From NCBI GenBank assembly GCA_964483825.1, contig CAZADD010000005.1, positions 1 through 32,323 of the forward strand: 32,323 nt of DNA. The letters are read 5' to 3'. The DNA is from an uncultured Oscillospiraceae bacterium. GTDB lineage: Bacteria > Bacillota > Clostridia > Christensenellales > CAG-314. The notes under the pieces are model-generated. The model was not told where the DNA came from. It did not search any database and saw only the letters and a program-made list of their open reading frames with translations. This document shows, piece by piece, positions 1 to 32,323 of the stretch. How positions within the stretch are numbered: the stretch's first letter is position 1; each line of letters begins with the position of its first letter. The translations under genes were made by a program, and so were the position numbers.

Positions 1-102
1 GGTTTGGTCAACTTTTCGAATGTAAACCACAGCAAAAGCATAAAAAACATCGATTATTGCATAAAAAAAATGTATAACCTTTTTCAAAAAGAGTATTTAC
101 TT

Positions 103-131
103 TTGCAAATATTTGAACTATGCTATTATAA
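103..131 (+). promoter_or_regulatory. putative sigma70-type promoter of oxidoreductase gene (TTGCAA-17nt-TTATAA)
   Basis: TTGCAA ~103-108, 17-nt spacer, TTATAA ~126-131; GGAGG RBS ~141-145; ATG at 155. Confidence 0.4.
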
Positions 132-154
132 AGCAATAGTGGAGGTATGCTTAT

Positions 155-1528
155 ATGGATAAAAACGTAAGAATTTGTATCATTGGCGGCGGTCCGGCCG
201 GCACAAGTGCAGCAATGTATCTGGAAAAAGCCGGATACGAAAACTACGTCATCTACGAAAAAAGTAACCGCGTTGGCGGCAAAGCATTTTCGCCTTTGAT
301 GAAAGTTAAAAACCCCGACGGCACTTGGGAAGACAGAACCATAGAAATGGGCGCCGTTATGGGTTGCGACACCTACTTTGCGGTGCACGAATGCGAAGAA
401 TTCGGCGGCACGTCGCACTTAGACGGTCCTCCGATGGGAAGAAGATTCATGATGACGGACGGAACTCCGCAAAAATCTTCCAAAATAGCTTTGTTGAAAA
501 AGTTTTTGAAAATGAAAAAGCTGACCAAGCTTTTGAACAAGAAATACAAAGGCTACGACGTTAACGGTCACCGTGGGGTTGCACAGGGCAGATACGAAGG
601 CCAGTGCCCCTCTCCCGAAATGAAATTGGCTCGCATCGAAGGCGAAAACCCCAATTTGAAAGATTTGTCCATGCCGTTTTCGGAATTTTTGAAGATGAAC
701 AAGTGCGAAGACGCAACGTTGGTTTGGAAAGGCCCGTTCACTTCCTTCGGATACGGCTACTTTGACGAAATTCCGGCAGCATACGTTTTGAAATATTTGG
801 ACGCATTCACCGTTCGTCAATTCCTTTCCACCGGCAAACTGTGGACGTGGAAAGACGGCACACAATCCATTTGGGAAGGCGTGAACAACCACCTGAAACA
901 CCCCGCTCAACTTAACAGCGAAGTTACGGCCATCAGAAGAACACCGGACAAGGTTTTTGTCACCGTCAACGGAAAAGAAGAAGAATTTGACAAGTTAATC
1001 ATTTGCACGCCGTTGGAACTGTTCCTTGGCTACGGCGACCCAAGAGAAGAAGAAAAAGAACTGTTCTCGAAGATCGTGCACAAAGAGTACTTCACCATGG
1101 CCGTTCGTCCCGAAGAAGGCAACTGCCCGGATATTTCCTACTACTTCTTTGAAAACATGACCAACGAAACGCGCGGACACTTGATGGTGTTCTACCACCG
1201 CTGGCCGGATGCTACCGATCAACCGCTTGTAACGTTCACGTTGCGCAACCACGAAGGCATGGAAGACGTTTCTTTCGAAGAAGCAAAAGAAACTACCCTT
1301 GCCGACATGGCAAAATGCGGACACCCCGTTGTTCACACGGAAAGAATCGACGACTGGTACTACTTCCCGCATGTTTGCAGCAAGGATTACGCCGACGGCT
1401 GGTACGATAAAGTAGAAGCAATGCAAGGCAAGGACAACACCTACTACGCAGGCGAAATAATGTCCTTTGGCGACATGGAAGAAACGGCAGAATACAGCCG
1501 CGACCTTATCCACAGATTCTTCAAGTAA
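155..1528 (+). CDS. FAD/NAD(P)-binding Rossmann-fold oxidoreductase (amine-oxidase / protoporphyrinogen-oxidase-like flavoprotein)
   Basis: 457-aa ORF. N-terminal dinucleotide-binding motif IIGGGPAGTSAA...YEK...VGGK. GGAGG RBS 9 nt upstream. Followed by a terminator hairpin. Confidence 0.75.
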   Translation: MDKNVRICIIGGGPAGTSAAMYLEKAGYENYVIYEKSNRVGGKAFSPLMKVKNPDGTWEDRTIEMGAVMGCDTYFAVHECEEFGGTSHLDGPPMGRRFMMTDGTPQKSSKIALLKKFLKMKKLTKLLNKKYKGYDVNGHRGVAQGRYEGQCPSPEMKLARIEGENPNLKDLSMPFSEFLKMNKCEDATLVWKGPFTSFGYGYFDEIPAAYVLKYLDAFTVRQFLSTGKLWTWKDGTQSIWEGVNNHLKHPAQLNSEVTAIRRTPDKVFVTVNGKEEEFDKLIICTPLELFLGYGDPREEEKELFSKIVHKEYFTMAVRPEEGNCPDISYYFFENMTNETRGHLMVFYHRWPDATDQPLVTFTLRNHEGMEDVSFEEAKETTLADMAKCGHPVVHTERIDDWYYFPHVCSKDYADGWYDKVEAMQGKDNTYYAGEIMSFGDMEETAEYSRDLIHRFFK

Positions 1529-1565
1529 CGGCACGAACGCCTTTGAACCGTTTGAAAGACACAAA

Positions 1566-1670
1566 GTTTTTGCGGCAACGGCTTTCCCTACCGTTCAACT
1601 TGAACAAAAATTCACTACAACACAAAACGGAGCCAAAAAACGGCTCCGTTTTTTTGAATGGTTGATGAAT
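1566..1670. repeat. 105-bp direct repeat, copy 1 (contains a rho-independent terminator); second copy at 3186-3290
   Basis: Near-identical sequence TTTTTGCGGCAACGGCTTTC..ACCGTTCAACTTGAACAAAAATTCACTACAACACAAAACGGAGC..AAAAAACGGCTCCGTTTTTTTGAATGGTTGATGAAT at both sites; flanks diverge immediately outside. Confidence 0.85.
1625..1657 (+). terminator. rho-independent terminator of oxidoreductase gene
   Basis: Stem AAACGGAGCC / GGCTCCGTTT with A-rich loop, followed by T7 run. Confidence 0.75.
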
Positions 1671-2021
1671 TATGATTTGAGGCACACGCAAACAAAACAG
1701 TTGTTGTTTGCAAAACACGAAAACCGTGTCATTGATAGGAACAAAACCACCTCGCATCACATGGCTGTTTGAAAAATGCGGCTAAACAGGCCGCCAAACT
1801 CCAGTTTAATACTGTTGCCAACAGCGTGAAAATGGTTTTTTACGGCGAGCGGTCACCGTTGATACTGTCGCCGCAAAAAACCAAGTCGCCAATAATATGC
1901 GCGTGATGATTCGGAATGAGCACGCCCCTAGAATACATCCAACTTATCCTTGACAGCGACTTGAAAGGAACACCAAGAGCCCCAAGTCACCACCCTAACG
2001 GATGGCGGCTTAGGTTCCTTT

Positions 2022-2915
2022 TTAGTCTTGCAAAATTTTTAGATATTTATCCAATCTCGCATTGATATATTCCGCAAAGAGTTTTTCCATAGCGGACAAA
2101 TTGTGCTTTGCATGGTATTCGTCAAACGCATTGTAGTAAGCCAAGCGATCCGTGAACTTAATGTCAATGGGCGGAAATCCGGCTTTCATAAGTTCCAAAT
2201 TAACAAGCAATCGGCCCGTTCTTCCGTTACCGTCAATGAATGGATGAATACCTTCAAATTCAATGTGAAAACGGGCCAATTTTGTTACAACGTGTTCTTT
2301 GCTTTCGGCAAAGTCGCGCAAAAGCTGCTCTATCTTTTCTTGAATGAGATACGGCTCGGTCGGCTCGTGCTGTGCGCCCATGATGCGAACGGGAACTTTG
2401 CGGTATACGCCTCGATCGTCCTTCTTGTCCGCAAGAACAAGATAGTGAATTTCTTTGATTACACGCTCGCTGATGGGCACGTTGTTTACCACAAGCTCTC
2501 GAACATATTCAAACGCCTCTTTGTGGCCCACCGCTTCCATGTGATCTTTCAGTGGTTTGCGGTCGACGGTTAGCCCCCTGAGAACCAAATCGGTTTCACG
2601 CAAGGTCAGCGTGTTGCCCTCAATGGCGTTGGAATTGTAGGTGTATTCAACGGCAAATTCTTCGTTCAAGCGTTCCGCTTCCCCCTCGGTCAGCGGTCTG
2701 CGACTGTCAAGTTCCGCCTTTTTTTTGTCTATTTGTGCAAGAATGCTCTCTTGAGATTTGTACCTTCCGTCCGACGGTTTTTCCGCATCGGCAGGAATTT
2801 TCCACCCGCGCCCCTCTTGAAACGCTCCCGAAATTTTACCCTCGGCACAAAGCACGCGAACTCTCCTTTCGGAAACGCCCCACTTTTCCGCAGCTCTTTT
2901 AACAGTCATGAACAT
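2022..2915 (-). CDS. Fic/Doc family protein (AMPylator-type) with N-terminal HTH and intramolecular inhibitory helix motif
   Basis: 297 aa. Canonical Fic motif HPFIDGNGRTGR. Upstream SNAIEGN matches the (S/T)xxxE(G/N) inhibitory motif. N-terminal MTVKRAAEKWGVSERRVRVLCAEGKISGA resembles an excisionase/MerR-like HTH. Confidence 0.9.
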   Translation of the reverse strand: MFMTVKRAAEKWGVSERRVRVLCAEGKISGAFQEGRGWKIPADAEKPSDGRYKSQESILAQIDKKKAELDSRRPLTEGEAERLNEEFAVEYTYNSNAIEGNTLTLRETDLVLRGLTVDRKPLKDHMEAVGHKEAFEYVRELVVNNVPISERVIKEIHYLVLADKKDDRGVYRKVPVRIMGAQHEPTEPYLIQEKIEQLLRDFAESKEHVVTKLARFHIEFEGIHPFIDGNGRTGRLLVNLELMKAGFPPIDIKFTDRLAYYNAFDEYHAKHNLSAMEKLFAEYINARLDKYLKILQD

Positions 2916-2973
2916 GCTCGTTATTCCTCCCGTTCGTGTTTATTATACCACACTTTCGGAACAATATCAATAG

Positions 2974-3009
2974 TAGCGGAATAATATTTTGCAAATTAGC
3001 GGAATAATA
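2974..3009 (-). promoter_or_regulatory. two 13-bp direct repeats TAGCGGAATAATA (about 23 bp centre to centre) upstream of fic; candidate operator in promoter region
   Basis: Exact 13-mer repeated at ~2974-2986 and ~2997-3009, 60-95 bp upstream of the fic start codon (2915). The Fic protein carries its own HTH. Confidence 0.35.
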
Positions 3010-3185
3010 GCTCTTGTTGGAGTATCTTTCCGTCGGGTACGGATATAAAAAACCGTGCAACGTACAAGCCAAGAACGTTGCGCTTTTTGTGCGTGCAAAC
3101 GACATCTTTTTCATGCTTGAAGTACAAAGCAATAGTTTTACAAGTATCTTGCCGCTTGTTTTCCGCTAGACGAACAGTTTTTTTC

Positions 3186-3290
3186 TTTTTGCGGCAACGG
3201 CTTTCGGCACCGTTCAACTTGAACAAAAATTCACTACAACACAAAACGGAGCAGAAAAAACGGCTCCGTTTTTTTGAATGGTTGATGAAT
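3186..3290. repeat. 105-bp direct repeat, copy 2 (with terminator hairpin ~3245-3278)
   Basis: About 95% identical to 1566-1670; together they bracket the fic gene. Confidence 0.85.
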
Positions 3291-3421
3291 ACGCACCATG
3301 TTTTCGTGCTCTTTCCACAAAATTATTTCAACGATATTGACAACTACCCAAATTAAATGTATTATTATTTTGTAAACAAACATTAAAATCGGCGATACGG
3401 TCGATTGAAGGAGGTTTTTTC

Positions 3422-4006
3422 GTGTTTTGGGAAAATTTGTCGCTTCTTGCGAAAATTTTGTTTTGCACCGGCATTGGCTCCACCGCCATTTTGCTGATAC
3501 AGATAATTTTGATGATAATCGGCTTTGCCGGCGATGCTTTCGGCGACGTTGACGTAGACATCGATGCCGACGGCGACGTGGATTTGGACGGTGCCGGCGA
3601 CGGAATAGGTTTGTTCACCATAAAAGGCCTTGTTGCATTCTTTTCCATAGGCAGTTGGACGGGTTTTGCAATGGACGTTTCCGGTTGCAACGAAGTGCTT
3701 TCCGTTTGCATTGCCGTGCTTGTGGGGGCGGCCGCACTTGTGGGCGTAGGCTTTTTGTACAAAGCGTTGAACAAGTTGCAATCCAACGGCAATTTGAACA
3801 TGGCCAACGCCATCGGAAAAACCGCCGAAGTGTATCTCACCGTTCCTGCAAACAATTCCGGCACAGGCAAAGTAACGCTGGAAGTTCAGGAAAAGTTTGT
3901 GGAAGCAACGGCTCGCACCACCGCCGAAAACGCCATTCCAACGGGATCGATAGTTAAAGTTGTGGATACCGTTAACGGCGAACTGATAGTAGAATTAAGT
4001 AAATAA
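3422..4006 (+). CDS. NfeD-like membrane protein (YuaF/YqiJ type, C-terminal OB-fold), flotillin partner
   Basis: 194 aa. N-terminal TM helices, acidic DVDVDIDADGDVDLDGAGDG stretch, C-terminal beta-rich domain. GTG start with GGAGG RBS. Immediately upstream of the flotillin gene with a 15-bp gap. Confidence 0.8.
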   Translation: MFWENLSLLAKILFCTGIGSTAILLIQIILMIIGFAGDAFGDVDVDIDADGDVDLDGAGDGIGLFTIKGLVAFFSIGSWTGFAMDVSGCNEVLSVCIAVLVGAAALVGVGFLYKALNKLQSNGNLNMANAIGKTAEVYLTVPANNSGTGKVTLEVQEKFVEATARTTAENAIPTGSIVKVVDTVNGELIVELSK

Positions 4007-4021
4007 CAGGAGGTAACAACT

Positions 4022-5458
4022 ATGCTCAACATTTTTGCAACCATCACCAGCGGAGCGATAGCCGGCATTGTAGTGGCGGCCGTTCTCGTTTTAACGTCGA
4101 TATTTTTGATGTTCCTTTCTCGCTACAAAAAGTGCCCGTCGGATAAAATAATGGTTATCTACGGCAAAATCGGCAAAAACAGCGACGGTACGTCTCGCAG
4201 CGCAAAATGTATTCACGGCGGCGCCGCATTTATCGTGCCGGTTATTCAAGCGCACGCATTTTTGGATTTGACCCCCATTTCCATCAGCGTGGACCTTCGC
4301 AACGCCCTTTCCAAACAAAACATTCGTGTTGACGTTCCGTCCCGATTCACCGTTGGTATTTCCACCGAACCGGGCATCATGCAAAACGCCGCCGAACGCC
4401 TTTTGGGGCTTTCGTTGAACGAAATTCAAGAGTTGGCAAAAGATATAATTTTGGGCCAATTGCGTTTGGTTATTGCAACGATGGAAATTGAAGAAATCAA
4501 CAACGACAGAGACAAATTTTTGGAAGCCGTTTCTCGCAACGTGGAAACGGAATTGAAAAAGATTGGTTTGCGCCTTATCAACGTTAACGTAACGGATATC
4601 AGCGACGAAAGCGGCTACATCAGCGCACTTGGTAAAGAAGCGGCAGCAAAAGCTATCAACGCTGCAAAAATTTCCGTTGCCGAAGCGGACAAAGAAGGTT
4701 CTATCGGTGCCGCAAACGCATTGAGAGAGCAAAGAATAATGGTTTCGCAAGCGGAAGCGGAAGCCATTAAGGGCGAAAACGACGCAAAGGCGGAAATTGC
4801 AACTGCGCAAGCAACGTTGAGAGAAAAGGAAGCCGAAGCAACCAAAATTGCCACCGTTGCGGAAAAGACCAAGAGTGCGGAAGCGTTGGAAGAATCCTAC
4901 TCGGCGGAAAAACTTGCCGAACAAGCCCGTGCCGCCCGTGACCAAGCAACTTTGGAAGCCGACGTAATTGTCAAAACGGATATTGAAAAACGCCGCAGAG
5001 AAATAGATGCCGAAGCCGAAGCGGAACAAATTCGCCGCAGAGCACAAGGTGAAGCGGACGCAATCTACGCAAAACTGGAAGCACAAGCACGCGGCGTGAA
5101 AGCGTTGTTGGATAACCAAGCGCAAGGTTATGCGGAAATTGTTAAGGCTGCCGGCGGCGACGCAAACGCTGCAATGCGCTTGATGATAACGGACAAAATG
5201 GAAAGCCTTGTCAAAACGCAAGTTGAAGCAATCAAAAACATCAAAATTGACAAAATCACCGTGTGGGATTCCGGCAAGGGCGAAGACGGCAAAACATCCA
5301 CTGCAAACTTTTTATCCGGACTTTTGCAAAGCTTGCCCCCGATGACGGACCTTTTCGACATGGCCGGCTTGCAACTTCCCGAAGTTTTGAACGCGCAAAA
5401 GAAAGTTGAAGAACCCCCTAAAACAGAAGACAACACAGAAATCAAAACAGAAGAATAG
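4022..5458 (+). CDS. floT: flotillin-family SPFH domain protein (FloT/YuaG-like)
   Basis: 478 aa. N-terminal TM segment, SPFH core, long Ala/Glu-rich coiled-coil (EA repeats) typical of flotillins. GGAGG RBS. Operon with NfeD as in B. subtilis yuaF-floT. Confidence 0.88.
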   Translation: MLNIFATITSGAIAGIVVAAVLVLTSIFLMFLSRYKKCPSDKIMVIYGKIGKNSDGTSRSAKCIHGGAAFIVPVIQAHAFLDLTPISISVDLRNALSKQNIRVDVPSRFTVGISTEPGIMQNAAERLLGLSLNEIQELAKDIILGQLRLVIATMEIEEINNDRDKFLEAVSRNVETELKKIGLRLINVNVTDISDESGYISALGKEAAAKAINAAKISVAEADKEGSIGAANALREQRIMVSQAEAEAIKGENDAKAEIATAQATLREKEAEATKIATVAEKTKSAEALEESYSAEKLAEQARAARDQATLEADVIVKTDIEKRRREIDAEAEAEQIRRRAQGEADAIYAKLEAQARGVKALLDNQAQGYAEIVKAAGGDANAAMRLMITDKMESLVKTQVEAIKNIKIDKITVWDSGKGEDGKTSTANFLSGLLQSLPPMTDLFDMAGLQLPEVLNAQKKVEEPPKTEDNTEIKTEE

Positions 5459-5478
5459 TTTTTGACAAAACGCATGAA

Positions 5479-5514
5479 ACACCGTCGCCACAACGTGACG
5501 GTGTTTTTGTTTTG
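5479..5514 (+). terminator. rho-independent terminator after floT
   Basis: Stem ACACCGTC / GACGGTGT followed by TTTTTGTTTT. Confidence 0.7.
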
Positions 5515-5595
5515 CCGAAGACTATGTTGCCACAAAAAAACAACAAAATTTGATTTTGGCAAAAAACAAAACGAATTTTTCAAAGTTCAAAACAA

Positions 5596-5996
5596 CAAAA
5601 CCCCGTCGCTGTATGAGTGTTACCCTTAACGGAGAACACGCAATGAATTGCAATCGTGTTGCATGAATTGACAGCGAGTGTCATGAATTGCAGTAAACTG
5701 CATGAATTGCCCTGTGGGCATTATATTCGTTGCAATTCAATTCATGGAGTAGGCGAAGAGCCGTCGAGAAATCATGGCGAAGCCAATTCATTATGCGTCA
5801 GCATAAATTCATCCATAAAAATGAAAAGAGCAAGAATAGAATGTTTTAATCATTGCACTCTTGCTCTTTTTGCTTGTAAATATGGGTTTGGGCTTGGCTC
5901 AATAAAGCATTCGACTAGTTAAATGCGATGCTCGCACTTAGTAAGACTTTTCAATCTCTCCGCTAAGAATATCACGCTGTAGTGCGACGGGGTTTT
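5596..5996. repeat. ~400-bp element bounded by 17-bp perfect inverted repeats (CAACAAAACCCCGTCGC / GCGACGGGGTTTTGTTG) with an internal CATGAATTG array; MITE-like or regulatory module
   Basis: Inverted repeats at ~5596-5612 and ~5978-5996. Four direct copies of (T/G)CATGAATTG at ~5641-5708 spaced ~20 bp, then inverted copies CAATTCATG / CAATTCATT at ~5735-5795. Internal hairpin plus T-run at ~5823-5870. Confidence 0.35.
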
Positions 5997-6015
5997 GTTG
6001 TGCAATTTTTTGTAG

Positions 6016-6999
6016 CTACTTTAACAGTTGTTTTCTCTTTTCGTCAAACTCTTCCTGCGTGATGATTCCTTCATCCAACAAGCTTTTGTATTTCTTTAAT
6101 TCGTCCGCTGCTGAAAGTGTTTGCGTTACAACTGTGGTTCCGTTTTGAGGATGAGATGCGTTTTCGCGTGCATTTTCCAAGAAGTCAACAATTTCTCTCA
6201 TTTCGGATATTCTTTCGAGATAATACGGCACAGAGTTTTCGTCATTGACTGCCGAACCGGAAGTTCCACGTGCTTCTACGCTGCCTGCATAGGAAAATTG
6301 AACGAATCCAACAACGCTGCGAGTTGCTTCCTTGTGTTGAATGGATGTTATGTCGGCTATTCTGATTCTTTTCACCCCGTTGTTGCCACCTTCCATTTGT
6401 TTAAAAACGAAGTCAACAACGCCGGACGTGAATCTTACGTGCGACAAGGTGATGTATTTATCGTATACTGCTAATTCCGAGCCGGTATACCCTATAAAAT
6501 AATATTTAGGAACCGGTTCGTTTTGACACTCAAAAATCTTTTTGTTTGCGTATTCCAGCGCCCTACAAAAACGCACGTTGTCGGCATATTTGAAATAAAT
6601 TCCATACTTGCGTCCGGCGGCAGTAAAAGTGGCATAACCACCCTTTCCGACTAGGGAAATGGCACCGCTAATAACGTTAATTTTGCTACATTGTTCATAG
6701 GGTAATTCCGTTTGACCAACGATTATCGAAGTTTCTGTTATTGAAAAGTTGTTTTCGCCGCTAATAAACGGATCAAAGATGGTGCGGCTTTCCAAGGGCT
6801 TTTCTTCAACTTCATTTTGCTCGATGCCCGCTTTACTTGGAGTGCCTTGAGGTTCTTTCGCTGCAGCAACAATATCCACAATCCAACCGACGCCAAATAC
6901 CCCGAACGTTAACAAATAAAGTATGCCCAAAGCATATTGCTTTTTATGAAAGCGGTAGTAGCCAGTCCAACCAAAGAACACGGTCAATAGTAGTGTCAT
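6016..6999 (-). CDS. membrane protein with N-terminal TM2 domain and C-terminal SHOCT domain
   Basis: 327 aa. N-terminus LLTVFFGWTGYYRFHKKQYALGILYLLTFGVFGVGWIVD (TM2-like). C-terminus ELKKYKSLLDEGIITQEEFDEKRKQLL (SHOCT-like). AAGGAG RBS. Confidence 0.8.
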   Translation of the reverse strand: MTLLLTVFFGWTGYYRFHKKQYALGILYLLTFGVFGVGWIVDIVAAAKEPQGTPSKAGIEQNEVEEKPLESRTIFDPFISGENNFSITETSIIVGQTELPYEQCSKINVISGAISLVGKGGYATFTAAGRKYGIYFKYADNVRFCRALEYANKKIFECQNEPVPKYYFIGYTGSELAVYDKYITLSHVRFTSGVVDFVFKQMEGGNNGVKRIRIADITSIQHKEATRSVVGFVQFSYAGSVEARGTSGSAVNDENSVPYYLERISEMREIVDFLENARENASHPQNGTTVVTQTLSAADELKKYKSLLDEGIITQEEFDEKRKQLLK

Positions 7000-7089
7000 T
7001 TGTTTAATCTCCTTTGTTTTTTACTAATTATATCACAAAATGAGATACATGTCAATATCTCAAAAAGAGATATTTATAATAAAAATACT

Positions 7090-7305
7090 ATGAGATTGAA
7101 AGAAATTCGTGAAGACAAACAATTGTCGCAAAGTGAAGTCGCAAAGTTGTTGAACGTAAAGCAAAACACCTATTCGCAATACGAAACGGAAAAAAGACAA
7201 ATCCCCATTGCAATGCTTGTGCAACTTGCCGAGTTCTATGCCGTGTCGGTAGATTATCTTTTGGAACTCACCGACGTAGAAGATAGGTATCCCGCACGCT
7301 ACTGA
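7090..7305 (+). CDS. XRE-family helix-turn-helix transcriptional regulator (71 aa)
   Basis: MRLKEIREDKQLSQSEVAKLLNVKQNTYSQYE is a classic XRE HTH. The internal ATG at 7090 was chosen because the longer ORF from 7000 would overlap the divergent gene. TATAAT lies 9 nt upstream of the ATG (possibly leaderless). Confidence 0.75.
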   Translation: MRLKEIREDKQLSQSEVAKLLNVKQNTYSQYETEKRQIPIAMLVQLAEFYAVSVDYLLELTDVEDRYPARY

Positions 7306-7535
7306 AATTTTTCAAAGTGTTTTGTGCAAAAGCTTATTGGCAAACCACAAAGCTTTATCATGCCGAAAATTATTGCAAAAAAAACGCCCTCTGCGAATGA
7401 ATTTTGAAGGGTCGCCTTGTTTTGCTTAGTGCGTGTAGAGCGGAATAATTGCTTGAAATTTTGCCAAACTACCAAACGAAATAACCCTTCGTGAACTGCC
7501 AATGGGAAAACACTTCCGTTACAAAACAAAACACA

Positions 7536-7576
7536 CAAAAAGTCCGTTGCACTAACGCAACGGACTTTTTGTTTTG
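7536..7576. terminator. bidirectional rho-independent terminator between convergent XRE and gltS genes
   Basis: 10-bp stem AGTCCGTTGC / GCAACGGACT, A-run before, T-run after. Confidence 0.75.
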
Positions 7577-7601
7577 CATGTCACCATGTATTTACATGTA
7601 G

Positions 7602-8975
7602 TTACTTTTCCAATTTGTTTTTCTTTTTGAAAATTTTGCTGCGGAACAGTATCAGTACAAAAACAATGAACGCCACAGCCAAAATTGCAAGGGTTATTAT
7701 CGATTCCGTCACACCACGCGGGCAGTAGCCCAGTAGCAACAGTAATCCGCCGCCGAATGCAATGGCAGGCACTCCGGAAAGAACAAGGTTGGATGCCGCA
7801 GGCGTTTCGAAGCGAGGGTCTATTTCCCTTAGCAAAATCATGCCGTTGCTTGCAGTGCCCGTTAACATGCCGAACATGGAAAAGAATCCTTCGTTTTCGT
7901 AGCCCGGGTAGATAACGTTACTAACCAAACGAATATAAATGAATGTTGCAACGGTGCCCAGCGTGCAAATAATGGCAATTTGCCACCACATTTGCGAAAG
8001 TTGTTGCCAATCGATGGCGGCCACGCCGGCAATTATCATGGTATCGAACATCAAACCGCTTATTCTATCCAACATGTAACTGTTGGTAAGTTCACGGTGG
8101 ATAAGTTTCTTTTTGGAAAGGAAATTCAGCACCAAGCGGCACAACAGTGCAAAAATAGAACCAAGCAGGAAGTTAAATCCCCACACCAAACTGACGTTGA
8201 CAAGCTTCATCACCAAGTACACCAAACCGTAGATAACCAGCACCAAGCAAGTGCTAATCGTCACTTTATCCACCGATTCGGCATCGGGAATTTCGTTTTC
8301 GCTAACGTACTTTTCCAAAGTTTCCACGTCTTGCGCTTCTTCTTTGGTCAAAACCTTTAATTTGCCCTTTTTGCGCAAAATGTTCATGTACACCACGCCC
8401 ACCACGCAAGCAACGAAGAACCCTATCGTGGCAATGGTGATGCCGAACGTGGCACCGCCTTCAAAGCCGTATTCGTTTTCGTAGATATTGCCGTAGTTAA
8501 GCGCCTGTCCGGTACCTTGCCCAAAGCCAAGCGCAAGCAAAATGCCGCCTGCCGGGAAAAAGTCGCAAACAAAGTAGAGAATTATTGTCACCGCCAAACC
8601 CAATATTGCTTGCAACGTGTAAACACTTCCTTGTAACAAGCCCGATTCTATCACCGTTTTTGTGGAAACGGTTTCCTTTTTTCTTTTGCGCAACGCCATT
8701 GCAATGAACCCTATTGCCAAGCAATGGTAGGTTAGCGTTTCCATCAGTTCCGCATTGATAAAATCGTTCACGGCAGGTATCAATTTCAAAAGCAAAACTA
8801 TCGTTCCGCCTATCAGCGCCGAAGGTATCAAACTTTTGCGCATAAACGGCACTTTGCGGCGAATAATGTTGCCCACAAGCACGGCCGCCGCCAAAATGAA
8901 CACTTGAATTAAGCTTGACCAAACCTCATCTGCGCCGAACGATTTAACCGTTGACATTATCGATTGACAAAGCAT
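7602..8975 (-). CDS. gltS: sodium/glutamate symporter, GltS family
   Basis: Multi-TM protein. N-terminal pattern (LIQVFILAAAVLVGNIIRRKVPFMRKSLIPSALIGG) resembles the GltS family. Start moved to the ATG at 8975 (MLCQSIM), which has an AAAGGAGGGG RBS 7 nt upstream. Confidence 0.7.
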   Translation of the reverse strand: MLCQSIMSTVKSFGADEVWSSLIQVFILAAAVLVGNIIRRKVPFMRKSLIPSALIGGTIVLLLKLIPAVNDFINAELMETLTYHCLAIGFIAMALRKRKKETVSTKTVIESGLLQGSVYTLQAILGLAVTIILYFVCDFFPAGGILLALGFGQGTGQALNYGNIYENEYGFEGGATFGITIATIGFFVACVVGVVYMNILRKKGKLKVLTKEEAQDVETLEKYVSENEIPDAESVDKVTISTCLVLVIYGLVYLVMKLVNVSLVWGFNFLLGSIFALLCRLVLNFLSKKKLIHRELTNSYMLDRISGLMFDTMIIAGVAAIDWQQLSQMWWQIAIICTLGTVATFIYIRLVSNVIYPGYENEGFFSMFGMLTGTASNGMILLREIDPRFETPAASNLVLSGVPAIAFGGGLLLLLGYCPRGVTESIITLAILAVAFIVFVLILFRSKIFKKKNKLEK

Positions 8976-10152
8976 AAAATACGTCCCCTCCTTTTGCGGC
9001 AATTTGTTCGCACAGCACGTTGAAAAACAAAACGTACTTCACGGGATTGAATTTTTTGTTGCCTATAACTGCAAACGACTTGCCGTCGGCGTTTACAATC
9101 AGTTTTCGTCCGCCCACGCATGTGGCACTGGTGACGGAGTTCAGCGAAATTTCCGTCGTTGCAAAATGCAACGCTTTGTCATCCAAAAACATGTCGCCGC
9201 TTTGCAACAAAACGTGTTGCATGGTGCTTTGATCCCACAATTCCATGTCGGAATCTTTCAATATCACTTGGCTTGGCTCTATTTTGCTGTTGCGAACAAC
9301 TTCAAGTTGCATTTTGTACCAATCCACAAGTTTGAACGATGTTTCACTGCCATCGTGATGCAAGTGCAAGTCTTCGCCGTATTCCGCCTCGAATCCGCAT
9401 TCGGAACAGGTAATTTTTGCGCCCTTGGAATGCAACGTGGAAAAGGCTCCGCATTTCGGGCACACGAATAACAGCCGTTCCAAGTCTTCCGCACGCTTTG
9501 GGGAACGGTACTTTTGCCCCGAATCGGAATCGATAACTTTCAAGTTATCCACAACTTCGCGATACAAACTTTCGTCGTCCATTGCGGCAATTTCTTGCCA
9601 AGAAAGCACTTTTTTCACTTCGCCGTGGCTTTTGCCCTTGCGAACAACGCTTGACCAACGCGGATTCACGCCGTAGAGCCCATGCAGGTTGTACAAAACG
9701 ACGGGCATTTTCAGCATACGAATCATTTTGCAAATGGATTTGTCAATGTGGAACTGAAAATCGCACCAACAGCGATTTGCTTCGGGAAACATGCAAATAC
9801 TTCCGCCCTCTTTGGCAATTTGCCGCATTGTGCGCACACAGTTGATATCCGCTTCGCTTTTTCGCTTTTTGATGGGCGCAAGGGTGTAACGCAACAATTT
9901 TGAATACCACTTGTCGGTAAAAACTGTATCAGAAGTTACAAAATAGACGGGCATTTTGAAGCTTAACGCCAACAAAACGGGGTCCAAAACGCCTTGGTGG
10001 TTAGATAAAATAAGGTACTGATCGCCCTTTTTCAGTTTCATTTTCTTTGCCTTGAAGTGGTACTTCCACGCTATCACGTGAGCAATGGGGCGCACCGCCG
10101 CAAAGAAAAATTTGTGCCTACGTTTAACGTAGGCATTTTTGTTGTTTTTCAA
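8944..10152 (-). CDS. lysophospholipid (1-acyl-sn-glycerol-3-phosphate) acyltransferase family protein with C-terminal extension
   Basis: 402 aa. Acyltransferase motif I SNHQGVLD (NHxxxxD) and FPEAN motif. Overlaps the gltS start by ~30 bp. Confidence 0.75.
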   Translation of the reverse strand: MKNNKNAYVKRRHKFFFAAVRPIAHVIAWKYHFKAKKMKLKKGDQYLILSNHQGVLDPVLLALSFKMPVYFVTSDTVFTDKWYSKLLRYTLAPIKKRKSEADINCVRTMRQIAKEGGSICMFPEANRCWCDFQFHIDKSICKMIRMLKMPVVLYNLHGLYGVNPRWSSVVRKGKSHGEVKKVLSWQEIAAMDDESLYREVVDNLKVIDSDSGQKYRSPKRAEDLERLLFVCPKCGAFSTLHSKGAKITCSECGFEAEYGEDLHLHHDGSETSFKLVDWYKMQLEVVRNSKIEPSQVILKDSDMELWDQSTMQHVLLQSGDMFLDDKALHFATTEISLNSVTSATCVGGRKLIVNADGKSFAVIGNKKFNPVKYVLFFNVLCEQIAAKGGDVFYALSIDNVNG

Positions 10153-10451
10153 AATTATTCTCCGAACAAAAACACTAAACTTTTGTTAAATTATCGTATG
10201 TATTTCTTAAACACAGCTGAAAACACCACCGCAACCGTGTCGCCATGCCGGTGACGATTGCCACATGTCATCACACAAAAACTTGCACGGTTTTTGAGAT
10301 GCGAAAGAATAGCAAAAATTTATTTTGTGCGCACAACTTTCACTAACTAAACTGCAACTTTTATTTCTTCGACAGCACCGCCGTGGCTGAAAGAAATTTG
10401 CGACTTTGAAGCGGCAAAATTTGACGACGTTGTTACAATCCCCAAAACAAC

Positions 10452-10482
10452 AAAAAAGACCGAAACAAATTCGGTCTTTTTT
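10452..10482. terminator. bidirectional rho-independent terminator downstream of jag (end of rpmH-jag operon)
   Basis: Stem AGACCGAA / TTCGGTCT flanked by A6 and T6 runs. Confidence 0.7.
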
Positions 10483-10551
10483 AAGTTGTTTTCTTTTTTC
10501 CTTGTTTTAACAAGTTGTTTTCTTGTTCACGCAAGTTTTTGCCGTAACAAG

Positions 10552-11148
10552 TTATCTCCTTTTTTTGTCGCTGCGATAGACGAAATTCAATGTTTTTCTG
10601 GGGGCGTTGGGGGCGTTCAGCACGTTATTTTGTTCCTTTGGGGTGACAACAACATGGCGGAAGTTGCCTTGTCCTTCGCTTTCCGTTGTGACGTACTTGC
10701 TGTTTTGCAATGCCGTGTGAATAATGCGTCTTTCGTAGGGGTTCATGGGTTCCAATTTTGCGGCGTGGCCCGTGCGCTTAACCTTTTGTTCAAGGTTGCC
10801 TGCCAAACGTTGCAAGGTTTTTTCGCGTTTTTGGCGATAGCCTTCCGTATCCAACACAACGCGTTTGAATCCGTTGTTTTTGCCGTTCAACAGCAAGCTG
10901 CACAAATATTGCAATGCGTCCAACGTTTCGCCGTGATAGCCAATTACGGAGTTGCAATCTTCGCCGCTGATGTTCAAGCAAATTGCGTCTTCTTGCACGG
11001 ATGCTTCAACGGAAAATTCGCCAACATTCATTTTTTGCAAAACGGTTTCCAAAAATTCCTTTATTTTTAGCGTTTCGGCAGAAAGTTCCACTGCTTCAAC
11101 ACCGTTCTCGGAGGCAACGGCCTCCAAGCATTCTGTTTTTTCTGTCAT
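10552..11148 (-). CDS. khpB: Jag/KhpB RNA-binding protein (Jag-N, KH, R3H)
   Basis: 198 aa with KH-like GxxG region and C-terminal R3H-like segment (YERRIIHTALQ). Conserved position after yidC. Confidence 0.85.
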   Translation of the reverse strand: MTEKTECLEAVASENGVEAVELSAETLKIKEFLETVLQKMNVGEFSVEASVQEDAICLNISGEDCNSVIGYHGETLDALQYLCSLLLNGKNNGFKRVVLDTEGYRQKREKTLQRLAGNLEQKVKRTGHAAKLEPMNPYERRIIHTALQNSKYVTTESEGQGNFRHVVVTPKEQNNVLNAPNAPRKTLNFVYRSDKKRR

Positions 11149-11151
11149 AAA

Positions 11152-12507
11152 TTACCTCATATAGCTGGCCTTGTTGCTCTTTTCTTCCTGTTCCGTCTTG
11201 TTCAAACTTTTTTGCACCAACTTTTCCACAGGAACGCTCAATGCAACGGTAGAAAGCAAACTCAACGCATAACTGCACACCATGTAGATGGCAAAAGCAC
11301 CGGTATACATAAATCCGAACACGGCCATCATCAACGGCATCAAAATCATCATCATTTTGTTAGATGCGGCTTGTTGGCTGTTTTCTTCCACGGGTTTTTC
11401 GCCTTTCTTGGTGCGTTTATCCATTTTTTGAGAAACAAACATGGACAGGAACGACAACACAATGGACAAAATGGGCAGTATCATCAAACCGTTCCATTTG
11501 CCTTGATCGCCACGCACACCCGTCTCCAAAACGGCATTACGAATTGCATCGTAGTGGCCACGTCCGTTATCTCCTCCGAAAGCGGACATATCCACGGTAC
11601 TGCTGAAACCGTTGGAACTGTCGTCGTACTTAGGCATTATGGAAGCCCAGGTATCCGGTTGCCAAACATTTTGCAACCACAACCAACTTTCGTGCGAAAT
11701 TTCGTAGTACTCCGTCACTTTTTCCAAAGCAAACGTGTTGCATGCGGAAAAATCTTTATTTTTGTACTGCACGCCCAAATTGTTGATTCCGTCGATATAA
11801 GCTTTGACGTTGGATTCTGTGTAGTTGTTTCTTAAAAAGTTTTGATCGGTGTCAAAATCTTGGATATTGTTCTGTTCACGGTAAGCGTTGCGCTCTTCAT
11901 CCGTGTTCAAGTTGGCAAGTTGATCGTTCCAGTAGGAAACAATTTCGTCCCTCAAAAACTCAAATTCTTCGCCGCCGTCCTCTTTCACTGCCGAATAGTA
12001 GGCATCGAAGTAGGTTCCGGAAAGTGCCTGGAAATTGGTGACGCTGCTGTAAGTTGAGTAGGTTCTGAGTCCGCCGAACATAACGAAGAACACAACCATG
12101 GAAATGATCATGGGCAAGCACATGGAAAGCCCGCCTGCACCTTGCTTTTTGTAAAGCTTTTGCTTTTCTTCGTTGGAACGGGGCGTGTTTTCGCCGTAAC
12201 GACGGTCAATTTCCTTCAACAACGGTTGCAAACGTTGCATTTTCAACGTGGATTTTTTCGACGACACGCGTTGCCACAAATCTAGCGGCAACATCACAAT
12301 CTTCAAAAACACCGTAAAAACAACAACCGTCCAGCCGTAGTTGCCAATCCAACCGTGCATGGCTTTAACCAGCTTTCCGACAACGCCCAAATCCGCCTCA
12401 CCGTAGGTGAAGAAATCGGCTTTTTCACTGCTGCAACCTGCAAATAGGCAAAGGCAAAACACCACAAGCAGCACTGTCAAAAGTATTATTTGCGTATTTC
12501 TTTTCAT
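11152..12507 (-). CDS. yidC: YidC/Oxa1-family membrane protein insertase (lipoprotein form), unusually long (451 aa)
   Basis: Lipoprotein signal MKRNTQIILLTVLLVVFCLCLFAGC. Conserved YidC TM core. Operon position between yidD and jag. Confidence 0.9.
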   Translation of the reverse strand: MKRNTQIILLTVLLVVFCLCLFAGCSSEKADFFTYGEADLGVVGKLVKAMHGWIGNYGWTVVVFTVFLKIVMLPLDLWQRVSSKKSTLKMQRLQPLLKEIDRRYGENTPRSNEEKQKLYKKQGAGGLSMCLPMIISMVVFFVMFGGLRTYSTYSSVTNFQALSGTYFDAYYSAVKEDGGEEFEFLRDEIVSYWNDQLANLNTDEERNAYREQNNIQDFDTDQNFLRNNYTESNVKAYIDGINNLGVQYKNKDFSACNTFALEKVTEYYEISHESWLWLQNVWQPDTWASIMPKYDDSSNGFSSTVDMSAFGGDNGRGHYDAIRNAVLETGVRGDQGKWNGLMILPILSIVLSFLSMFVSQKMDKRTKKGEKPVEENSQQAASNKMMMILMPLMMAVFGFMYTGAFAIYMVCSYALSLLSTVALSVPVEKLVQKSLNKTEQEEKSNKASYMR

Positions 12508-12525
12508 TCATTCTCCCACAAACTA

Positions 12526-12768
12526 TCAAACAAACCACTTTTCTTTTCCGCGGAGATTTGTCGGAATCGGGTCAAAACCGCCCTTTCCCCACGGTGCGCA
12601 TCGCAACAAGCGTTTTAGCGTAAGCCAACTGCCCACGAAAAAACCAAACTCCGTGTAGGCTTCCATGGCGTAGACCGAACAGCTCGGCGAAAAAATACAC
12701 CGCTTGCCTTTCACCTTGGAAAAGGTTGCTTTGTACAGTTTTAGCAATGCAATTGCAACGTATTTCAC
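12526..12768 (-). CDS. yidD: membrane protein insertion efficiency factor YidD
   Basis: 80 aa with FSPSCSVYAMEA...RLLRCAPWGKGGFDPIP signature. 4-bp overlap with rnpA. Confidence 0.85.
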   Translation of the reverse strand: MKYVAIALLKLYKATFSKVKGKRCIFSPSCSVYAMEAYTEFGFFVGSWLTLKRLLRCAPWGKGGFDPIPTNLRGKEKWFV

Positions 12769-13097
12769 AACAGCAACCCTGCCTTTCCAAACAGTTTTTC
12801 CACACTGGTTTGGATATCTTGGAAAAGATAGGGCTGGTTTTTCCTTGGCACAAGCACAACGTTAAACCCGTTTTTGACACGAGGCATAACGGCAGATACC
12901 GCCGCTTTCATCTGCCTGCGAATTCTGTTGCGGCAAACGGCATGTCCGTACTTTTTGCTGACGGAAAACCCGACTTGCGATTGACTTTTGTTGCTTTTGC
13001 AGTACAACAGCACAAAGTTTTTGTCGGCAACGCTTTGAGCGTGCTTGTAAACGTAGCTGTACTGATAGTTTTTTTTAAGTCTGTAACAAGACTTCAA
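12765..13097 (-). CDS. rnpA: ribonuclease P protein component
   Basis: 110-aa basic protein downstream of rpmH; conserved RNR motif region (VCRNRIRRQMKAA). Confidence 0.85.
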   Translation of the reverse strand: MKSCYRLKKNYQYSYVYKHAQSVADKNFVLLYCKSNKSQSQVGFSVSKKYGHAVCRNRIRRQMKAAVSAVMPRVKNGFNVVLVPRKNQPYLFQDIQTSVEKLFGKAGLLL

Positions 13098-13112
13098 AAC
13101 GAAACGTCCTTA

Positions 13113-13247
13113 TTAAGCGGAAAGAGAGTGACGACCCTTGTTTCTTCTTCTTGCAAGCGTTCTGCGTCCGCCGGTGGTTTTCATTCTTGCGCGGAATCCG
13201 TGCACTTTGCTTCTTTGTCTTTTCTTGGGTTGATAGGTTCTTTTCAT
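13113..13247 (-). CDS. rpmH: 50S ribosomal protein L34
   Basis: [44 protein letters not shown] is a near-canonical L34. Start trimmed to the internal ATG, which has an AAGAAGGAG RBS. Confidence 0.92.
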
Positions 13248-13539
13248 GATATTCTCCTTCTTATGCGCCCTAAGCGCGTTATAGTAGTGGTTTTTGCTTG
13301 GCAAAAAAGTGCAAAACGCCCACTTCCCACCATAGCATTCGTTTTATTTTAACAAATAGCAAAACATAAGTCAAGTGTTTGCGCAACAACGGCACCACAA
13401 CAACCAATAACTTTTTGCAAGGGGCTTTTCCGTATTTTGTTGCGATGTTGAATACACCAAACTCAAGTTTTGGAGAAAAAGAAAGCTGGCACAGTAGGAT
13501 ACTTTTTGTGAATTTGTACATCTTTTAGATAAGTATAAT

Positions 13540-13960
13540 GAAAAAATATTTTGCACACAAATTTCTTTCTAACCCACCAACAAGGTAGTGTTAATAAAAC
13601 GGAATATTGCAATATGTTGTGGTTCACAAAGGCTCCCCTAACGTGCCTCAACTCTTCACTCGGCTGCACAGCAGCCACTTGGCTCCTTTGTGTAAAGAGA
13701 GCTGGAAGCGACTTCGTCGCAGTTAAAAGATAAGAGAGAAAAGAGAAAAGAAAAGGATACATTTTTTGAAATCTGAATAGTTGTTTTTGACAAATAGACT
13801 AGAAAAAATAGTTTTTTTCGTCAATTTTTACTAAAGGCACCATTTTTTGCTATTCACTATTACTTTTTCATTCGGTTACGTCAATACCCCTCTCAGTCAC
13901 CTGCGGTGCCAGCTCTCCCCAAGGGGCGAGCCAAGTGAGATAATTGCCCAATTGTGAAGC
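13540..13960. repeat. mosaic intergenic repeat cluster (family shared with 21540-21780, 22700-22900 and 26380-27180)
   Basis: Contains AAAAATATTTTGCACACAAATTT, CGACTTCGTCGC(C)AGTTAAAAGATAAGAGAGAAAAGAGAAAAGAAA, TTTTTGACAAATAGACTAG...TCGTCAATTTTTACTAAAG and CCCTCTCAGTCACCTGCGGTGCCAGCTCTCCCCAAGGGGCGAGCCAAG modules, all recurring elsewhere in the window. Confidence 0.8.
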
Positions 13961-14153
13961 TTGTGAGGATAAAACCGGTTTTCAACCAACCCGACAACCC
14001 AAGAAACTACACAAGTTTCTTATCCTGTCCCTTTTTCTTTTCACTCGTGCGGTTTGTTGCCCAAGTCGCCATTGACATCGGACGGCGACAATGATATACT
14101 GTTGTCAAACTCAAACACGGCACAATCTTTGGCGAAAACACACGGAGCAAACT

Positions 14154-15404
14154 ATGTCATCGTACAACGAACTAATAAAAAACTTTGAAAAGATACGGAC
14201 ATATATGCGTGATTTCTACCTTTTTGGGTTCAAAAGCCGTGACGACTATCAGGCAAAAAGCGCACGCTCCTACGACGACGAACGGCGAAGGCTGGAAAGC
14301 TGGCTGGGCGATCACATGAGTTTCGTGCGCACGGCGGAAGGCAAAAACGTTTTTATTTCCATCGACAGCCGTTCCATCAAGCACAATCCGCTTTACAACG
14401 CTTGGAAAGCCAAAAGTTTCACCGACGGCGACGTCACTTTGCACTTCGTTATTTTTGATATTTTGTGCAATTCGTCCGTAAAGCGCACCACTTCGGAACT
14501 GATGGACGAAATTGATGCCTACCTTGCCGATTTTCGCCAACCGATGCTTTTGGACGAATCCACCGTTCGCAAAAAACTGAAAGAATACTGCGAGGCCGGC
14601 ATTATCGTGGCGGAAAAAGTCGGGCGCAAAATTTACTATCGCCGGGCGGAGGACGACGAAACGCACCTGAACGACGTGTTGCACTTCTTTTCGGAAATTG
14701 CCCCTTGCGGCGTGATAGGTTCGTTTTTGTTGGATAAACAATCCGCCCACGACGACGCATTTTCCTTCAAACATCACTACATAACAGGTGCTTTGGATAG
14801 TGACGTTTTGGCAACGCTTTTTGTCGCCATGCGAGAACAGCGCATTGTTTCCGTAAGCAACAACAACCATCGCAAGGACGTTCCGCGGCGCAGTCGCATT
14901 GTGCCGCTAAGAGTGTTTGCAAGCGTGCAAAACGGAAGGCAACACCTTTTGGCATACGTACCGGAAGGAAACTGCTTCACATCCTACCGCATCGACTACC
15001 TTTCCAACATCAAGCTAGAAGAACAAACGCCCCGTTTTTGCGAACTTAGGCAGCAACTGGACGAAATTCAAACCAAAATGTGGGGCGTAAGCATCAAGCG
15101 CAACAGCCGTGGCGAAGACCGTTTGGAACATGTGGAATTCACCGTGAAAGTTGCCGAAAACGAGCAATACATCGTGCGGCGGCTGCAACGGGAAAAGCGT
15201 GTGGGAACGGTGGAAAAACTGGACGAAAACATCTACCGTTTTTCGGCGAACGTGTACGACAGCACAGAAATGATACCTTGGATACGCACCTTTATTTGCC
15301 GCATAACGCAACTTAACTTTTCCAACCGCAATGTTGAAAACCAATTCAAAAAGGACGTTGACGCAATGTGCCGCCTGTACGGCGTGAAAGGGGGCGAACA
15401 ATGA
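14154..15404 (+). CDS. WYL-domain transcriptional regulator (winged HTH + WYL-like + C-terminal extension), long N-terminal region
   Basis: wHTH-like segment TSELMDEIDAYLADFRQPMLLDESTVRKKLKEYCEAGIIVAEKVGRKIYY. WYL-like segment RIVPLRVFASVQNGRQHLLAYVPEGNCFTSYRIDYLSNI. Start placed at the internal ATG (MSSYNEL); a longer ORF from 14091 is possible. Confidence 0.7.
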   Translation: MSSYNELIKNFEKIRTYMRDFYLFGFKSRDDYQAKSARSYDDERRRLESWLGDHMSFVRTAEGKNVFISIDSRSIKHNPLYNAWKAKSFTDGDVTLHFVIFDILCNSSVKRTTSELMDEIDAYLADFRQPMLLDESTVRKKLKEYCEAGIIVAEKVGRKIYYRRAEDDETHLNDVLHFFSEIAPCGVIGSFLLDKQSAHDDAFSFKHHYITGALDSDVLATLFVAMREQRIVSVSNNNHRKDVPRRSRIVPLRVFASVQNGRQHLLAYVPEGNCFTSYRIDYLSNIKLEEQTPRFCELRQQLDEIQTKMWGVSIKRNSRGEDRLEHVEFTVKVAENEQYIVRRLQREKRVGTVEKLDENIYRFSANVYDSTEMIPWIRTFICRITQLNFSNRNVENQFKKDVDAMCRLYGVKGGEQ

Positions 15405-16312
15405 TTTTCAGTGAACTTTATTCCGCCTACTACAACACCGTTTCGGCAATTATTTCCGCCGTTTTGGACGGGGAAAACAACGAAAGAGAACTGCAAAAAA
15501 TAGTTGAAGAACATGCGTTTGGCGAAAGCGTACTCACCGTTTTGCCCAATTTGAAAAGCCAAAAATGGCAACTTTTGCGCACGGACGGCACAACGCCCAT
15601 CAAAAACAAACCGTCAATGCCGCTGACGACATTGCAAAAACAGTGGTTGAAAGCAATTTCGTTGGACCCGCGCATTCGGCTGTTTGACGAAACTTTCCCC
15701 AATTTGGAAGGTGTTGAGCCGCTGTTCACCCCGGACGACTTTCGCATTTACGATAAATACGGCGACGGCGACGATTTCGACAACCCTGAATACGTACGGC
15801 AATTTCGCGTTGTTTTGAACGCAATAAAACACGGCACTCAAATAAAGTTTGAAATGCCCAACCGCCGCGGCAACACCATGTTCGTGCGTTGCCGACCGTT
15901 AAGTTTGGAATATTCCCCAAAGGACGACAAATTCCGCGTCGTGATTGACGGCTGCCGTGCCGCAAGCGTAGTAAACCTTGCAAAAATCAGCCGTTGCGTT
16001 GCCTACGTGAGAGAAAAACCGCCCAACGGACGCTCGAAAAAGATTGTGCAAGACACCGTCACCGTTCAACTGACCAACTACCGAAACGCTTTAGAACGGT
16101 TCATGCTGCATTTTGCACACTTTGAAAAACAGGCGGAGCGGTTGGATAACAAACACTATCGAATAAAAATTCGCTACTTCCACGACGAAGAAGCGGACAT
16201 GGTGATACGAATTCTTTCCTTCGGGCCACTGGTAGAAGTGACCGAACCGTCTTCTTTCCGGAATTTGATAGTAGAAAAACTCAAAAAACAGCAAAACTGC
16301 GAACTCAAATGA
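15401..16312 (+). CDS. second WYL-like/WCX-like domain protein, translationally coupled (ATGA overlap) to the upstream WYL regulator
   Basis: Segments QIKFEMPNRRGNTMFVRCRPLSLEYSPKDDKFRVVIDGCRAASVVNLAKISRC and C-terminal HYRIKIRYFHDEEADMVIRILSFGPLVEVTEP resemble WYL plus the C-terminal extension. ATG at 15401 overlaps the TGA of the previous gene. Confidence 0.65.
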   Translation: MIFSELYSAYYNTVSAIISAVLDGENNERELQKIVEEHAFGESVLTVLPNLKSQKWQLLRTDGTTPIKNKPSMPLTTLQKQWLKAISLDPRIRLFDETFPNLEGVEPLFTPDDFRIYDKYGDGDDFDNPEYVRQFRVVLNAIKHGTQIKFEMPNRRGNTMFVRCRPLSLEYSPKDDKFRVVIDGCRAASVVNLAKISRCVAYVREKPPNGRSKKIVQDTVTVQLTNYRNALERFMLHFAHFEKQAERLDNKHYRIKIRYFHDEEADMVIRILSFGPLVEVTEPSSFRNLIVEKLKKQQNCELK

Positions 16313-16335
16313 GAGTTCGCAGCTTTTTTTCCGTG
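16296..16335 (+). terminator. rho-independent terminator overlapping the stop codon of the WYL pair
   Basis: 10-bp stem CTGCGAACTC / GAGTTCGCAG with the TGA stop in the loop, followed by T7. Confidence 0.75.
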
Positions 16336-16439
16336 AAAAACCAATAATTTGGCGGTAAAATACACTTGCAAGGTTGATTCACGCAAGTGCTTGACACAAA
16401 ACGTAACTGCGGTGCACCAGGATGTTCCAAAGTGTATGC

Positions 16440-16510
16440 CGAAAGAAACTTTGCGCGGTCGCAGGGCCCGAAAGCCCTCTCAACGCGGGTTCGAATCCCG
16501 CCTTAGCCAG
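16440..16510 (+). ncRNA. candidate structured RNA with tRNA-like T-arm (possible Y-RNA/YrlA-like or tRNA-derived att remnant)
   Basis: GCGGGTTCGAATCCCGC is a perfect tRNA T-stem-loop, preceded by hairpin AGGGCCCGAAAGCCCT and followed by CTTAGCCA plus a D-loop-like AGTGGATTGGTAG. No complementary 5' acceptor strand was found, so it is not a canonical tRNA. It lies in a 500-bp noncoding gap upstream of the SPFH-rtcB genes. Confidence 0.3.
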
Positions 16511-16808
16511 TGGATTGGTAGTGTTCAAAAGAACACAAAGGAATCGCACGCAACTGCGTGCACAAACAGTTTTTTTCACGACTATTCCAACGCCGTTCCG
16601 CCAATGTGCAACCTTTGAAAACTTGTTTTCCCCAAAGTTGCAAGGCAATGCGAACGCACGCTTTGCCCGAAAACGGATACCGCACGCTTCCCACCGTTGC
16701 CAAACAACACGTTCCGCAACGGGCAGAACGCGCTCAAGTTTTTGGCCGCTACGTTTTCATGAACGGTTGAGGAACCGACATTACTACCTTCAAGGAGGAT
16801 TACATATT

Positions 16809-17906
16809 ATGACAACGACAATCATCAATCAAAACCAAAAAGGATTTCTTTTCAAAAACGGAAAGTACGTTAAGTTGCTTGATGCCGGCAAGTACCGCTT
16901 GTTTGGCAAAGAAGTGGAAATTTCCGACTTCGATCAACCCATTTTTCCGCGCAAATGTGCGTTGGATACCTTGCTTCAAGACCAAAACGTGGCAAGCCAA
17001 GTAACCGTTGTGGAAGTGGCGGACGAACAACTTGCGTTGCACTACGTCAACGGCAACTTCGCCTCCGCTTTGCGCCAAGGCAAATATGCGTTTTGGAACG
17101 TTGTGGATAAGCACGAATTCAAAATTGTGGATATTTCCGATCCGACGGTGGACGAATCTATTTCGCCCTACGTGTTCACAAGAATTCCGCAAATCTACTA
17201 CACCAAGGCGGAAGTTGCAGAATACCAAAAGGGACTTTTGTACTTCAATCGCAAGTTTGTAAAGGTTTTGGAGCCCGGCACCTACTATTTTTGGAAAACA
17301 GCCGTGAAAGTGGACGTAGAATACGTTGACACACGCCTCACCCAAATGGACATTGCCGGCCAAGAAATTTTGACGGCGGATAAAGTTTCGTTGCGCATCA
17401 ACTTCACTTGCAACTACCGCATCACCGACTTTGTGAAAATAACCACGGAAGTGGACGACTTTGCCGAACACTTGCACGTTGCAGCACAACTGGCGTTGCG
17501 TGAATACGTGGGCAAGTACAAGCTGGACGAAATTTTGGAAAACAAGGACGAAATTTCCCAATTCGTGTTTGAAAAATTGAAAGAATGCGAAAAGGACTTG
17601 TTTGTGGAAATAACGTCCGCCGGCGTGAAAGATGTTATTTTGCCGGGCGAAATCCGCGAAATAATGAACACCGTTCTGATTGCGGAAAAACGCGCGCAAG
17701 CCAACGTCATCACTCGCCGTGAAGAGGTTGCTTCCACTCGTTCTTTGTTGAACACCGCAAAACTTATGGACGAAAACCAAACGTTGTACAAACTGAAAGA
17801 ATTGGAATACGTGGAACGCATTTGCGAAAACGTGGGCAACATTTCCTTGAACGGAAACGGGGATATTCTTTCTCAACTGACAAAAATACTGGGTGGCAAA
17901 GCCTAA
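16809..17906 (+). CDS. cytoplasmic SPFH/band-7 (stomatin/prohibitin-like) domain protein with triplicated N-terminal beta-hairpin motif
   Basis: 366 aa. AAGGAGGA RBS. SPFH core (ILTADKVSLRINFTCNYRI...ILPGEIREIMNTVLIAEKRAQ). No TM segment. Three N-terminal repeats of a GxLxxNGKyVKvLepGkYxFW-type motif. Start placed at the internal ATG; the upstream ORF extension lacks an RBS. Confidence 0.8.
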   Translation: MTTTIINQNQKGFLFKNGKYVKLLDAGKYRLFGKEVEISDFDQPIFPRKCALDTLLQDQNVASQVTVVEVADEQLALHYVNGNFASALRQGKYAFWNVVDKHEFKIVDISDPTVDESISPYVFTRIPQIYYTKAEVAEYQKGLLYFNRKFVKVLEPGTYYFWKTAVKVDVEYVDTRLTQMDIAGQEILTADKVSLRINFTCNYRITDFVKITTEVDDFAEHLHVAAQLALREYVGKYKLDEILENKDEISQFVFEKLKECEKDLFVEITSAGVKDVILPGEIREIMNTVLIAEKRAQANVITRREEVASTRSLLNTAKLMDENQTLYKLKELEYVERICENVGNISLNGNGDILSQLTKILGGKA

Positions 17907-17966
17907 CCTCGCGTGCGGCAAGCGTTGTCACCCAAAACAAATCGAGCCGCACGTAAAGGAGTATTT

Positions 17967-32323: not shown

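What the first reader, a model, noticed from the sequence alone, without database searches (positions are those of the whole stretch)
1566..3290. Fic/Doc gene carried between 105-bp direct repeats that duplicate the terminator of the upstream gene
A 105-bp sequence including the oxidoreductase terminator hairpin is repeated at about 95% identity on both sides of a 1.5-kb segment. That segment holds a single gene, a class-II-type autoinhibited Fic AMPylator fused to an HTH. Sequence outside the repeats diverges immediately. This looks like a single-gene cassette inserted by site-specific or repeat-mediated recombination, or a tandem-duplication scar. Fic proteins are common toxin or effector cargo. 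Tandem TAGCGGAATAATA repeats upstream suggest autoregulation by the HTH.
Basis: seen in the sequence. Interest (0 to 1): 0.6.

Follow-up and report, generated by a model that had tools for sequence, protein, structure and literature searches.

The report
Strain-specific Fic gene islet between duplicated terminators
A 1.6-kb piece of foreign DNA carrying one self-regulated Fic (protein-AMPylating, toxin- or defence-type) gene sits just after a gene terminator in one strain of a gut Oscillospiraceae bacterium, duplicating 105 bp of the target; a sister strain still has the empty site, so this is a real but fairly ordinary small genomic islet.

Summary
Copy A (1567-1670) and copy B (3186-3290) match at 100 of 105 aligned positions, have sharp ends, and occur nowhere else in the window. 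A conspecific contig (L096, 97% nt identity) has one copy of the unit, with A's left flank and B's right flank. The window therefore holds a 1,620-bp insertion (1,515-bp cargo plus one unit).

The sister species L001 has unrelated cargo at the same spot. A further species has neither fic nor the unit.

The cargo is one transcription unit, 2020-3010. It comprises three conserved TATT(A/G)TTCCG boxes overlapping a strong promoter, followed by a 297-aa class II Fic protein. That protein has an N-terminal excisionase/MerR-type HTH, SxxxEG at 95-100 and HPFIDGNGRTGR at 224-235.

The same module, with the same boundaries, recurs as a prophage moron, beside large serine recombinases, and in BREX and restriction-modification islands.

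No recombinase, terminal inverted repeats or attC-like site is present. The structure is what a single reciprocal crossover would leave between the chromosomal unit and a copy on incoming circular DNA. Whether RecA or a recombinase acting in trans did this is unresolved.

It is a new member of a known kind, of moderate-low interest.

The parts
155..1528 (+). FAD-dependent amine-oxidase-like oxidoreductase. Conserved left neighbour, whose terminator lies in the repeat.
   Evidence: Pfam Amino_oxidase 4e-14. Syntenic in L001, L096 and L097-L102.
1567..1670 (+). Direct-repeat copy A (104 nt). It resembles the empty-site unit of L096 over its 5' two-thirds.
1624..1655 (.). Intrinsic terminator hairpin inside copy A, with an A-run before and a T-run after, so probably bidirectional. 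It would end the oxidoreductase transcript and, by inference, also the convergent fic transcript.
   Evidence: Sequence. RNA fold: minimum free energy -41.3 kcal/mol, z = -3.6, hairpin present in the centroid structure.
1671..2021 (.). Left part of the cargo, origin unknown, no supported ORF. Holds a terminator-like site for fic at 1794..1778 (-) and an inverted repeat at 1833-1848 / 1868-1883.
   Evidence: No match in phages, plasmids or 203 loci. Terminator scan. Inverted repeat I11. Only short ORFs.
2022..2915 (-). HTH-Fic gene, 297 aa. N-terminal winged HTH (about residues 1-45), inhibitory motif S95-N-A-I-E99-G100, catalytic loop H224-PFIDGNGRTG-R235.
   Evidence: Pfam Fic 1e-20, HTH_17 1e-5. 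FICD 5e-25 with the inhibitory helix aligned. Both motifs invariant in 31 homologues. N-terminal domain pLDDT about 86-91. PADLOC PDC-S04 1e-40, SoFic 7e-29.
2942..2970 (-). fic promoter: TTGATA, 17-nt spacer, TGgTATAAT (11 of 12 matches, extended -10).
   Evidence: Conserved in homologous loci.
2957..3009 (-). Three operator-like boxes, TATT(A/G)TTCCG on the fic strand, at 3000-3009, 2977-2986 and 2957-2966. The last lies in the -35/-10 spacer.
   Evidence: Conserved in sequence and spacing in about 15 independent contexts. DNA homology to every other fic locus ends at box 1.
3010..3185 (.). Right part of the cargo, origin unknown. Contains a bidirectional terminator-like hairpin, GCAACGT...ACGTTGC, at 3067-3091, flanked by A and T runs. 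It is probably a leftover from the donor context.
   Evidence: Sequence. No match anywhere.
3186..3290 (+). Direct-repeat copy B (105 nt). Carries private variants (GGC, and AG in the terminator loop). Terminator at 3243-3275.
3337..3365 (+). Promoter of the downstream membrane-protein/flotillin operon, left intact by the insertion.
   Evidence: TTGACA-17-TATTAT. Conserved in L096, L001 and L098.
3422..5458 (+). Conserved right neighbours: a 194-aa membrane protein (NfeD-like by position only, no Pfam hit) and an SPFH/flotillin protein.
   Evidence: Band_7 1e-26. Syntenic in L001 and L096-L102.

Best explanation
This is a strain-variable genomic islet.

SHOWN: relative to a conspecific strain, 1,620 bp (1,515 bp of foreign cargo plus a second copy of a 105-bp unit) is inserted immediately after the oxidoreductase terminator. 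It lies upstream of the promoter of the next operon.

INFERRED MECHANISM: the geometry (X-U-cargo-U'-Y against X-U-Y) is the product of one reciprocal crossover between the chromosomal unit and a copy of the same unit on an incoming circular DNA. This is Campbell-type insertion-duplication.
- Copy A keeps the native-like variants in its 5' 70 nt.
- Copy B carries private variants there.
- The last 36 nt are identical in both copies. The crossover is therefore placed just after the terminator.
- The cargo encodes no recombinase, so the event was RecA-mediated or catalysed in trans.
- The same repeats allow precise loss of the islet.
- Duplicating the terminator keeps the oxidoreductase terminated and the downstream promoter insulated.

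CARGO: a self-contained transcription unit that travels widely among Firmicutes phages and mobile elements.
- It has a strong sigma-70-type promoter overlapped by three TATT(A/G)TTCCG boxes.
- It encodes a class II (glutamate-autoinhibited) Fic AMP-transferase with an N-terminal excisionase/MerR-type winged HTH.
- Inferred: the HTH binds the boxes and represses its own promoter.
- Inferred: the Fic domain AMPylates a cellular target when released from autoinhibition, acting as a toxin or abortive-infection defence module of the PDC-S04/SoFic kind.
For: Evidence for an insertion:
- L096 is 97% identical over 6 kb. It has a single unit with A's left flank and B's right flank.
- L096's unit has private variants of its own, so it is not a recent excision product of this allele.
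- Outgroups lack fic. L001 has unrelated 1.9-kb AT-rich cargo, and L097-L102 have an unrelated 660-bp spacer.

Evidence on the repeats:
- The repeats are host-site sequence with sharp ends.
- The unit is not dispersed.

Evidence against an autonomous element:
- No recombinase or transposase was found in the cargo or in the rest of the window, which is the dnaA/yidC/jag origin region.
- There are no terminal inverted repeats.
- There is no shared motif with the two other repeat-flanked segments in the window.

Evidence that the fic module is mobile and discrete:
- Homology to 100+ loci always spans 2020-3010 only.
- Contexts are: between TerL and portal in proviruses, beside large serine recombinases, in a BREX island, in a type I RM/IS21 island, and on a RepA_N contig.

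Evidence on the operator and the protein:
- The boxes are conserved at fixed spacing.
- Both Fic motifs are invariant. The protein aligns to FICD through the inhibitory helix and matches PADLOC PDC-S04 and SoFic.
- SoFic binds its own promoter and AMPylates EF-Tu (bioRxiv 10.64898/2026.07.09.737422). Sofic is a toxic defence protein (PMC12249575).
Against: - No circular form, donor context or second copy of the cargo flanks was found, so the incoming molecule is hypothetical.
- A circle that already carries the host unit needs a prior step: excision from another repeat-flanked allele, or circularisation of a donor fragment where the cargo abuts the unit.
- The variants in copy B could equally be post-duplication mutations (two events).
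- Only three genomes of this species complex are available.
- The window is a metagenome-assembled contig. Integration in the chromosome, rather than a free circle plus an empty site, is inferred from the assembly path, not from reads.
- Fic function and HTH-box binding are untested. The one published test of a PDC-S04 gene found no defence activity (bioRxiv 10.1101/2024.12.20.629700).
- The AlphaFold model of the Fic core was poor (pLDDT 58.6).
Confidence: 0.55

Rival explanations
1. It is a decayed or satellite site-specific element (CIME-like). On this reading the 105-bp repeats are attL and attR of a tyrosine-recombinase element that targets the region just after the terminator. The integrase has been lost or acts in trans from a related element.
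For: - Sharp-ended direct repeats flanking foreign DNA with no recombinase fit the CIME definition (PMC5704250).
- The same intergenic site holds different cargo in L001, with faint extra copies of the terminator's 3' half at its right end.
- The window also has a 228-nt, 89%-identical duplication of the rtcB 3' end flanking a single ATPase gene. This pattern is known from integrases that target gene 3' ends.
- fic homologues often sit next to recombinases.
Against: - No integrase is present in the window.
- None of 81 other oxidoreductase loci has an element or a repeat at this site.
- The recombinases found beside fic elsewhere are large serine recombinases, which do not create long direct repeats.
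- No motif is shared among the three repeat units in the window.
- The L001 repeat traces are barely above shuffles (score 25 against a maximum of 22).
Confidence: 0.2
2. It arose by illegitimate or one-sided homologous capture (homology-facilitated illegitimate recombination, or break repair at the terminator hairpin). A linear donor fragment of the form cargo-U-downstream recombined homologously on its right side. Its left end joined illegitimately just after the recipient's own unit, which duplicated the unit.
For: - Copy A is native-like, and copy B plus its immediate right flank is the most divergent stretch against L096: 90% in 3186-3335, compared with 96-100% elsewhere.
- No recombinase is needed.
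- Terminator hairpins look like insertion-prone sites here. A 366-bp element sits in the loop of the next terminator.
Against: - No extended donor-type tract is seen to the right. Identity returns to 96-100% within 150 bp.
- Such events usually delete rather than duplicate recipient DNA (general knowledge).
- No donor with cargo directly abutting a single unit was found.
Confidence: 0.12
3. It is a tandem-duplication scar. A segment beginning with the unit was duplicated in tandem, and the second copy was deleted down to the unit.
For: In another species a fic-bearing block is followed by 55-, 80- or 193-nt copies of an upstream terminator unit in different contigs. That looks like variable truncation of a second copy.
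Against: - In the window, the junction of copy B with the right flank matches the junction of the unit with the right flank in the empty site. An exact deletion of the second cargo copy would therefore be required.
- Outgroups show the cargo is foreign, not ancestral.
Confidence: 0.03
4. It is an assembly artefact. On this reading the true state is an empty chromosome plus a separate molecule or strain carrying the cargo next to the unit, threaded together through shared k-mers.
For: - The window is a metagenome contig.
- The variant pattern (A native-like, B private, 3' third identical) is also what a graph traversal through a shared 36-47-nt stretch would give.
Against: - Both unit-cargo junctions must exist in real reads, so the cargo is physically joined to the unit on both sides in some molecule.
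- A 1.6-kb replicon with no replication gene is implausible.
- The 89%-identical rtcB repeats elsewhere in the window cannot be a collapse artefact.
Confidence: 0.05

Closest known systems
Class II Fic proteins: human FICD/HYPE, Clostridioides difficile CdFic (4X2C), Bacteroides BtFic (3CUC)
   Same: The Fic core HPFxDGNGRxxR is shared. So is an inhibitory helix, (S/T)xxxE(G/N), N-terminal to the core in the same chain. The best PDB hits are FICD at 5e-25, aligned through the inhibitory motif, then 3CUC and 4X2C.
   Different: The window protein has an N-terminal excisionase/MerR-type HTH. It lacks the TPR and transmembrane parts of FICD and has no C-terminal domain. Its target and activity are unknown.
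SoFic / Sofic anti-phage defence protein (Shewanella, E. coli)
   Same: Both are class II Fic proteins fused to a DNA-binding domain. SoFic binds its own promoter and AMPylates EF-Tu (bioRxiv 10.64898/2026.07.09.737422). Sofic is toxic and defensive (PMC12249575). The PADLOC SoFic model hits at 7e-29.
   Different: - The HTH is N-terminal here, whereas SoFic has a C-terminal winged HTH.
- The NCBIfam SoFic equivalog scores 38.5 bits against a cutoff of 550.
- No AS1-like small gene is supported downstream.
- The best PADLOC family is the unvalidated candidate PDC-S04 at 1e-40.
CIME (cis-mobilizable element; decayed ICE/IME that keeps attL and attR)
   Same: Foreign DNA without integration or transfer genes, bounded by direct repeats at the 3' side of a conserved gene (definition in PMC5704250).
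   Different: - No cognate integrase or parent element is known for this site.
- The repeats are long (105 bp).
- No sequence is shared with the other repeat-flanked segments.
Campbell-type insertion-duplication / icd-type 3'-end duplication by phage 21 and e14 (from general knowledge)
   Same: A single crossover in a segment that the incoming DNA shares with the chromosome leaves that segment duplicated on both sides and keeps the upstream gene and its terminator intact.
   Different: Those elements are full prophages with integrases. Here the insert is 1.5 kb with one cargo gene.
Prophage morons
   Same: Homologues of this exact module (boxes, promoter, gene) sit between terminase and portal genes in several proviruses as independent transcription units.
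   Different: The window copy is not in a prophage. It lies between chromosomal core genes near the replication origin.

Membership tests
Fic/Fido, class II (intramolecular N-terminal inhibition) | Catalytic loop HxFx(D/E)GN(G/K)RxxR | tested here: met
   H224-P-F-I-D-G-N-G-R-T-G-R235, invariant in 31 homologues. Pfam Fic 1e-20.
Fic/Fido, class II (intramolecular N-terminal inhibition) | Inhibitory motif (S/T)xxxE(G/N) in the same polypeptide, N-terminal to the core | tested here: met
   S95-N-A-I-E99-G100, invariant. Aligned to the TVAIEGN inhibitory helix of FICD.
Fic/Fido, class II (intramolecular N-terminal inhibition) | AMPylation or deAMPylation activity, relieved by mutating the inhibitory Glu | not testable with these tools
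   Needs biochemistry.
SoFic defence system | Curated family match (NCBIfam equivalog) | tested here: not met
   NF046030 scores 38.5 bits against a cutoff of 550, and only residues 209-271 match. The PADLOC SoFic HMM hits at 7e-29, but PDC-S04 scores better.
SoFic defence system | Architecture: Fic core followed by a C-terminal winged HTH | tested here: not met
   The HTH is at residues 1-45. The protein ends right after the Fic core.
SoFic defence system | Protection against phage | not testable with these tools
A PDC-S04 gene tested elsewhere gave no defence (bioRxiv 10.1101/2024.12.20.629700).
PADLOC candidate PDC-S04 | HMM match over the family model | tested here: met
   PDLC04836 at 1.3e-40, residues 84-293 against model positions 22-232 of 244. 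The family itself is an unvalidated candidate.
CIME / decayed integrative element | Flanked by direct repeats (attL and attR) and lacking integration and transfer genes | tested here: met
   105-bp repeats. No recombinase in the cargo.
CIME / decayed integrative element | The repeats are att sites of a known integrase, and related autonomous elements occupy the same site | tested here: inconclusive
   No integrase in the window. No element or repeat at this site in 81 other loci. Only three genomes of the species complex are available.
Integron cassette / CALIN | attC: a single long imperfect palindrome with R''/L''-L'/R' boxes, and intI nearby | tested here: not met
   The unit folds into separate small hairpins plus a terminator, not one bulged hairpin. 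No integrase is present.
IS / transposon / MITE | Terminal inverted repeats and a short target-site duplication | tested here: not met
   No inverted repeats at the cargo ends. The duplication is 105 bp.

The most novel reading that the evidence does not exclude
Terminator-containing units may act as recombination sites for a so-far undescribed way of moving small, recombinase-less gene cassettes in gut Clostridia.

Observations that leave this open:
- This 32-kb window holds three segments bracketed by 105-228-nt direct repeats. Each repeat duplicates the 3' end or terminator of the upstream gene: fic, an ATPase_2/DUF234 gene after rtcB, and a gene-less 350-bp spacer.
- A small element also sits inside a terminator loop.
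- An unrelated species has a fic-bearing block bracketed by copies of the LysR terminator.
Probability: 0.08. Interest if true: 0.7.

Novelty: new member of a known kind. Interest (0 to 1): 0.35.

Why it matters
- It is a clean, polarised example, with filled and empty alleles at 97% identity, of how a single accessory gene enters a core-genome interval without disturbing its neighbours. The duplicated terminator keeps the upstream gene terminated and the downstream promoter insulated.
- It defines a compact, very widespread HTH-Fic module: three operator boxes, a promoter and the gene, about 990 bp. The module moves between prophages, serine-recombinase elements, defence islands and chromosomes of gut Firmicutes.
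- The module matches an untested defence candidate (PDC-S04). That makes it a tractable target for testing autoregulated Fic toxins in phage defence.
- The mechanism that creates 100-230-bp target duplications without a resident recombinase is unresolved. It is the only part that could turn out to be new.

Tried and rejected
- Exact look-ups of the window's own Fic and oxidoreductase proteins found nothing.
- A 23-nt core of the unit has no exact match in metagenome contigs or IMG/VR.
- Rfam has no family for the unit, the cargo or the 366-bp element.
- The cargo flanks 1671-2019 and 3010-3185 were tested as remnants of neighbouring genes from other fic loci (serine recombinase, DUF5131 and others). 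There were no significant tblastn hits.
- Those flanks also have no DNA match in phages, plasmids or 203 loci.
- I looked for a small antitoxin like AS1 downstream of fic. Only unsupported ORFs of 21-32 aa are present.
- An integron attC reading is rejected on structure. A transposon reading is rejected because there are no terminal inverted repeats.
- A common recombination motif among the three repeat-flanked segments was sought and not found.
No conspecific exists; the closest RtcB is 82% identical and its contig ends at the gene.
- The AlphaFold2 model built from 31 shallow homologues was too poor for a fold search (pLDDT 58.6), except for the N-terminal HTH.
- The divergence profile against L096 showed no long donor tract.
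Full report
**1. The observation**

Reading 1-4500 and aligning the two regions shows a direct repeat. Copy A is 1567-1670 and copy B is 3186-3290. The copies differ in two places:
- a 3-nt cluster (CCT in A, GGC in B) in the loop of a small AACGG/CCGTT hairpin;
- the loop of the terminator hairpin (GCC-AAAAAAC in A, GCAGAAAAAAC in B).

The 47 nt between these sites and the last 36 nt are identical. Similarity ends abruptly on all four sides. A 42-nt core occurs exactly twice in the window and never in 100 shuffles.

The unit contains the intrinsic terminator of the upstream gene at 1624-1655 (AAAACGGAGCC, loop, GGCTCCGTTTTTTT), which folds as expected.

**2. Gene content**

- The upstream gene (155-1528) is an FAD amine-oxidase-like oxidoreductase.
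- Downstream lie a 194-aa membrane protein with no Pfam hit (NfeD-like by position only) and an SPFH/flotillin gene.
- Between the repeats the only credible gene is 2022-2915 on the minus strand.
- It has Pfam Fic at 1e-20, plus a marginal N-terminal HTH_17 (excisionase/MerR type) hit.
- The rest of the window is ordinary chromosome near the origin: dnaA, yidC, jag/KhpB, rtcB and a large glycoside hydrolase. It has no integrase or transposase.

**3. Comparative test: filled and empty sites**

The oxidoreductase is widespread, with 80 genome loci fetched. Only close relatives share the downstream operon. The 90%-identity cluster of the adjacent membrane protein has three members: the window, L001 and a Logan contig, L096.

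L096 (conspecific):
- It is 97% identical to the window over about 6 kb.
- It has just 271 bp between the two genes.
- These comprise one copy of the unit, preceded by copy A's left flank and followed by copy B's right flank and the same promoter.
- The window therefore carries a 1,620-bp insertion: 1,515 bp of cargo plus one extra unit.
- L096's unit has private variants (a shorter loop, and GAAGGGTTGTCCAAT at its 3' end). It is an independent empty lineage, not a fresh excision product.

L001 (sister species, about 92% nt identity):
- It has a different 1.9-kb AT-rich cargo at the same spot, including a 139-aa lipoprotein-like ORF and no recombinase.
- Homology to the window resumes within a few bases of the end of copy B.
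- Its right end carries weak extra traces of the terminator's 3' half. The local score was 25, against a maximum of 22 in 300 shuffles, so this is suggestive only.

L097-L102 (a further species) have an unrelated 660-bp spacer.

So fic is a derived insertion in a hypervariable intergenic hot spot. The unit is not dispersed, and fic is not conserved in synteny (and above).

**4. What the cargo is**

More than 100 separate 90%-identity clusters sit at 84-90% identity to this protein.

DNA homology between the window and every other fic locus examined always spans 2020-3010 only. This was seen in LSR elements, defence islands, proviruses, a streptococcal phage, plasmids and three further contigs. 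It runs from the stop codon to the first operator box, at 67-81% nt identity against 68-90% aa identity.

Contexts of the module:
- directly upstream of a 576-aa large serine recombinase at the edge of an element next to rimP-nusA;
- among three serine recombinases (L104);
- between the large terminase subunit and the portal gene in four proviruses, a classic moron position;
- in a type I RM/IS21 island;
- next to BrxL (BREX);
- on a RepA_N/IstB contig.

Upstream of the gene, three boxes TATT(A/G)TTCCG are conserved at fixed spacing, with 13 nt and 10 nt between them. The third lies between a TTGATA -35 and an extended -10, TGgTATAAT. In the window these boxes are at 3000-3009, 2977-2986 and 2957-2966.

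The remaining cargo, 1671-2019 and 3010-3185, matches nothing and has no supported ORF. It holds terminator-like hairpins on each side of the module: 1794..1778 on the fic strand, and 3067-3091. The insert therefore looks like an insulated fragment of an unknown donor.

**5. The protein**

- The catalytic loop H224-PFIDGNGRTG-R235 and the inhibitory motif S95-NAIE99-G100 are invariant in 31 homologues.
- The best solved relatives are FICD (5e-25, aligned through the inhibitory TVAIEGN helix), BtFic 3CUC and CdFic 4X2C. All are class II.
- AlphaFold2 with a shallow alignment gave a poor core (mean pLDDT 58.6). It gave a confident N-terminal strand-helix-helix-hairpin domain at residues 1-45, consistent with a winged HTH.
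- PADLOC gives PDC-S04 at 1e-40 and SoFic at 7e-29.
- The NCBIfam SoFic equivalog is far below its cutoff, and the HTH is N-terminal rather than C-terminal. It is therefore not a SoFic orthologue.

From the literature:
- Sofic is a toxic abortive-infection protein with a small downstream antitoxin (PMC12249575).
- SoFic AMPylates EF-Tu and binds its own promoter (bioRxiv 10.64898/2026.07.09.737422).
- PDC-S04 is an unvalidated candidate, and one native-host test was negative (bioRxiv 10.1101/2024.12.20.629700).

Autorepression through the three boxes and a toxin or defence role are therefore inferences by analogy. They are supported by the co-conservation of the boxes with the gene.

**6. How the insertion arose**

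What is shown is the geometry: X-U-cargo-U'-Y against X-U-Y, with sharp repeat ends and host-derived repeats.

Tests that came out negative:
- no recombinase in the cargo or the window;
- no terminal inverted repeats;
- no attC-like fold;
- among 99 other fic loci with usable flanks, long non-coding direct repeats flank fic only in one unrelated locus family, so the repeats are a property of the site, not of the module;
- none of 81 other oxidoreductase loci has a repeat of its post-stop region.

Variant pattern: copy A shares CCT and GCC with the empty-site unit, copy B has private states there, and both share the 3' 36 nt. If B's variants came from the incoming DNA, a reciprocal crossover just after the terminator explains the pattern. 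If not, B simply mutated twice.

I favour a Campbell-type single crossover between the chromosomal unit and the same unit on a circular incoming molecule. This is insertion-duplication, either RecA-mediated or catalysed in trans.

Rivals:
- a CIME-like decayed site-specific element (definition in PMC5704250);
- one-sided homologous plus illegitimate capture;
- a tandem-duplication scar, which is disfavoured because B's right junction equals the empty-site junction;
- an assembly path through a free circle, which cannot be excluded without reads but still requires the cargo to abut the unit on both sides.

Divergence against L096 is mosaic. It peaks at copy B and its first 45 nt of right flank (90%) and shows no long donor tract.

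**7. Recurrence**

The window has two more segments with the same architecture:
- A 228-nt, 89%-identical duplication of the rtcB 3' end brackets a single opposite-strand ATPase_2/DUF234 gene.
- A 173-nt, 90%-identical terminator-containing repeat brackets a gene-less 350 bp.

The three units and the cargo ends share no motif. This argues against one dedicated site-specific system and for generic processes or independent events.

In another species, a block of flavodoxin, a 265-aa gene and fic is bracketed by 80-193-nt copies of the LysR terminator region. The downstream sequence varies between contigs.

Relative to L096, the window also has a 366-bp element inserted in the loop of the next terminator hairpin, with a 7-bp CGCTGTA duplication. 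Together these keep open a low-probability reading that terminator-proximal duplication-insertion is a systematic process in these bacteria.

**8. Verdict**

This is a small strain-specific islet carrying a widespread mobile HTH-Fic module. It is a new member of known kinds: a genomic islet or CIME-like insertion, and a class II Fic/PDC-S04 module. Interest is moderate-low. The unresolved origin of the long target duplications is the only potentially novel element.

Noticed in passing
window 5614-5980: A 366-bp insertion, absent from the conspecific L096, lies exactly in the loop of the bidirectional terminator hairpin between the flotillin and TM2/SHOCT genes (CAACAAAACCCCGTCGC...GCGACGGGGTTTTGTTG). 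It is flanked by a 7-bp CGCTGTA duplication and has weak terminal inverted similarity (TTAACGGAGA / TTAGCGGAGA). It holds 5-6 CATGAATTGC-like motifs and its own hairpin at 5855-5870. It looks MITE-like. There was no Rfam hit and no other copy in the window or the loci.
   Followed up: partly
window 18944-19175 and 21237-21468: A direct repeat of about 228 nt at 89% identity duplicates the last 75 or so codons of rtcB. It brackets a single opposite-strand ATPase_2/DUF234 gene (19421-20809). The second copy is a 3' gene fragment (ORF 21037-21468, RtcB C-terminus). The architecture is the same as the fic islet and resembles the icd-type 3'-end duplication. No conspecific genome was available to look for an empty site.
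   Followed up: partly
window 23950-24122 and 24473-24643: A 173-nt direct repeat at 90% identity, ending in a terminator hairpin (AAAAAGAGAACA...TGTTCTCTTTTT), brackets about 350 bp with no ORF, just upstream of dnaA's 3' end. It may be an emptied or decayed cassette.
   Followed up: no
window 13520-13920, 21570-21735, 22600-22790, 26400-27135: Several families of 45-90-nt dispersed intergenic repeats at 70-92% identity occur here. Examples are CAGTTAAAAGATAAGAGAGAAAAGAG... and CTTCACTATTCAC/TATCCACA-like motifs, some resembling DnaA boxes. They cluster around dnaA and neighbouring genes.
   Followed up: no
L001 9396-11329: The sister species has unrelated AT-rich 1.9-kb cargo at the same intergenic site (a 139-aa lipoprotein-like ORF and no recombinase). 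Its right end has weak partial copies of the terminator's 3' half (CCGGCTCCGTTTTGCGGGTT...TCCAAT and TTTTTTGCAGTTTTGTCAAAT). The site is an insertion hot spot.
   Followed up: partly
L139, L142, L146, L148 (for example L139 2400-2592 and 4997-5189): In a human-gut species, a block of flavodoxin, a 265-aa gene, fic and a macro-domain fragment is bracketed by direct copies of the LysR terminator region. The copies are 55, 80 or 193 nt long, at 97-100% identity. Contigs diverge at different points inside the right copy. This is a second, independent case of a fic-bearing segment between duplicated terminators. Assembly chimeras cannot be excluded.
   Followed up: partly
L001-L080 (oxidoreductase loci): The 457-aa FAD oxidoreductase is unusually conserved, at 78-99% aa identity, across MAGs labelled Oscillospiraceae, Christensenellales, Erysipelotrichaceae and Atopobiaceae/Olsenella. 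It occurs twice in one MAG (L002, L003). Either selection is strong or the gene moves horizontally.
   Followed up: no
L116 1515-3899: The large terminase subunit next to a prophage fic moron is 794 aa and carries a LAGLIDADG_3 domain, so it is probably interrupted by an intein or a homing endonuclease.
   Followed up: no
window 7331-7480: This is a 150-nt patch at only 81% identity to L096, inside an otherwise 97-100% identical stretch. It is a local hypervariable or recombined segment.
   Followed up: no

Follow-up and report, generated by a model that had tools for sequence, protein, structure and literature searches.

A Gut-1-like hairpin array within a probable mobile element in a terminator loop of an uncultured Oscillospiraceae bacterium

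Small, non-coding intergenic MITEs such as Correia/NEMIS, ERIC, RUP and BOX can fold when transcribed, and structured bacterial MITEs may carry promoters or terminators and may be present in one strain and absent from another. Insertion into structured targets is also familiar: IS1397 inserts in the loops of palindromic units, creating a 3–4-bp duplication, the ends of IS3-family elements begin with TG, and intervening sequences (IVSs) are also located in hairpin loops of structured RNA. REP palindromes are targeted by insertion sequences (IS) of five families, namely IS3, IS110, IS4, IS256 and IS5 (PMC1525189). Weinberg et al. (2010, PMC2864571) described the Gut-1 motif as a likely non-coding RNA, based on 43 sequences from the human gut. 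That description gives neither function nor context, and a bipartite unit, a mobile form and a link to PF05635 genes are absent from it (PMC2864571).

Here we analyse a 32,323-nt stretch of DNA (the window) from an uncultured Oscillospiraceae bacterium (GCA_964483825.1, contig CAZADD010000005.1), in which an array of short hairpins lies between floT (4022–5458, + strand) and TM2-SHOCT (6016–6999, − strand), genes whose convergent arrangement was correctly given in the initial annotation. The host is Oscillospiraceae-like and belongs to the Clostridia represented among gut and rumen MAGs. We regard it as moderately probable that this array belongs to a non-autonomous mobile element that carries a Gut-1-like structured RNA module and has been inserted in the loop of a bidirectional terminator. 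In kind, the locus falls under known types: a structured intergenic repeat, a MITE-like insertion and a Gut-1-type motif. To our knowledge, the linker variant of the window, its bipartite architecture, the insertion into a terminator loop and the PF05635 link have not been reported previously. The window element resembles Correia/NEMIS, ERIC, RUP and BOX in being small, non-coding, intergenic and present or absent, but its core is a covarying multi-hairpin array that is also found outside MITEs, both in phage operons and in front of genes as their leader. With palindrome-targeting IS (IS1397/ISKpn1 of IS3, IS621/ISPpu9 of IS110; PMC1525189) it shares an extragenic hairpin as target, although it has no transposase gene and the target is an intrinsic terminator, not a REP.

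The terminator between floT and TM2-SHOCT

The initial annotation had placed 17-bp perfect terminal inverted repeats (TIRs) here, 365 bp apart. A perfect repeat does exist, but it is 18 nt long with 374 nt between its arms: 5592–5609 (ACAACAAAACCCCGTCGC) and 5984–6001 are exact reverse complements, and the chance expectation for an 18-nt inverted repeat is ~0.14 matches per window, with up to three mismatches allowed. A comparator contig from Logan (L081), found via a TM2-SHOCT relative with a 98% identical protein, shares 97% nucleotide identity with the window on either side of the feature and lacks the 368 bp between the window arms; it and the window are the sole filled/empty pair. The empty site reads ACAACAAAACCCCGTCGC-TGTAGT-GCGACGGGGTTTTGTTGT, with the arms adjoining across a 6-nt loop, and the resulting hairpin has a dG of −33/−34 kcal/mol on either strand, its two sides being flanked by an A-tract and a T-tract, respectively. 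It is a bidirectional intrinsic terminator of the ordinary type, located immediately after the stop codon of TM2-SHOCT. Since both arms remain in L081 as one hairpin, the perfect repeats of the window are the split stem of the host terminator, that is, the target and not the element ends. An A-tract and a GC-rich ascending arm form its left half (5592–5609), and a descending arm and a T-tract its right half (5984–6001), which lies 15 nt 3′ of the TM2-SHOCT stop codon as read on the − strand. The intrinsic terminator of floT itself is a separate one, at 5476–5507 on the + strand, outside the element.

A MITE with 17-bp perfect TIRs and subterminal CATGAATTG repeats as transposase-binding ends retains almost no probability as an explanation, even if the perfect inverted repeat, the small size and the lack of an ORF all suit it: both presumed TIRs persist in the empty site, as a single hairpin, ACAACAAAACCCCGTCGC does not border the other copies of the element, and the array is TIR-less at many loci. 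The CATGAATTG copies are the linkers of a covarying module that occurs without TIRs in phage operons and PF05635 leaders as well. We consider it exceedingly improbable that the segment is an inverton, i.e., a promoter or terminator switch that flips between the 18-bp inverted repeats. Short inverted repeats around a few hundred bp do recall the geometry of known invertons, but in L081 the repeats abut with nothing between them, a Pfam scan of the flanking genes found no recombinase and the segment has been seen in one orientation only. For annotation, the locus is a caution that a long perfect inverted repeat round a structured insert can be a split host terminator, which is a trap for MITE and inverton callers. 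An association of the 18-nt repeat with a 2.6-kb inversion relative to another contig (L001) was dropped, the inversion endpoints lying elsewhere (7602 and 10223).

The simplest reading of the filled/empty pair is insertion into the terminator loop. The filled site reads GTCGC-TGTA-(insert)-TGTA-GT-GCGAC and the empty one GTCGC-TGTAGT-GCGAC, and TGTA is found once in L081 and twice in the window, as flanking direct repeats at 5610–5613 and 5978–5981. Conversely, the element could be ancestral and L081 a precise deletion, with the repeat and the array forming a structure that regulates floT or TM2-SHOCT locally. The comparison involves a single comparator contig, and the 18-bp helix of the arms closes the whole insert in the MFE folds of both strands, but such a deletion would need to have recreated a perfect 18-bp hairpin with a 6-nt loop while taking out precisely one TGTA copy, and homologues of the element are located elsewhere, at unrelated loci with other flanking sequences; we hold it to be highly unlikely. 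Conserved presence at this locus in relatives, named in the initial annotation as a mark of a local structure, was not seen, with BLASTN detecting the element in 0 of 80 related floT loci and L081 being empty. The region folds much more stably than shuffled sequences on both strands (z = −7.6 and −8.9); a reading as a large ncRNA, with the arms as its closing P1 helix, was abandoned, given that this ‘P1’ is the host terminator according to the empty site. The database search gave no exact records for the TM2-SHOCT, FloT and upstream ORF of the window, and a look-up with the HTH protein for further comparators returned L081 again and nothing else.

The insert (5614–5978, + strand) is a long-form element of ~365 bp that is non-coding, absent from L081 and has homologues elsewhere. 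Its true ends lie inside the perfect repeats and are putative imperfect TIRs with 16 of 22 positions identical, the left one at 5614–5635 (TGAGTGTTACCCTTAACGGAGA) and the right one at 5957–5978 on the − strand (reverse complement AGCGTGATATTCTTAGCGGAGA). With ends at 5614 and 5978 the insert is flanked by a 3-bp duplication, GTA; if the ends are set one base shorter, the duplication becomes TGTA (4 bp). The left end (5614–5640, + strand) is at once the left TIR and a hairpin, H0 (GAGTGTT..AACACGC, −7.5 kcal/mol), and it is conserved in L097, L132 and L140, three copies in which homology starts at the left junction of the window; L126 and L057 have compensatory H0 variants, and the left end of other copies reads (T/A)GCGTGTTATCCTTAACGGAGAACACGC. 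It is followed by the core module, a Gut-1-like hairpin array (5641–5814, + strand) recognised by our covariance model R1 and by covariation, and by a bidirectional terminator-like hairpin borne by the element (5823–5870; fold energies of −18.8 and −20.7 kcal/mol for the + and − strands). This hairpin, already noticed in the initial annotation, has T-runs on both sides and both strands and is kept, with stem changes, in L097, L126, L132, L133 and L140. The right-hand body of the long form (5871–5956, + strand; GGGTTTGGGCTT..CATTCGACTAGTTAAATGCGATGCTCGCACTTAGTA..) is common to L132, L133 and L126. An alignment of right ends is possible for the window, L133 and L126 (...TCTCCGCTAAGAAYATCACSC). 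The right TIR can be made out in the window and in L133 and faintly in L126, but in no other copy; it is degenerate in L132 and absent from L097.

A search for target-site duplications, as proposed in the initial annotation, finds GTA/TGTA around the window insert and none in L126 or L132; the window copy is the only one seen with a flanking duplication, and a 4-bp TTCG duplication in L132 was rejected once the right ends were aligned. The region was rightly said to lack coding capacity: its sole sizeable ORF (5656–5922, 88 aa) has no Pfam match and no homologue and is spurious, and a protein-database search with it for further element copies gave no match. Rfam scans of the window, run at the gathering threshold and at relaxed cut-offs, found no known RNA, nor did ARAGORN find a tRNA or tmRNA. 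An R1 scan detected no second copy of the element within the 32-kb window, and the window copy has no evident promoter. Overall, the MITE-like description holds for a small, non-coding insert that is present in the window and absent from its close, 97%-identical relative L081, and fails for the anatomy of the ends. As for multiple copies, there is one in 32 kb of this genome and the others are on different metagenome contigs. The ends are inverted with a hairpin at the left end only, which departs from a PATE (IS200/IS605-derived), an element defined by the lack of TIRs, by directly oriented subterminal hairpins at both ends and by duplication-free insertion 3′ of a fixed tetranucleotide.

The hairpin array and the Gut-1 motif

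Four direct CATGAATTG copies about 20 bp apart had been described initially, and they are located at 5642 (AATGAATTG, one mismatch), 5662, 5682 and 5701 (all exact), with a spacing of 20/20/19. The inverted copies, of which three had been listed, number four: 5738–5746 (exact), 5733–5740 (CAATTCAA), 5784–5792 (CAATTCATT) and 5805–5812 (AAATTCAT). Window-wide, the 9-mer occurs 11 times at ≤1 mismatch, not above the chance expectation of 10.6, and 6 of the 11 fall within 150 bp; arrays like that of the window recur in unrelated contigs. In every copy, CATGAATTG and CAATTCATG are the conserved linkers between short hairpins. Only 8–9 nt of each 20-nt unit are conserved and the remainder is a variable hairpin, each ~11-nt spacer being a small hairpin to which the flanking words supply the closing U-A and G-C pairs (...CA/UGAAU/UG...).

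The module has two halves, both on the + strand. The D half (5642–5709) contains four (C/A)ATGAATTG linkers, starting at 5642, 5662, 5682 and 5701, and the hairpins H1 (5649–5663), H2 (5669–5683) and H3 (5689–5702), followed by H4 (5708–5720); the stems in the window are TGCAA/TTGCA, TGACA/TGTCA, TGCAG/CTGCA and TGCCC/GGGCA. The I half (5733–5812) has the complementary linkers CAATTCA(A/T) at 5733, 5738, 5784 and 5805, i.e., AUUCA, and the hairpins hpA (5752–5762), hpB (5775–5785, TGGCGAAGCCA) and hpC (5791–5806). It includes two GCGAAGC-type mini-hairpins and an invariant stretch, GAGAAATCATGGCGAAGCCAATTCAT (5766–5791), with GAGAAATCATGGCGMAGCCAATTCAT given as invariant across copies.

In a structure-guided alignment of 17 copies with 33 pairs, 93.3% of cells are paired and changes on both sides occur in 18 of the 33 pairs. 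The covariation score of 0.387 compares with 0.150 in shuffles, 0/500 of which reach the observed value, and with 0.02–0.085 when partners are slid. An 11-bp long-range helix (TGAATTGCRNC/GNYGCAATTCA) is 95% paired and covaries at two columns. Given that this helix is equally well kept and competes with hairpin H1, the fold of the array may switch or stack into multi-way junctions.

The Gut-1 architecture is present in the window, with at least three tandem hairpins and a conserved linker that is UGAAU(UG) instead of the UGAAAU type, while the Rfam model RF01706 has no match in 5400–6100 at the gathering threshold (50 bits) or at E ≤ 10. R1, built from ATGAATTG-type arrays alone, matches both Gut-1 loci of contig L032 (57 bits, E ~5e-11), where the D halves are Rfam Gut-1 (RF01706, 73 and 70 bits) and the I halves give a weak RF01706 match on the opposite strand. 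The arrays that it matches in other Oscillospiraceae loci use other linker words. These words are (A/G)TGAAAT with ATTTCAT in L032, GTGAAGT with ACTTCAC in L012, and ATGAAGTA with TACTTCAT in the outer array of L090. Because RF01706 does not detect the window copy, we class the array as a sister variant of Gut-1 and not as a member. The two have in common tandem short hairpins with a conserved UGAA-containing linker (CAaUGAAAU-hp-GUGAAAU-hp-... in Gut-1) and an occurrence in gut metagenomes and Clostridia-type genomes. They differ in the linkers, which are UGAAUUG in the window, and in extent, since the Rfam model spans the D half only whereas the window unit is bipartite, with an invariant 26-nt stretch in its I half. 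A window-type unit can moreover sit within a putatively TIR-bounded mobile element and is linked to PF05635 genes.

Phage operons, PF05635 leaders and strandedness

Relatives of the array were recovered by pattern scans of IMG/VR phage contigs and of rumen- and gut-type metagenome contigs, and the core family (5641–5814 type) occurs in rumen/gut Clostridia and their phages. There is a long form, consisting of the left hairpin end, the array, the bidirectional terminator, a ~110-bp right body and the right end, and a short form, which is the array alone. Long-form homologues are found in L097, L126, L132, L133 and L140, in unrelated loci with different flanks; in the viral scans for this form the left-end word retrieved L097 only and the right-body word nothing, and BLASTN of the element against phage and plasmid collections returned nothing. 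In phage L087, arrays are placed between a small-terminase-like gene and terL, between terL and portal, and between scaffold-like and capsid genes of one late operon, and placement is similar in L115 and L116. Arrays come after a tRNA gene and its terminator in L012 and L032, and in L090 a ATGAATTG array is found precisely where the D half of another array ends and its I half follows, i.e., at the palindrome apex. Gut-1 hereby gains a context, consisting of a bipartite architecture, linker-word subfamilies, phage late operons and one mobile form. As a separate observation, L124 has an array between two whole inverted copies of a groEL terminator, with a flank geometry that differs from the window, which counts against the favoured reading.

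In L137, L138 and L012, a PF05635 gene (four-helix bundle, Avd/23S-IVS-protein-like) directly follows the array. Relatives of the L137 protein gave >7,700 matches, most of them on contigs <2 kb, from which 30 loci representing three PF05635 protein clusters and three gene neighbourhoods were chosen blind to the upstream DNA. R1 matches at 30/30 of these loci. The 26 full-length arrays (84–148 bits) are on the coding strand and end 3–100 nt before the start codon; in the remaining loci, three arrays are cut by the contig end and one (L162) has a 31-nt trace only, on the opposite strand. Promoter-like motifs (TTGnnn-16/17-TATAAT or TATACT) occur just 5′ of the array in L155, L137 and L134. The fixed position and orientation, together with the promoter-like motifs upstream, indicate that the array is the 5′ leader of these PF05635 genes, and Gut-1-type arrays thereby gain a strict, oriented association with a very abundant small-protein family. 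The PF05635 gene is absent from the window copy, and no split hairpins were found flanking the array–PF05635 units. An integron-like cassette reading of L012 and L137 was dropped, no integrase being seen.

Given that the array is a fixed-orientation leader of its gene, the PF05635 protein, whose closest solved relative (2RLD) is an uncharacterised protein, would be the best candidate partner for binding the repeated linker-hairpin units. The protein family tied to the array recalls the 23S rRNA IVSs and the Avd of diversity-generating retroelements, but there is no reverse transcriptase or rRNA context here and a mechanistic link is speculative. A bolder proposal, which we consider unlikely, is that the array and the PF05635 protein are an unrecognised RNA-protein system, in which the protein binds the UGAAUUG-hairpin units of its own leader, and array-gene cassettes and gene-less arrays spread into hairpin apices (terminator loops, arrays and, by analogy, rRNA helices). 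If true, this would link three orphans, namely the Gut-1 RNA motif, the 23S rRNA intervening sequences and the stand-alone Avd-like proteins.

R1 scores the window array at 149.8 bits on the + strand versus 42.6 bits on the − strand, and the window subfamily at 140–163 bits on the top strand versus 35–67 on the bottom. G.T outnumbers A.C by 32 to 13 on the top strand, a modest excess that becomes 21 to 13 after dropping one conserved pair, and CATG to CGTG changes (U-A to U.G) are common on one strand. Because of this strand bias, G.T excess and direction of change, the data favour a single-stranded, top-strand structure, for RNA or ssDNA alike; we infer that RNA of the + strand is the most likely acting form of the window module. 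The short arrays of phages have nearly equal R1 scores on both strands.

The last point is in keeping with a protein-binding array in duplex DNA, in which a sequence-specific protein would bind CATGAATTG, with its sites recurring at two-turn intervals along the helix like those of iterons, centromeres, operators or recombinase arms, and the mobile element would be a mere carrier. Such an array would fit the 19–20-bp period, the four direct and then about four inverted copies, and the D and I words that stay reverse complements in the subfamilies (ATGAAAT/ATTTCAT, GTGAAGT/ACTTCAC, ATGAAGTA/TACTTCAT). We nevertheless judge it rather improbable, given that the spacers keep hairpin potential and not sequence, with closing pairs taken from the motif, which is unneeded for duplex binding, and given the frequent U.G-type substitutions on one strand, the fixed orientation to PF05635 genes 3′ of promoter-like motifs, and the arrays inside phage late operons. 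The array has no initiator, partition or recombinase gene next to it in the window. For the same reasons the iteron-type array suggested in the initial annotation is disfavoured, the spacers retaining hairpin potential, the module orientation being fixed to downstream genes and no initiator lying nearby: four direct repeats at a ~20-bp period followed by inverted copies do resemble plasmid and phage iteron arrays, but the whole unit is not conserved here (8–9 of 20 nt) and there is no initiator gene.

The strand bias would also be expected if the array were read as folded ssDNA, as an attC/sso-like site for recombination or priming or as an HUH substrate, with loop insertion by an ssDNA pathway. 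Many of the strand-biased hairpins have triloops and two are GCGAAGC-type mini-hairpins, the targets are palindrome apices (the terminator loop of the window and the centre of the L090 array), and there is a subterminal hairpin at the left end. The ends are inverted, however, and the right one has no matching hairpin, which sets the element apart from the IS200/IS605 type; the contexts examined in detail contained neither an HUH enzyme nor an integron-type integrase, and the leader position with promoter-like motifs suits RNA better. We rate this possibility as doubtful, with a probability well on the low side.

Proposed route of insertion

In the favoured reading of a mobile element with a Gut-1-like RNA module, the ~365-bp element would have entered the 6-nt loop of the bidirectional terminator between floT and TM2-SHOCT by means of its own ends, imperfect 22-bp inverted repeats (TGNGTG...CACNC-N), with a 3–4-bp duplication. 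Mobilisation would most likely be cut-and-paste or copy-in by a DDE-type transposase acting in trans and preferring palindrome loops, a preference also shown by some REP-targeting IS. The cargo would comprise, in order, a 5′ hairpin, four UG...CA-closed hairpins joined by (CA)UGAAU(UG), AUUCA linkers with three hairpins, and a bidirectional terminator. The insertion may be nearly neutral for the neighbours, since the element brings its own bidirectional terminator and the host stem could still close around it; a TM2-SHOCT transcript would run ~190 nt into the element, antisense, before reaching the internal hairpin. By landing in a terminator loop and bringing a spare terminator that works in both directions, such elements may persist and spread with little burden on the genes next to them.

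The cognate transposase that the initial annotation proposed to look for was not found: the viral scans and 1.18 Mb of fetched loci contained no autonomous element or transposase with the ends of the insert. We know of no cognate IS for the window element, and the assignment of the mobilising enzyme to an IS family would be purely conjectural. The left flanks are often NNTA (TGTA, GCTA, TGTA, ATTA), which may reflect a tetranucleotide target preference.

Strain-specific segments and rearrangement in the window

The 97%-identical contig that carries the empty site without the element, L081, also lacks a 1.5-kb segment that is present in the window (region 1567-3274) and carries a Fic/DOC + HTH_17 gene (2022-2915). 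This segment is flanked by 89-bp direct repeats with 87% identity (1567-1655 and 3186-3274), which include a terminator hairpin. On comparison of the window with L081, the Fic/DOC segment is a second strain-specific insertion adjoining a terminator.

Among genomes, the closest locus to the window is L001, in which FloT is 94% identical. Relative to L001, window 7602-10223, containing the Glt symporter and the acyltransferase, lies in the opposite orientation. L001 is also without window 5414-7602, a stretch that holds the element, the TM2-SHOCT gene and a divergent XRE-type HTH gene of 71 aa (7090-7305).

Array geometries and array-linked genes

Arrays (Gut-1-like linker-hairpin modules) at other loci show several geometries. 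At L090 (2240-2720, minus strand), a ATGAATTG-type array together with approximately 200 bp sits within a second array that has four ATGAAGTA copies and four TACTTCAT copies, precisely at the boundary between these two sets; it gives the impression of having inserted into the apex of this second array. At L124 (3493-3776), and likewise at L125, the groEL terminator hairpin is present in two inverted copies, one on each side of the array; the loops of the two copies are flipped (ATTTCA versus TGAAAT). This geometry is more than a simple insertion into a loop can account for.

Loops of individual array hairpins hold an inserted 26-nt module, GGTCGCGCGAGAAACGCGCGTGCTCC, twice in L134 (505-721) and once in L137 (8956-9140). 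L137 also has a second array after its PF05635 (four-helix-bundle family) gene, at 8431-8592, with one direct linker copy and about eight reverse-complement copies.

In a protein search, the array-linked PF05635 protein has close relatives in the thousands, the majority of them on contigs <2 kb, as would be expected if repetition of the gene or of its leader breaks assemblies. A small divergent ORF (MPWDNSVNK..., 74 aa, no Pfam match) adjoins the array in two unrelated loci, L143 (1021-1245) and L141, where it lies upstream of the array.

Other repeats in the window

Multi-copy intergenic repeats of several families, in both orientations, occur at window 13650-13920, 21530-21780, 22600-22790 and 26400-27130; some are purine-rich AAAAGATAAGAGAGAAAAGAGAAAAG blocks, others GCGACTTCGTCGC hairpins or CCCTCTCAGTCACCTGCGGTGCCAGCTCTCCC blocks. 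Purine- and pyrimidine-rich blocks resembling these are found at L009 8200-8320, with a tRNA gene on one side and a PF05635 gene on the other. Two more direct repeats in the window are long. The first (18950-19171 and 21243-21464; 222 nt, 89% identity) has its copies close to the 3' ends of two ORFs, according to the ORF coordinates; the second (23977-24121 and 24499-24643; 145 nt, 91% identity) has hairpin-like inverted repeats inside.

What the first reader, a model, noticed from the sequence alone, without database searches (positions are those of the whole stretch)
13305..14153. Modular intergenic repeat family clustered around rpmH and dnaA
At least five noncoding blocks (13540-13960, 21540-21780, 22600-22900, 26380-27180 and fragments at 27090-27190) are built from the same shuffled modules. 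These are a polypurine tract (CGACTTCGTCGCCAGTTAAAAGATAAGAGAGAAAAGAGAAAAGAAA), a TTTTTGACAAATAG..CTAG..AAAAAATAGTTT..TCGTCAATTTTTACTAAAG block, CTTCACTATTCAC-type short repeats, and an inverted CCCTCTCAGTCACC / GGTGACTGAGGG pair able to form long hairpins. They occupy exactly the regions where oriC and DnaA boxes would normally sit. Function is unknown; options include REP/BOX-like elements, regulatory RNA or an insertion hotspot.
Basis: seen in the sequence. Interest (0 to 1): 0.6.

Follow-up and report, generated by a model that had tools for sequence, protein, structure and literature searches.

The report
Mosaic of mobile double-hairpin repeats
Four non-coding stretches near dnaA and rpmH in an uncultured Clostridia genome are patchworks of short repeated modules whose core is a 50-base double-hairpin element that also litters human-gut phage genomes, so this is REP/MITE-like repeat DNA at an insertion hotspot, not a replication origin.

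Summary
Four non-coding blocks (13.5-14.0, 21.5-21.8, 22.6-22.9 and 26.4-27.2 kb) share shuffled modules with BLAST E-values of 1e-5 to 1e-48, and no coding region does.

The modules are of two kinds.
- **Double-hairpin unit.** This is a GC-rich unit of about 50 nt, CCCTCTCAGT-[variable hairpin]-CAG-CTCTCCC-loop-GGGAGAG-CCAAG. The window holds five full and three truncated copies, in both orientations. A covariance model finds 206 more copies in 658 kb of gut viral contigs and an inverted doublet on a Fusobacteriota plasmid. It finds none in 621 kb of unrelated control loci. Both hairpins covary strongly.
- **AT-rich filler.** This comprises 7-nt-periodic purine (GAGAAAA) and pyrimidine (TCTTCAC) arrays, a GCGAC-TTC-GTCGC hairpin, a TTGACA block and a 50-nt block. 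I found these only in this species.

A strain with 96-99% identical flanks differs by whole modules. Sister species lack the modules and also lack the 9.5-kb WYL-RtcB island that the modules flank.

The blocks contain no DnaA-box cluster, the GC skew does not turn, and Rfam gives no match.

Best reading: a REP/BIME/NIME-like mosaic of non-autonomous mobile hairpin elements at a recombination hotspot. The enzyme that moves them and their copy number in the rest of this genome remain untested.

The parts
13541..13591 (+). 'U' module, copy 1 (AAAAAATATTTTGCACACAAATTT...)
   Evidence: 90% identical to 26640-26688, E 1.4e-12. No match in viral contigs.
13651..13705 (+). CTCTTCAC heptamer, then the GGCTGC-ACA-GCAGCC hairpin, then a truncated double-hairpin unit (hairpin 2 only, reverse orientation)
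   Evidence: Weak R1 match at 13675-13740(-), 12.9 bits. 96% identical to 26852-26876.
13706..13836 (+). M1+T module, copy 1: GCGAC-TTC-GTCGC hairpin, purine heptamer array (AAAAGAG x3.9) and the TTGACA block
   Evidence: 133 nt, 92% identical to 21571-21703, E 7e-48. TRF period 7.
13843..13885 (+). Pyrimidine-rich heptamer tract (TATTCAC-type) leading into a unit ('M2' left half)
   Evidence: the repeat finder D6, 3 copies: 13843, 26457, 27074.
13886..13937 (+). Double-hairpin unit, full copy, forward orientation
   Evidence: R1 63 bits, E 9e-17. The segment carrying it (13843-14030) has no counterpart where close-strain contig L095 joins its M1+T-type copy to window 14031.
21543..21570 (-). 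Truncated unit (hairpin 2 GCTCTC/GAGAGC only)
   Evidence: R1 18.9 bits, E 6e-4. 96% identical to 26783-26805.
21571..21703 (+). M1+T module, copy 2
21712..21780 (+). CTTCAC-type heptamer arrays (TCTTCAC TTTTCAC TATTCAC; CCTCTTCAC)
   Evidence: TRF period 7. The repeat finder D5 and D7..
22598..22652 (-). Double-hairpin unit, variant subtype (CACGGC-loop-GCCGTG hairpin 1)
   Evidence: R1 41.7 bits, E 1.4e-10. Conserved in close strain L080 at 3991-4045. 92% identical to phage contig L108.
22724..22882 (+). CTTCACN x3.9 heptamer array and further TCTTCAC copies, running up to the promoter at 22903-22931
   Evidence: TRF..
26396..26433 (-). Inverted, degenerate M1 (heptamers plus the GCGACTTCGTCG hairpin)
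   Evidence: the repeat finder I3 and I4, 76% complementary to 21573-21610 and 26907-26944.
26457..26499 (+). Pyrimidine heptamer tract ('M2', copy 2)
   Evidence: 93.5% identical to 27069-27130.
26500..26552 (+). Double-hairpin unit, full copy, forward orientation
   Evidence: R1 58.2 bits, E 2e-15.
26550..26640 (+). M1 copy 3 (GCGACTGCGTCGC plus purine array) and a degenerate T block
   Evidence: 88-90% identical to 13708-13749 and 21573-21631.
26640..26688 (+). 'U' module, copy 2
26727..26790 (+). Heptamers (TATTCAC TCTTCAC) plus a GC hairpin
   Evidence: 91% identical to 13651-13685.
26780..26831 (-). Double-hairpin unit, full copy, reverse orientation. With 26500-26552 it forms the long inverted pair.
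   Evidence: R1 74 bits, E 6e-20. 92-98% identical to units in 8 IMG/VR contigs.
26848..26902 (-). Double-hairpin unit, variant subtype, reverse orientation
   Evidence: R1 39.5 bits, E 6e-10. 90% identical to phage contigs L108, L133 and L175.
26905..26956 (+). M1 copy 4 (hairpin plus purine heptamer array AGATAAA x4.4)
   Evidence: 92-94% identical to 13706-13756 and 21571-21619. TRF.
27005..27116 (+). CTTCAC-type heptamer arrays and 'M2' copy 3
27117..27181 (.). Termini-only derivative: CCCTCTCAGTC ... GACTGAGAGGG (11-nt inverted ends) around an unrelated 40-nt core
   Evidence: Read directly. Weak R1 matches on both strands. Conserved in L080.

Best explanation
The blocks are intergenic mosaic repeat regions of the REP/BIME/NIME type.

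Their active ingredient is a GC-rich unit of about 50 nt. It has a conserved 5' tract (CCCTCTCAGT), a first hairpin whose sequence varies but whose pairing is kept, and a second hairpin (CTCTCCC / GGGAGAG) followed by CCAAG.

The unit behaves as a non-autonomous, horizontally spreading element. Its boundaries are sharp. Its GC content does not follow the host's. It occurs singly, in tandem and as inverted doublets in gut phage genomes and in a Fusobacteriota plasmid. It is present or absent between close relatives.

In this genome, copies have accumulated in a variable stretch between dnaA and rpmH. There they are embedded in species-specific AT-rich filler: 7-nt purine and pyrimidine arrays, a small GCGAC hairpin, a TTGACA block and a U block.

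Inference: unequal recombination or slippage between these repeated modules then shuffles them and creates whole-module indels between strains. It probably also helped cargo such as the 9.5-kb WYL-RtcB island to enter.

Shown: the repeats, the unit family and its structure, its distribution, the strain polymorphism, and the absence of modules from sister species.

Inferred: mobility as DNA, possibly as single-stranded hairpins handled in trans by a HUH/Y1-type or other transposase, and the role of the repeats as recombination substrates. Any benefit to the host, such as 3'-end RNA hairpins or insulation between transcription units, is secondary and unproven.
For: - Repeats are confined to non-coding blocks.
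- Covariance model R1, built from 14 copies, finds 5 full and 3 partial units in the window, all inside the blocks.
- R1 finds 206 units at E<=1e-3 in 658 kb of IMG/VR loci. Those loci came from a scan with the pattern CTCAGTCACN{7,13}GTGMCAGCTCYC, which gave 93 stretches.
- R1 finds none in 621 kb of unrelated loci and none in sister-species loci.
- The loci that carry units encode terminase, portal and other phage proteins.
- Hits also occur in 18 human-faecal phage records and as an inverted doublet between thiG and thiH on the Haliovirga abyssi plasmid.
- Unit identity is 85-98% between a 45% GC host and 55-65% GC contigs, and the flanking sequences are unrelated.
- Covariation: 93.8% of cells are paired. 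There are 191 double-change cells against 58 +/- 5 in shuffles, and at most 14 when the partner columns are slid.
- Units are enriched outside ORFs: 47% lie outside, against about 10% non-coding sequence. They favour gene 3' ends, with 20 between convergent and 4 between divergent neighbours.
- Three cases among related phage contigs show presence or absence: an extra partial unit in one contig, a unit-bearing ~70-nt segment missing from its relatives, and a 48-nt length difference inside a conserved ORF.
- The close strain (flanks 96-99% identical) lacks 13843-14030 and about 26434-27046, and carries an extra hairpin where the window has a truncated unit. The L080 junction shares no 31-mer with the window, so it is not a graph collapse.
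- Sister species lack both the modules and the island.
Against: - The rest of this genome could not be searched. Copy number and dispersal in this organism are therefore unknown.
- No transposase, RAYT or integrase lies in the window or recurs in the unit-bearing loci.
- No target-site duplication or consistent target sequence was seen.
- The AT-rich modules have no relatives elsewhere and could be plain local duplications.
- Two of the four blocks lie between divergent promoters, unlike the 3'-end bias seen in phages.
- The covariation alignments were fitted to the model. The unit-bearing phage loci are partly redundant, with 112 distinct sequences among the 150 aligned.
Confidence: 0.6

Rival explanations
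1. The hairpin units work at the RNA level. They would act as 3'-end stabilisers, terminators or insulators, or as intercistronic processing signals, as E. coli REPs do. The mosaics would then be regulatory spacers kept by selection.
For: - Both hairpins covary strongly.
- In phage contigs, units often sit directly after stop codons or between co-directional genes ahead of the next ribosome-binding site. They favour convergent over divergent gene pairs, 20 to 4.
- Block 4 lies between the terminator of the 1622-aa gene and the dnaA promoter.
Against: - No U-tract follows the hairpins.
- Units occur in both orientations relative to their neighbours, 17 sense and 12 antisense.
- G.U pairs (15) do not outnumber A.C pairs (29), so no transcribed strand is favoured.
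- Two blocks lie between divergent promoters, where no transcript is expected.
- Rfam gives no match.
Confidence: 0.2
2. The 7-nt arrays (TCTTCAC / GAGAAAA) are arrays of protein-binding sites. They could belong to oriC, to a partition centromere bound by a ribbon-helix-helix protein (as with the 7-bp heptads of the omega protein of pSM19035), or to operators of the adjacent WYL regulators. The hairpins would be incidental.
For: - The period is exactly 7 nt in several arrays.
- The arrays show a strong strand and position bias.
- TCTTCACTCG tracts sit just upstream of both near-consensus promoters at 14072 and 22903.
- The locus is next to dnaA.
- DnaA-box-like 9-mers are enriched across the whole window, 21 found against 6 expected.
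Against: - Only two DnaA-box-like sites fall in the blocks, and they do not cluster.
- The GC skew has no turning point.
- Sister species with the same gene order have no such arrays.
- Array length and composition differ between close strains.
- No ParA/ParB or ribbon-helix-helix gene lies nearby.
Confidence: 0.1
3. The blocks are passive scars. Segmental duplications and illegitimate recombination at an insertion hotspot copied one ancestral spacer several times, and neither the modules nor the units are mobile in this genome.
For: - The AT-rich modules are found only at this locus and in this species.
- The 133-nt direct repeats bracket the island.
- Other direct-repeat-flanked cassettes occur on the same contig, namely the Fic gene and the 145-nt repeats after dnaA.
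Against: - This does not explain the near-identical 50-nt units, with unrelated flanks, in phages of very different GC content and in another phylum.
- It does not explain units in both orientations, or the unit-level presence/absence differences.
Confidence: 0.08
4. The repeats are a MAG assembly artefact, produced by a chimeric or mis-joined repeat graph.
For: The contig is a 32-kb MAG contig. Repeats often sit at the ends of other contigs.
Against: Independent Logan contigs from another sample reproduce 22560-22980 at 97.4%, 26097-26516 at 96.7%, 27047-27211 at 96% and the M1+T module upstream of the WYL gene.
Confidence: 0.02

Closest known systems
REP / REPIN elements and BIMEs of Enterobacteria and Pseudomonas (mobilised by RAYT Y1 transposases)
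   Same: - Short, GC-rich imperfect palindromes with a conserved 5' tract.
- Extragenic, with a bias towards gene 3' ends.
- Found singly, in tandem and as inverted doublets.
- Clusters combine with other short motifs into mosaics (BIMEs).
- Hairpin pairing is maintained by compensatory change.
   Different: - No sequence similarity.
- The unit has two hairpins plus a pyrimidine mirror repeat.
- It occurs in Clostridia, their phages and a Fusobacteriota plasmid, and appears to move horizontally. REPINs are mostly inherited vertically.
- No RAYT was found, and the host genome was not available to search for one.
- Copy number in this genome is unknown.
Neisseria intergenic mosaic elements (NIMEs: RS units bounded by dRS3 inverted repeats) and Correia elements
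   Same: - Intergenic mosaics of shuffled modules of tens of bases, separated by short inverted repeats.
- Located at variable loci next to cargo or surface-protein genes.
- Thought to act as recombination or integration substrates.
   Different: - Unrelated sequences and a different phylum.
- No phage integrase target was shown here.
- The 7-nt simple-sequence arrays are not a feature of NIMEs.
BOX elements of Streptococcus pneumoniae (boxA-boxB(n)-boxC)
   Same: - Modular build from a few module types, with variable numbers and order.
- Intergenic.
- Predicted stable secondary structure.
- A Firmicutes host.
   Different: - No sequence similarity.
- BOX has a fixed A-B-C order. Here the order is shuffled, and the units are shared with phages of other taxa.
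Rickettsia palindromic elements (RPEs) and MITEs in general
   Same: - Small, non-autonomous palindromic elements.
- One unit-bearing segment adds 48 nt, keeping the reading frame, inside a conserved phage ORF.
- Doublets and the 27117-27181 derivative carry 11-nt inverted ends.
   Different: No target-site duplication and no matching autonomous IS were seen. Most copies are single units without terminal inverted repeats.

Membership tests
REP/REPIN-RAYT | Short imperfect palindrome with a conserved 5' flanking motif | tested here: met
   A conserved CCCTCTCAGT tract precedes hairpin 1. There are two hairpins, with 93.8% of cells paired and strong covariation.
REP/REPIN-RAYT | Tens to hundreds of extragenic copies per genome | not testable with these tools
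   Only this 32-kb contig of the genome is available. It holds 8 copies, all within 13.7 kb. In the unit-bearing phage loci the density is 0.31 per kb.
REP/REPIN-RAYT | Predominantly inverted doublets (REPINs) with fixed spacing | tested here: inconclusive
   Doublets occur in L104, L101 and L201 (Haliovirga), and as the pair 26500/26780 in the window. Many copies are single or tandem.
REP/REPIN-RAYT | A cognate RAYT (Y1 transposase) gene flanked by REPs in the same genome | not testable with these tools
   None in the window and none among the recurrent proteins of unit-bearing loci. The rest of the genome is unavailable.
BIME/NIME-type intergenic mosaic | Clusters of palindromic units in both orientations, interleaved with a small set of other short motifs in variable order | tested here: met
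   See the module maps of the four blocks. Units lie on + and - strands, interleaved with M1, T, U and heptamer modules in differing order.
MITE | Terminal inverted repeats plus a target-site duplication | tested here: not met
   11-nt inverted ends appear only in doublets and in 27117-27181. Aligned flanks and filled/empty site pairs show no TSD.
oriC | A cluster of DnaA boxes with an AT-rich unwinding element, at a GC-skew switch | tested here: not met
   Two boxes with at most one mismatch lie in the blocks, unclustered. The cumulative skew falls monotonically. The modules are absent from orthologous spacers of sister species.
Any Rfam RNA family | A covariance-model match at or near the gathering score | tested here: not met
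   No gathering-level hit in the window. Only chance-level hits at E<=1-5 in the blocks and in four unit-bearing phage loci.
Pneumococcal BOX | boxA, boxB and boxC sequences in A-B(n)-C order | not tested
   No BOX reference sequence was compared here. The module order differs between the four blocks, which does not fit a fixed A-B-C layout. Only the modular principle is shared.

The most novel reading that the evidence does not exclude
The 50-nt unit may be a previously undescribed, cross-phylum mobile element of anaerobe genomes and their phages. Its conserved pyrimidine mirror repeat is CCCTCTC ... CTCTCCC, with the matching purine arm GGGAGAG.

That mirror repeat could let the single strand fold into a hairpin clamped by a short Py.Pu-Py triple helix, or into an equivalent base-triple recognition structure like the guide/cleavage-site triples of IS608. 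This fold would be what its unknown mobilising enzyme recognises.

Clusters of such units would then serve as portable recombination sites through which cargo enters chromosomes. Candidate cargo includes the WYL-RtcB island, the NfeD-SPFH pair in L104 and the Fic cassette.
Probability: 0.1. Interest if true: 0.75.

Novelty: new member of a known kind. Interest (0 to 1): 0.45.

Why it matters
Interspersed hairpin repeats are well studied in Proteobacteria. I know of few descriptions for gut Clostridia and their phages, and four literature searches here found none.

This unit is abundant in human-gut viral contigs. It crosses large GC and phylum boundaries and can even sit in frame inside a phage gene. 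It is absent from Rfam.

- **Practical value.** A model of the unit would flag spurious ORFs and assembly breakpoints in gut metagenomes. It would also mark horizontally exchanged DNA.
- **Mechanistic value.** Finding the mobilising enzyme would extend the REP/RAYT picture, or a new one, to Firmicutes and phages.
- **For this locus.** The repeat-rich spacers beside dnaA should not be annotated as oriC. The dnaA-rpmH interval in this lineage is a hotspot for cargo insertion.

Tried and rejected
- **Genome-collection scan.** I spent the only scan on the polypurine/hairpin module (GCGACTKCGTCGN{1,2}AGNNAAAAR). It gave 79 stretches, all chance hits or an unrelated Paraburkholderia repeat. Two Fibrobacter MAG loci shared only a 21-nt hairpin.
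- **Metagenome and viral scans.** The same module gave one chance hit in JGI metagenomes and three in viral contigs. Viral scans for the U block, the T block, the M2-unit junction and the purine array all gave 0 hits.
- **Exact-protein look-ups.** Look-ups for DnaA, YidC and Fic to find the source genome failed. The cluster look-up showed the window is a whole NCBI contig.
- **Spurious-ORF search.** A protein search with a spurious ORF spanning the modules, meant to find other loci, returned nothing. Pfam and NCBIfam have no family for translated units.
- **Rfam.** Gathering and E-value modes gave only chance hits.
- **oriC.** I rejected this from the DnaA-box scan in the window and in sister loci.
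- **sRNA promoter in the TTGACA block.** I rejected this as unproven. TTGACA-16-TAGTTT fails the promoter scan, and the copy at 26608-26640 has lost it.
- **Literature.** Searches by sequence string and by REP/MITE plus Clostridia/Fusobacteria terms found no description of the unit.
- **Orientation analysis.** A first crude ORF-based analysis in high-GC loci was uninformative. I replaced it with a greedy gene cover.
- **Logan collapse.** I considered that the close-strain deletions were k=31 graph collapses. I rejected this for the 26434-27046 and 13843-14030 differences, because the junctions lack shared 31-mers and carry their own sequence. The question stays open for the 145-nt repeat after dnaA.
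Full report
**Context.** The window is a complete 32,323-nt NCBI contig. It comes from an uncultured Clostridia-type bacterium. Its DnaA is 75-92% identical to proteins labelled Clostridiales or Clostridia MAG.

The gene map comes from Pfam and translations:
- jag, yidC, yidD, rnpA and rpmH lie on the minus strand. rpmH is at 13113-13247.
- Block 1 follows, at 13248-14153.
- A plus-strand operon comes next: WYL, WYL/WCX, SPFH and RtcB (14154-19175).
- Then a DUF234 ATPase (minus strand) and a 3' fragment of RtcB (21037-21468).
- Block 2 follows.
- Then a SHOCT gene (21869-22444, minus strand).
- Block 3 follows.
- Then a conserved 310-aa gene with no Pfam match (22977-23909, plus strand) and dnaA (24732-26096, minus strand).
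- Block 4 is at 26097-27315.
- A 1622-aa surface glycoside hydrolase (minus strand) ends the contig.

The polypurine tract and the CTTCAC repeats are 7-nt tandem arrays (TRF). CTTCAC is about 22-fold enriched in the blocks, on the plus strand only. Perfect GC hairpins are about 3.5-fold enriched. Block 4 folds with z = -6.5 on the plus strand and -12.2 on the minus strand.

Independent Logan contigs from a close strain (sample SRR10277274) reproduce parts of blocks 1, 3 and 4. This rules out an artefact of this one assembly.

**Dissecting the modules.** The GC-rich pieces are all versions of one unit of about 50 nt: CCCTCTCAGT, hairpin 1, (A/C)CAG, then hairpin 2 (CTCTCCC-loop-GGGAGAG), then CCAAG. 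Hairpin 1 is, for example, GTCACC-TGC-GGTGAC or CACGGC-TCC-GCCGTG.

A viral-contig scan with a 24-base signature of the unit returned 8 contigs. The match stops sharply at the unit ends, and the flanks are unrelated and much richer in GC.

I built covariance model R1 from 14 copies. With filters off, it finds these in the window:
- Five full units: 13886-13937(+), 26500-26552(+), 26780-26831(-), 26848-26902(-) and 22598-22652(-).
- Three truncated or derived units: 21543-21570, 13675-13705 and 27117-27181.
- Nothing significant elsewhere.

A looser signature found 93 viral stretches. R1 finds 206 units in those 658 kb and none in 621 kb of unrelated loci.

The unit-bearing loci encode terminase, portal and other phage proteins. 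GenBank phage records with the unit are all human-faecal metagenomic phages. The single plasmid hit is an inverted doublet between thiG and thiH on the Haliovirga abyssi (Fusobacteriota) plasmid. It forms a GC-rich island in AT-rich DNA.

**Structure.** On 112 distinct copies, 93.8% of cells pair. There are 191 cells with compensatory double changes, against 58 +/- 5 in shuffles and at most 14 when partner columns are slid. The smaller set gives the same picture. These alignments are fitted to the model, which inflates pairing somewhat. Hairpin 1 nevertheless clearly changes sequence while keeping its stem.

G.U pairs (15) do not outnumber A.C pairs (29), so no RNA strand is favoured. Rfam has nothing for the unit.

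**Behaviour.** With a greedy gene cover, 47% of units lie mostly outside ORFs, against about 10% non-coding sequence. Convergent neighbours outnumber divergent ones 20 to 4.

Comparing related phage contigs gave three presence/absence cases:
- An extra partial unit bounded by GACTGAGAGG repeats.
- A unit-bearing segment of about 70 nt that is missing from relatives.
- A 48-nt length difference, which keeps the reading frame, inside a conserved ORF.

No target-site duplication was seen.

In this species, the close strain differs from the window as follows, while flanking genes are 96-99% identical:
- It lacks 13843-14030, which includes a full unit.
- It carries a hairpin 1 where the window's copy at 13675-13705 is truncated.
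- It lacks about 613 nt of pure modules (26434-27046).

The L080 junction shares no 31-mer with either parental site, so a de Bruijn graph collapse is unlikely.

**The AT-rich modules.** These are M1 (GCGAC-TTC-GTCGC plus the purine heptamers), the TTGACA block, the U block and the CTTCAC arrays. None has a match in GTDB representatives, JGI metagenomes or IMG/VR. The U block, TTGACA block and CTTCAC arrays were scanned only against IMG/VR. I treat all four as species-specific filler that has been copied together with the units.

The purine and pyrimidine arrays are imperfect complements of each other (repeat finder I3 and I4). This is why the blocks fold into long hairpins.

**Locus history.** Sister species (DnaA 85-91% identical) keep the order dnaN ... 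dnaA - 307-aa gene - rpmH-rnpA-yidD-yidC-jag. They have only about 0.3-0.5 kb between the 307-aa gene and rpmH. They have no modules or units.

The whole 13.4-22.9 kb segment of the window is therefore an insertion. Blocks 1 and 3 lie at its two edges, and block 2 lies at an internal junction. The 133-nt M1+T direct repeats bracket the WYL-RtcB part.

The same contig holds other cassettes flanked by direct repeats. Examples are the Fic gene, absent from the close strain, and the 145-nt repeats after dnaA. The sister species L081 has its own, unrelated periodic spacer repeats.

**Not oriC.** DnaA-box-like 9-mers are enriched across the window as a whole (21 found against 6 expected). Only two fall in the blocks, without clustering. 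Sister loci show no cluster either. The GC skew has no turning point. dnaA and rpmH are co-directional.

**Conclusion.** The blocks are REP/BIME/NIME-like mosaics. Their core is a widespread double-hairpin element that is apparently undescribed: it is absent from Rfam, and four literature searches found no description. I think it most likely that the unit is non-autonomous mobile DNA and that the mosaics are recombination-prone junk at an insertion hotspot (confidence about 0.6). An RNA-level role is the main rival (0.2).

**Unexplained.** The unit's 5' tract mirrors the pyrimidine arm of hairpin 2 and is the Hoogsteen-parallel match of the purine arm. One flank position co-varies with its pair. 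This may reflect subfamily descent, or it may reflect a triple-helix or base-triple recognition fold.

Noticed in passing
window 1567-1655 and 3186-3274, flanking 2022-2915: A Fic/HTH gene sits between ~90-nt direct repeats (87% identical), each ending in a terminator hairpin. The close strain (L203) lacks 1665-3185 and keeps one repeat copy, so this is a strain-specific cassette.
   Followed up: partly
window 23977-24121 and 24499-24643: 145-nt direct repeats (91% identical) with terminator-like hairpins lie downstream of dnaA. Close-strain contig L080 has a single copy. That could be a real deletion or a repeat collapse in the Logan assembly.
   Followed up: partly
window 21037-21468 vs 18950-19171: A 3' fragment of RtcB (143-aa ORF) duplicates the end of the intact RtcB gene at 89% identity. 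It lies after the inserted DUF234 ATPase gene.
   Followed up: no
window 13.4-22.9 kb: The WYL - WYL/WCX - SPFH - RtcB operon, the DUF234 ATPase and the SHOCT gene form a 9.5-kb insertion absent from sister species. In those species the 307-aa gene abuts rpmH.
   Followed up: partly
window 14034-14100 and 22850-22931: The two near-consensus promoters (TTGACA-17-TATACT with a TG extension) share the upstream layout TCTTCACTCG - about 22 nt of GC-rich sequence - CGCC(A)TTGACATC.
   Followed up: no
window 27212-27423 vs L080 371-571: The last ~110 nt of the 1622-aa surface-protein gene and ~95 nt after it are entirely different in the close strain, although the flanks are 96-99% identical.
   Followed up: no
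window, whole: DnaA-box-like 9-mers (TTATCCACA, at most 1 mismatch) are 3.5-fold over-represented (21 found against 6.0 +/- 2.2 expected). They are scattered, mostly inside genes. dnaA and rpmH are co-directional, and dnaN is not next to dnaA in this lineage.
   Followed up: partly
L081 16524-16816, 19689-19889, 2803-2918: The sister species has unrelated periodic spacer repeats. These are 22-nt units between jag and gidB, ~11-nt TTTTGTCTG units between gidA and trmE, and six 21-nt iteron-like repeats beside a restriction-modification system.
   Followed up: no
L010 2840-2960, L012 1150-1360 (Fibrobacter MAGs): An intergenic mosaic in a similar style: a GGCGACTTCGTCGC hairpin flanked by purine-rich 7-8-nt repeats and further GC hairpins. 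Only the 21-nt hairpin matches the window.
   Followed up: no
L003-L079 (Paraburkholderia sp. Tr-20389, 31 loci): An unrelated high-copy repeat containing GCGACTKCGTCG..AG..AAAA dominated the genome scan.
   Followed up: no
L124 809-861 and about 12 related phage loci; L171 11687-11737: A unit lies immediately after the stop of a giant ORF of about 3553 aa. In L171 a unit-bearing segment sits inside a conserved ORF, adding 48 nt and keeping the frame. L104 has inverted unit doublets on both sides of an NfeD-SPFH gene pair.
   Followed up: partly
alignment A4, columns 3-9 vs 89-95: There is a pyrimidine mirror repeat in the unit. The 5' tract CCCTCTC is the parallel Hoogsteen match of the purine arm GGGAGAG. 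Compatibility is 85.8% against 76.5% in shuffles, and one flank column co-varies with its base pair.
   Followed up: partly

Follow-up and report, generated by a model that had tools for sequence, protein, structure and literature searches.

A conserved structured RNA with a tRNA-like core lies directly 5′ of SPFH (Band-7) RNA-repair operons in gut Clostridia

RtcB repair operons are widespread, and in Proteobacteria their partner RNAs, YrlA and YrlB, bind Ro60; TruB and DusA act as modifying enzymes on YrlA. Permuted tRNA genes of Cyanidioschyzon merolae place the 3′ half (T arm, acceptor 3′ strand) before the 5′ half (acceptor 5′ strand, D arm), with a short loop between them, and are matured to working tRNAs through a circular intermediate. 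YrlA combines a V hairpin, near-invariant T and D stem-loops and a closed, variable acceptor-like hairpin inside a stem formed by distant strands (Chen 2014); its structure is available as PDB 6CU1, and in M. smegmatis the RNA is opened by RNase P. YrlA genes lie at most 4 kb from rsr on the same strand, and Y RNAs are processed from operon precursors (Chen 2014). A tRNA-like non-coding RNA beside Band-7 and RtcB genes, b7a-tRNA, was predicted by Burroughs and Aravind (Nucleic Acids Res 2016, as cited by Wang et al., bioRxiv 10.1101/312249). The one-paragraph description of it in Wang et al. presents a computational prediction without experimental validation, said to resemble an authentic tRNA strongly. 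Our searches found neither an Rfam model matching the family described below nor an experimental study of the class.

We analysed a 32,323-nt stretch of DNA (the whole of it being referred to as the window) from a dnaA-yidC-jag chromosomal region. An initial annotation had pointed to a tRNA-like element in the gap upstream of SPFH-rtcB, as a candidate Y-RNA-like RNA or a tRNA-derived attachment-site remnant. The element belongs to a cassette with the conserved order WYL1-WYL2-RNA-SPFH-(RtcB), represented in the window by the following features.

14091–15404, + strand: WYL-domain protein 1 (WYL1, 437 aa; Pfam WYL), which opens the conserved cassette
15368–16312, + strand: WYL/WCX-domain protein 2 (WYL2, 314 aa; Pfam WCX, E 1.4e-4, its 22.6 bits being slightly below the curated cut-off of 23.9 bits)
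16792–16798, + strand: Shine–Dalgarno sequence AAGGAGG of the SPFH gene (read from the sequence; conserved in the alignment)
16809–17906, + strand: SPFH/Band-7 (slipin-type) protein, 365 aa (Pfam Band_7)
17913–19175, + strand: RtcB RNA ligase (Pfam RtcB, NCBIfam)

Homologs of WYL1 lie upstream in most related loci, and those of WYL2 directly 5′ of the RNA in most. No hydrophobic membrane segment is visible in the translation of the window SPFH gene, whose product resembles stomatin and HflK structures. An AlphaFold model of this protein, made from a shallow alignment, is confident for the N-terminal beta-rich ~170 residues only (mean pLDDT 58). Foldseek with this model gave cage proteins alone (stomatin, HflK/C, prohibitin, erlin), all at poor TM-scores, and adds nothing to the family assignment. 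The exact sequence of the window SPFH protein is not on record, and a search of a phage collection with it gave no match.

A covariance model, R1, was built from 54 other loci with the window left out. It scores window positions 16478–16536 at 53.4 bits (E about 1e-14), the next match in the window reaching 12 bits, and true tRNAs obtain only 11–20 bits under it. The R1 score of the window is the strongest evidence against a chance resemblance. The hairpins and tRNA-like arms noticed in the initial annotation were all recovered in place, and the core is composed as follows.

16463–16478, + strand: GC hairpin V (variable or anticodon-like arm) AGGGCCCGAAAGCCCT, AGGGC-CCGAAA-GCCCU (window folds)
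16485–16501, + strand: T arm GCGGGTTCGAATCCCGC, GCGGG-UUCGAAU-CCCGC, a 5-bp stem with a UUCGAAU loop (helix 1 of R1, 100% paired, two covarying pairs)
16502–16506, + strand: junction CUUAG (CTTAG), the site of a missing closed 7-bp acceptor-like hairpin, AS (R1 alignment)
16507–16518, + strand: D-arm-like hairpin CCAGTGGATTGG, CCAG-UGGA-UUGG (helix 3 of R1, 97% paired)
16521–16536, + strand: hairpin H6, GUGUUC-AAAA-GAACAC (helix 4 of R1; the window fold agrees)
16546–16561, + strand: hairpin H7, GCACGCA-AC-UGCGUGC (window folds; RNAalifold columns 258–262 with 280–284)

The T arm is exact, and its 17-mer occurs only once in the window even at two mismatches (chance expectation 0.01). The V loop has 6 nt in the window; its length in the family is 3 to 11 nt, and 30 of 77 distinct copies have a 7-nt loop, usually CUGUCAA-like. 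The D loop carries a near-invariant GG, its first G being invariant and its second conserved in at least 90% of copies, and H6 shows compensatory changes at 4 of 4 pairs. Positions 16441–16577 fold at –50 kcal/mol (z-score –4.2), which was equalled by none of 200 shuffles. When the window is aligned to R1, 16 model positions are deleted at the CUUAG junction, and the same deletion of AS is found in L140, a close relative from an independent assembly. The window copy is a natural variant in which the acceptor-like hairpin has been lost. ARAGORN finds no tRNA in the window, so the earlier observation that a matching 5′ acceptor strand does not exist is correct for this copy; CTTAGCCA is no CCA end and consists of the junction together with the first strand (5′) of the D stem. 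The T arm and the D-arm-like hairpin could form a tRNA ‘elbow’ and, with the variable arm, a tRNA-mimicking core.

R1 matches upstream of SPFH, on the SPFH strand, were obtained in 76 of 80 related genome loci, and the ~460-nt gap is conserved among SPFH loci with only 67–80% protein identity. The search for related loci had recovered about 556 of them in genomes. One locus with an R1 match, L138 at 54 bits, is from the cultured species Subdoligranulum variabile. For the T arm, AS, the D arm and H6 taken together, pairing amounts to 92.6% of cells, and compensatory changes occur at 15 of the 20 pairs; this pairing was matched by none of 500 shuffles, and slid controls were 26–46% paired. In the family, all 7 pairs of the AS helix covary. 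Frequent G-U pairs in the core become A-C mismatches if read from the opposite strand. A context-free metagenome scan for the RNA gave 36 further true copies, with SPFH downstream on the same strand in 29 of them. Six more metagenome copies are truncated short of where SPFH would lie, and five of these six have the WYL pair upstream; among copies with an informative flank none was found without SPFH or the WYL pair. A pattern scan of viral contigs for the element returned 0 matches. Where RtcB has been replaced or, as in several loci, is missing, the RNA is still found with SPFH. Three loci (L050, L042 and L059) have lost the T arm, the AS hairpin and the D arm and kept everything else; because a few lineages have lost these parts, the tRNA-like core is not indispensable. 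A related element is present in E. coli upstream of a 35%-identical slipin with a nucleotidyltransferase partner (yjbD-slipin-RlaP island), and about 30% of complete E. coli genomes have the slipin gene. We conclude that a conserved structured RNA is located directly 5′ of SPFH (Band-7) RNA-repair operons in more than 100 gut Clostridia.

No Rfam family matched at gathering threshold in the window or in 15 related loci. At E ≤ 10 (window gap and L005 leader) the only similarity was the 17-nt T arm, shared with tmRNA/tRNA: the tmRNA model gave 14 bits there, and a plastid UTR motif matched as well. The window element went uncalled by the tRNA and tmRNA models of Rfam. The initial annotation had held that its proposal would fall with no covariance-model hit and no such motif at orthologous loci: no Rfam model matches, yet the motif is present at the orthologous loci. 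The window copy has no end-to-end acceptor stem, no 7-nt anticodon loop and no CCA. Of 60 related loci, only 4 received an ARAGORN call of ‘tRNA-Asp/His’ at the element, via an alternative acceptor pairing in which the invariant GUGUAUG pairs with the strand after the T stem (7 of 7 positions in 59 of 81 distinct copies); most copies, though not the one in the window, could adopt a canonical-order cloverleaf. As a conserved fold this alternative was rejected, since it fails at AS-stem transversions, while the AS hairpin stays compensated. The window element is neither a tRNA gene nor a tRNA pseudogene, and it is no att-site remnant.

Conserved structure extends on both sides of the core, from behind the WYL2 gene towards SPFH, with the following features.

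16297–16330, + strand: intrinsic terminator of the WYL2 gene, a 10-bp hairpin with a T run (terminator scan; also in homologs)
16333–16361, + strand: promoter-like site of sigma-70 type, GTGAAA-17-TAAAAT (scan; –10 block conserved)
16364–16390, + strand: 5′-proximal inverted repeat/hairpin, CACTTGC-N13-GCAAGTG (read from the sequence)
16411–16440, + strand: hairpin P1, GGTGCAC..GGA-UGU-UCC..GUGUAUGCC (RNAalifold and window fold)
16441–16450, + strand: 5′ strand of the closing helix of domain 1, GAAAGAAACU (minimum-energy and centroid folds)
16568–16577, + strand: 3′ strand of the closing helix of domain 1, AGUUUUUUUC, which includes the T run of the initial annotation (minimum-energy and centroid folds)
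16590–16769, + strand: domain 2, a ~180-nt rod and side hairpin with the invariant internal loop GGAUACC (covariation)

The site at 16333–16361 is the sole promoter-like site on the + strand of the gap, none lying between the RNA and SPFH; the aligned loci share its –10 block, (T)GGTAAAAT, and the RNA would start at about 16365. The arms of the 5′-proximal repeat co-change in homologs (e.g. GCTTG/CAAGC versus GCATG/CATGC), and the repeat could be an RNA hairpin or a DNA operator. For P1, RNAalifold columns 77–83 pair with 98–106 with compensatory changes, and GUGUAUGCC is family-invariant. Pairing of 16441–16450 with 16568–16577 forms a long-range closing helix of the multi-hairpin core, whose strands differ among lineages at the same position yet stay complementary. 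Domain 2 has 54 pairs (93% paired, 33 with compensatory changes; slid-partner controls 39–47% paired), and most loci carry the GGATACCG of this domain some 134 nt ahead of the ATG. Domain 1 (~16365–16580, ~215 nt) and domain 2 (~16590–16769) make up a ~445-nt conserved structured RNA, which is predicted to span from the promoter behind the WYL2 terminator into the SPFH (Band-7)-rtcB operon. Where an additional ORF separates domain 2 from SPFH, the RNA keeps its place at the operon 5′ end.

This organization does not bear out the ~150-nt terminated transcript suggested earlier: the only promoter-like site lies ~100 nt farther 5′, no terminator is called between the tRNA-like module and SPFH in the window scan (likewise in L005), and conserved structure goes on for ~190 nt. 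The seven T at 16570–16576, taken for the T run of a hairpin terminator, follow H7 after an 8-nt spacer and are paired with GAAAGAAACU in the minimum-energy fold. The terminator reading of H7 and the T run was rejected because it is called neither in the window nor in L005 and the U run is unconserved in type-B copies.

The window RNA probably belongs to the b7a-tRNA class, judged by the one-paragraph description. As in that description, it is a tRNA-like non-coding RNA beside Band-7/SPFH and RtcB in an RNA-repair operon, here directly 5′ of SPFH-RtcB, and its association follows SPFH, not the ligase. The tRNA-like fold is represented by the T arm, the D-arm-like hairpin with its GG and the 7-bp acceptor-like helix of the family, with covariation.

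On balance, we favour the reading that the element is the tRNA-mimicking core of a Band-7-associated tRNA-like non-coding RNA, a partner of SPFH/RtcB made from the operon transcript. The RNA would be made as the 5′ part of this transcript under the control of the two upstream WYL-domain regulators and, excised or still attached, would be a partner of a cytoplasmic SPFH oligomer and RtcB. It may be a tRNA look-alike gathering tRNA-recognising repair factors, or a decoy for tRNA-targeting nucleases. A parallel would be YrlA serving Ro60 in rsr-yrlBA-rtcBA operons.

The main rival reading is a cis-regulatory sensor, for which we see a tangible but distinctly lower probability: the ~445-nt structured 5′ UTR would control SPFH-rtcB, with the tRNA-like module as its sensor. 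The 5′ position on the same strand, with no promoter between RNA and SPFH, would be just as natural for a cis-acting leader; the RNA invariably lies directly 5′ behind a single promoter, and it keeps the operon 5′ end despite the inserted ORF. However, this insertion between domain 2 and SPFH speaks against control of the SPFH ribosome-binding site, and the alignment fold contains no convincing conserved Shine–Dalgarno sequestration. In many type-A copies, each of two GAACG-containing strands could serve as partner for the U-rich strand that follows H7, which is terminator/antiterminator-like, but no canonical terminator is called after the module, and type-B copies have not conserved the U run. 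The GUGUAUG pairing found in 59 of 81 distinct copies would provide a second, mutually exclusive fold, yet this is the pairing that fails at AS transversions; Rfam gave no riboswitch or T-box match. In a leader of this kind, the module may be bound or cut by damaged-tRNA factors, or bound by RtcB, SPFH or WYL proteins, with consequences for read-through or mRNA stability.

We consider it rather unlikely that the whole ~445-nt RNA reports RNA damage, whereby the tRNA-targeting nucleases that damage the tRNAs of the cell would also cut its tRNA look-alike domain and so turn SPFH-RtcB on, RtcB would re-seal the leader, and the GGAUACC loop of domain 2 would dock SPFH or the tRNA-like elbow. Such a leader switch might be triggered by the cut, or by ends sensed by the WYL pair.

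The earlier proposal of a Y-RNA-like mimic by rtcB stands as regards architecture and tight linkage to the repair cassette, but identity with YrlA does not follow. A true YrlA-type Y RNA, binding a Ro60 (Rsr) encoded elsewhere in the genome, would share the element order V, T, AS, D inside a stem, and GCCGAAAG at 16438–16445 in the window fits the Ro60-binding motif GNCGAAN0-1G, which YrlA carries close to its 5′ end. This motif is, however, found in only 11 of 90 distinct copies (family consensus GCCAGAAG), and the covarying acceptor-like hairpin of the family, a YrlA hallmark, is missing from the window copy and its close relative. No Ro60/TROVE-domain protein was detected among the window ORFs scanned and no TROVE gene within the 4 kb typical of YrlA, the flanks being the WYL pair, SPFH and RtcB. 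Whereas YrlA adjoins rsr (≤4 kb), the present RNA tracks its partner gene SPFH in more than 100 loci, and we regard a true YrlA as highly improbable.

There is equally little to recommend the idea of a permuted tRNA precursor, or of a substrate for RtcB, that would be cut out at the closing helix, joined by RtcB and opened at the acceptor loop to yield a tRNA or circular RNA. The arms do follow one another as in a tRNA whose permutation point falls between its D and anticodon arms, AS has 7 bp as in tRNA, the closing helix brings the domain ends together beside an RNA ligase gene, and YrlA of M. smegmatis offers a precedent for opening by RNase P. But a V loop of 3 to 11 nt is not a conserved 7-nt anticodon loop, the AS loops have no CCA or discriminator pattern, AS is absent in the window and in some other lineages, and several loci lack RtcB.

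Finally, a functionless remnant of a tRNA gene (pseudogene or 3′ integration-site fragment), the alternative offered by the initial annotation, has practically no probability despite the perfect tRNA T arm and the want of an acceptor stem in the window copy: position, strand, flanking hairpins and compensatory changes are kept throughout a set of more than 100 loci (76 of 80 genomes, plus 36 contigs from metagenomes), no integrase occurs among the window ORFs scanned in this dnaA-yidC-jag region, the adjoining sequence is conserved structured RNA and not an island border, and 67–80% SPFH protein identity speaks against recent horizontal copies of one island.

The class as such was predicted in 2016; new here are a calibrated covariance model, about 110 copies and a covariation-backed permuted-tRNA fold, together with natural deletion variants (the window without the acceptor hairpin, a few lineages without the T/D core) and a second, strongly covarying ~180-nt domain. 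These data support the view that RNA-repair machines generally include tRNA look-alikes, and the E. coli element upstream of the slipin gene would make the question testable in a tractable organism.

Compared with canonical tRNA and the tRNA-like domain of tmRNA, the RNA has the exact T arm in common, but is without an acceptor stem formed from the two ends, a conserved anticodon loop and CCA. T-box leaders are similar as long structured Bacillota leaders concerned with tRNA shape and containing conserved internal loops; a T-box binds tRNA, however, whereas the present RNA resembles it, and neither a T-box model match up to E 10 in Rfam nor a T-box-type terminator/antiterminator was found. In topology the RNA corresponds to a circularly permuted tRNA, a property it shares with YrlA Y RNAs. 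The order of halves is also the same as in the C. merolae genes, the difference being that the anticodon-like loop is unconserved and that there is no sign of maturation. Relative to the one-paragraph description of b7a-tRNA, the covariation-backed fold is permuted (T arm, closed acceptor hairpin, D arm), the canonical acceptor being an alternative pairing, and the RNA is found within a ~445-nt two-domain leader, with the acceptor-like hairpin lost from the window copy. The family shares with YrlA the order V hairpin, T arm, closed acceptor-like hairpin and D arm within a closing stem, as well as nearly invariant T and D stem-loops, and both lie within or beside RtcB repair operons and are co-transcribed with them, as predicted here from gene layout. 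It differs from YrlA in its partner gene, SPFH, in the extra P1, H6 and H7 hairpins and second large domain, and in a D loop of only 4 nt. A membrane-less SPFH/Band-7 scaffold is as tightly coupled to a tRNA mimic as Ro60 is to YrlA/YrlB.

Our analysis demonstrates a conserved, strand-specific and covarying tRNA-mimic module. It forms part of a larger structured RNA that follows two WYL-domain genes and heads SPFH-led repair operons at their 5′ end. In the window, this RNA is held in the 496-nt gap between the WYL/WCX gene and the SPFH gene.

Features of the cassette in the window (V hairpin, T arm, D-like arm, H7 and T run read from the sequence)
14091–15404, + strand: WYL-domain protein
15368–16312, + strand: WYL/WCX protein
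~16365–16580, + strand: domain 1 (5′-proximal inverted repeat, hairpin P1, purine-rich strand, variable arm V, T, D, hairpins H6 and H7, U-rich strand)
16463–16478, + strand: GC hairpin (V hairpin)
16485–16501, + strand: perfect tRNA-type T arm, GCGGG-UUCGAAU-CCCGC
16507–16518, + strand: D-arm-like CCAG-UGGA-UUGG
16546–16561, + strand: hairpin H7, GCACGCA-AC-UGCGUGC
16570–16576, + strand: seven T
~16590–16769, + strand: domain 2 (~180-nt rod, side hairpin, invariant internal loop GGAUACC)
16809–17906, + strand: SPFH/Band-7 protein
17913–19175, + strand: RtcB

All features listed in the initial annotation are present in the window sequence where it had placed them. The T-arm 17-mer occurs once in the window (chance expectation, 0.01 matches). 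ARAGORN called no tRNA gene there, in agreement with the earlier view that the element is not a functional tRNA. Scanning with Rfam gave no match at gathering thresholds; at E up to 10 the T arm alone matched, with 14 bits to tmRNA. The minimum-energy and centroid predictions both give one multi-branched structure at 16441–16577, in which a 10-bp closing helix (GAAAGAAACU/AGUUUUUUUC) surrounds six hairpins; its energy is −50 kcal/mol (z-score −4.2), and none of 200 shuffles was equally stable.

An alignment of SPFH homologs provided 80 genome loci, all from Clostridia and mostly from Oscillospiraceae-type metagenome-assembled genomes, with SPFH proteins 67–80% identical. Across related loci the gap is kept over its whole length between −10 box and Shine-Dalgarno sequence, and a simple pattern located GGTTCGAATCC-like T loops ~320 nt 5′ of the SPFH ATG in 65/80. 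At most loci a closed, acceptor-like 7-bp hairpin (AS, in YrlA nomenclature) stands directly 3′ of the T arm and is followed by GCCAG-UGGN-UUGG, H6 (GUCC-UUCG-GGAC type), H7 and a U-rich strand. R1, a covariance model built from 54 loci other than the window, matched upstream of SPFH and on its strand in 76 of the 80, mostly at 47–89 bits (its E-values are rough, from a shortened calibration). Genuine tRNAs of the same loci reached only 11–20 bits.

On the window, R1 scored 53.4 bits with 16 model positions deleted (the inner part of AS), and at most 12 bits elsewhere. AS is missing from this copy, the sequence there being cgccTTAgccag. The AS-less module recurs in L140, assembled independently from a different sample (SPFH 98% identical), and is 100% identical there across domain 1. 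Thus, the deletion is real and no assembly artefact, and the window copy is a natural deletion variant without AS.

In a context-free test, metagenome contigs were scanned with GGTTCGAATCC-N18-34-GCCAGNGGNTTGG, yielding 56 matches; viral contigs yielded none with the pattern. R1 gave at least 47 bits to 36 of the 56. SPFH lies downstream on the same strand in 29 of these 36, six of the remaining seven end before the SPFH position (WYL pair upstream in five of the six), and in the last, L118, neither SPFH nor the WYL pair is visible. The other 20 matches scored 20–31 bits or fell under the search cut-off; in most of them an ordinary tRNA precedes a chance match, and a few have no tRNA upstream. 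This outcome indicates that the element is specific to SPFH cassettes. At ~344–400 (− strand) of L118, the apparent 5′ two-thirds of a long-variable-arm tRNA are joined at the T arm to the element's AS, D and H6; the locus may be an assembly chimera due to the identical T-arm sequence.

RtcB is absent after SPFH in ~10 genome loci that extend well beyond SPFH (four further, shorter contigs stop before the RtcB position): a HIRAN-domain protein replaces it in L030 (5237–6112), and unrelated genes follow in L072. Since some cassettes are without RtcB, the RNA goes with SPFH and the two WYL genes and not with the ligase. At least a dozen loci carry, between the RNA and SPFH, a ~205-aa ORF of no Pfam family (L122, 2902–3531; similar in L012, L037, L044, L052–L054, L057, L061, L068, L080, L085, L087 and L133), with the RNA still at the operon 5′ end.

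Covariation was assessed for the T arm, AS hairpin, D arm and H6 in a 54-sequence alignment with the window left out. Over the four helices 92.6% of cells are paired and 15 of the 20 pairs show changes on both sides; these values were matched by 0/500 shuffles, and sliding the partners by 1–3 columns left only 26–46% paired. All seven AS pairs covary, and little or no variation is seen in the T loop and in the GG of the D loop. The many G-U pairs, among them 48/53 at the D stem's final pair, determine the strand.

Alternatively, the invariant GUGUAUG of P1 (window 16432–16438) can pair with the 7 nt after the T stem in a 7-bp helix, G-U included, which is complete in 59/81 distinct copies and reaches only 4/7 in the window. 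The result is a canonical-order cloverleaf, as ARAGORN reports in four loci, whose acceptor stem excludes P1 and the AS hairpin alike. Transversions in the AS stem break the GUGUAUG pairing (2–4/7 pairs) but leave the AS hairpin compensated. For this reason we regard the permuted fold, not the cloverleaf, as conserved; the cloverleaf could be a by-product, a conformational switch or an alternative state restricted to certain lineages, and may be the reason why the published prediction was said to be ‘strongly resembling an authentic tRNA’.

The permuted module belongs to domain 1, which runs V hairpin – T arm – AS (lacking in the window copy) – D arm – H6 – H7 and whose P1 hairpin holds the invariant GUGUAUGCC. 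The purine-rich strand pairs with the U-rich strand in the minimum-energy fold of 47/80 copies. Support for this closing helix comes from its lineage-specific complements: GAAAGAAACU/AGUUUUUUUC in the window, AAAAACCUU/AAGGUUUUU in L035 and GCCGC/GCGGC in L013. The V loop has 7 nt and is anticodon-loop-like (CUGUCAA, CUGUAAA) in 30 of 77 distinct copies, and otherwise has 3 to 11 nt (6 in the window). Domain 2 adjoins directly on the 3′ side; its 54 pairs, 33 with compensatory changes, are 93% paired (slid controls, 39–47%), a fraction somewhat inflated by the structure being taken from the same alignment. Neither domain matches an Rfam family. L050 (540–1015) has lost the T, AS and D elements altogether, and L042 and L059 have only the T arm left of this core; all three keep the promoter, P1, H7 and domain 2. 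Many copies, designated type B (L016, L024, L025, L027, L029, L040, L043, L062), have a second T-loop-like hairpin, GGGG-UUCAACU-CCCC, ~40 nt 5′ of the main T arm, preceded by a hairpin with CUGAUGAG, giving two T-loop modules per RNA.

Of 5426 complete E. coli genomes, 1628 have, between yjbD and lysC, a full-length, 35% identical SPFH homolog annotated ‘slipin family protein’. Its neighbours are a zeta-toxin gene and a nucleotidyltransferase of the RlaP family (‘RNA repair pathway’), with no RtcB. The unannotated gap 5′ of it (L137 3696–3846, CP061233.1; also L139, NZ_CP019267.1) holds a T arm, UGGG-UUCGAUU-CCCA, with an adjoining closed 7-bp hairpin, and the predicted fold of the region is closed by A-rich and U-rich strands. 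With filters off, R1 scored it at 16.6 bits. These features are suggestive of the same kind of RNA, perhaps a distant relative in a tractable organism.

On its + strand the window gap offers a single promoter-like site, GTGAAA-17-TAAAAT (16333–16361), just past the WYL2 terminator. No terminator-like site was called 3′ of the module and no promoter between it and SPFH; the related locus L005 agrees on these points. The RNA is thus presumably transcribed from the single upstream promoter within the operon RNA; the ~150-nt terminated transcript proposed earlier is not supported. At the presumed start lies an inverted repeat (CACTTGC-N13-GCAAGTG, 16364–16390) with arms that co-vary between homologs, as GCTTG/CAAGC in some and GCATG/CATGC in others; it may be either an operator for the WYL regulators or a hairpin at the 5′ end of the RNA.

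No hydrophobic membrane segment was seen in the window SPFH protein, whose N-terminus has three repeats of the strand motif that opens SPFH domains. The window also contains dnaA, yidC and jag. An unrelated second SPFH/Band-7 protein (478 aa, 4022–5458, + strand) lies 11 kb upstream with no such RNA adjoining, and the ORF at 21037–21468 (+ strand), ~1.9 kb past the intact rtcB, codes for no more of an RtcB-like protein than its C-terminal ~70 residues and looks like a relic of a second ligase gene.

We lean towards a role in which the RNA, processed or not, would be the partner of a cytoplasmic SPFH oligomer and RtcB, its T/D elbow serving as a tRNA-shaped handle or decoy. The main rival, a cis-acting sensor or attenuator, is less likely. 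A working tRNA, a Ro60-bound YrlA (no TROVE/Ro60 protein among the window ORFs scanned) and the tRNA-derived att-site remnant considered earlier (no integrase among the same ORFs; element conserved and covarying across loci) are all very unlikely.

YrlA RNAs carry GNCGAAN0-1G close to the 5′ end; their T and D stem-loops hardly vary and flank an AS stem-loop of variable sequence, a V stem-loop of lower conservation precedes T, and they are encoded on the same strand as rsr, within 4 kb (Chen et al. 2014). The element has the same architecture, but the window ORFs scanned include no rsr gene, and the motif is found in only 11/90 distinct copies; the suggested Y-RNA-like candidate thus stands as a tRNA mimic of YrlA architecture and not as YrlA by motif or rsr linkage. 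According to the part of Wang et al. (bioRxiv 10.1101/312249) on the Band-7-associated tRNA-like RNA (b7a-tRNA), this class, predicted beside Band-7 and RtcB, is without experimental validation and YrlA occasionally adjoins Band-7. Our literature searches found no experimental study of b7a-tRNA. The element fits the description by Wang et al. and on that ground is quite likely b7a-tRNA. The class is one already predicted computationally, without study, to which the window copy would add a member and a deletion variant. With a covariation-backed fold, a second domain and a possible E. coli relative, the question of an RNA-repair cofactor becomes directly testable. The proposed SPFH/RtcB partner role would parallel that of the Y RNAs of rsr-yrlBA-rtcBA operons, which are excised from operon precursors.
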